Counted from the first letter of the stretch, positions 1 to 64,000 are shown. The stretch is DNA of 64,000 nt from Adineta vaga (GCA_021613535.1 CP075497.1:6758001-6822000); one strand, 5' to 3'. Translations and numbers: made by a program. The notes: generated by a model from the letters alone, not told the origin.

Positions 1-3000
1 TACAAGAAAAATGATAAAATCAAATTTTCATTTTTATTTGTTCGGTAAAATCAAATTTACTTGTAATGGCATTTCACTATCTAAGACAAATTTGGGTACA
101 AGTTTTGTCCATGCTTCAAATTTCTTTGTTTCCGGATCAATATAATAATCGAATACAGTACCTTGTATTGGAAATTTGACTGATTTGAATTCAGTTACCC
201 ACCATTTTGAAAATTCTAATCGATGATCAGTCAATTGATCTTGAAATAATGCTGAACCAAATGCCCATACACAAGCAAAAACGAAATAGAGTTCATACAA
301 TTCTTTAGGACAATCCGGTGGTGTATTTGAGGGTGTTAACATACATTCAAGTAAACGACATAACATATGAATATGTGCACCTTCGACAATAGGTGTAATT
401 TTTTTGAAACGAGCTTTAACAGCATCAAGACACATGGGTACGTATTTATCAAATAAAATTGTTAAATTCGCACGTTCAGATGTTAATTCACGTGTATCAA
501 TCCATGAAGCTACTTGAGGATTCCAACCAAGATCAGCAGGATTAATATATAAAATACCAGCACGTGAGACAGTAGCTGGTGTAGCTGTACGTAAATGACT
601 GATTTCAAAAAGAAGACGCATGGTTGGATTCAATGGGATACGTTCATTACTAGCTAATGTCAAGACTTTATTATCATCCATAACAGTATTTAATGATTCA
701 ATCCACATAGGATCAATGTCACCGTCGAGTACAATCCATTTTGGTCCTTAGAAAAAGAAAAATTTACAAAATTGATATGTTTAATTTTCATTTCTTACCA
801 TCAGATTGTACATTTGCTAAGTCACGCATAGTTGTAGAAAATAATCCATCTTTCCATTCACGTGTTGCTGGATTGATAATACCGAAAAGTTCATCATTTG
901 TTACAGCTTTTGGATTCAGATCGATAGCAACTGGTTTACGTTTTTGATTATGATAAGTACGATTTAATACTTTCCAAATTTGTGATTTGCCTGTGCCAGC
1001 ATTACCAACAATAAATACTGAATGACGTACTTCAAATAATTCTTGTAATTGAACAACTTTGAGAATAAATGAATCTTCTGGTTGAAGTTTAAGATCAACT
1101 GTAGCTTGTTTAATTAATTTTTCGAATTCAAGATTTCTATAAATTATAAATATATGTATAAAAGAAACGCAAGATATGGTTTTCATTAATCTTACCGTTT
1201 ACGTGGTACATCAAGTGCAGGAAACAGATCACCAATTAAACCCATAAAGACAGGCATATCATCTGTAACTATTTTTGGTATATTGAAATCACGTAAAGCA
1301 CGCATTAACACTTGATCTTCAGGTCGACCTGGATCGGATCGTCGAAGTGCACCAGCAACGACTAAGACAGATTTAATAGCTCGTAAACCCCAATCATAAT
1401 GATCCTAAAATATTTCTCAAAATTTAATTATCACTGAATGTACAATAAACATACTTGTTTCGATAATAATTCTTTACATAATGAATAGAGTGTAATAAAT
1501 TTTCGAGCTAATAAACGAGCATCAGTAAAACCTTCTGCAACCATCATAATTTCAGAAATTAAATCAAAATCTGGGACAACCATAGCACATGGACTAGAAA
1601 ACAATAGATGTAATTCGAATAGAAAAATGAATTCGATTTAGTTTTACCGAAAGAGTGCTTTCAAATTTTCGGGTAATTCAGTTCGACCAGCATAACCAGG
1701 ATTCATTGTAATAAAAAGACCAACAGTACGATTAAGACGAATATCTTCGCCCATAAATGAAAATCGTAATTTCTTTTCTCGAATAGCATCCTAAAATTAA
1801 AAGAAAAATAAATCAATAAAATACTTCCCAAAACGATATCATTTACTTGAATAGTTTTCACTTGTACAGCAATAACAGAAAGTACTTCAACAGAAATTCG
1901 ATTGAATTCATCGAAACAACCCCATGCACCTTAAAAATATTCAAAATTTTCATTCCATAAAACAAAATCAAGTCGAATCATTTACCTGTTTGAGCTAATC
2001 CTTTATAGATATTACCACATGATTTATAATCCATCTGTTCTGAGCAATTGAATACATAGACCATAATACCTAAAGCACGTCCTAAATCTTTCGTTGTTTC
2101 CGTTTTACCCGTTCCAGCTGGACCAGCAGGTGCACCACCCATAATTAAATGTAACGATTGTGTTAATGTAATATAACAACGATCTGTCAATGGTGTAATA
2201 ACTAAACGTGGTTGATTACCAAGATATTCATGAGCATAACGAAATTGTGCATCACAAATATTAGCAAAACAATCTTTTTCTTTTTCATCCCATCGATGAC
2301 GTAACTGACATTGCCACATAAAATCATTGACACTTTCACATTTACTTGCAATCAATTTCGTAACGACATCACGAGCATGGACATCGATCTAAATTGAAAC
2401 GAAGAAAATGCCTTATTTTTTTAACAAGTTCAATCAACTACGTACAGTACAAATAGTCATAATCTTTTGTCGATCTCCAGCCGATAAATCACCTAGTAAA
2501 TGTACAATCAATGCATTCAATTGTGTGACTTGTTTACGATAGTAATCTTTCAATGCATTTTCATAACCTTCTTCTAATTTAGCAAAAGCAGCACAAACTT
2601 CAACAGTCCACCAAATTTGTGAACCAGTCAATGCAACTTGAGCAGGATAATCCATAATCCATTGATCACGTGCTTTATCTTCATAAGCACCAACAGCTTC
2701 AGTTAAATGATGTCGTACTGTTTCACATTGTTTTTCAAGAAGTCTACAAAAAAAATTGTATAATATTAAATCAAATGTTTCGCATGATTTTACCGATTAA
2801 GCCAAACTTCAACTTGACCATTAAGATCACATGACGATGGAAATGGCATATATTCTCCATCTTTCGCCCACATAGCTGTTGCAATTTTAGTTGTATGACC
2901 ACGTTCTTCAGTTAATTTCAATTTTGCCATTGAGTCAAATAATTTTGTTAAATGACGCATAACTTTTTCGGGTTCATTACCATTTGATAAAATATCAAGT

Positions 3001-6000
3001 AGATCAGCAGCTGAAACGAAATAAAATCTAAACAAAGAAAAAACAGTTTAATTGAGACACTTTTTTTTTGAAGGAAAAAAATCTCTTACCTTGGAAATGC
3101 TAATCGTTTTGTTTCGAGATAATCAGCTAATGCTTTTTCACACAAAGATAATCTTGCTTTAATATCTTCTAAACGATCATTTAATTTTTCACGATTTGTA
3201 CAACGAACAACATTTAAATCTTTTCCATTCTCTTCAGATGTAGCACGAAAATCTTTATCAATCGTATCGAAACGTCGTGAATCTTCTGGTAATTGATTAC
3301 GAATATCTTGTGAACCAATAAAAATCGATTCCAAATGTGACCATGTCTTTTGTACTTCCATGAGAATATGAATAACTTGATCAGCTTGTGATAAACTTCG
3401 TTGCCAATCGGTGACTTCTTTTAGAAAATGTGCGATATATTTCGATGTTAACATATTTTGTAATTGAACTTGATTTTCTTCTAAGACTTCAATTAATTCT
3501 TCTTGAACAACAATTAATGGTAATTTCGTACGTGTATGTGGTTCGAGTGTAAATTCCATTGATTTCCATGTATTATCTAATTCCCGTAAGACTTTTTCCA
3601 TGGCCATTTCTTTAACTGCTTTATCGACAATATTTTTAACTTCATCTTCATATTGATGGAGACGTAAAGCAACGAGATCAGCGAATGTTGTCGAATCAGT
3701 CATTTCAAATTGAACACCAGTTGCTTGCATTAATTCCAGCCAATGGCGTTCACGAATAGCTGGATTTTGTAATTCAGTGACAGCACGTAATGATGTCATC
3801 ATATTTTTGACTGCATCATCAAGACCAGTATAAGCATTCCAAGCGCGCATTTCTTTATCCAGAGCTAAATTGAATCTCACATGAAATATTAACAAAATGT
3901 TAAATCAAATTATTTTACCTCGAATATCTTTTGCGAATTTTTTACATTCTTGATCCATCTATTTTGTATAGAAAAAGAAACATGATTTGATTAAATAAAT
4001 TTGCAGATTAAACCTACCGTTTCCGCATTAATTTCACGCCATTTTGTTTTTTTCCAATCGTCGAATTGTGTTCGAACTAAATAGATGTAATCCCAAAGTT
4101 GTTTGAGTAATTTAATTTCTTTTCGACATTGTTTAACTTGTTTAAAGTCTGGTACAGTTACTTCAAATAAGGCTGCAGAATTATTTAATCCTTGCATTTC
4201 ACCTTCCATAGCTGTAACTTTTGCATTAGCTTGATCTAATTTTCGATATACTTGTGTTTGATCATATGCATAAGGTACTTCTTTACGAAATTGTTCTCGA
4301 AATTCATATTGTCGAACATCAAAGGTCGCAACTTTTCGACGAAGATTAGCGACTTCATTGGTTTGTAATGGTGCTACTTGTTGTTTAGCTTGAAGAGCAA
4401 GTTTCTTTGTATTTGCCCATTTTTCTGGTAAAACATTCAAACGTTCATAAACATCATCATGAATTTCTTGTCCATAAGTTTTTAAGAATTCAAGTTTTTG
4501 TTTAATTGGTTCGAACATCGCATCAAATTTTGTTTGTTTTTCACGTACAGCACCAAGATGAGCCATAACATCGACTAGTGCATTATAATCTCCGTCTTTG
4601 ATTGTTACACTCAGACCTTTATCATGTAGTTTGATAAAATCAGATAATTCTTGTAAACTAAAACAAGAACAAAAAGTTTGAAATCTTTTCTTTTCTTTTG
4701 GATTATTCTTACCTGTTAGTTACATCATCGATTAGATGTTGTTTGAACATAAATGACCATTTCTTAGCAATATTGAGTAAAGCTTGTTTAAATGGTCGAG
4801 AATCGACTCGAAACCATTTATCTAAAATTTTCGTATCATCAAATTTACTAACTTCATCATAGATGCCTTCATATGTATCAACTTGTTCTTTGAATTGTTG
4901 TAATGTTGGTGGATTTTGTGGCACACCTTGTTCACTATTAGCATCGATTTCTTCCTGCGTTAAAACATGTCCATAGAGTAAGAATTGTCGCATAAATTCC
5001 TGTCGATCATCCACCCACAGATAAGCATATTTATTAAACATCGCACGATATTCATTTGCTTTAGTAATAACAGCATTAATACGATCAATAAATTCTGTTC
5101 GAATATCTGATAAATCATGCATATGTTCTAATGCATCTTGATAATTTCCTTGTTTCGTATGACTGGCAAGACGTGGAATTAATGAACCTTGTTTATAAAT
5201 TGTACTAAGAAGATCTTCAACTAATTCTAAGAATGTATTTTTATCACTTTCATCCATCGATGGATTAAATACCATATTTGGTTGCTAGAAAAGACAAAGT
5301 TTGATTTCGAAATCATCTGTACAATAGTATCAAATTACTTGTAATTGTAATTGTGCTTCGAAAAGTGGATCAGGATTATTTACTGGATCTGTTTCACGCA
5401 TGAAAAACATTAGATTACAATAAATAATCTTTTTAAATCCTTCTAAAACCATTTGATCAACATAATCGACATAGTTTCTCCAAGCATCCGTATCGAAATT
5501 TTCAACTTTAAGTGATTTACCATTCTCTTCTAATAAACCATGAATTTTCTTTCCTGCTTCATCAATTTCTTTATAACGAGTATTTAATCGTTGTTCTTTA
5601 TCATCAAGAAACAATAGTGTCGATTTGCCTTCTGATCGTTTGTATAATGGAACATCCTGCCAAGTTGACATTAAACGTTGAATTTGTTCAACATTCGCTT
5701 TCGCCTTATGTAAACGATTTTCTAAATCATGAACTTCTGAACGTGTTTTGACAATATAATCTCCAATTTCTAAAAACAAACCGATAAAAATCATTTTTCA
5801 TTTCATAAATCGAATATTTTTCCTTCGAAATTGTGTGTGAATGAAAAGAAACGTAACGAAACATTGAGAACAATCATGCGAAAGAAAACAAACCCTTGTA
5901 TAGTTTAGATTCAACTAGGAATAATTCTATGCATATATATATAGATATAAGTAATTCGTTTTTATATCGATGTATAAATGAGAAAATGAGCGAAGAAATT

Positions 6001-8925
6001 CCAAGAAAAAACATGATCTTTACCTGGTGCTGCCCATGTTAAAGTTTTTTCTGCTTGTGTTAAATTTTGATCAATTTCGTCGAGTTGTTTTTGAACAAGT
6101 GGCTTTTCAACATCAAGAACTGTCAGACGAATTTTATTGTAGGATGTTGTTGTATAATCAAGATTTGTCACATAATTAATAAATTTTTCATTTTCATCAT
6201 ACATTTTCTTAGCTTCTTCAGGAATTTTCGCTGTACTACCAACTTCTGTTGTTTGTTGCATATATTTAACTTCGCGCAAAACACCGATTAACTAAGAAAA
6301 TTAAAAGAATTTTATTGAAAAGATCGATAATGAAGATTTACTTGTGGATCGAAATTTGTTTTGACAAGTTTGGTGATCTCGAACGAGTAAATTTTGTTTT
6401 AAATTAAAATTAGCAGCTTGAACCACTGTTTTTGCCCATTCAAGAAAGATACTTTGAGCGAAAGCATTCAATAATTCAAGTAATTCAGCGTGTTTAGCAA
6501 TAGCACGTTTGCCTTCATAAGTATCTTTTGCACTAGAGAAAAAGAAATCGAATTTATCATTTATTTTTCAGTGAACTGATACTTACGCATATTCAAGTTT
6601 TAAAAATGAATCCATTGGTTCATTAATACGATCTTTCATTTCATCGACCCTATAATTAACATGAAATTTCCTTCGAGAAAACTAAATAAAGAAAAAGATT
6701 TTTACCATTCTAATGACCCAGCAACCGGTGGTTGATTTCGATGTAATTCAATAGTTCCATGTTCTCGTTTATGTGCCATTTGTCTTTCATAAACTTCATG
6801 TGCAGCATCAATTTCTTGTTCAACTGAAATTGTTAAACGATCATAATTTCGAGCGAATGCTTCATAGATAATTGGTCTTTCTAACATTGGAGTAAACATT
6901 CCAACGAGTTTAAATTGACTACTCAAACAATTTGAATCATCGAATGCTTGATTAATAATTGCAGCTAATTTCAATTCCATATCTCGAAGGAATTGTTTGA
7001 AACGTACAATATCCTCAAGAAATTCCTGAACAAAAAAAGAGTTGAGATGAAAAAAGAATGTGAAGAATTTGATAAAAATCTACATACGTCAGATGATGGA
7101 TCTAATGGATCATATTTCTTATTACTCATTGTTTCAAATTCATCTTTAAATTGTTCGAAAATATTGAATACTAATGATGTCAATGTTTTGCCTTTTGTTC
7201 CTGAAAAAAGAAAAAGTATCGATATTTCATTCTGACATATTCATTTCTCTAACCTCCAATTTCGACTTTTTCCAATCGAAGAAATTCACTAGCTGTTAGA
7301 AATAGATCTTGAATAATTCGTACACGTGCCATAAATAGATCCCATTTAGCAAAGACTAATTTCGGTGAAAAATCAAATTCTTTAACGACTTCACCATTTT
7401 TGAAATAATTTTTCAAATTTCCTTTGTATTGTTTATATGCATTTTCATATGCTTCAAGTGCACGAACTGTTTGATTGATCTTTTCCATTGATTCATCTGG
7501 TTCACCTTTGAATAAATCAAGTGGTTCCATGAATTCCGAAGCCTAAAAATTGAAATCAATAAAATCGTATTCTTTTTTCAATCTTATGAATTATACTTGT
7601 TTCATAATTAGATTATTTAATTCTTGTAATAAAACGATAATACGTGCTGGTCGACGATAGGCTTTACAATTAGCCCACATTAAACAGATTGCATGAAACA
7701 TAGGTCCATAGAGTGATGAAGTTTCACCAAAATCAGTTGTTTCAATTCCATCAAAATGTTGTGCAACTGGTTTAAGATAAAGATCAATTTCTTTTGCTTC
7801 ATCTAATGATTCATTAACATCATTTAATAACGATTCAAAAGCTGGATAATAACTAGAATTTGTTTTTTGTAATAATTCAGCCATTTTTTTCACACGTGGA
7901 TCATTTAACTATGAAGAAGAACAAATTTTAACAAAGAAATATGTCATCAAGAAAAATTCTTACTTGTTCATAAATGCTTAAGAGATTGTTATATCGTGAT
8001 CGCCAAAATTCGACTTCTACACTTGGTAATGGACTTCCACCATCTAATAGTGCTTGAGATGAATCTTTTTTCAAAACATCTTGTACTTGATGTGACCAAT
8101 CGATAACAACTGATTCAATAGCATGCAATAATGTACTATCAACTGCAGGACCATGACCATTATCTTGACTTCCATTACCCATATCATCTATAACACGTTC
8201 AGCACCAACTGGAACTGGTAGAAGTGTTTTTCCTATAAATAAAATTGATTATTTATGCCATTCTATAAGATCCTTTTTTTCCTGTTGCTAAGAAACGAAT
8301 TGTAAGTCTTATGACTCGAACACCAATTCTGTTGCTTACTTAGCAACCGATAAACAAGTTTTTTGGAAGAATATGAAATAAACAAACCTTTCATTTGTCC
8401 ATTGAGTATATGCACTTTACTTTTGATACCCATTGCATGTCGAAGAATATCTTGTGAGAGAACTTTTGGCCAGGCTTCATTATTCGATGGATTTTGTAAA
8501 ATAGGAATAAGTAACTAGAGAAAATTTACATCGATATGAATGTGTTTTCAATAAATAAAACAATTTACTTCATCAATCATGGCTGATAATTGTTCGACTG
8601 GTGATGTTGATAAATCACCGTACATGATAACATCACGTAAGATGGCATCTTTAGGAACTGCTTCACGACGTTTTTTGATAAAATAACATGTTTTATTTTT
8701 CACAACACTTGGAAATGCTGTACTCGGTTGAAGTGAACCGGCTGTTGTATATTGAATGATAAGAATTTGATTATCAGCTTTGTCAAAAAAGTCGTGTAAC
8801 ATTATTTTGCATTCTTCGGTCGCATACATTTTACCGAATTTATCTGACTTAAGTTTCAGAGTTTTCAGTACATAATCAGCAACAAAATAGATCCGAGGAT
8901 CATTTAATTCGAGTTCTTCAGCCAT
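1..8925 (-). CDS. Axonemal dynein heavy chain, outer-arm beta type (DNAH9/11/17 group); multi-exon, N-terminal tail through AAA2, 3' end beyond the window start
   Basis: About 17 colinear minus-strand ORFs linked by short introns. N-terminus [26 protein letters not shown]; tail and linker motifs ([25 protein letters not shown]); AAA1 P-loop [10 protein letters not shown] with [12 protein letters not shown]; AAA2 P-loop GNAGTGKS; [23 protein letters not shown]. Confidence 0.97.
8233..8387. promoter_or_regulatory. Putative ciliary enhancer (RFX X-box-like and forkhead motifs) in enlarged dynein intron 2
   Basis: 155-nt intron, versus ~55 nt typical, containing GTTGCTAAGAAAC (8284-8296), GTTGCTTACTTAGCAAC (8331-8347) and TAAACA motifs (8351, 8379). 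Confidence 0.4.
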
Positions 8926-9164
8926 TTTGTCTTTGTCACAGACAAATTTGAACAGCTGTTGTATCGATTAACAATAATGAAAAGATTCTAATACGAATTT
9001 TTCTTTTTCTTTTTGCTCAACGACCAGACGATGCTAAAGAAGACGAGTGAAAAGTGCTTTGAGAGAAAGAAAGTAAACTATGGCGACGAATAGCGAAATA
9101 TATTTTAAAAAATGAGAGAAAAGTTTTTTCACTCTATATATATTTTTAATGTAATGTATAGACT

Positions 9165-9277
9165 ACACACACACACACACACATTTGCTATTCTCTCCGT
9201 TAACAGTTTCTCCTTGTTTCTACCTTGTTCCGGTCGATGAAATGAATGTATGAGAACAAACAGAGAGAGAGAGAGAG
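9165..9277. repeat. (CA)n and (GA)n microsatellites
   Basis: acacacacacacacacac at ~9165-9183 and agagagagagagagaga at ~9262-9278. Confidence 0.85.
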
Positions 9278-10274
9278 AAAAAAGAACAAATAACAATCTA
9301 TCCTACCACTACCACCTAACTTCTCAACAATCGGTTTCTATGCACACAGATGAACTGATGTTGTTGTTTTATAAAACATTACTTCACTCCATTATTGAAA
9401 AAAAAACGAAGAACGAAAAAAGAAGACGACGATGAAATATTTTGTTTCGATTTATTGATTAAGTAAAAAACATTACTGCTAAGGACAACAATCAGCAATG
9501 ATGTAACAGATGAAAAGAGATTCATCGAAATTTATGCAGATATAATGAATCAGTTCTTTTGGAAATTCTAGAACTCTATCAGTACAAAGTTAAGGATGAA
9601 ATTATTTTTCTAGTTGAACGAACTTCTATTTATAAAGAAATTTAAATTTCATTAAAACTAAAGCATAAGTATATTTAGCTATTGACTTTCTCTTGATTAC
9701 ATTATATGAGAAGTGAATTGAAGATATTGTTAATAACCATGAGCTTTTTGTAATGAATATCGATAAGTTTCTTTTCCTTCATATTGGCACGAAAGAATCA
9801 CTATTATGAATATTCTCTTTCTCTTAAGTAAATATACACGACGGATCATTATTCAAACCATAACTTTCTTATTGTATATTCAATGAACATGTCAAATGAA
9901 TTCCGTAAAATACTCAATAATACCTTGAATGAAATTAAGTTTTTTCTAATTAAGAAAAATGACATGAAAATTTTCTTGTTTTTCTGTTAAAATATGAATA
10001 ATGACTATCGATGATTGTTACTTATACAGAATTTGTCTATCTTTTCATTGTTATCAATACATTTACAATAGGATCGACAAGAGATTTGATTCATTTATAA
10101 TTGTGATATTTTATTGTCGAAAAAAAAAGTTGCTCGCTCAACAAATTCATGCAGGCAACAATGAAATTATTAATAAGTAAATGTACAATACACAAAAATA
10201 ACATTTTGTTTATCTGACAATTTCTTATTTTTAACACGATAATACTATCTGATCAAGAATATCAAATTAAACGA

Positions 10275-13200
10275 CTAGAGAACTCGACGACGACATTCAG
10301 ATGAACCACAATTACAATCCATTCGACGTCCAGCGATTTCACCGACGGTATAATTATAATCCCAACTAAATTATAAACAATAAAACAAATCATTAGACAA
10401 AAACTAAAACACAAATCTTATCTGTACCATAATTCTGTTCCTGCTCGAATTGTTTTCGTCGTAAAAAATCCAATCCATGGAAAATGTATGTCATGTGTCT
10501 AGAAATGTATTAAACAAGAAATTCATTGAATATGCCGATTTGAAATTCAAATAACATACATCAACAAAAACGTTTTGTACTGCAATATTTGGTGAACATG
10601 AATGATTAAAATATCGACCAATATTTCCAATTAATTTCGCATCAAGTGTATAGACAACTCCATCATATTCGGGTAATAATGTTCGATTTAACATTGAATT
10701 ATTATTTGTCTCTTCTAATGTTACTTTCGGAGGTTTTTTTGTTGTTTTTTTATTTGATGTTTCACGTGAACGCAAATTTCGTGTTCGAGTATTCACTAAA
10801 ATTCGATAATAGAACATCTATTCATCATAAATTAATAGATCCTATACTTGTTTCTGTATTTGTCGAAGGAACTTTATTCTCATCATCTTCTTCATCGGAT
10901 TCTAAATGTATACCACCCTCTTCATCTTCGTCTGAGTCATCATTGATATTCTTTTTTTTTGTAAAAAGAAAAACAAAAGCAATGAAAATAGTTTTTGTCT
11001 TCATACAAAGATTTTACTTCGAAAAAATCTAAATCTGCTTGATATTCATCACCAATCAATTTTCCTCTTTCATCTGCTTGTTCACTCGTAAATATTTCAC
11101 CTGAATATACACTAATAAATGTTCCTAATGGAAGATCATGTAATGTTCGAACACCCCAACCACGACCCACAGTTTTAAATAACTAAATGACAAATCAAAA
11201 AAGAGACAATCAAGATTCAAAGTGATTTTGAATTTTAACAGAAAAAAAAACAAATCATTACCTGTAATTGAGCAATAATTCCATTTTGAACGACTCGATT
11301 TGAACATGTATCTTTATTACATGAACATCTACTATTACATTCATAAATACCTCCAGGTGCATTTTTATATAAACGTCGAAAACCATAACCAAGTTGATAG
11401 AGAATTTCTGCTTGACTTTTATGTTTCTTTTTCATTGCTTTAACACGATCATCTCCAATTAATTCGGCATATTTCAATGTACGTAACCAACCTATTATAT
11501 ATATATATTTGTGAACGAAAAAGGTCAACTATCAATAACTTACAAGCACATTGAATTCGATTTCGACAACCATCTGTACATGAACAACAAGTCATCGTTG
11601 GATCGTTAATCACCATATCAACTCCTTCAACAGGTGTTCGTTCAACACGATAAGTAAATGTTGAACTTGGTTGTTCATCATCAACTTCATTAACAGCTGA
11701 AATTGGAACATTTTCTTGACCATTTGATATATCTGAATTGATTAGTTTTCCATCTGAACAATACGACTGTTTGATATTAACTAAACTATCAAAGACAAAT
11801 AATTCAATTGATAGTCTAGATTGCGTTTCATGAAGATAATTATCAACTTGTGCTTCATTCGAAAGTTTTCTTCCACCTAAAACGAAATAAAAAATTTGTT
11901 TTTATAATTTTTTTAATGATTATTTAAAAATAACAAACATGGAGCACGATAGATTAAAATTGCTCGTATATTTTTCACACGAACATCATTTGCTTTTTTG
12001 ATTCGTATAGTTTCAAGAATTGTCCATTGACATGCAATTGGTTTTAAATATGGATTCATTGTTCTTGGCAATTGTGAGAAATATTTTTCTGCATACTTCA
12101 CACATTTATGAGAACAATAATGTGGAGTAAAATCTTTTGAATAATGTAATAGGAAATTTTCTGTTAATTCGAGAAATAATGGATTAATAACCATTTTTGG
12201 ATTTGAATGTGTCTATAATGTACAAAAATAAGACGATTCAATTTTCAGTTCATTGGTTTTTTTTCGATGATAGAACCTACATGAATAGGACGTGATTGTA
12301 CGGATGTAATAATATGATCTGTTGTAGAAGTATGATTTGTTGAACAAGGTTGAAGTGCAAGTGATTCAGTTGAAGTAGGTACGGATTTTGATACATCATG
12401 TTCAGATGGTACTCGAGCACGTTTGATAGGTCCTAAAGAATGGTAGTGATATGAACAAAATAAGCATAATAAATGACAATGTTTCATAATAGTTCTGTTC
12501 TTAGTTTGCTTACTGAAAGAAAAAACGGATAACTCCCTTACTTGTTTCATCAATTGCTTGATCTGCAGTTCGAACATTTTTCGTTTTCATCTGATCATTC
12601 AAACAGATGATTTCTGGTGCATTAGTTTTTCTCGCTGATAAATGTTGTCTTGCTGAATGTCTACCTAATCCATGAATGTTAACTTTATTCTGTGTAATAT
12701 AATAATTATTCATTTGTTCAATTAATGTTGAACCACGATAAATCCATGAACGTTGTTTTGTATTATTTACTTCAATTAGCATCATCGAACAATCAATCTG
12801 TATAACAGTTGCTTGGAGAAAAGCATTTCGATTATTCGAATTAAAATTTCGTATTTTAACTGTTGTTCCTTCTTTTGCGCGTAACATTAAACGTTCGGGA
12901 TAGGATTTAAAATAACTATTGAGGAAATTATTTTCACATTCGAACGTTTGATCAAGACAAATATGAATTTCAGATGAGAGATGATAACTCGCTGATATAT
13001 TTTCATTATCTTCAGTAAAAAATATTAAACAACGATAATTATTATTCTTTCCCGGTTCTTCACCAATTATACCATAACGACGTTGTTTTGTTTGATGATC
13101 AACAATCATTACTCGTAATTTTAATGGTAAAATGATATTCTTTTCGCACGCTTTACCAAAATAAAGATAGTTTGTTGGTATTTCATAGGTTTTTTTTGTT

Positions 13201-14116
13201 AATTCATCTAATATATCAACTTTTTTCGTATTCACTAAATCAGCAATGAATGTATTAGTTATGCCTATAGCTGGTAAACGTAAATCATGATGATTTTGAA
13301 TGCAAACTGGTGTAGATAAGAAAATCATATGTATTGCTTTATAATTCACATGAATGGGTTGTGCAGGCGTTGAACTTAAATGAATAATTGAATCATCTGA
13401 AAATTGCGGATTATTATTGAATAATAAAAACAATTTTTGTATAATATCGTTATTTTCATTTAATTGTTTGGAGATTTGTTCGATTTTGAAATGATTTAAT
13501 TGTTCTAATTCATAGATAATTGCACGAAAATATTGAATAGTAAAACAATTCTTGAAATTTTCTATAAGATAATTTGTATAATTTTCTAGAATAGATTTCG
13601 AATGAGATTCCGAACGAATTGAATTGGAAAGAAGTTTATCAGAGAAAAAGACATCATCCATTTCTAAATAACGTTGCATACATAATTTACTAAACGTTTC
13701 TAACCATTTATAATCAAGTTTTTGACGATTAATTGTCGAAAATAATAAACGATAATCATCAGGTTTTAATAAATCAAATAAACGTAAGAGAATAGGTTCA
13801 ACTGTAGATGATTGACGAAGTTTTCCTAAAAATTAAGAACATCCTTTTCATTACTATCTTCTTTTAGAATAATCAAAAATCAGTCTATCACTTCCCGATA
13901 GAAATGCATCATTGAAAATAATAAGCGATATTTAGTTTTATTACTCATACACAATTCCTCTATCTTGTAACTTTCACTTACGTAGATATAGTCGTTCATC
14001 ATCGAATGGTCTCAATACATTCTCAATATCCATTCTAAAGAAAACAAAAAAGTCTAAAAATCGATAACTAATCAATTTTACCGTAGTAAACTAAATCTTT
14101 GTCCATCATTTGGCAT
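10275..14116 (-). CDS. SETDB1: SETDB1/eggless-family histone H3K9 methyltransferase (Tudor-like, MBD, pre-SET, split SET, post-SET); start codon approximate
   Basis: Tudor-like region ([21 protein letters not shown]); MBD IYRAPC|[14 protein letters not shown]; pre-[15 protein letters not shown]...CCSCTDGC...[10 protein letters not shown]; [27 protein letters not shown], insert, then [19 protein letters not shown]; EL.WDYNY; post-[16 protein letters not shown] with stop at 10275-10277. Confidence 0.95.
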
Positions 14117-14610
14117 GTTCTTCTCAAAATTTCAGGTAATAATCTAAAAATTATTTGTATACGAAAATTGTCATAAGACAAATATAAAAGAACTCTTTGT
14201 TTTTTTTTATTGATGTTTTTGATATCGTGCAATCTCGTTTGTCAGAGACAAAGAAATATCGTGTCAAACGAGTAGAAAACAAAGTGATAAATAATTTTTC
14301 GTGTTTTACAAAGCAGACGAGCAAATCAATGACACATAGTTTAGAAGGAAGAAAAAGTAAGAGAGCTTAATAAACACTCGTTATTGCTCAATTATAGGCA
14401 GCAAATCGAATTAAAAAACAATTGCGCAAAAAAAAAACAAAATTCAACACAAAAAAAAGAGAGAAAGAGACGAATTTTTGTTTAGATTTGCTATTTACAT
14501 CAACGAAGAAGCAGATTTTGTTGAGATTTATAAAATAAGAAACTGTTCGTAAAGATTTTCTTTTCTGTCGTAAAAATAGAGTTATTCTTTTCTTTCGAGA
14601 ATATTCTTCT

Positions 14611-17446
14611 CTATGTATCAGATATTGGACTGTACAGAGGAGCATATTCATCATCAGCTGATTCACTTGGATAATAATGTTTCAGTCGAACATGCCATGC
14701 AATTGATGTTACTGCTGACAATGTACGAAATTGATGAACAACATTACGTGGAATAAAATAAATATCCTAATGAGAGCAAAAAAATCATAGAATATCTTTG
14801 GATGAATAAATGTCATTTAGAAAATTACATTATCGTATAATGATAAACGAACATAACGAATGCCATCACGTCGTAATTGATTTAATTTGCCTTCGTCACA
14901 CCATTGTAAACACTAAAAAATGTATTCTTAAAAAACATTTGTATCAATATTCAACTTACTTGCGATGCTGGTGGTTCATATAAATCAATCTTTAATTTTT
15001 CAACGACTTTTTCGAAATCTTCTGCATGAAAACATACAACATCTTTTACCATTCGATTAATTGTTGCACTTTAAAAAGAAGAAAATTAAGAATAGAGAAC
15101 AAATTTGTTCTTTCTTTCTTTCAATAACTAACGGTATTCCACAATGAACAGCTTTTAAAATTCCAACAGCAGCTGTCGTTTCAACACCATCACCATCACA
15201 ATGATCACTGTGTGGTTTTGTTCGATCTTCGACTAGAACTTCGCGAGGATCAGTTCCACGACCAGTAAATGTTAAATTGCGTAATTCATTAGCCATACGT
15301 TTTTTTGGATGACAACTTTTATGTTCAGCCGTTGGAACATATTGTTCACCTGGTCGAACCCAAAGAATAGGTCCATCATCTGAATCTGTTCGAGATTTCA
15401 TTTTTATCGAAGAAAACGGTCCCCACGGCATGACACATTGTAAAAATGGATTTTCTTCTAGTTTATCGATGAATGTAGGAAAATAATCTCCTAAATTATT
15501 TGTAAAAATAAACAAAAACGTATAAAATATCGAACGAAAGAAATTATTTTTTTCACTTACCACATTCTTCTTTTCCAGTAACTTTTCCAACTAATGAAAT
15601 ACTCAACAATGGTCCATAACGAAATGTTCCATTTGAATAGGTTTGAGCAAGCCGATTTCGATATTCACCCATTGTAGTTGTTATAACTTCTTTTGAATTA
15701 ATTAAATTCGATGTTTTCACAATCATTTTTGGATACGATAAACTAAAGTAATCAACTAAATCAGGTAAATATCGTGCGCCATCATGTAAAACACCAATGG
15801 AAAATTTAGCACGTTGATTGATTTCTCCATAGACCATATTAAAAAAATAATTTGCAAATAAACTCACATTTTCATCTGATAAATGTAAAAATTCATTATA
15901 ATAGATTCGAATTAAACTTGCACCACCATTTGGATGTTCTTCTGTATGAATTAGGTTTTGAAATATTTGTAAACGATCATTATTACTATTTGTTAATGAA
16001 AATTCCATATAAGGTGATGAAAGTCTTTGTTGTTGATGATCATATAAATGACCAGGTGATGATACTGATGATGAAGGTGATGAACATGTATCAGATATTC
16101 TATCACATTGTGTTTGACTGGTTTTCATATCATAAAGATAAACTTGGGAGTCATTAGGACAATTAAGATCTGTTGTTTGAGTTTCTTGTTCTTCTTTACG
16201 AATTGTTTGTGTACTATTTTCACATAAAGGTCGATCAATAAAATCTGTATAAGTTGATTTATCTGATTTAATTAAACGATTTGTTTGGATTGATTGATGA
16301 GAGATTTCGATGATATCATCTGTTGTTTGACATTCACTTGTAGTATATTGTTTCGATAATGATGACGATGAATACAGATATTTATATTCACCAGGTGAGA
16401 TATCTTCGGCTGTGGTTGTTGAATGATCTGATGTTTGAGTTGTTATTAATTCAGTACTTAAACGACGTTTAATAGTTTTGGAACGTTTATCAGTCGGAGA
16501 ATCATGCTGATCATTAAGAGGATTATATTTTTGTTTTAAACGAGTTGATGAACGAACTTGTACAGGTGGATTTAAAGATTCTGAATAGATTTTAAGAAGA
16601 AGAAGAAAAATAATTCAAAATTATATTGATGAAAGAAATTTACTAGTATTTGTTGCTTGTGGTTTTACTGTTCTAGTCGCTAGTTTCGTACGTTTTTTTT
16701 CTTGTTGTTCATTAAAAAATTTTCGTTTATTTCCATTCGCTTTTGAAATTTGATTTTTTAATGAATTTTCATCATGAACATTTGTATGATTATTAACACT
16801 TGATTTTGGAAGATCATAGATTGATGAAGAATCAGTTTCGTTGGCTGATGTACGTCTAGTAGATATCGGACGACGAGCAGTTTTATTATGAATTACTTCA
16901 TTTGAATTAAAAAACTTCCGAGAAACAATTTTCGTTGTCGATTGAATTTGTTCGTTTGAATCGATTGATTGTTGTGGATGTACAGGTACCGGTTCATTAG
17001 ATGGTGGTGAACAAACACGACGAATATGTAATTTAATAGATGTATGTTCATTTGGTATATCATGAGAACGTATGACTGTTGATGATGATGATGAGGATGA
17101 TGAGGATGAACCATTTGCTGTTAAAATATTATAGGAAGGTGTTTGAGCTTGTTGATTGTTAGTTTTACATTTAATAATTTTCGTCTTAACTGGTTGCTGT
17201 TGATCATCATCATCAATATCGTCGTCGTTGTCGTCTTCAACATCATTGTCAACGGTATGATTATGATCATTGATTGTTTCATCGAGTTCAGTCGACATGG
17301 ATAACGAATTCTTTTTATTATTATTTAAATCGTTAGAAATTGAATATGTCTACAGAAATTGAAATGATTTAATTAAAGGTAAATAGAGTAAGATATAAGA
17401 CCTTTGTTTCATCGTTGAGTGAAACAACTTTGCTAAGATCAGCCAT
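14611..17446 (-). CDS. RSBN1: RSBN1/RSBN1L-like protein (round spermatid basic protein 1; reported H4K20 demethylase family)
   Basis: Low-complexity N-terminus followed by family motifs [77 protein letters not shown]; stop at 14611-14613. Confidence 0.9.
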
Positions 17447-18333
17447 TAGATCATTTGTATCTGAAAATTTGAATTTATTTTAAACGTTATTTCATATTTG
17501 TTCTTTTTATGATTGTTTGGTAGATTTTTTTGATAACGATATTTCAATTGCAAAAAAATACATACATAATAATCTTGATCGAACAGAGGAGAAAGGGAAG
17601 AGAAGAGAGAGAAGAAGAATCTCTTATAAACAATTATAGGTATTCTATGTAACAACCAATTGACAAATCAATACCATGATGTACGTCTATTGAACTCTAA
17701 AATTCATCGGATTAATTATCAAATACAAGAAAATGTTATTAATGACGTGAGAAAAGATCATTAATACGATTTTTAATGAAATAATGCAAAATATAGAGAA
17801 ATTAATAGATGTCGCTGGTAGTCATCCGAGGGTAAATGGAATTTTATGAAACTAATCAATCATATAAATATTCTGATTAGATTTTTTTTATTGAAAAGAA
17901 AATCTAATGTTTATTTGCACGCATTTTTTATTAGAGACTGTAACAAACTTTTTCTTTCTTCTTCTTTTTCTTCTTCTTCTTCTCTTTTCCCCCCTTTCAG
18001 TTATGTACAATATCTATACAGACATTGAGAAATAAAGAATCAGCAAGAGAAAAAAAGAAAAAACGCAAGATTCATCTACGAGTAACTCTTCTCCGTCCTT
18101 TTCTCTGGCACGATGTATATACATTAACACAGTATATGCATACATCATAACCTTCCCATTCGCAATCCTCTCTGGTCGCTCACACCTGTTTCATAAAATA
18201 TGTCAAAAAAAGAGAACGAAAAAGAAAAAGAATCCGTCGATGACGTCGTTTACTATGTTTCTATTTCAAATCGTTTGATGAAACCAAATTAAATAGACGT
18301 CTTTTCTTTTTATTCTATGCTTTTCTTATTTCT

Positions 18334-20465
18334 ATGATTATGATATTCGCAATATATCTACTATTATTATGTCTACCTTTTGTTCATTTAATCATTCCTG
18401 ATACATGGTCATCAACATCAACGAATTGTGTTTGGCATGTATACACGTCTAACGATCATTTAAGTAAAAGAATCGATTTACGAGATATTCGAAATCAACT
18501 TTTAACGTAAGATTTTATTTTCATTAATTTAATGTCAATATTTGTTTTTATTAGTTTTAAGTTGAATGATTCAACTTATTATTTTAATCCATGTAAAACA
18601 TTTAACCTTCCAATTAATGAAGATCCACATGTAGTCAATGGCGAACAATGTCATAATGTGTTAGGTTGTAAACGAATTGAACAAAGAAAAGATTATTATG
18701 AATATTATACAATTGCTCTTCGATTCAATTCAACAGTATTACCTCAAAGAACATCATTAACCACTCGATATTATGGAGCGAAGTAAGAAAAATTTAATTT
18801 TAGAAAAAATACGTTGTTTTTCTTTTCTTATTCAGATCATATGCCAATCAAAGTATTGATGTTGAATGTGATTGTAATCGACGAATTCATCGTGCACAAT
18901 TAAAATTTGTTAAATATCAACATACAAAAATGCCAGTAGGATTAGATTTTGATTGTAAAACTAACTAATGATATGACACGTAGGTTTTTTCTTTAACGCA
19001 TCGTTGTTGCTGTCCAAATGTTTGTGGAGGTATTTGTATATGTTTAATTTTTCAAAAATTATAATGTATTTTTTTATTTCAAATAGGAAATACATTCCCA
19101 AAAGGACTTTTATTAACGCTTCTTCTAGTTATTTTATTCATCATTGGAACAGCTGTATGGATCTTTTTTCAATGTCGACGACATTATCCTGAAAGAAATG
19201 CGTATGGAGCGATAGCAACTAGTAAGTATGATTCAGCTTTTCTTTTTGTTAATTATTTGCTTAACTTGAATGCTTAGCTGATCTAAACATTAATACATTG
19301 GAACCATCACAAGTACTTAAAATTGGTCTAACAGACTCAATTCATCGAAATGGAACATCAAAACGAACTCGTAGTCGATCAATAGTTCCTGTTCTTGAAA
19401 ATTCCACTATATCATCACAAGATTTTAAAATAGTTAAACGGTAAGAATGCAAATTTTCTTTGAATAGAATTTGAATGAATTGAATTTTTCAGATTAAGTG
19501 TTGGTGAATTAGGTGGTGAAGTAAGTGAAGGACGTTGGAATGATAAATTAGTTGCTGTGAAAACCTTACGTATTGGTGTGCATCCCGAGAAATTTTCTCA
19601 GAATGACAAAACATATCTTGAGAATGAAATTGGTTTATTAAGTCATGTTCGTCATAAGAATTTAGCCGCTGTTATTGGTATTTGTTTTGATATTGATATA
19701 TATCCTCGTATACTTTTATCGTTTGCTGAACATGGTACAATTATTGATTTTATTCGACGTTTTCCCACGAAAGTTGACTGGTCATTAAGATTATCTTGGT
19801 GTATAAATACATCCGATGCACTTGAATATTTACATCAATCAAAAATTCTACATCGAAATTTAAAATCATCCAATCTTTTAATTGGTGTTGATCTACGTGT
19901 ACATGTTTGTGATTATGGTCTCATATCAATTCTTCAACCATTACGACAAGCATGCGATAGCGAACGTTGTTTATGTAAATTAAGTCATCCAGCATTACCT
20001 GTTTCGATTCGTTGGTCAGCACCAGAGATTCTTTCAAATCCGTCCGATAGTTCGAGATTTAATCCACCTTGTGATGTTTATTCATTCGGTGTATGTCTTT
20101 GGGAACAAATTCGTTTAGAACAACCTTATGCTGAAATTAAAGACGAAGCAGAAGTTAGTCGAATGATTGTCGAAGGTATTCGTTTGACACCATTTGAAGA
20201 AACAGCGACAATTGTTATGCCAGATTACAATCAATTAATGAAAGCTTGTTGGAATGAAAATCCAAATGATCGACCGACATTTGAACGTATCGGTCAACTT
20301 TTACGAGAAGCAATACCTAAGGTGAAACAATTTCAAAAAATGTCATTGAAAAGACTATCTACGACGACTAATGCAACTGATATACAAGAAGAACATTCAC
20401 TTTTATTAAGACTTGATTCCAGATTATCAAATGATACACCCAAAACACCTAATCCAAATGTCTAA
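18334..20465 (+). CDS. Type I membrane receptor-like pseudokinase: signal peptide, Cys-rich MRH (mannose-6-phosphate receptor homology)-like ectodomain, TM helix, TKL-type kinase fold with HRN/DYG
   Basis: Seven exons splice in consistent phase: MIMIFAIYLLLLCLPFVHL (signal); C..RIDLRDI...TYYFNPCK...C..VLGCK...IDVECDC...LKFV...VFSLTHRCCCPNVC; TM GLLLTLLLVILFIIGTAVWIFF; YGAI; kinase LVAVK, ENEI, HRNLKSSNLL, DYG, WSAPE, DVYSFG. Confidence 0.85.
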
Positions 20466-20640
20466 AAATAAATAGTTGAGAAAAACAAAGCGAATTTTCA
20501 GTGAGTTTTTATCTGTGAAAAATACATCTGATATTTTGTAATAAATTAAAACAAAAACACCAGGTGTTTATCTATTCTCACACATATTTATACTCTGATT
20601 ATAAATGCTCTAAAAAAAACTATTCATACTGTTATAAAAC

Positions 20641-21378
20641 ATGCAGATCTTCATCACAGTAGTAGTGTTTTCACTAATTACGTTATATACACCTATCTAT
20701 AGTTGTATAGTTAAAGCAAATCCGACATTAAATGTACGTCAAACAGCTTCAGCATCTGGAACAATTGTGAAAAGTCTTTATCAAGGTACAACTGTCAAAT
20801 GCTTAGAAACGAAAAATGGTTTTTGTCGTGTTGGTACTGATCAATGGGCATCTGCTGAATATATTAATTGTGCTACATCAAAATCAGATTCATATGAAAA
20901 CACCGCACCTAAAGCTGATTATACACGTAAAACATGGCGTGGAGTTAAATTAAATCAACGTACAATCGATATGATTTTACGTGCAGAAGTCTATATGGAA
21001 CAAATGGGTGTTGGTGGTTTCCAATTTTCTTTGAGTCAAGGTTCATATTCATCTAGTGTTGCTGCCAGTGCTGGTACACATGATGGAGGAGGTGCTATTG
21101 ATATTCGTACGTCCGTTGTTAATAATGATAAGAAAAAAGTTGATACAATGGTTGTTGCTTTACGTAAAGCTGGTTTTGCTGCCTGGTCACGTGGACGTGT
21201 TGCTGATAGTTTTCAAAATAATAAACATATTCATGCTATTGCAATTGGAGATCGAGAAGCAGCATCAGGTGCTGTTAATCAAGTAGCAAGTTTTAAACGT
21301 GGTCGAAATGGACTTAAAGGTGATGGTGCCGATCCAGATGCCTATTTAGGCCGGGCAACACCAGCATGGGCTAAATAA
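20641..21378 (+). CDS. Secreted bacterial-type peptidoglycan hydrolase: signal peptide + SH3b + LAS-type (M15-like) Zn-peptidase; candidate horizontally acquired gene
   Basis: Intronless 245 aa ORF. SH3b-like LNVRQTASASGTIVKSLYQGTTV...QWASAEYI. Catalytic-type domain SQGSYSSSVAASAGTHDGGGAIDI...ALRKAGFAAWSR...HIHAIAIGD...GRNGL carries the Hx6D and HxH Zn-ligand pattern and resembles actinobacterial/actinophage lysin domains. TATAAA at ~20600; AATAAA at ~21374 and ~21406. Confidence 0.85.
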   Translation: MQIFITVVVFSLITLYTPIYSCIVKANPTLNVRQTASASGTIVKSLYQGTTVKCLETKNGFCRVGTDQWASAEYINCATSKSDSYENTAPKADYTRKTWRGVKLNQRTIDMILRAEVYMEQMGVGGFQFSLSQGSYSSSVAASAGTHDGGGAIDIRTSVVNNDKKKVDTMVVALRKAGFAAWSRGRVADSFQNNKHIHAIAIGDREAASGAVNQVASFKRGRNGLKGDGADPDAYLGRATPAWAK

Positions 21379-21834
21379 AATTAGTTTCCCCTGTGAAAAA
21401 CTTTTAATAAATGAAAGATTACGATGAACTATTTATTTCTCCAATGTATGAAACGCTCCATATTTGTATTCTGTATAACATATAGGTACTAAATAATGAT
21501 TCTTCATAATAGAAATAATAGTAACATATGTTAGGAAAAGGTTAGAAACATGTGTATGTATTACCGTGAGAGTAAGATCAAACATTATTGACATTAAAAA
21601 TGATATTTTGTGATAACAAGTGTTCCGAATATCCGACTATTAACTGTCGATGAATTCTCTCATAACTTCGTTTTATATTAGTGACTATATTCTTTTGTTA
21701 TTCATCATAATTACCTTGGCGACCTTTATCATATCTGTCGCGCCATCAAATCTAAACTTCAATATCATCATACGATGATTGATAGCCCTATTTTATCTTG
21801 TACATGATCTTAAACTTTTTCAGTCGAATAACCT

Positions 21835-22034
21835 TGTTTTTATTAATGCGACACGATAAACATTTATGTAGTTCTGTGCGAGTTTTCTTTCTTTCTCGAC
21901 GTACACATGTAAAGTTCTCATTTTGTAACACGATGATCTAACGAAAGGTAGATCAGAAAAAACAATTGAAATACAAGATGAAAACATCAAGATTCAACTG
22001 AGAACATTTGTTATCTGAATTTAATCATGATATT
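21835..22034 (+). repeat. Direct repeat, copy 1 (~200 bp)
   Basis: Aligns by eye to 24137-24312; includes the identical core acgtacacatgtaaagttctcattttgtaacacgatgatctaacgaaaggtagatcagaaaa. Confidence 0.9.
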
Positions 22035-22631
22035 CGATTCGAATACGTAGGATATTCAAGTTTTTGAGGTAATCAAAATGAAGTTGTCAAGAAGAAAAGT
22101 TGGACACGATTTTCGTTCACCAGGTGTTTTTCAGTTGAGAGAACATATGATAATGCATAGTCAAAGCTTTTAAGACGTTCATTTATTCTTAACATTCGAA
22201 ATTCGAATACCCATGTTGAAGTCGTATGACCTCTAGTTTAAAATAAAGGTCGAAATTTGTTTAGACAAAACATATGAATGAGTTCAGTATAAAATCAAAC
22301 CATATCAATGAGAGAAAATGCCCTTTATTTATTGTTTCATATTTACAATATTTTAATTTTCAAGTCCGACTGAACTGAATATCATAATAACACGAAAAAA
22401 AAGAAAAGGAAAAATATAAAATAAATTTCAGTAAAATCGATACGATTAATGATGACATCTGCTGAGATATTCTCTCCAAATTAAAGGTAAACGTGAACAA
22501 ACGATATTATAATTTTTGGATTAGTCTCGTTCGTTTACACTCACATTTTCTCAGTTTTAAAACCTGTTTTCTTAGTTCGAATTCTCCCACCTCTCTTACT
22601 TTCTTATTGTTTTAGTAGAAAAAGCCAAAAA

Positions 22632-22954
22632 ATGTCACATGTTCACGTCCCACTGCCAAGAACATCGACGGCAAAACCTTCAATTTTCAAAAAATATCGC
22701 TTAATCGAACGCAAAAGTATAGGTTCATTAGAATGAAAAATCGAAAGTTTTCTTTTCTTTTACATCTAGAAAATTCGATTCAATATTCACATGGAATTTT
22801 GCATTCGACAAAATTAGAAGATGCTAATCCTCGTACTCATACAGGAAAAAGTCAAAACTCACATCCAAATGAATTCCATAATGAAAATAAACGTACAAAA
22901 ATGAAAATGGTTAGATTTCTTCAAGACATTGAACCATTTGATCTTGATGTTTAA
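22632..22954 (+). CDS. Small two-exon orphan protein (~90 aa) with a C-terminal RVxF-like motif
   Basis: ATG at 22632 MSHVHVPLPRTSTAKPSIFKKYRLIERK; a GT..AG intron joins in phase to NSIQYSHG...KRTKMKMVRFLQDIEPFDLDV*. Confidence 0.5.
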
Positions 22955-23096
22955 AAAAAAAGATAGGAAAAATTCATTAACTAAAACAATAAAACGTTTC
23001 TGTTCACAGACGGACGACCATATATAAAAAAAAAATTCTGAGCGACTACGCCGTCCACGATGTTTATTCATCTAATTTATATATATATATAAGGAA

Positions 23097-23635
23097 ATGT
23101 TGAATATCATTTTTAATCGCATTCTTGATTTAATGGAATATTCGAACGATAGTGAAGATTTGTGGATCACTATAGTTGAAACTGAGGAGGTAATCATTCG
23201 CTTCTTATCAATAACAAACAAATATTGATTTCAGCTTTAAAAAATGAAATGAATTTTCTTTTTTAGACTATTGAAAACGATGATCCTAATACTCAAATTA
23301 GTAACACACAGCGAAAACAACCAGAAGAACTTTTGTTACAAGTCCACAAGCAAAATGTTGTACATGATGAACACTTTGTGAAATTAATCGAAATAAACAC
23401 TTTATTAAATAAAAATCTTGTCAAATTAATAGAAGCTATTTCAAGATTAACCGAAGAACAATCTTCAACAAATGAAAATCTTGTCAAATTAATAGAAGCT
23501 ATTTCAAGATTAACCGAAGAACAATGTTTGACAAATCAACATTTAAAAGTATTGCTACAGAAACAAGCGAATGACGATGGAGGTGAGCAAAAGTTTACGA
23601 ATTCGTCATCTGCTATGGAAAATAAGTTGGGCTAG
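23097..23635 (+). CDS. Small two-exon orphan coiled-coil protein with an internal 21-aa tandem repeat
   Basis: Exon 1 MLNIIFNRILDLMEY...ETEE|gtaatc; phase-0 intron to tttag|TIENDDP...; NLVKLIEAISRLTEEQ occurs twice; AATAAA at ~23742. Confidence 0.6.
23412..23525 (+). repeat. 63-bp-period coding tandem duplication
   Basis: aaaatcttgtcaaattaatagaagctatttcaagattaaccgaagaacaat occurs twice, 63 bp apart. Confidence 0.92.
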
Positions 23636-24136
23636 AAAAAAACTTGAAGTATTTTTTCATATGTAATGGGTCACTGTTTATCCTAGACCGTACCATCGTC
23701 TACGAGGAGAAAGTTTTTTTTCACTTGTCTTCGTTTTTGTCAATAAATAGAATATCAGAAGAACACGAAAGCACTTGCTAGCATAATAAAACCAACAACT
23801 CTTCAAAAGTGTTTTGTTTTTTAAGACAAAATTCGATAATAATTAGGAACATTACACACATACAGTGATGCCGGCGCAACATATTTTATAGAAGACCGAA
23901 AGGAGATAGTCAGATCAACAGATCTTCTATTCATACTAGAGAAAGAATCAGCCATGAACGTAGGTAGTGTCAGATGATGCACATGCATTATGGATTTGTA
24001 CATTTGATAATTTTAAAATAAATCAAACAAAGAACTGATTCTGATTAGGATTAATATTACATTATTTCAAAAAAATAAGTCATTTTCTTTTCAAAAATAT
24101 TGATTTCATCTATATGAAACATTACAATTAGAAATG

Positions 24137-24312
24137 TGTTCTTATTAATGCGATACGATAAGGATTTATGTAGTCCTACACGAGGTTTCTTGCTTTCTCA
24201 ACGTACACATGTAAAGTTCTCATTTTGTAACACGATGATCTAACGAAAGGTAGATCAGAAAATATCAACACTCAACTGAGGACATCTGTTATCTGAGTTC
24301 AATCATGACATT
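24137..24312 (+). repeat. Direct repeat, copy 2 (~175 bp; ~24-nt deletion relative to copy 1)
   Basis: Matches 21835-22034; lacks aacaattgaaatacaagatgaaaa, which lies between gaaaa microhomologies. Confidence 0.9.
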
Positions 24313-24572
24313 ATCGGTTCGTATATAGAATGTCCAGAAAAAAGACAATTGTGACTTTGAAACATGCAGGTGAAACTCATATACCATTCAATTTATGTAA
24401 GTTTTTTTATTTATTGTATTTCTTTCGTCATTTAAATTTAGTTTATTAAAGTTTTATTAAAAGCAATTTACAATTGAATTAATCTCAAGTGTAAATTAAC
24501 TCTAAAAGGTTATACTTGAAACGAAAGTATTATTTCCGCGTCACTACGCATGTAAAATTGCATGAAATATCT

Positions 24573-25820
24573 CTAGTAAGTAATGACTTCATATGAAATC
24601 GATATTGAAGTAACGGATGATGATTGAAGGAATATCTGTTGACGAAAGAAAAATGTTTGAAACAATGATATTTATTTACTTTATTATTTATACCTGATCT
24701 GATGTAGATCGAAGTTGAATATGTAATTGACGTAAATATTTTAAATTATTTTGACATAAACATATCACAGACTGAATATATTCATAAAATTGATTTGTTG
24801 GAATTTTCAAGGAAGAATTAACTGTTTGAATAAGTTTAATATACTGTAAAGAAGGAGCTACTTGAAATAATAATGTAAATAATTCAGGTGGATGATCAGT
24901 AGATATCAAAAGTGTTTGAAGAGAATATAATGATAAATTTGTATTCATATCACAGTTTAAAGGTTCAATTATTAATCGAGAAAGATCCTAGAATGAAATT
25001 TTTGTTCATAATTGTATGAATATTTTCTACTCTCTTACCAATTCACGAATATTAATCTTTTGAAAATAACGCAAAGCTCGATCAATATAACGACATAATT
25101 TTGTCACACAAACATGATTCCACTGAAATAAACACATACATGAACATATAGTTGTCTTACGAAAATCTTACTGCTGATGATTGATCAACTAAAGATTTCC
25201 ATTTTCTTGATATCAGTCGACAGCTAAAATAAACTTTTTCAAAACAACTTTTATATACTCATCATTTCCTTACTTTAATCTTGTAGATACATCAGTATAA
25301 TCAATAATTTTCTGCAGAATACCATCATACTTATCTAGATTGAATTTCTCTGTTGTTTCATTGGCATCTAATTTTTGCTGAAATAAATCAATTTCTTCTT
25401 GTGACATTCCACAACATTTCAGTAATTCTAAATCTTCATGAACATAATATGGAAGTTTTCTACATGGCTTCGATGATAGTTTTGTTCGAGTGTAAACAGC
25501 TGATTTATCCGCAAATATGATTATATCATAGAGTGATGCATCAACATGACAAGATGTTGTTACATCAATCACTGATAAAGGATTCGAACCAAAGATTCTT
25601 TTCACAATTGCAGGTGGTAATTCTAAATCATGAAGAAACGAAAAGATTAGATGAAGAAATATAGGGTTTGTTACAGTGAATTACCTAAACCTAGTTCACA
25701 ATTTTGAGAATGTTGAATAATATTTCGATGAAACAATAAATAGCAATCATAGATTTTAATAGTTAAATATTCGTGAGTATTGATGTAATTTTGAACTAAT
25801 TCATATTGCTTATCGGACAT
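24573..25820 (-). CDS. F-box protein with an internal F-box and degenerate LRR-like C-terminus
   Basis: Spliced product contains LDKYDGILQKIIDYTDVSTRL|NCRLISRKWKSLVDQSSA|WNHV (F-box consensus), then IRELDLS, LQTLLIS, LQYIKL, LRQLHI. Confidence 0.75.
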
Positions 25821-26200
25821 GGTCGAATGAAGACAAGACAACAACGTTCATTTATCATCGAATGGATTTCAAAATGAATTCTCTTTTCATTTATGTTATT
25901 GGTGTAGATTAATGAACTTACTTATTCGTTCAAAAGATATATGAAAAAGCGTCATCTATAAAAAAAAAAGAACTTCGATATTATCTTTTTCATGATAAAG
26001 ATTTCGAAAGAGAACTAAGCAAAAACAAATGTCAAAAAAAAGGATAGGAAAAGATTAGCTGAGCGTTTTCGAATAAGATTCTTACTAAACCTCTATAGTG
26101 GTTTTTTCAAATTTTATACGATAGATCATTTTTATGGGGAAATAAATATCTATAGCACAACATATCAATCCGAGACTATTTTTAGATCATATTATTCGAA

Positions 26201-26942
26201 ATGAAACCGATGGATGATGATTGCTTGAAAATCTTTCTTAGTAATCTTAATGGTCAGATTAATACTGAAGATATACATCGATTTTTTGATCATTTTGGAA
26301 CTATTGAACACATCGAATCTTGGACACCCAAATCTGCAATAATTCTTTTTTCGGATGAAAAATCAATTGATCGTGTTCTTTCAAAACATCGAAAATGTAC
26401 AATTAATAAACAGGAAATCTTCATTCGTCGTATTCGTCATGGATATATTGATCGAGCATATATGGATTCATCTGTATTGTTTATAAAAGCATTCAATCTT
26501 GATTCCTCATTGACATGGAATGATGAAAGAATTCGTAAATGTTTTCATGAATATGAAACATATATAAAAGAAATTCGAATTGTATCGAAATCTTGTCATG
26601 CATTTATTCATTTTGATGATTATGATATCGTCGATCGAATACTTCTTCAAATAGATGTGTTTAAAATTGATGGAAATAAACTTGAAATGAAACGAGCAAA
26701 ATGTCATACGAAACAAATGGAAGAAGATGAATGTTATGTACAAAAATTGGTGAAAGAAAATCAAATTTTGAAGAGAAAAATTGAACGTAAGATTAACAGA
26801 ACTTTGTTATTTTTATATTGAAATTATCTCTTTTTTTATAGGATTAGAAATTGATTCGCATGATGAAATGAAACATCTCAAACATAAAATTCGTAAATTA
26901 AAGCAAGAATTAGTTTATTTCGCATCTCGACATCATAACTGA
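26201..26942 (+). CDS. Two-RRM RNA-binding protein with a C-terminal coiled coil
   Basis: RNP2-like KIFLSNL, FDHFGTIEHI; second RRM with HAFIHFDDYDIVDRI; spliced tail LVKENQILKRKIER|LEIDSHDEMKHLKHKIRKLKQEL. Confidence 0.8.
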
Positions 26943-27384
26943 AAATTTGAATATAATTATGTAACAAACGTTTTTGTTTTGTGTCGATGTAATTGTTTAT
27001 TTTTGTTTTCTATACTCGACATGTTGATGTTATTTTGTTTTGTAATTTTTTTTTCTTCAAATTATTGAATAAATTAATTGTAATAATTAAGCCTTTACAT
27101 TTTATCTGTATGTTTAACCTGAGCTTAAATGTCAACAGTAATAATAAAGAAGAAAAAGATGTTTAGAGATATACTAACTATAATCATAGAATATCTCTAA
27201 GTAATAATTATGCGAGTCATATGTAACTGAAGAAGATTAAAAATAAGATTTTTCCTTTAAGAGTGTGAATATAATTGAATAACAAGTAAGTTATTTGAAA
27301 ACAATAATAATAATTAACTAGCGCACTTTAATTAAATAAGATAAATATTCATGTGAATCTCCTCCGTGACATTGAGGGAAAAAA

Positions 27385-28000
27385 ACCAACCATTGTAATA
27401 AAAATATCTTCCGTTTTTTTTGTCGATTTTGTCAAAGATATTTCGAGCTTGATCAATATCACTTGATTTACCCTATTGATATCTATAAAGAAGTTCATTT
27501 AGTTTTAAAAGTATATTATTGACAAAAAATCAAATGATTTTTGAAATAGATTATGTTTCATATAAACTTGCATGATTATTGTATAGATAATCAAATCTTT
27601 CTTTTTTATCTGTTTAAATAAATATTCAGCACGTTGAATATCATTAAACTTCATACACATATCAATAGCTGAACGAATTAATTTTTGATGTTGAAAAAAA
27701 AAAGTTGATAATTTATTGAATACAGCGTTTCCAATTGTAATCGCATATTTATTCGAAAGTTTAGCACAAGTATTATATAATATTGTTATAATTACTTCAT
27801 CATAATCTATGGAAATTTTTCAAAAAACTCGATTACTTTCTCGGACATATCATTGGACACATAAGCTATTCATTAATTGATTATTAAAAAACAATTATTA
27901 GACAAGAAACTAACCTTTGAGCATACCATCATACATAAAAAAATTTTATTCTCAACATTCGAGAAGATTCGATAAGCGTAAACGAATATGCCTTAAGATC
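27385..28000 (-). pseudogene. Degraded pentatricopeptide-repeat (PLS-like PPR) gene
   Basis: Manual translation: MYDGMLK|AYVSNDMSEKVIEFFEK (frameshift) DEVIITILYNTCAKLSNKYAITIGNAVFNKL...LIRSAIDMCMKFNDIQRAEYLFKQIKKKDLIIYTIIMQVYMKHNLFQKSFDF (frameshift) ...GKSSDIDQARNIFDKIDKKTEDIFITMV. Not present in the ORF track. Confidence 0.8.
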
Positions 28001-28620
28001 ATCTGAAGAGAGAAAAGAAAAATCAATCAAAATACATTCATAAGCGCTACAATCCGTATGAATTACATTGACCTAGATGAAATTAAAAAATATGTCTCAT
28101 GCCGAATAGTTCGATAGTTTTCATGTAGTCTATATAAATGATTAATTGACCTTTTTTTTTAGTAATACAACGTTAAGACATGAAACCAGTAACAGTTCAT
28201 ATGGAATCAACTTTGGGTCAAATTCGGACTGATTTTTTTGTGATTTTCGGTTTTCGCGAAGGATAAGAAAAGACACAATTATTTATAGTGTGATCAGAGT
28301 TGAGCTCGGTGGCAGATTCTTTCCGTTCTGGAAATATCAAGCTTAAGAATATTCTACTTGAACTGTCTCTTAATCTCGAATTTTCTCACCTTTTTCTTCC
28401 TCTCTTTTGCGTGTTCCTCTTCTTCTATCTATAATGTTTTCTTTCACCTATATATCTCTGTTGACATGACAGCAGCAAAATGACAGATACGACACATAAG
28501 CTATTCTCTCTCCTTCTCATATTTCATTTATTGCGTTCATATCTATAAATAAAAGAGAAGAGTTGCAAAATTGCAGATTTGTGTTCTTCTCTTTACATTA
28601 TAGATTGAACATCTTGTAAA

Positions 28621-31600
28621 ATGTCTCTATCGTTATTTGAAGCATGTCAAAAAAATAAACCTGATTGTGTCAAAACTTTAATTGATGAAAAGGTAAGAAA
28701 AGTGTACTTATTCAAAATCTATTTTGATATCAAACCAATCATTTAGGTTGATTTGATTCAAGTCGATGATCAAGGACGATCAGCATTACACAATTGTTGT
28801 GATAATAAAAATATACATTGTGCTCGTCTCTTACTTGAAAATGATGAAATACGAAATCAAATTCTTGATTTACAAGATAATGAAGGTTGTTCAGCACTTC
28901 ATTTAGGTATATGATTAGAAAATGGACAATTTCATGTATTGAGAGTAATATTTGCATAAATTATAGCATGTATGAATGGTAATGAAAATATGGTCAAATT
29001 TTTATGTGAAAAAGGTGCAAATGTAAATCTAGTTGACAATGAATCTCATTCGTTAGTCCATTGGATCACAGGTAAAGTTGTTTATTTCATTGGATTCAAC
29101 GTAACCTTAGAAAATTGATTAGTCTGTGGACATCTTCATTTGTTCGAAATTCTTCTTCAATACAAAGCTTCTTTACACACGGTGGATATTCATAAAGCTT
29201 TTCCTATTCATTATGCTTCTCAATTATGCGGTGTGCCAACGAATGAAGATTTAAAAATCGATGTAGTAAAAGGTAAAGATCGATTTTTGAATGAACTTTG
29301 TTTTCTTCCAATGTATGATTTTTTTAATCTTAGCTTTGGCAATTTTACAGATATTTATTGATCGTAAAGTGGATATTGATTGCACAGATGGACAACATCG
29401 AACACCATTAATGTGGGCTGCTAGTGCAGGTTAAATAGTGTTTTCGCTTTAAATTGAAAAGACTTTTTCTTGAGGATTTGAGAAGATTATGAATGCATGA
29501 TTATTAGTATTTCTTTGCATGAATCAAACTAGTATGAATCGGAAATGTGAAGAACGTTTGTACTATTAATAGATTTCTCATGTTGTTTGCTTTCTAATTG
29601 TTGCATGAATTTTTTATTAAACATCTATCACGTATCTTTTAGGTGCTTCAGATGCGTTACGTTTATTATATAAATATGGTGCCAATCAATTGCACGTCGA
29701 TAAAGATTCTCTAACTGGTATGAATCAATTTATAGATATCTACTTTTTCCGAATGTTGACTTTTATTTAGCACTCCATTGTGCAGCCACTCGTGGTCATA
29801 CTGCTTGTATTCGAATGCTAGTAGAACAATGTGGATGTCCATTAGAAGGTTTGATTAAAACAAAACACATAGAAGACTTGAATATTGTTTTCATATTGAA
29901 ATGAATATTTAGGAGAAGATGTCAATGGTTGTACCGCTTTATTCTATGCCATTACATTAAATCATCCAAATGCATGTAAATTATTACTTGAATTAAAAGC
30001 TGATTCAGATCATACAGATAATCGTGGACGAACGTATGTTTCTCAATAGAAGCAATTTCATTCTTACATATACATATTCAATTTAGACCAAGTCATTGTG
30101 CGATTTCAAAAGGAAATCTTGTGTGTTTAAAATATCTACTTGAATCACATGCAAATATATGGATACAAAATAAACGTGGTGATTATCCTATTCATGAAGT
30201 CATTCAGTCACTTGCTATGAATAAAAGTGGTCAGCAAATGAATAAACCTTCTCGAATTTATGGTAAAAAAAAACAAATACATTTTGAAAGTACTGGTAGT
30301 TTCTACAGAAATCAAATCTACTTTTTCTAGATGTAATTCGATATATTTTCAAATTATATCCATATAAAATTAATATTCAAAGTGATGAACGTCGAACTCC
30401 TCTTCATCTCGCAGCTAGTTTTGGCGATATTGAAACATGTGAAGTTTTAATTCAATGTGGAGCAAATAGCAATTCATTCATACGAACATCCGCAGTACGT
30501 GAAACTTTATATATATAAAGAAAAATAATCTTATCTATTCAAAGATTTCATTTGAAATTTGACTAAAATCAGTTTGTTCATAACAGAAAACGAGTTTGAA
30601 AGGAATAAAATGACTACGTCTAATCTGACAGATGCAGAATACTATTTCCTTGACATATCAAAATGAATTTTCTCAAGTTGAGAAATAGGAGAAGACAAGA
30701 TAGTTAATATAAAAGGAAGTTTCTTTTCCTTGAACAGATAGATTGAGATCGACATGCATATTGTATACAGGAAGTACCCGTCAAATTAAGAAAATAGTAA
30801 AAGATCGAATTGAACTCTGTAGGGTAATTATTTGACTCCATATGACTTGGCTCGAATACGTGGTCATCAAGTATGTGTAGATTATTTGGTGAGCAAATAT
30901 GGAGGTCAACGTGGTAATTTACTTGCAAATATTTATGCTCGTCGTATACAAAAATATTATCGTCAGTATAAATCAAGGAAGAATGTGTTAATTACTCATC
31001 AAAATGATTCGTCTTCGAAACAAAATAATGATTCATTGAAAAAAATCAACAAAATACCATTAAAAACAAGCAAATCAAAAAATATTCTACTCAAACAAGC
31101 ACAAGTCTGTTTAGATAATAAAAAATTAGATGATCGATTAAAAGCGCATTCATTAAATACTCAATCATTTCGAAAAAATAGTCTACTATTCGATGATAAT
31201 AATGCACAGGAACGACGTCGTGTTTTTGCGAAATCAAAAACGACTGTCTCATTATTGAATCAAAGTGATGAAGCAAGGTTATTTGAATTGATTTTCTTCT
31301 TTAGAAAGTATCTCATTTTGAGTTCTTCTATTGTTATTTAAGATTAGATCTCTCGAATAAAGTTATTATTCATACATCAAATTCTATTGCAACATCTAAC
31401 AAATTATATGATCGACGAAAATTAATTGCAGAAGAATTACATAAATTAAAACAAGCACGATTACAAAATCAATTTGTACAAAAATCGATCTTTAGAAATT
31501 TCGAAAAAAAATTTATTGAAATTCTTTTATTTAGATCGTAATTAATCGACCATTGTATAAGATTTTAATTGAAAATGCTTTCAATCCTCAAAATCGTCGT

Positions 31601-31784
31601 TCTGATGAAATTGAAAAATATCTGGAAACATTACTCAAAGCATACGATGCAGAATTAGAAGCGATTCGAAAACGTACTAAAGTAAAAATAAAGAAAATTT
31701 CCATTGCTTTAACATCGATTTCAAAACGATTTCTTTTAGAGTGTACCACCAAAACTAGCTCGACGTACTTCTCAGCTGTTTTAA
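28621..31784 (+). CDS. Ankyrin-repeat protein with IQ motif (inversin-like architecture), multi-exon
   Basis: Ankyrin consensus in successive exons: GRSALH, GCSALHL|ACMNGNENMVKFL, AFPIHYA, RTPLMWAA, TALHCAATRGH, GDYPIH, RTPLHLAASFGDIETCEVLIQCGA, TPYDLARIRGH; IQ motif ARRIQKYYRQY. Confidence 0.88.
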
Positions 31785-32160
31785 TCAATTAATCTTCGTC
31801 AAACATCAACATTCGAGACAAATATAAAAAAAATAATGTATACTCTCGTCACTACCTTTTTTTCGTTTCTTTTTCTTTTCTATCAAATTGTACATATAAT
31901 ATATTTCCTTTTTTTCTCTTTTTCTTCGTTAATAAATGCAAGCATAAATATCACCTTGGAAAAATGACAGTCAATATCAACGAACGAATGATACGCTTGA
32001 TCGAACTATTCATGTCTCAAGAAAAAAGCGGAACAGCACGTACTCGTTCTTTTTCCTACCAAATTACATCCGACAGTGTGGTGTCGATGTCATGATTTTC
32101 AGTTTTCTTTGTTACCTTTAACGAAACATTATTTTAGATATTTTATTTTTCACTTGAAGA

Positions 32161-34359
<2,199 letters not shown>

Positions 34360-34873
34360 AAAAAACGACTCAGCGTGTTATCTTTATGTATGTGAAAAGA
34401 GAGGATGGGAGAGAAAAATGCGCATAACTTTGCTTATTTCTTTTTTTGTCTATGTGCGTTCTGTAAGAGTGTGTGTGTGTGTGTTTTATGTGTTCTTAAC
34501 AGAAAGAAATACATCTCTTGGCTTTTCCGAGAGGAAAGAGAGAAAAAGAAGAGGAAATTCTTATTTCTCTCGGTCTCATTTGTGTGTTGTGTTTGACAAA
34601 AGCGTCAGAATGAGTGGAACTAGAACCTAATTTTGTTCTTCCTCTAACTCGACTATTGCTGTTCGTACGCTCGATGATCAGTGGGGCAAATTTTTCTTTT
34701 CCGGCACTAAGATAATCATCAATAGTTGTCGATGTTTCTATTGATTTGATCAGTCATAATGATGGTATGTAAAAACACAATCTATGAACAAGAGAAAAGG
34801 CAAAACTTTTTCAGTTCATTATTTTTTTCCTTTCCAGTTTAAATTTTTTCTAATTTAAACTTGCAAACACTTC

Positions 34874-36517
34874 ATGGCAGTCAATTTAATTAGTAATTCG
34901 GATGTTGATGCACGTGTTATCCTTAATGTTGGTGGTGCACGTTTCGAAACACTAAAATCTACTCTAAGAAAACTCCCAGCTACACGTTTATCGAAATTAA
35001 CGGAACAATTATCTTATTACGATCCAATATTAAATGAATACTTTTTTGATCGTCATCCAGGTGTCTTTTCTCAAGTGTTAAATTACTATCGAACAGGAAA
35101 ATTACATTATCCATTAAATGTATGTGGACCTTTATTTGAAGATGAACTATCCTATTGGGGTTTACAACGTGAAGATGTTGAGCCATGTTGTTGGTAAATA
35201 TAAACTTTTGAGTAGATTGAAAAAGTTTTTCTTTTTTTCTTTAATTTTTAATTTCCAGGATGACTTATACAAAGCATCGTTCAACTGCAGAAACATTATC
35301 GATATTAGATAGTTTAGAATTAGATACCGTTCGTTCTTCTCGTCAGGAAATTATTAAAAAATTTGGTTGGGATGATAATTATGAATATGTTCAAGGTCGT
35401 TTACCAAAATATAAAAAAATGATGATGATTATTTGGCAAATATTTGAAGAACCAAGATCATCAACAATTGCTAAAGTTGTTACTGTGATTTCCATATTTT
35501 TTATTCTTGTTTCAATTCTTTCATTTGTTTTACAAACTTTATCAATGTTTCGTATTACAGAAATTGATTTTGTCGATGTTTATATTAATAAAACAGCAAC
35601 TGAACGAACACCAACATTAAATCGACAACAAGTACATCCATCGTTTGATATAGTCGAATGGATTTGTATGTTAAAAATCGATCTTATTTTACTTTTTTCA
35701 TTCAATTCAACATGTATTTTTTTAGGTAATTCATGGTTTATATTTGAAATAGTTATTCGATTTCTTGTTAGTCCAAATAAACGAGAATTCTCTAAATCAA
35801 TTCTGAATATTATTGATTTTCTTGCTACGTTTTGGTTCTTTTTCACATGGGGATTAACAAAATTAAATGTGAATGATAATGAAGCACTTGATCTTTTATC
35901 AACGATTCGTATTATGCGTTTATTTAAACTATTTAATCATCATCCTGGTTTAAAAGTGATTATAACGTCGATGAAATATTCATCGTCAGTTTTATGGTTA
36001 CTGATATTTTTCGTTTTAATTGCTGTCGCAGTTTTTGCTTCATTAATCTATTATGCTGAACGGATGACTACTCGACATCCGGATGAAAATATGTTTAAAT
36101 CAATTCCTGATGCTCTATGGTTCAATATAATAACAATGTCAACAATTGGTTATGGAGATTTATATCCAAAGACAATGTTAGGAATGTTAATCGGTGCTGT
36201 TGCAACAGGTTAAGAAAACGGAATCTTTCCTCCTTCAATTTAAAATCATACAAATCTTTTTTTGTGCTTTTGTAGTTGCTGGTGTATTGATTATTGATTT
36301 ACCGATGCCGATTATTGTTGAATCATTTGCAAATTTTTATACGCATCTTCGTGCACGATCAAAATTACCGAAAACTCGAAGAAAAATTGGTCCGGCTGAA
36401 CCAACCGTGAAAAAACGTACACCAGTATCAGTGGTCGATAATGGACAGAGTTTGAAATTACTTGGTCCATCAACAAAAACATCAATGTTTGGAAGTAAAG
36501 CAAATATGATGGCTTAA
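34874..36517 (+). CDS. Shaw: Voltage-gated K+ channel, Shaw/Kv3 subfamily
   Basis: T1 domain ([45 protein letters not shown]); S4 IRIMRLFKL; pore [12 protein letters not shown]; S6 [13 protein letters not shown]. Confidence 0.95.
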
Positions 36518-36696
36518 AAGATATTTATTTTTTATTAATATTAAGTGAATTGATATGAGAGACGAGAAAAAAGAGTAAATGAACTATAATATTGAATATT
36601 AACTTTCGATACGTGTGATTTCCTACAAGAAAAAATAACAAATATTTTATGTTAACAAATAAAACAAAAACACTGGTCTTTTCTTTGATAAAAATT

Positions 36697-36879
36697 TCAA
36701 CAAACCTCTTTTTTTTCTTCGGTATGAATTGTTGAACCATCTGCAGATTGATACACTTTTGTTGTTGTAATTTTCGTTGTTGTTGATTCTGGAATCTCTT
36801 CCGCTGCTATAGGTACAGATGGTTCTACAATCGTTCGAATTGTTGAATCCGTTTTTGCTGATTTACATGTATTACCCAT
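36697..36879 (-). CDS. 60-aa microprotein with an MGNxC lipidation-type N-terminus
   Basis: MGNTCKSAK...EEKKEVC*; AAAATGG start context; TATAAAA upstream on the minus strand (~36995-37001); AATAAA downstream (~36524-36533). Confidence 0.55.
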   Translation of the reverse strand: MGNTCKSAKTDSTIRTIVEPSVPIAAEEIPESTTTKITTTKVYQSADGSTIHTEEKKEVC

Positions 36880-36948
36880 TTCGTTTTGTTCTTACTTCCG
36901 AGAAAAGAAAGATTGTATCAGACAGAACAACTGACGTTATATATTAAA

Positions 36949-36972
36949 TCAGACAGACAGACAGACAGACAG
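36949..36972. repeat. (AGAC)n tetranucleotide microsatellite
   Basis: cagacagacagacagacagacag. Confidence 0.85.
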
Positions 36973-37466
36973 TCAGTTCGTTTTCATTCTTCTCTTTTAT
37001 AATTTTCAATAGAGTCATCTGATATGTAAAGTGAATTGCTTCTTATCTCGAATATGTACATATAAGTATCTAGCAAACATGCTAATCTTGTTAAGCATAT
37101 TACAAATGCTAAATGAATCTAAGAATAAGAAAAATCAAGTATTCAATGATCATATTTCGATATTCGACAGATGGTGTTATTGTACAGTTGTTGGTGATTG
37201 ATAATTAATTCATTAATTAATTGACATAGATCAAAAGAAAATAATTCTTGAATTGATTCGAAAATTGTTTTATCAATTGAATATCGATCTCAAGAGTTTT
37301 TCAATAAAAAAACCTCATTGATTGGATATTGTTTGATGAAACTAATTGAATACTCAATTTTTCATGATCATCAAGCTCTCGTTCGTTCGTTCGTTCGTTC
37401 GGTTTTTTTTCGCTCAAAGTATGACAAAATCTCATTGTATTTTTCGTGATATTTTTTAAAAATAAT

Positions 37467-39518
37467 ATGTCTAATCGATTAGCTCGCGGGTAATGATAAT
37501 AATATTGAATTTGATTAAATTTGCTTGTCCTTTTTTTTTATTACAAGTTTTTTTCATCGGGATATATCAGGATTAGAAGCTGAAAAACTTCTCCAAGAAA
37601 AAAACATTCCCGGAAGTTTTCTTGTTCGACCATCACGAACAAAATCGGATGCGTATGTACTTTCTGTTCGGTAAGAATTGCAAAAGTGAAAGAAACGATA
37701 ATTAATAAGAATAAATGTTTTATTTTGTTTGAAAAGACGTGCAAATGGAGAAATTACACATATACGTATTCAAAGAACTAATGAAGGATTTGATCTTGGT
37801 GACAGACAAGAATGTTTTTCAACATTATATGATATGATTGATCATTATCGTCGGAATGGACGAGAACTACGTGAAAATAATAATGAATTTCTTGATTTAA
37901 CAAATCCTATTCTAGCACAAATGCCAACTTTTGAAAAGTAATTATAAATCATTTGATGAATCTTGTATTCTCATTGTCACTTAGATATTATCATGGACCA
38001 ATTTCACATAATCAAGTAATATCTCTTTTAAATAAATGTGAACATAGTGGTTCATTTCTTGTTCGCGATTCGGAAACAATACCTGGTGATTATGTTATTT
38101 GTTTAAAGACATCAGATGATATTACAAATATTAAAATCAAATATTCCAATGGTCGATGGTTTCTCGATGGAAAAGGTCGTCGTGAACAAATTGATCATTT
38201 TCAATCATTAGATGAATTAATTCATTTCTATTTAAAACATAATATTCTTGTTGGTATGAATGGTGCTGCTTTTCGTCTTGTTCAACCATGTACATCAAAT
38301 TGGTTTTATGCTCGAGATATTCATCAACGTTGTGAACATCTATCCAAAACAGTTACAACACAACATGGACAAAAAAATGGTTTTAGTGTCGAATTTGAAT
38401 TATTAAATCAACAATCAGAATCTCAATCATCAGCCTATCATAAAAGAAATGGTGAAAAATCTGATAATCGAATTCGAAATCGTTTTCGAAATATTTTACC
38501 ATATGATGAAACACGTGTTGTTCTTCGAAATTATACAGCTACTGATTATATGAATGGAAATCGTATTCGTACACCATCCGAAGGTTTTGGAAGGGAATAT
38601 ATCGCAACACAAGGACCTTTACCTGCAACAATTAATGATTTTTGGCATATGATACAACAAGAATCAGTCAAATGTATTGTGATGATTACACGAGAAACTG
38701 AAGGCACTAAAGTACGTATCTTTCATAGTGTGAAAGACGGGGAAAAGAAAGACTTCTTTTTAATCATTAAATAGAATAAATGTGCACGTTATTGGCCTGA
38801 ATTACATGCAGTAAAACAATATGGGACAATAATTGTTGAAAATATCAGTGAAACAAACTATGGTCCACCTCAGCTAATGAATACTTCTGCACGTTCACAT
38901 CGTGTATTACCATCACAAGCATCTGTTGATGATGATTGTTGTTATCGTTTACGTATATTACGAATAACAACAGAAGATCGAAGAACATGGGATATTTTTC
39001 ATTGGCAATATTTAGCATGGGGTGATCATGGTAAATCGATTTGAATCTTACTTTTGAAAGACTATTATTGATCTGTTGTTGTTATTATTTTTCTATCATA
39101 GATATTCCATTAATTACAAATCAACGTGATAATACTCAATTGACAATTCTTTTAGACTTTTTTGAACGTATTACACGTTCAAGTCCTATTGGAATTGCGA
39201 TGAATTCATCACCAATGATTGTTCATTGTAGTGCAGGAATTGGTCGATCTGGTGCAACAATAACAATTGATATTATACTAAATCGAATACGTATGGAAGG
39301 ATTGGATATTGAAATTGATATTCCAAATTTAGTAAAACACATTCGTTCTCAACGATCAGGTAAGTTTTATATGATTTCAAGTTTTTCTTGACGACATTGA
39401 AATTATTTTTTGCACAGGTCTGGTTCAAACTGAACGACAATATGAATTAATTTATCGTGTCGTTGAATATTTTGTTGAAAAAATTCAATATTCATCTGAC
39501 AATTTGAAAAAACAGTGA
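37467..39518 (+). CDS. Tandem-SH2 protein tyrosine phosphatase (SHP2/PTPN11/corkscrew-like), divergent
   Basis: [23 protein letters not shown]; second SH2 YYHGPIS...GSFLVRDSE; PTP domain [54 protein letters not shown]. Confidence 0.93.
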
Positions 39519-40069
39519 TACATTTCTTTCTATACATATTTTTGTTTTTAAATATTATTCTTATATGTAGACAGTTGTAGTCAGATTAATTCGTTTTAGG
39601 AAAATCACTCAAAATCTTACATAGTGATCTTAAGTTAATCTATCTCTACAGGTTCTTTTTGTAAACTTTCATTTATCTCGTTTCTTCTCTTTTAGTTATT
39701 ATTTATTTCTTTATGTTTCTTTTCTCAATCTCTTTTAGATAGTGATTCTAGATATGTTTTGACGAAAGAAGAAGTAAATTATGTGTTACGATAACATTGT
39801 ACCAAGTTGAATGATTGATCAACGTTGTTTACAGCAGTATGAGATCTAATTTGAATATTTGATTTTGTCAGATGTTTTTTTTAACAAGAAAAATTCATGT
39901 GCTTTCAAAACAATATGTGTGTTGTTATTGGTGACTGAAAAGGCTGAGTTGAAAATTGCTAAAACAAATAAAAAACGAAAGAAATACAGCTGAGGGTTGT
40001 TGTGAAAACAGCATTTCTTGAAAGAGAGCTCAAATAATTAGAACATTGAAGAAGAAAAACGAATTGAAA

Positions 40070-40540
40070 ATGTCAAGACAAAAACCAGAACGTGAAACAC
40101 GAACAGTGGAATATTGGGCAGGAAGACCCTTTAAACGAAGTTCTTCCGATCTCTTTCTTGATCGACCTGGACCATCGAATACTGTTTTTTCTGGTAATAG
40201 AATTTGTTCTCATTATTTTCATATCTAACAAATTTATCATCTAAAAGGTCCTAATGCATTATGGTTTAATCGTATTCCATCTCGCGAACATATTGGAGAT
40301 GTTGGTGAAGGTCAAGCATCGATTCTTCGTTCACTCGATGTTAGTTATTTAACAAGGTAATTGATTTTGAAAGAAAAATTTGTCTTCTAAAATAAATGTT
40401 TGCTATCATTTAATTGAAGAGGATATAACATAGAACCACCACTTCGTCGTTCTGCATATCCCGGTGAAATCGGTTGGACAGCAACCTTTTTTAATCGACA
40501 ATATCAACAAACACGACCGTATTCTACATGGCATTCCTAG
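40070..40540 (+). CDS. Small C4orf45/SPMIP2 (DUF4562)-like protein, three exons, probably ciliary
   Basis: Spliced VFS|GPNAL...VGEG...LDVSYLTR|GY...YPGEIGW matches the recalled family pattern FTGP...VGE...D..YLWR...GEIGW. Confidence 0.55.
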
Positions 40541-40883
40541 ATCTTATTTAGATGAAAACAAAAAGAGAAACTTCTTCCAATGTAATTTTTTTAGTATCCA
40601 ATGAAATAAACTTGTAAAAATTTTAATTATTAAACTATCATAAAAAAAATATTGGAAATCATCTGATTATTACAACATGTATCATCAGAATTTATGTAAA
40701 AACCAGGCAATTACAGATGTGATGCAATGTCTGTCTATATAATCGATAGATTCGTAGCGCCATCTTTCCAAAACATATTTTCTATAGGTAGTTGACAATG
40801 TCGAACAGAAAAAGTTAATCAATCTCTTGTACAGTAGTCTAGTAGTAGTTCTCATCACATTAGATGCAAAAAAATTTGATTTT

Positions 40884-43010
40884 ATGATGGACAATCGGAA
40901 TCGTAGCCGAGATGTTTCATTAGAAGATCAACATCGATCATCACATAAACAAGTGTCATCTCAAAATAAACGTCAACAATTATCCACTGTATTTCACAAA
41001 ACAACTGATGTTGACGATCCGCCATTCAGTCGATTATTTTTACTTATACCAAAAGCAATGTCAGAAGATGAATTAAAAAATGCTTTTCAAATTCATGGAA
41101 CGATACAAGATATTCATATGGTACGAGATCGACGTAGCCAAGAAAGCAAAGGTTTGAATTACATATGTCAATTAATTTGAAAATAATTTTTTTTTCTTCA
41201 AGGCATTGCATATATTAAATATGAAAAAGCTTCTGCAGCTGCTCGAGCTATGGAAGAAATGAATGGAACAGTTATTGCACCTCATACTCGACCTTTAAAA
41301 GTATGTTTACTTTTCTTTCTATCTTCATTGATAAATTTGATATCTTCCTCATAGGCTATTATATCAAGTTCACGTCGTGAAGGTAGTGTACGTGATCCAG
41401 ATGAACATGAAAAAATGCTACGTTTATTTGTTGTTATACCAAAACATATGTCTAAAGATGATTTACGTAAAGTTTTTCAGGTAAATAGCAATGAAATTAT
41501 AGAATGAAAAACTTCTCGTTTGTTTTCATGTAGAAATATGGCTCAATCATTAATATCAAAGTGATTGTTGATAAACTAACGGGTGAAAATAAAGGTTTTG
41601 CATATATATCATTTTCTAAAGCTTCTGAAGCAGCCTATGCATTGGAGGAATGTGATCCAAGTATGTCTAAGAAAACAAGATCGATGCGAATAGTGGTTAT
41701 TTCAAAAACTCTTTAGGTTATAAACCGAAATTCGCGGAACCATTTTCTTCAAAACGTCATCGTGATAATGAAGATTCAGTGCCCTCTTCAGCTTCAATCT
41801 ATGGTGCTATTTCACCTCCTTATCGTCAGAAAATGTCATCGGGTAAACAACATCCATCACCATCATCGAATTCTAATGATCATCGACCATCACCTCCTCC
41901 TCTACTTCCATTACCATCACGTTCATTATCAACTATCGAATCAAGTTTGTCCTCTTATTTCTCAATTGAATTGGGATTATATTCATATTTTCGTTATTTA
42001 GATCAATCTTCCACACTTTCTCCAGTCAGTAACAGTTATCATTTATTAGATATCAATAATGAACGTCGTTTAATTGTTCGATGTGGAATGACAATTACTA
42101 ATTATCATATTTCAAAATTATTTGATCTTGTACCAAGTATGGAAGAATGTTCACCACTCAGTTTAAATACATTCAATGAACGTAAGAGAATTAAATAACT
42201 TTACAATTGTCCAAGAATAAATTTGATTTTTTGACCATTGAGATATGATGAAAAGTCAAAACTATATGAACCTTGTTTTCTTAGATTATTTTATTGTACG
42301 ATACAAATCTTGTCAATTTGCCACATATGCACGTGAAAAACTGCATGCATTTCAATTTCCTGATGGTGAAATTCTATCCGTACAATATTACGATGAAAAG
42401 TAAACAAGAAATATTTCTGAAATATATAAAAATCTTTTGTTCTGTTGTTCTTTAGAATTGTTAGTGATCTGATTAATCAATCTCAAAATGGAAAATATGG
42501 TGATACATCAGGCATTGGTCAATTAATTCATCAAGTATTTGACAAATTTTGTATTTATTCAATATATATATATTAATCTTCTTTTTTTTAAGATGAGTAA
42601 TTTACAAGGAAGTCAAGAAGAATATGTCGATTATTGCAATATTCCATTACCACCTAAACAAAAATATGCTTCATTCGATGCACCAGTAAGTTAAAGATAT
42701 ATTAAAGATATCTTGATTATTTATTTAATTATTTCAGGTAGCTAAAACTTTACAAATTACACCTCAACGTCCCGTATCAGAAGATTATATTCGTGATATA
42801 TTTAATCGTTTTGGAAATTTAATTGATGTTCGTATGATCAATCCTCAATTATGTTTTGTTATGTTCAGTGATGAACGTAGTGCCGATACAGCTATGGAAA
42901 CTATGAATGGACAAGAAATTGCATTAGTTCGTATACGTATTATTGAGAGTGATAAATCTGTTGATTCCACAACAGCTTCTGTTGTACATCGTAAACGACA
43001 AAAAGTATAA
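40884..43010 (+). CDS. RBM45: RBM45-like multi-RRM RNA-binding protein
   Basis: DDPPFSRLFL; ESK|GIAYIKYEKASAAARAMEEMNG; second RRM RLFVVIPK...KGFAYI.FSKASEAAYALEECD; C-terminal RRM FNRFGNLIDV; terminal NLS RKRQKV*. Confidence 0.88.
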
Positions 43011-43276
43011 ATGATTACAAGAAAATTTTGACTCATATATAACTTACATATATTTCGTCAGTCTAGTCTAAATTAGACTTGCTTTTTATTATTTATGCGT
43101 GCACATAGACAGACATATACATATATATATTTCATTTGTTTTGTCTTTTCTTATTTATTATTCCTTTAAAACTTACTTACATATATATATATACACATCA
43201 ATGTTTCGTTTGTGCAGTTGTTTTTTTTTCATCGTTATTGTCGTCTTGTGTATTTAGATCTTTTTCGGTTTTCTAG

Positions 43277-46058
43277 ATGGAAGAAGCTTTCCGTATTAAT
43301 CAGAGAAAAAGTCGAAAAGCAAGAAATGATGTTTCTGTAAGATTCAATTGAATAAATTTAAATAATCTCGTTCTTTTCTTTTCAAGGTTCAAGGTACCAA
43401 TGATTCAAGCATTTTATCAAAAGTATCAATGGTTAAATTAGGATATTTTGTTGATATATTTCTTCGAGAATTTGTTGATAAAGATGTTCGACGTTCACCA
43501 TCGATTAATCGGTTTGTAAAATAAAACAAAAAAAATCAAATTTTATTCATTATTTTGATTTTTAGAGGATATTATATCAGAATGAAAGCATTAGAATATG
43601 CTTTTGATATGTTTTATTCAACTTATGATCAAAGAGAAGTACAGGTAAATCTTTGTGAATTGCAATTTTATTTGATGGAAATAGTATTAATTTTGAGAAA
43701 TTATTGAATCAAACGAGTTATGTCTTTCATGAACAAAAACGAAAACAAATTTAAATTTTTCGATGTAGATTGTCAATTTAGGTGCTGGATTTGATGCGAC
43801 ATGGTTTCGATTAGATGAAGAACGAAAACAACGAACACATTTCATTGATGTAAGTTTTACAGTTATGAAAATGATCAAAAAAAAGTTGATTTGTTAAAGA
43901 TTGATTTTCCTGAAGTAATGAAACGTAAATTAGCATTGATAGAAGTTCGATCTCGATTAAGTGAGCAATTCGAACCAATTCATACTTTTGGTTCATTAGA
44001 TAATTTTGGTAATTGACGAATCAAAAAACAAGAATTTCATGCGAAAAAAAATTTCTTTTTTCTTATTAGCTGTTACCAATGAGAAATATTCTTTAATTGG
44101 TGTTGATATGCGTGATTCATTAACTTTAAATACACTTTTACAAACAGTAAAAGTTGATGAAACAAAACCAACTCTATTGATCAGTGAAGTTGTATTAACT
44201 TATATGGGTCGATCAAGTTGTAATCGTGTTATTCAATGGATACTTGATTTTTTCCAAGAATGTATTCTATGTACTTATGAACAGGTATGTTATTGTCAAG
44301 ATGCTTTTTTCGATGTAGAACTCTCTACGATCATTTAGGTTCTACCAGATGATGGTTTCGGTCAAGTTATGGTTGCACATTTTTCTAAATTAGGTTCACC
44401 ATTGAAATGTATTCATCAATATCCAACAAGTGAATCTCAAGTTCAACGTTATACTCATCTCGTAAGATGAATAAGAATGTAATTTGAACTAAGGAATATC
44501 ATATGTTTCCATTTCAAGGGTTTTGACCTTTCACTTTGTGTGAATATGCATGATTTCTATCGAAATTATTTATCACCAGAGGAACACAATCGTATTGATT
44601 TATTAGAACCATTCGATGAAATTGAAGAATGGCAAACAAAATGTGCACATTATATTCTTCTGTTTGGTTTAAAAACTCCAATGAACGTCTCAAAACAATG
44701 GTTTGATCAAATGACAAGAGATTTCCGCTCGATCATTCATGTCAAAAAAGAAGATTTAACTTCTAATCATCATCAAACTTTCAATGATGATCAATTAAAA
44801 ATAGATCTTCAATTTGAACCTTATCCAACAATGATGACTTATGCTCAACGTTTTGGTCATCAATCCATATTAGTTAATGAGAAATATGTTTGGACAATCG
44901 GAGGTTTTGGAACAGTAGATGGTCGACATCGACGATTGAAAACAATTGAAGTATTGAATATTGATAACGGAGATATTCAAAGATTAGATAATCATTTACT
45001 CGGTATGCATACGAAATTTTTCTATGGGAAATTATTCGATATTGAGAAATTTTTTAGGTGAATGTGTCTTTCATACATGTCATGTATCAGGAAACTTAAT
45101 TTTAGCATTTTTTGGTCGGAAAAGTCCAGGTATACTGAATTCATGTACATCCATTGATATTAATAGTAAGATTTGTTTTTCTTTTATAATAATCTATTGA
45201 ATTCGATTTCTTAGCGCTTGAAATTTCAAATTTTAATGAAGATGAAAACTTTCTTCGTCGTTGGCGTCATTGTTCTTGTTACATTCAACAAACAGATAAA
45301 ATAATTATCTTCGGTGGAAAAATTGATACGTCTAAATCAACAAATGATACACTTTGTTTACAACCAAATGGTGCATTAATTCCTTCTCAAGTATGAATCA
45401 TTTTTATTGAATAACAAAACTCATTTGTTATTTTTAGTTTTCACAAGTAAAACCAATTGCTCGAAATTCTGCACGTTTGAATACTTACAAACATTTTGCT
45501 ATCTTAACTGGTGGTTTATTAGACAATGATGAACCAACTAATGAAATTTGGTTATTGGATACAAGTCAAAATCTAATGACATGGGTATTATTTCAAACAA
45601 CTGGACATATCATTCCAAGGTTAAATTGTATTTGAAACTATTTTCAATTAATTTTTTGTTGTCTAGATATTCACATAGTGCTGACATTATTGATGATACA
45701 CTTTGGTTATTAGGTGGAATCAATGCTCATGAGCATCGACCACCAGGTTTATGTAAGATTAATTTAATAACTGGTGAAGCTATTGAATATATTATACCGG
45801 TAAATAGAATTAATATGAGATTAAAAATAAATTCTGCTTTTAGTCTGCATGTGGTGAACAACCAATTATCCTTTATAATCATGAGACGATAGTTTTGAAT
45901 AAGACAACATTTTTGATACTAGGTGGTGGTGGAAATTGTTTTTCCTTTGGTAAAATTTAATAATTTCTCAATTGATTCAATCGATATTTTGTTTGAATAT
46001 TTTAGGTGCTTTGATCAATCAACCGATGACATTGAAATTTGATCATTTAGTGAACTGA
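43277..46058 (+). CDS. LCMT2: tRNA wybutosine-synthesizing protein 4 (LCM methyltransferase + Kelch repeats)
   Basis: VQGTNDSSILSK, RRSPSINR|GYYIR, NLGAGFD, D|IDFPEVM, PTLLISEVVLTYM, DGFGQVM, LEPFDEIEEW..KCAHY; Kelch blades; GGGGNCFSFG at the C-terminus. Confidence 0.93.
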
Positions 46059-46634
46059 AATGTTTTTCATTTTTGACGATAAATTTATTATATCATTGTG
46101 TGTGTGTTTTTTCAAACCGAGAAAATTAAAAAAACGACAAAGTCTTTGTTTTTTTCCAACTAAAAACATAGGTTAAATGAACTAAAAGTATGTTTCAATA
46201 ACATCATTTCACCTATTTCTATTTGTTAGCCTTAACTTGACGATGACTAAAGGTATCGAAATGTCATTTTACTGGCGAGAGACGCAATCATTTGAATCGT
46301 ATTATATTCTAACGCATTAATGCATTAAGTCTCATTATAAATTTCTTTTCTTCGCATTTGTTAGGCTTATTCTAGAAAAACTTGATCAGCAGGTAATCTT
46401 CTTTTTTTCCTTAGAAGACAAAGTTTAATTAAGGCGTGTCATTCAAAAGTAGAGTGCAGTGCTAAATACAAAGAATTTAAAATAGTATCATAATGCTAAT
46501 AATTTCATTGACGTATGTTTAGAATTCTCTTTTCTTTCAGAAAAAAGAAAAAGAAAAAAAAAAGAACAAGTTTTTATTACATTCTTGTTGTCAACTTATT
46601 AATAAATTTGTGCATTATAATTTAGATTAAAATC

Positions 46635-47810
46635 ATGGTTCTAACAAAACGAACATGTAATTTACCATTAATCTGTCAAATATGTGGTGATAGAGCACGT
46701 GGCATCAATTTTGACGTTATGACATGTATGTCATGTAAAGCATTTTTTCGTCGTCATGCCTTACAACCAGTAATATAAATGATTTGAAATCGGAAGAGAA
46801 AAAAAATATTTGTTTGATTTTCTATTAGAATCATTTACAATGTCAGCTAGAAAATAATTGTGAAATAACACAAATAACACGTAGTGGTTGTTCAGCTTGT
46901 CGTTTGAAAAAATGTTTTTCAACAGGGATGAATTCAAGTCTGATACGTTATATTCCACAAAAACATCATCAAATTCAAAAAAGGAAGACTCTTTCATTAC
47001 CTACGGTTCATTATTTTTAACTGTTAAAATACTTATTTGTAATTTGTTTTGTAGCTAAAACCATTGAATCTTCTTCAGAATGATAGCTCAACTTTGACAA
47101 CTTTTGAATGGAATCTTTTATCAAACATTGTTCATGCGTATGATCAAGGAAACACTATTGAATATTCAACACTTCTCCTTCAACAACAATCAATTTTACC
47201 ACCGAAACTTCGCTCTAAACACAGTACAACGTTACAAATCGTCGGATTTTTTTATTCAGCATTCAAAACATTTATTGAAAGTGTACCATATTTTCGAAAT
47301 TTACCTTCAGAAACACATCGACTACTTATTGAACAAAATTCAAATTTAACAGGAGCTTTTAATGCTGTATTTCTTATTCGTGAAAGTAAAGCATTAGACT
47401 ACCCAGCGTATGTTGTGGGTTCTTCCGAAGTTTATGGTCATGAAAATACCGATATTTTATCCAAATTTGTTACTGAAATGGAACAAAATGTTGTAGTTTT
47501 AAAACTGATGCTTTTACTTATTGGATTTTCGGAAAATTGTTCTGTTGTCGGATTACATAATTTTACGAATACTTCATCAGCAATAGACTTATCGATTTTA
47601 CTTCGTATTCAAAATACAATAGTAACAATGCTTTGGAAATATTTGAATTATCAATATGGTTTTCGTGAAGCTGTCAAATGTTTTAGTTCTTATATTTACT
47701 ACATATTAAATATGCTTCGATGGATGAGACATGGATCAGGTGCACAACATGATGAAATGTTGGAGACACTTATTATCAATGTTGACCAATCATTAAAAAT
47801 AAATGGTTGA
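46635..47810 (+). CDS. Nuclear hormone receptor (NR1J/HR96-like expansion), copy 1
   Basis: [27 protein letters not shown]; second finger [24 protein letters not shown]; LBD beginning [25 protein letters not shown] and ending [11 protein letters not shown]. Confidence 0.9.
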
Positions 47811-49560
47811 ATCATTCCATGATCGTTGAAAAAAATGTTATTTACAAAATCAAGTGAAATCTTTTCGATTTCGTAAAAAAATATTTATTCGTAATTTGTT
47901 AGAATTTTTATAGGATTGATGTTACAGTGAAACATATTTTTTTCAATTTATTTTCGTCCAGCAATACTTATCGATCAGACACTTAATATTCATTATTGTA
48001 AAAAAGACTTTGTTATCTCCAAACAAATCAATAAACATATATGTATATCGTTCTCATAAACATTCGAAGTACTCTATCAGTCAAACAGAAGTTAATAAGT
48101 AGAACATGTCTGAAGACATTTCAAGCCTGAAGTTATATTTTGAAACGATAGTAATCATAGTAAAAGAAAAAAATATGGTGGAGCAATGGCGTTTATATTC
48201 GATATGAATACATCGAATAACATCAGAAATTTTACAACGGCACACAGTTAATATATCCTTGAAGTTTTCTGCTAGAGTTAAAGAATAGCAACTTTCTCTT
48301 TCTATTCATTCAAATTCATGAAAGTTCTTTTAATGAACCTTCATTCATAGTTAAATTCTATATTATCACTTGTCAAACGTTTTCTTGTACCCAGAAAGTG
48401 TTAAAAGCTCATCTTGACATGCACTGACTGTCTACTGGAAGAATTCTTTTTTCAAAAATGTCTTTCTACGAGAAAGTAAAAACTATGGTTATCATAAATT
48501 TGAATAAAAGATATTTTTTGTATAATTTTTCGCAACGTTCAAATATTAACAAGTGTATGGTTTAATAATATTTAAATAAATGAAACAAGTATTCGACACT
48601 TCTTTCATCGCTATTTTTCTTTTCTGTAAAAAGCAGTACTCAATTCTTTCACTCCTTTATTAGTTATGCATCAATCACAGTTTCTTTTAAAATCGTATTC
48701 AAACATGCATTTTCTTATCTCATCCAAATAAATTATAGAGAAATTCTCAAACATTATCTCTCTCTCCATGTTTCACTTGAGAGAATCAATTTGAGCTTCA
48801 TTTTTTTCTTTTAAATTGAACAATTCTTTTTTCCATTAAAAGAAAACGATGCTTGATAAACTCTCAATGTGAGTTATAAATAACAACCTCTCATATAACT
48901 GGTTACTCAGTGCATGTTTTACATAGTTCTGTTTCTTAATTTCTCTGCTCTTTAGTAACGTCATTTATGTTCATTATTTATAATCACGCGACAATTTTTT
49001 CTTCGTCTTCATTCCTCATCAATCGAGCTTTTGTAAAGAACATCTGATCTTGCGAGAAATTATTAGCTCGGCAGTTGCTTATTTGTCTCTCTTTTTCTAA
49101 TCTTTTTTCTTTAGAATATATGATTATATTTCCTTACGATATTCAATACACAATTTTCAAAAAAGTATGATAAACTACTTGAAATTGCCATTGTAAAATT
49201 CATGAATATGATAGTTAGTAAGAATTTCTGAAAAAATTATTACAATTAGAAAGATATATTTATGTTAGAGAAATGACTAAGTCCTGATCTTCAAATAAGT
49301 GTTTTCGTAATAAGTAAAATATCTTCAAAAACAATTATTTCGTTGTCTTTCATAGATGAAATTATTATTTTCTTCTCGATAAAAACAACATGTCTTGGTT
49401 TTGTAAAAGCAAGAAAGATAAAAAAAGATCTAACGTCTTTTTTAACTCCGATATTTCCATCAGTCAACATAGCAGAAAAAAACATTCTTTTGTGATCTGA
49501 TTGAAATTATGAATAAGAAATATTCATTTGGCTTTTTTTTCAGATCTTACCAATATTCCT

Positions 49561-50755
49561 ATGATGATTAAGAGAAACACTTCGGAAAACAAACAAATAT
49601 CTTCATCTCCATTGATTTGTCAGATATGTGGTGATACAGCTCGTGGAATAAATTTTTCAGCAACAACATGTATGTCATGTAAAATGTTCTTCCGACGTCA
49701 TGTTAAATCACAAATGGTAAGAGAAACGATAAAAAAAACAGAAAAAGAAAACTTTTTCATCAATTTAGCCACAATTACAATGTCGTTTTGATAATAAATG
49801 TATTGTAACACCTAAGACAAGAAAATTCTGTTCATTTTGTCGATTAAAATTATGTTTTCAAGTTGGAATGAATCCAAAATTAATTCGTTCTTCTCAACTA
49901 ACAAATCCGAATATTCAATCACTGAAAGTAAATGAAACTAAATGATGTCTTTTTTTTCAAAAAAAAACAAATAATTCTTTTTGTTTTGTTTTTCAGTTAA
50001 CAACAAATAGTCTTCTCGATAATGATCATTCAACTTTAACATTGGATGAATGGAATCTTCTATCGAATATTATTCATGCATATGATGAACATAGTTTTTC
50101 TCCTCAATCGAAGATTTTCTTTCAAAATCAATTTTCTCTCCCATTCAAACTTCGTTGCAAAGATTCTGGTGTTCTTAATCATATTGGATCACTCTTTTCT
50201 ACATCAAATACATTTATTGAATGTTGTCCATTATTTCAATCATTACCTTCGAATATTCGTCATATACTTATAAAACGTAATTTAGCCGCTATTGGAAGTC
50301 ATAATGGGCTATTTGTTTGTAAAGAAATGAACGTATTTGAAAATGAAATCTATTCAAAATTAATTGATCATATTTATGGAAATGATTATTCAAATCAAAT
50401 TATTCAAGCTAGTCAACGTTTAGATCAAAATGGAATTTTAATTAAAATTATGTTAATGATTATGATTTTTTTAAATAATTGTACAATTGTTTTAGATGAT
50501 TTTTCCGAGAATTTTCATCTTCAAATTCATCCCGAGATATTATTATGTCGAGAAAATTCAATTGTTACAATGCTTTGGAAATATTTAATTTATCAATATG
50601 GATTTAGAGAAGCTACTTTACGATATGCTTGTTTAGTTAAATGTATTTTAGATATGATTCAACGAATGGGTGCAGGATTGAATAAACGAAGACATTGGAT
50701 AATGGTCGATAATATAATGGAACAAAAGACACGTTTATTAAGTTTAAAAGATTAA
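49561..50755 (+). CDS. Nuclear hormone receptor (NR1J/HR96-like expansion), copy 2; start approximate
   Basis: CQICGDTARGINFSATTCMSCKMFFRR; CRFDNKC...CSFCRLKLCFQVGM; [16 protein letters not shown]...MLWKYLIYQYG. Confidence 0.9.
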
Positions 50756-52619
50756 GTATTTTTATCAAAGAACCTTGATTATAAAATGAACGATGATCGA
50801 ATTAGAACACGAGTGATTCAATCTCTTTCATGATTATTATGTTAGTGAAATTCTATATTGTTTTGCAAACATCTTAGAATGATCCAAAGCAATCTGATCG
50901 TTGTCCGGAAGTACATTTTCTCTTTCACATCGATAAATCAAAGTCAACATATTGGTTCTATATTAAAGTATGCAGAATTTAATTTATTGTTTGACATACT
51001 CTTCAATATCAAATAATTGTTATATTTATTTTAATTTAATCAAAAGAATTTGACTCGCACACTTGAACTTGAATAAAGAGTAAAAAAATGTCAATATTGG
51101 TTTCAGTTCGATCATTTGTTCTCATGATTGATCGATAACAGTTGATTACACGTTTACATTATAGTAACAGGATGACAGTGAATTTCTAAACACCATCTAT
51201 ACATATAACTAATTGTTTATATTCTTCTTCATATAAAACTATATATGCATCTCTTGACACAAGAAAATCAACGAATTTAAAACTAGACGGAATCAGATTA
51301 TGCATACAATTCATTTACTGTCATTAATGAATAACATTTTTTATTCGTTGGCTTGAAGATCACAAATAAATGCGTAGCAAAACAGTCGCGTTATCTTCAC
51401 GAGTTTCGTTGCGATGTTGATATGATAAATTACTAGCTGTTTTTCATCCAATTCTTGTTTGATTTTTTGGAAGATGTTACTTACTTACTTACTTACTAAC
51501 AGAAATCATTTACGTTATTTTCTATTAGAGAATAGAACATACCCGTGCAATCCCAGTCGATAGATAGTTGTTCGAATAGGAGCTTTTTTCAATACAAACA
51601 ATCCAATTCCATGTTTCCTATAGCGATCAAAATGTGACATGACTTAGAAATCATCAATCAGAGAAATTATATCAAAATAACGATTTCGACCTGACAAAAT
51701 TTTATTTATTTTCTCCAAAACGATATAATATTTCTCTTCTTATCTTTATTTCAACTGGATACAATTGCTATTTGGTACGTATCAATCAAATTCGATTTTC
51801 TTACAATTATGCAAATAGAGGGAAAATATCTTTTATGAGATCTTACGAAATCTTCATGAAAAAACAACACTGCTCCACAAGTACAATCATGCAAACAGCT
51901 ACGATTCATTCTGTAGATATTTTCTGTTTGGTCGTGTGTAACATGATATGTAGTTAAAAGCTACATTAATGGATTGATCATCAATGATATTTTTAGAAAT
52001 TGTTACATTTCTTGAGAATCTGATGAATGCTAACGAAAAAGGTGTTCGAAGTTTAGAATATCCACCTCGTAGTTTTGATGTGCCCGACTATTGTTATTTT
52101 AAAATGCTAATTATGATTATTAAAAGATAGATCTTCTTTCCTATTATGAAATTTGATATTTGTCGAGATAAGTCGCTGATGCGTCAATATATTGTTTACT
52201 TCTGAGTAGAGTAGTCAATGATGTCATAGGTTTTCGAAGGTATATCAGTCATGGTAATCATCAACATGAAAGTATATCATGAGAAAGTTCTATTTTGTTA
52301 TTATACTTTATAGGTGATGTGATTTTTGAGAAATGAATGATTGAATAACAAGATGAACCATATCTCTTTGCGATTGTATGTTTCTTCGTAGAGAAAACTA
52401 TCAACATTCATATTTAAACGCAATCTCTATGATATTAATAGTATATTTCGTCTAGATATGATTAAACACGTACATCCAAGACAGATATTCTTCATCGATA
52501 GAACTAATCTACATTTACAAATAGATACTCGTTCATTATCAGTATAGCTATGTTCAAAGCTAATAAATTGAATTTGCTCACAACGGATACAAGTCGATTG
52601 TGAACGTTATGTCTGAATG

Positions 52620-53570
52620 ATTTGCTGATGAAATATGTGTTACGTTTTCTTTGTGTTCTTCGTGTAATTGAACTAAAACCTTTCTGTTTGATCAATATAT
52701 TTGATAAAAGTAAGTGGATAAGCAATGTTCTTCCTTCTGTTTTCGGTAGAAGCTACAGAAACCTCTATTCTTTCGTCATATACATCTGTCTTTATTTTGT
52801 CGTTTTAGACTTAACATATTTGAATGGCTTTGAACGAACCACATCAAGTTTATTACATAATCTCGATACATTGCGATCTACTCTTCATTCTTCGAATTAT
52901 ACTCTCGAACCAATAGAGGCAACCAAACAGAAGGAATATATAGTTATTTTTCAGAATGAAGTATGGCAATCAAAAGGCTGGTTTGTACATAACTGTTTTG
53001 ATACCGAGAAGAAGAGATTTACAATTTATACAATTCCTTATGCGTTATCTGATGATTGTTCTTCACATCAACATCGTTCTATTGCTGCTCAACAATGTCC
53101 TTGTACCGACTTGAAAAGGAAGATCTTGTCATGAATTCTTTTATTTTAGAATCGCAAACTATTGACACTTTAATCTTATATTTTCTTCGGTATTAGCATG
53201 AACATTGGCATTACAAAATATGAATTCTATTCCATCATGACCTACAATGCAACTACGTTCATTCCATCTTTGTATGAAGACTCAACCATTTGAATATCAG
53301 ATAAATACGATGACACAAATATATACTGTTTGTCCTTATCTTGGTACTTTTGTCTCATGCTACAATATATTGCTTTTATGTTTACGACAAAAACCAAAGA
53401 TTCTACTACCGTCTATATTTCAAAGATTTTGACTACTGGAATATTTGCGAAGTTAATAATTCAGATGATCACTTAATGAGTATGCTGCTTGATGGAGAAG
53501 AACTTCGATCGATTAATTGTTCTGTCAAAGTTTACGAACGAGAACATTTATATATTTGTCTATTTTGAAA
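52620..53570 (+). pseudogene. Degraded remnant of an F-box/LRR-like gene family member
   Basis: Fragmented ORFs including FQNEVWQSKGWFVHNCFD...FTIYTIPY, a motif I recall from bdelloid LRR-like families; no coherent spliced frame could be built. Confidence 0.4.
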
Positions 53571-54595
53571 GAATATATTCTATTTAATGTTGCACATATA
53601 TACGCATCAATAAAATTTAAAAATCGATTTTTATTCATATGAACAAAAATATCTTCTATAAAAGTTAATTGACAATTGATTTCAGTCTCTACTATTTCAT
53701 TAATATCGAGGATCGAATTGTCTAATAGAACTAGGATATTTTGATCCAATTGGATCAGAATTATATATAGTTTCTATTCCATAATATACGCCACCAATAA
53801 TGAATTTCTCGTCGGTGAAGATGAGAAGGAAATAAAATAAGTTTTATGGTAGATTTCTTTTCTGTTAAATTATCTACTGCGATCAACGTATTTAAAACAA
53901 CACAGACTGCTGTGAATGTATACAGCGTAATCGAAGAAATAGCATATCGAGAAATAATTAGTACACGAGAAACGCTATTCTTGGTTTTGTGCAGTCGAAT
54001 TGGAACACGAAGTTATTATAGTTCATTGTGCATCACATAGAAAATATTCGTGATGAGTAGTTGTGTTCATTAGTATTGCAAATTTTCATACTACTTATTT
54101 TTATGCATCCGTATGCTTTTTATCTTCTGTTCGGAAATTTACGATTATCGGCCGTAATTCAATCAGAAGGTGATTGGTTGTTCGGTTAGCTTCGCACTGG
54201 TTAGAATATGACGATAAATTTTAAATCATTTCGTTTGATAAAATATATCCAATCATCATTCAGGATGTGTCTTTTTTTCGACAAGTTATTATTGATTGTT
54301 CATTCTCTCTTCTCTCATACTTTTTCATTTTCATTCATTAGATTTCTGTGGATAAATTTTTAACGAAAGATATTATTCAATTGATTTTATTCTTTCCCTT
54401 TTTTTTTCGTTCAACTCGTTTCCTACATCATACACACGACAAAACAATCAAGGAGATAGATGTGTACAAGGAAAAAAAAGAACTCAATCATTAAACACTG
54501 TTCCTTGGCTATCGAATAGAATAAAACACATAATCCAATAAAAACAAACAACAAAATGGTTTTCTTTTTGTATCTGACACCTTTTAATAATGAGT

Positions 54596-56626
54596 TCATT
54601 TCAAACTTAGATCAAGTGGAGCTGTATTGCTCGAATCGGGTGACGGTACTCGATTTATCAGCGTCGGTATAATTGTTGAAATTTTTTTCGGCAATAATGT
54701 CCGTCTTGTCGGTGACGATGATGGATAGATGGGTGTTGGTTTAACGATGGTCGAAGAAATTTCAGACGAAGAATTTATCATTGATGAACTTTCTGGTATA
54801 TAAGGTGGAACTTTACAAATTGTTTTCTGTGTTCGTTTGATCTCATTTAAATCTGTTAAACTTCCTTCAACATTAACAATAACCTTTTCTGAAGGTCGAA
54901 ATGTTGTCACTGATGGTTCGACTAGTTCATGTGGTGGACAAAAAGGTGAATCATCAGAATCTGGATCACTATATTCATAATGATTCATTGTTAAACGATC
55001 GAGTACGGATGGTGGAGCTTTAACCATGGTTGGAATGAAACGTGTCCGTCTTCGTGGTTTTGTTTGAGATTTTATAGGTGATGTACGTTTTGGTTGAGGT
55101 GTATGCGTAAGAGAAAAAAATGTCGATGTCGAGCATGGTTTCTTTTTGGCTGGTGATACAGGTGATTGAGTTGTTGGTTGTTGTTTACGTTTGGGAACTT
55201 TTGTAATAGTTTCACATGAATTGACTAGATCAGGTAATTCAACGGGTTCATCAACTTTTTTCGATTGTGGAATATACCAATCGTTGGTTGACGTTTGAGA
55301 TCGACGAATTTTGACTTTAATTTTTGGATCAATGGAACTAGAATCTGATGAAGAAGATAATGATGATTGAAGTAATGGAGTTGGTTTTTTAGGAACTTCA
55401 ATTTGTAAAGGTATTTGTTCAGTTATTTGCGTTTTAGATGGAAGAGGATTTCTTAATTTATGAATACGATTTAAAATTGCTCGATAACCATGCGGACTAA
55501 TAAGAAATCGAATATCAATTGTTTGATTCTAGAAAGAAGAAAAAAACAAATTAATCAATGTTCTTCAATATCAAAGAGAATTTTTTAGTCTTACTTTATT
55601 CATTCGGTCAAAACAGTAACAGACATCAATTAATCTTTCATGATCTTTATTCAATAAAAATGTTTGATAGAAAAGATCAATCTAAACCAAAAATCATTCA
55701 ATCATAGAACTAAAATAAGAAAAGAAAACTGAAAATTTTACTTTAAGATCTGATGACAATGAATATTTAATTCGAATAAATTTCTCTAATAAAAATAATG
55801 GTGCACTAGCTTTACATTCCAAATAACATGGCGATAACTATTTAAAATTAAAATTTCATAATTAACGAACAAATAAAACATGAATTTACTTACTGTTATA
55901 GATGATTTATTACTATTCGGAAACAGATCCAACGAACTAAAAAAAAACATTCGAATATGATCGATTGATTCGTTGACGAATATTGGAAACGAAAATTGAA
56001 CCAATGAAATGAAGAACACTTACATATCCCAATATTGAAGATAAACATCGATCGTTGAATCAAGAGAAATACGTGTTGATTCTAAATTGAACATAAAGTT
56101 ATTGCTTCAGGCAAAAGAGAAGAGATCTACGATGCATTACCATTAGTAATTGTCGGCGATAGTAGAGAAGGTCTGCACGCGATTTCACCTAGAAAGAAAA
56201 ACAGTAAAGTAGAGATAATAATAAGAAGAAATAATGAAGAATAACTTACGTTGAAAAATATATGGAAAAATTTTATACAAAAGTCGTTGAAAGATGAGAT
56301 CAGATCTATTAATATGTCATATGAGTTAGAAAAAAAACATCTGATACCACAGATGAACACTTACTTAAGTGTTTCCAATGGATTGACAATGTTAATTTGA
56401 CAGGTTGGACATTTATTATTGTTCGAATTTTCGAAATAATTCGTTATACATAGTTTGCAAACTAACAAAATGAAATCGTTTTATTGATAAATAATTTTTG
56501 TTGAAATACAAACTTACATCGATGTAGACATTCATTTATAACCGTTGGTGAACGAATAAGACCATGGCATAGAGGACATTTAAACAATGAATTCACAAGA
56601 GGAGATTCAACAGCGATTTTATCCAT
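54596..56626 (-). CDS. Polycomb group RING finger (PCGF/BMI1/Psc-like): RING + RAWUL + long S/P/T-rich tail ending in PLDLS
   Basis: CPLCHGLIRSPTVINECLHR|FCKLCITNYF...CPTC; KSDLIFQRLLYKIFP; RAWUL RYLECKASAPLFLLEKFIRIKY...IDLFY...LIDVCY; C-terminus APLDLSLK*. Confidence 0.88.
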
Positions 56627-56894
56627 CTAAAATATATTTTTCGTTTCTACTATATCAATTTCAAGGAATAATGTAAAAAATGACTATAAAACAAAAAGAA
56701 TAATGAATAAGGACTATATAAGATATCATTGTATGAAACTAAGTCAACACCTGTATATAATTAAAATAAATGAAGAGCAAAAACTAATTAGATGTTTTAA
56801 TTGAACGAATTTTCTTGTTGTCTCTTCGTGTTTGAGCGTATTTAGTCAGTGATAGACATTCAGACAGTAGGGTTACTCGTTTGGTCTAAGTCAA

Positions 56895-57990
56895 CACAAG
56901 CGGGCGCGAATGAGAGTTGTTCTGATAAGTGCACACACTCACAACACACACACACACACACATACAAACGATAGAGGAAAAAAAGCAATCAAGCTTTGGG
57001 GCAGTGTAAAAAGAAAAAGGTTCAACCTTTCTTTCTTCCTATGTGGTAGAGTATCAAAAAAGCGGCGGGAGCGATAGCGGGCACGTCCTTTTTTTTGTCC
57101 CGATCAAGACGAAGAGAACAGAACAAGAAGAAGAAGACGAAGAAGCTACAGCGGTAGCGACACAGCTGAATTTTCTATTATTACTACTAGTAGTTTAGTA
57201 GACGACGTCGTGGGTCGTTACTAACGCAAGAATGATGGTCGAGTCGAACGGTCGACGACGACGACGACGATGCGGGCAAGCGAGGATAATCATTGCCCAT
57301 CAATAAGGAGGAGAAAGCAAAGAAGAAAGAAGAAAATTTTGTGCAGACAATTTCTATCGGAATGTCTTCGTATACGCATATGACTACTATAGTTATTTTA
57401 TAGAAAAATATAATCGTGTCATAAGTTTACATATTATTCCCATATTTGAAATATGACAATTATTTATTATTTCTTACTTTTGTAAAAATGACAAATAAAG
57501 TATTTCGACGAATATCTGTAAAAACCTACCAGTTTTTTCTTACATTCTTATACATTACACGTCGTGTCTACTACTTTTGGAGCTTTGCAACATCACATCC
57601 ACCCACACAGCACATAGTAAAGAAAGAAAAGAAGAAAAAAAAGGGGGAAGACTGCTTTCTCTTTGTATTTTGCGACCGAATGAGTTATATGGGTGTATGT
57701 GTAGCACACAGTGTTGGATGAATATATTTTTTTTCTTCTTTTCTATACTACCATTAACACGAGCGAGCAAGCGAGCGAACGAGCGCACGAACGAACAAAA
57801 AGAAGAGAAAAAAACGACGCATTCTCGTTGGTTGACTCGAAATGCATCGAGAGAAAAATGTAATTTGATCATCGTCGTGTAGACTATATGACTGATTGAT
57901 GATAGATGTAAAAAGAACGGAAGACGAGTGAGAGAGGTGTGCAGAAACGATGGACATGGCCTTTACTCGCGGGAAAATTCTTATTGGTCC
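56895..57990. promoter_or_regulatory. CpG-richer promoter-like region upstream of PCGF with E2F-like and CCAAT motifs
   Basis: gcgggcgcgaa (56900-56910), gcggcggga (57062-57070), cgcgggaaaa (57968-57977) next to attgg; (CA)n and (GAC)n repeats. Confidence 0.35.
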
Positions 57991-60900
57991 ATTAATTGCT
58001 TCGTTTTCTTGTCTGTCGATTTGTGAATGATATTTCGTATCAATAGTTGAAAGAAAAGAAAGAAGAAAGTATAGAATAGACATGAAAGCAATAGAATATA
58101 AACATTTGTAAGAAGAAGAAAAAAGAAATACGATTGGATAAAATTGATGAAAAGAAATATAGGAACTTATTGCTGGATATGATGTGACTAGGTGGAAAAT
58201 CAATCAATTACCTGTGTTTTGTTTACTCAAGTATTGGTGTCACTTGGAGTGATTCTTGAGTATTTACAAAAATATGATCTAGGCACTCTAGAAAAAAGAA
58301 AAATATACTTTTAGTTTACTTTATTTGTTGATATCTCCACATGTCTCAAATAACATTTCGCATGTTTTCAATTCCTGGAGAAAGTAAAATAATTCTATCT
58401 TCAAAGATAAATGTACTTATTTTAATCAAAGACAAATGTAGATCATTTTCTCTTTCGATGACCGACTTATTCCGTAAAAGAAGTCCATCAATGTGCTACA
58501 AAAGTTGATTGTTTTCTCGTACAATCAATAAGAGAGCTTTGGTCAGTAAGAATGCCACTGGCTCTCTATACAGTCTCATGTGCGTGAATCTTCATTTTTT
58601 ATGAAGCAGAATTGAGTAGACCGGAAGGGCAGTCGGCGTCTGAACAATGCTTTATAATCATGATAACTTTTTTTTCTATTTCACCAACTGTCATCGTAAA
58701 AACCATATCCACCAATTTGTACTTGAGATATTGTCTCTACAAATATAGAATATCTCTTTAGTGATCGTTGAAATAAAACTATGACCATATACTATTAAAC
58801 TTCACATTGATTGGTTAACGTCAGAGAATTAAACAGAATATATAGATTGATTGATTAGTTCTCGAATTGGTTATTTCTCTATTTATAATAATAATGGAAT
58901 ACATACAATATGAAATTTTTGCAAATGAGAATTGGAATCTAGAAATTTTATTGGACTATCCATATCACACTGTACATAATGAAAGCACTTAATATAGTTT
59001 TTGTTTGATAAGTACTAATTGAAAAACAATACATGTGTCAATTGCATCTGGTGCTTGCGAAAATATATTGATACGGCACTTTCATACTTTGACACTGGTA
59101 TATGAACTTTGAAAACTATTCTAATAATCAATCGAAATTAAAAATAGAATGAATTGAATTTCATCATTTTTTCTTCAATCATAGAGTATTGAGATGAGTG
59201 ACCACGAGTGTATATTTCGGTAGTTTAAGTTTTGATCAACACGATTAGATACTTATTCGTTTCTTTCTTATGTTTTCATTGCGCATACTGCTAGTTTGCA
59301 ATGCCGCAACTAAGATAATTAGTTATATCAATAGTCAGCATGCTTCGATCAAATCTTGTGAGAGCTGTTTGATGTTTGAATTTATTCGTGAACTATGACA
59401 CGATGGATTGAATCCAGTCAATTATTAGTGCATAAAGGTAACGAGTAGATAGATATGTTTTATGATGTACTGACAACTTTCTAGCTCTTGTTTTCGTTGA
59501 TTACAGTTTGATTGATCGATGGTATTCGAAAAAAATACAGTATACTTCAAGAGTACAATGTTATGATCCGTCTAAATATATAAATTCGTCTATCGGGTTG
59601 AAGTCAATAGTGGCATTTAATAAAGATTTTCACCGATTTTGTTCTTATGTATTAGCATATAGATGCCTCCATTATTGGGAAATTGAGAAAGGAAACAAAT
59701 AGAGTCCTTGCTCTAGACACGAAATAGATTTTCAATATCGAACTCAAAGAATTGTTTCTATTATCTTTAATAAAATATAAGACACTAAAGTCAGAAGATC
59801 ACATGATAAGTCAACATAATTTTGCTGTTTTCTCATTTAATCCTTTACTCTCCGACGAAGGCTTTCTAAGAGTTGTGAATAAGCTGATCAGTAATTTAAA
59901 GACTAATAGTCATCGATATATCCATGCTATCAGAAAAAAAGTCTGAAGTTGCATCTTATTGGTAATCTATGATGTCCACTCTATAGGGAACATGTCTTTC
60001 ACTTATTATTATTAGGTGTCGTTATAATTATTCTTAAATTCCTTTTTCAATGATCTTTATCATATACAAGAAAGAAAAACAGATAAAGAGAACATATTTC
60101 ACAAATATTTGAAGTTTTATTTTACAAGAGTACGATTAAACGTTATTTTGAACACTACCTTTTTACGTCTACTAGTATCGTTTACTTCCACCACTGTTGG
60201 TAAATGATATAAAATGAAAAGTGAACGCAATATGAAGATAGACAAATATCATTTTATCAAAAGTATTATGTTAGAGCGGTAAAAGGATATATATATATAT
60301 TTCTAAAAACAAATGTAGTTCAAATTCTATGATTCATAACTCTCTTTTCCGTAAAATATCAATGTGTTGGGTACCAGTCTGTCAAAAAGTATATATGTAA
60401 ATATCTATTCATTCGATGAAACTATCCGTAAATATTTTTACATATATCAGTTCATTTAACTATGCGCCGGAAAGCAGCATAAAACGTTTCGAAAATATTA
60501 CGTAGATATTTCTACATTAACTATTTTTATGTCAGTTCCCTCTTCCATGTTCACAGGAATGATTAATCAGATAAATGAGTATTCTGAAATAGCAATTAGC
60601 ATTTATCTTTCATGAAGCATTTATAATAGTTGATAGGCATCTAGTGTGTAATTATTAGTTTTTAGATTATTAAAACTCTCGAAACCATAGAAACAGCGTA
60701 AAGTGGAATTTTGTTTTCTTAATCGATAGGATATGAAGTCTTCCAACAACTAACTGACTTATGTTCTGGAATATGTGATAGTCGTACAAAATAAACATGC
60801 GCATGTGTTATACGATCAATATAGAGACTAGAATTACTTTTCTCTTTTAATCATTGCTCAAAAAAAACATAAGATGATGCTGAAGTAGGTTTCATATTAT

Positions 60901-61924
60901 TTAGTATTTATCGTACGATGAATAAGTGAGAGAACATTTGAGGTTATTCTTGTCAAATGATCATGCAAATTCAGTAGAAAACTTAGAATTTTCATTACAC
61001 GCTGAAGCGAAATACATTTTTCGAAGAACAAATCAGGATAGAGAAGACAATCAAACTCATGAGTCATTCTTTAGTACTTCTAAGATTTTCCATACAAGTG
61101 TTAGCGCATCGGACATCAATCTCGAAGATTACAAAAGTTGACATTCTTAAGTTACAAAGTAGAAATCTAACAATGCATTTATACAGAAAATGAATGCATA
61201 ATTATTTTGACACGATCATTTTATTCATTGCAACATATTCTAATAAAGATTATTGAATATTTCTAATCTAGTTTCCTTAGATGTACCTCAAGACGATTGT
61301 ACTGTATTGTTTGTTAAGCGAATCTAAGTGTAATTTAGTACGACTTTTTTTTATAAGGAAATATTATATAGTATCGATCGCCAAAATTAATATTTTTCTC
61401 ACTATAAGGTTCATCAAGAAGATCAAGTCAGACTATGCGAAATGAAACAGACAGTGTGTCATTTTTTTTATCTCGAGAGTAAAAAAATCTATATGCAAGA
61501 GTTTCTTTTTAGTCGATACCTGAAAAATCCCTAAAGATCATAAATACTAATCGTTTCAATGTTCGACAATGAATTCAATCTATTTCTACTGATATGAGTA
61601 TGTTTGTTGTTAAAATACACATAGTTGATTTCTGTAACATCGAAAGAGGCGAAATTATTTTGAACATTCGTATTCATTTGGGAAGAAACAGTTACCTAGC
61701 TGTATGAAATTTCTTCCGATTATCGACAAATGCACGAAGACGTACTTTTTCTCTTCTCTTTTGTGCCTTCGCCACTTTTAATATGGAACATAAAAGTGCT
61801 TTGACACTGACGATGATGTTCACTAGCTCAACATAGATTATATATAAACAACAATCATGATACAGTGAAAATTCTCCACATAATTACAGTTTCTTAATAC
61901 GGATACAAAGCATTTCTAACAATA

Positions 61925-63140
61925 ATGAAAGATGATGGCAGAGAAGCGAAGCGACTTGCTCGTTGTCCTTTAATCTGTCGTATCTGTGGTGATGTAGCAC
62001 GTGGTATGAATTACAATGTGAAGAGTTGTGTATCATGTAAAGCATTCTTTCGACGAAATGCATTACGATCATCAGTATGTTCATTTCTACATTTTATAAT
62101 ATTATATGAATGATTTTAATCGTTTAGAATGATTTGCATTGTAAATTAAAATATCACTGTGAGATAACAGTTGATACAAGAATAAAATGTCCAGCTTGCC
62201 GTTTAAAAAAATGTTTTGATTTTGGAATGAAAAAAGAATTAATTCAATGCATTTCCAAAGCTCATTCTGACAGGAAAAATACTCAACAATCAACCGTGAG
62301 AAAAACACAAGAAATGCATTTACCAGTGGTGTGTTCACTGTATAGTCTTTCTCAAATAATTTTATTCGTGTTTTATTTTAGCTTCAACCACTAAGCCTTC
62401 TACGAAAAGATCATTCAACACTGACATCGAAACAATGGAATCTTCTTTCCAATGTAATCAATATTTATGATAAACAGAATATAATAAGTGATATACACTT
62501 CATACTTAAAGAAGATTCTTTTTTACCAGTAAAATTACGTGCAAAACCAACAACTGCATTGAATTACATCAATAAGTGTATTTCAAGTGTTCAAATGATA
62601 CTCAAACAATCACCTTATTTTCATTATCTAACATTCCACTCTCGTCAATCTCTTATATACAATAACATATATCTAACAAGTTGTTTAAATGCTGTGTTTG
62701 TTAGTCGTGAAGTCGATCTTTGGAATAATACAGATTTTGGATTATCTTACAATACATTACTTGGAGCGGATTATTTCACACAATTTGCTTCAGTACCAAA
62801 ACGATTAGATAATAATAGTGTACTTCAAAAAATGATGTTATTTATCATGGCATTTTCAAGTAATTATTCCATTGTTACGTTCGATAACAATGAAAATTTT
62901 CATAATAAATCAAATTTGATTGATCTTAATCATGTACAAGATATCTTTGTAAATTTATTATGGAAATATTTAATTTATCAGTATGGATATATGGAAGCTG
63001 TACATCGATATTCATCTTTAATAAAGAGTGTTCTAGATGTTTTGCATGAATTAGAAGAACTGTCAAATAGTGCAATTTATTTACAAATGATGAATATGCT
63101 TATAAAACAAACAGAACAATTATTAATTTTTGATGAGTAG
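61925..63140 (+). CDS. Nuclear hormone receptor (NR1J/HR96-like expansion), copy 3; start approximate
   Basis: [27 protein letters not shown]; [30 protein letters not shown]; LBD LLRKDHSTLTSKQWNLLSNVINIYD...LLWKYLIYQYG. Confidence 0.9.
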
Positions 63141-63407
63141 TAACTAAGAATAAGATTCCCAATATTGGATAAAATACAATTCAATTTATTGTTCATAAGA
63201 TGAACAATTTTCATGCTATTATTTTGTTTCAATGGATGTTGTAACAGTCGATGTCTTTCATTATTCATGATAATCGATATTGATGATAGAATATAGAACA
63301 AGGATGTTCAATATAAATGATTTTTTTTTATATATCGATTACATAAAACAAAACGGAAAACACACGTGACCTGTACGTCGAAACAACAAGAAAAGAAAAC
63401 AAAGATT

Positions 63408-64000
63408 TTATGCTGATATAATAATATCTCCATTTTGTAGACATGTTACTTTAGGTAATGGTGATCGTTTTTTTGTTAATTGTTCGTTTGTTGTTAATGA
63501 AGCATGATCAATAAATGGATTAATACGTGTTAATGATGGTGACCGAATTTGTAATGGTATTCGTCGTTTATCTTCAAGTGTTTGATGTTGAGGATGAAAT
63601 CGAGGGGATAAATTTGATTCAGGTACGAGACCACGGACAAAAGTTGATTTGGTTAAAATATTTTCATAACTAACAGATGCAACTGATGGAATCATTTGTT
63701 CTTTTGATTGTTGTTGTTTTACTTGCCGATGATGATAATTATTATTATTTGTTGATGAATCACTTGAAAGAGCTGTTGATGTTGATTGAGCATATGAAGA
63801 TGAAGAAACTTTATCTTCAGCTGGTGTTGTTGATGCATGAATGCGATTTGACCGAATAAGTATAATAATAATAAGTATAATAAGAATAAAAAATAGGATA
63901 ATTGCTATTGTTATAAAAATTAAAGTACGAATGAATACTGTTGTTTGAGTTAAAGAATTAACTTGTTTACGTGTTGATGATAAAAGATTTTGAAATGATG
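63408..64000 (-). CDS. 3' exon of a single-pass membrane protein (TM + S/T-rich cytoplasmic tail); 5' part beyond the window end
   Basis: Frame is open from the window end to the stop at 63408: ...[28 protein letters not shown]...SSSSYAQS...LQNGDIIISA*. Confidence 0.75.
   Translation of the reverse strand, partial: SFQNLLSSTRKQVNSLTQTTVFIRTLIFITIAIILFFILIILIIIILIRSNRIHASTTPAEDKVSSSSYAQSTSTALSSDSSTNNNNYHHRQVKQQQSKEQMIPSVASVSYENILTKSTFVRGLVPESNLSPRFHPQHQTLEDKRRIPLQIRSPSLTRINPFIDHASLTTNEQLTKKRSPLPKVTCLQNGDIIISA

Follow-up and report, generated by a model that had tools for sequence, protein, structure and literature searches.

We examined if an intronless open reading frame in the genome of the bdelloid rotifer Adineta vaga could be a bacterial cell wall hydrolase gene that has been taken over by an animal, and if so, whether it is expressed as a rotifer gene, what its product may do, and from which bacteria it came. 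The ORF lies at positions 20641..21378 of a 64,000-nucleotide stretch of contig 6 (GCA_021613535.1, CP075497.1:6758001-6822000), referred to as the window; all coordinates are those of the window and all features described for the gene are on its plus (+) strand. The host assembly is chromosome-scale (100.8 Mb in six contigs) and AT-rich (~30% GC). The coding sequence runs from ATG to TAA in a single uninterrupted frame of 245 aa plus stop (GC 0.378, GC3 0.147), and its product has three parts: a hydrophobic N-terminus, an SH3b domain and a 157-aa C-terminal catalytic domain. We consider it likely that the gene was acquired horizontally and domesticated, and that it encodes a secreted SH3b plus LAS-fold Zn peptidase acting on peptidoglycan. 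Protein and profile searches found a single copy in the genome; a paralogue or a homoeologous empty site was sought genome-wide and none was found, and the neighbouring kinase gene likewise had no close second copy.

Contigs of public sequencing runs were mapped to positions 18000-23000. Runs X1, X3 and X6 come from three different studies and were taken as RNA assemblies because the GT..AG joints within X1 and X3 were absent in the DNA run X19, X6 carried non-templated poly(A), and all three had zero depth over 21841-22508, an interval fully covered by X19. The ORF is carried on an unspliced, polyadenylated transcript with approximate limits of 20637..21431: one X3 contig of 741 nt covered 20637-21377 without a joint, X1 contigs covered 20637-20801 and 20860-21454, and no joints fell inside the transcript. 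Contigs of X6 showed non-templated A-runs after 21421-21431, i.e., 10-20 nt past the AATAAA at 21406..21411, which is the polyadenylation signal in use; a second AATAAA can be read at 21374. TATAAA occurs at 20600 and 20633, and the TATAAA box at 20600..20605 is ~32-37 nt upstream of the RNA contig 5' ends, two runs beginning at 20637. Contig ends cannot prove a transcription start, and these would place it near 20637, fitting the TATAAA at 20600. The original prediction, made from the sequence alone, had pointed to a TATA box and polyA signals and had made its case depend upon expression; both signals are in the sequence, poly(A) tails are in the RNA contigs, and polyadenylated, unspliced mRNA was present in assemblies from three studies. 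A scan for prokaryotic signals (sigma-70 promoters and terminators) gave nothing above chance level.

The gene upstream encodes a protein with Pkinase / PK_Tyr_Ser-Thr domains (gene region 18334-20559; last exon 19557-20465), and an X1 RNA contig revealed six introns within it, each of 48-57 nt with GT..AG ends (18506/18555, 18782/18836, 18935/18984, 19027/19085, 19221/19278 and 19439/19492). Together with the jointless X3 contig, this agrees with the original description of an intronless ORF among intron-rich genes. The kinase gene has its own poly(A) site at ~20559, leaving a gap of ~80 bp before the hydrolase transcript, and a DNA contig from run X19 (20034-20801), independent of the reference assembly, joins the kinase 3' end to the hydrolase ORF. 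Other ORFs of the window encode Tudor and RRM domains.

The closest public proteins were from Adineta ricciae (91%), A. steineri (88%) and Rotaria species (73-81%); public records label these orthologues merely as "SH3b domain-containing protein". The orthologue in A. ricciae and A. steineri is also intronless, with this same kinase gene on one side and F-box, RRM and ankyrin genes on the other, and a divergent metagenomic orthologue (71% identity) is directly downstream of a kinase gene; in Rotaria socialis and Rotaria sp. Silwood2 the orthologue has different neighbours and is on contigs of 0.17-1.9 Mb. Pairwise Nei-Gojobori comparison of six orthologues gave dN/dS values of 0.06-0.20; purifying selection has preserved the gene in bdelloids of different genera. 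Of the three parts, constraint is strongest on the catalytic domain, where non-synonymous divergence is lowest, and weakest on the signal-peptide region.

An intronless ORF of bacterial type might be bacterial contamination, or the product of an assembly chimera. This explanation is almost certainly wrong: the mRNA is poly(A)-tailed, the kinase neighbour is spliced, a DNA contig obtained independently bridges the two genes, and the window holds Tudor and RRM ORFs, on which grounds we exclude it. The low GC3 of the ORF, set in a genome of ~30% GC, also speaks against it when compared with ~77% GC in the bacterial relatives, as do the synteny conserved in three Adineta species and the long contigs (0.16-1.9 Mb) that carry the Rotaria orthologues. 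The linkage to flanking genes, on which the original prediction had laid weight, is provided by the X19 contig spanning 20034-20801, and a chimera at the junctions, the danger it had named, is ruled out by that contig and by the Adineta synteny.

Some variation was seen within and near the gene. Allelic variants occurred in both DNA and RNA at 20802, 20833 and 20859, two of them synonymous and one changing G65 to S. At full depth, X19 differed from the reference at 20746, where G>C alters a residue of the SH3b domain (A36P), and at six positions within the 3' UTR and flanking sequence (21421-21500), and the X19 sample therefore represents a slightly different lineage or allele set. The X19 DNA contigs broke within 21862-21960, their loose ends on either side not matching the reference, and from ~22008 the depth was halved. 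The pattern suggests an insertion, deletion or mobile element, heterozygous or particular to a strain, located between genes and downstream of the hydrolase gene. The next transcribed gene downstream (22617-23000) has a 53-nt GT..AG intron (22716/22770) in two RNA runs, and probably corresponds to the F-box gene found downstream in A. ricciae and A. steineri.

The first part of the protein, aa 1-21 (20641..20703), resembles a signal peptide with a predicted cleavage at YS/C. It is strongly hydrophobic (Kyte-Doolittle 11-mer mean up to 3.09, residues 3-13) and without a basic n-region, and the structural model has a helix at residues 2-14 at lower pLDDT. Among the orthologues this stretch is fast-evolving yet always hydrophobic, and the conserved block begins exactly at C22. 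The signal peptide named in the original prediction is therefore upheld as a predicted one, from the hydrophobic stretch and the pattern among orthologues, and the protein is probably secreted.

The cell-wall-binding SH3b domain occupies aa 22-78 (20704..20874). Pfam SH3_3 matched aa 29-75 at 36.2 bits against a cut-off of 27 (E 6.9e-9), and the model of this part matched the SH3b of the phiSM101 endolysin (4krt) with Z 9.8 and rmsd 1.6 over 61 aa (VIA-align), bearing out the SH3b-like module of the original prediction. The four cysteines it had placed in and around this module are C22, C54, C62 and C77; every one of the six rotifer orthologues has all four, and they are missing from the bacterial homologues. 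Judged from the sequences, these rotifer-only cysteines would fit an adaptation to the eukaryotic secretory pathway, and their positions on adjacent strands of the model suggest pairing of C22 with C77 and of C54 with C62. A linker, aa 79-88 (20875..20904), without regular secondary structure in the model and variable among orthologues, leads to the catalytic domain.

The catalytic domain comprises aa 89-245 (20905..21375). Both motifs of the original prediction can be read in it: H147-x6-D154 (HDGGGAID, 21079..21102), which would provide the first two Zn ligands, was invariant in 67/67 homologues, and H196-I-H198 (HxH, 21226..21234), predicted to hold the catalytic His and the third Zn ligand, was invariant or nearly so (H196 in 66/67, H198 in 67/67). 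Q133, S143, R175, R184, Q214 and G224 were also invariant in homologues. LAS-type Zn peptidases are defined by H-x(3-6)-D and H-x-H metal motifs (PMC6027127). Sequence libraries had little to say about the family. With the query alone, Pfam, NCBIfam and PHROGs gave no model for the catalytic domain; the curated Pfam M15 families (Peptidase_M15, VanY, Peptidase_M15_2/3/4) had no match to the protein at E <= 1; and across 67-82 homologues only stray traces appeared (Peptidase_M15_3, E 0.073, 2/67; HH_signal PF01085, E 0.095, 1/67; MepK, E 0.005, one or two members). Searching PDB by sequence, with the single sequence and with two profiles, gave nothing significant, the best coherent match being the Sonic hedgehog (Shh) N-domain at E 0.42.

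The fold was assessed from AlphaFold models (pLDDT 89.3 for the whole protein; pLDDT 93.9 and pTM 0.91 for the catalytic domain). When the catalytic-domain model was compared exhaustively with 48,161 chains (VIA-align), the best 16 rows were all of the LAS / Hedgehog-DD-peptidase fold, with Z 7.5-4.4: Hedgehog N-domains at 7.5 and 7.4 (99 aa, rmsd 2.5-2.7), VanX at 7.0, the Streptomyces Zn DD-peptidase 1lbu at 6.8, and further down VanXYg, VanYB, MepA, the T5 and Ply500 L-Ala-D-Glu endolysins, LdcB, LysB4, DacB and VldE. These Z values are moderate, and unrelated folds had Z <= 4.4 in the same comparison. Searching the Atlas by predicted structure gave a VanY cluster at TM 0.50 and a Peptidase_M15_3 cluster at TM 0.51; a language-model feature search, which furnishes leads only, had unnamed clusters as nearest and Peptidase_M15_3 at 0.89. 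Foldseek found no match in PDB at E <= 1e-3 for either model (best E for the catalytic domain, 0.24). Because the Z values are moderate and Foldseek E values were 0.24 or above, the assignment to the LAS fold rests upon the exclusive top matches, the Atlas matches and the motifs taken together; on the model, the C-terminal domain thus has the LAS fold of M15/Hedgehog type and is a predicted Zn metallopeptidase. The M23 lysostaphin-type fold was considered and rejected: lysostaphin (4lxc) matched through its SH3b only (model 14-78), and no M23 structure was among the catalytic-domain matches. Accordingly, of the "M15/M23 type" first proposed, the LAS fold of M15/Hedgehog type stands, whereas the M23 fold and membership in a curated M15 Pfam family do not. 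Since no curated M15 model matched, we assign the domain to a family of its own within this fold, not yet catalogued and with at least 1573 representative sequence clusters (E <= 1e-3).

The domain shares H-x6-D and H-x-H, and the fold class, with LAS-type peptidases (VanX, VanY, the S. albus G enzyme 1lbu, LdcB, Ply500, T5, and the M74 enzyme MepA), at Z 5.5-7.0 over 95-126 aligned residues; 1lbu (PG_binding_1 plus catalytic domain) and the endolysins also have a wall-binding domain followed by a catalytic one. It differs from them in having no significant match to any curated M15/M74 model, and in the family's own C-terminal extension (~aa 205-245) with invariant Q214, G224 and L225. Likeness to Hedgehog N-domains and to bacterial Hedgehog-like peptidases (PMC6027127) extends from the best structural matches to the shared elements H..G.AVDI, AGF.W and HIH; in the alignment of the family profile with Shh (E 0.42), the H-x6-D, AGF.W and HIH of the family fall on the H-x6-D, AGFDW and HIH of Shh, whose Zn ligands include H141, D148 and H183 (PMC6027127). 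However, that sequence similarity is not significant, PF01085 was seen in one of the 67 members only (E 0.095), the rotifer protein has no Hint autoprocessing domain, and its phylogeny is bacterial, not metazoan.

What the protein would do can be proposed from this architecture. After removal of a signal peptide cut before C22, the protein would be secreted; SH3b would dock it on the peptidoglycan of a bacterial wall; H147, D154 and H198 would coordinate a single Zn, H196 would lie close by in the active site, and an activated water would hydrolyse a stem-peptide or cross-link bond, so that bacteria are lysed or digested. Peptidoglycan is the indicated substrate because in bacterial homologues the domain is joined to PG_binding_1 (17/67), PG_binding_2/3, SH3_3/4, LysM or SPOR. 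The bond cut cannot be read from the sequence since LAS enzymes include DD- and LD-carboxypeptidases, endopeptidases and L-Ala-D-Glu peptidases. Bdelloids feed on bacteria, and digestion and defence are therefore both plausible roles. The secreted antibacterial or digestive role put forward in the original prediction thus appears likely, given a putative signal peptide joined to SH3b and a LAS-type Zn-peptidase domain.

Two other functions were weighed. The protein might have kept the LAS fold without cleavage and serve as a peptidoglycan sensor or binder in pattern recognition, as some LAS-fold proteins, e.g., Hedgehog ligands, mainly bind (PMC6027127) and the protein has two modules capable of wall binding; but the residues predicted to bind metal and to take part in catalysis have all been kept, with no or almost no variation in rotifers and bacteria alike, and among the three parts non-synonymous divergence is lowest in the catalytic domain, which makes a non-catalytic role improbable. 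Alternatively, an active enzyme might cleave something other than wall, such as an endogenous or dietary D-amino-acid peptide or an extracellular-matrix glycoprotein. Hh/DD-peptidase domains have been argued possibly to cleave proteoglycans (PMC6027127), and the sequence does not show which bond the family cuts; still, we give this substrate a small chance, as SH3b in the rotifer protein and the consistent PG_binding_1/2/3, LysM and SPOR fusions in bacterial homologues all concern the wall, and the enzymes closest in structure all have peptidoglycan peptides as substrates. A bolder version of the preferred reading, a secreted peptidase acting on peptidoglycan, would make the family a distinct peptidoglycan peptidase class with its own bond specificity, retooled by bdelloids into an immune effector, not a digestive one, its SH3b stapled by disulfides, and part of a larger, horizontally assembled wall-targeting arsenal; this proposal is rather unlikely.

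We then considered the source of the gene. Among the 120 matches listed, no eukaryote other than bdelloids was named, and only bdelloids and bacteria appeared; broad metazoan homologues, the finding that the original prediction had said would tell against it, were not among them. Matches beyond the 120 listed all had E > 5e-31, so the alien index is > 45 in any case. The best non-rotifer match was a 261-aa SH3 plus catalytic protein from a Planctomycetota MAG (E 2e-51, 49% identity over 88% of the query), and Myxococcota proteins with PG_binding_1 plus the catalytic domain had 55-62% identity in that domain. When species-representative genomes were scanned, Myxococcota and Planctomycetota ranked highest (52-54%), then Streptomyces, Kribbella, Amycolatopsis and Micromonospora (41-51%), and then Chloroflexota and Saccharibacteria.

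Trees were built on the catalytic domain alone: a quick tree of 157 rows and a careful one of 74 rows spanning all groups, with near-duplicates left out. The rotifer proteins formed one clade on both (SH-aLRT 100 on the quick tree; support 100/100 on the careful one). On the careful tree they were sister (98/90) to seven bacterial SH3b plus catalytic proteins from Planctomycetota-labelled MAGs, together with one protein having a signal peptide and catalytic domain only (P0121), and the rotifers with this sister group lay inside a Myxococcota/Planctomycetota clade (99/98). The bacterial origin that had been proposed is therefore borne out by a rotifer clade nested among bacteria. Most probably the two-domain gene moved as one piece, its donor being related to the Planctomycetota-labelled organisms. 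That SH3b came along in this transfer is argued from the catalytic-domain tree together with the architecture common to both sides, as the SH3b sequences have diverged too far for proof: the rotifer region and that of a sister bacterial protein (P0021) gave no significant pairwise BLASTP match (E 1.8). GC is 38% and GC3 15% in the rotifer ORF, compared with a gene GC of 76-78% in the bacterial sister genes, and this host-like composition argues that the transfer is old, before the Adineta-Rotaria split.

The more particular source first proposed, Actinobacteria or their phages, does not agree with these data. Streptomyces, Kribbella, Amycolatopsis and Micromonospora have many members of the wider family, and the likeness to actinobacterial and actinophage lysins noted earlier holds for that wider family but not for the nearest relatives, which are Planctomycetota-labelled MAGs; Actinomycetota form a separate group, distant from the rotifer clade across both trees, and their identities (41-51%) are below those of the Myxococcota/Planctomycetota-type proteins (52-62%). 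Among 50,697 phage records only one matched, a metagenomic siphovirus with 63% of the domain at 42% identity, and no PHROG exists for the catalytic domain. Descent from Actinobacteria or an actinophage is thus very improbable. A phage endolysin was rejected on the same count: with a single matching record the family is nearly absent from phages, and an origin as a phage lysin is not supported.

The history that we favour is that a bacterial gene was taken up horizontally by an ancestor of Adineta and Rotaria and then domesticated, in the course of which it would have gained a compact TATA promoter, an AATAAA/poly(A) 3' end, fully host-like codon usage, a eukaryotic-style signal peptide and four new cysteines in SH3b. 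Comparable cases are on record: the tick Dae2 amidase is a horizontally acquired, domesticated wall hydrolase (10.1101/2020.04.10.036376); GH25 lysozymes were acquired horizontally across many eukaryotes (PMC4241558); mites acquired an NlpC/P60 endopeptidase and an M15-type D-Ala-D-Ala dipeptidase (PMC9113151); and Trichomonas acquired NlpC/P60 enzymes with SH3b domains (10.1101/320382). The rotifer gene is like these in being a bacterial wall gene fixed in a eukaryote, with eukaryotic expression and secretion signals (the latter predicted) and under selection, and it is like the Trichomonas enzymes, which were among the structural matches of its SH3b, in having kept the bacterial SH3b. It is unlike them in its catalytic class, an uncatalogued LAS family instead of an amidase, lysozyme or NlpC/P60 enzyme, in its bdelloid recipient, and in its apparent Planctomycetota/Myxococcota-like donor. 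We found no description in the literature of this bdelloid gene or its catalytic family. Foreign transcripts of bdelloids include enzymes of peptidoglycan catabolism, mostly ancestral to the sampled species (PMC4632278), and since acquisition of peptidoglycan-degrading genes is thus already on record for bdelloids, and likewise for other animals (PMC9113151), the general picture is unchanged. The locus offers a clean, fully linked case of an animal with a domesticated bacterial cell-wall enzyme that has a new, predicted signal peptide and lineage-specific cysteines. The uncharacterised catalytic family is the more interesting part of the finding, as it draws attention to a large branch of LAS-fold peptidases that has escaped annotation; these are frequent in Myxococcota, Planctomycetota, Actinomycetota and Chloroflexota, and could yield new bacteriolytic enzymes.

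The surroundings of the closest bacterial SH3b plus catalytic gene were also noted. On a Planctomycetota MAG contig (L086, 1-5200; DNA of 75% GC) this gene has several Ser/Thr protein kinase genes next to it, and an ECF sigma factor / zf-HC2 pair is close by. The adjacency to a kinase that it shares with the rotifer gene is probably coincidental, because the rotifer kinase is a spliced eukaryotic gene.
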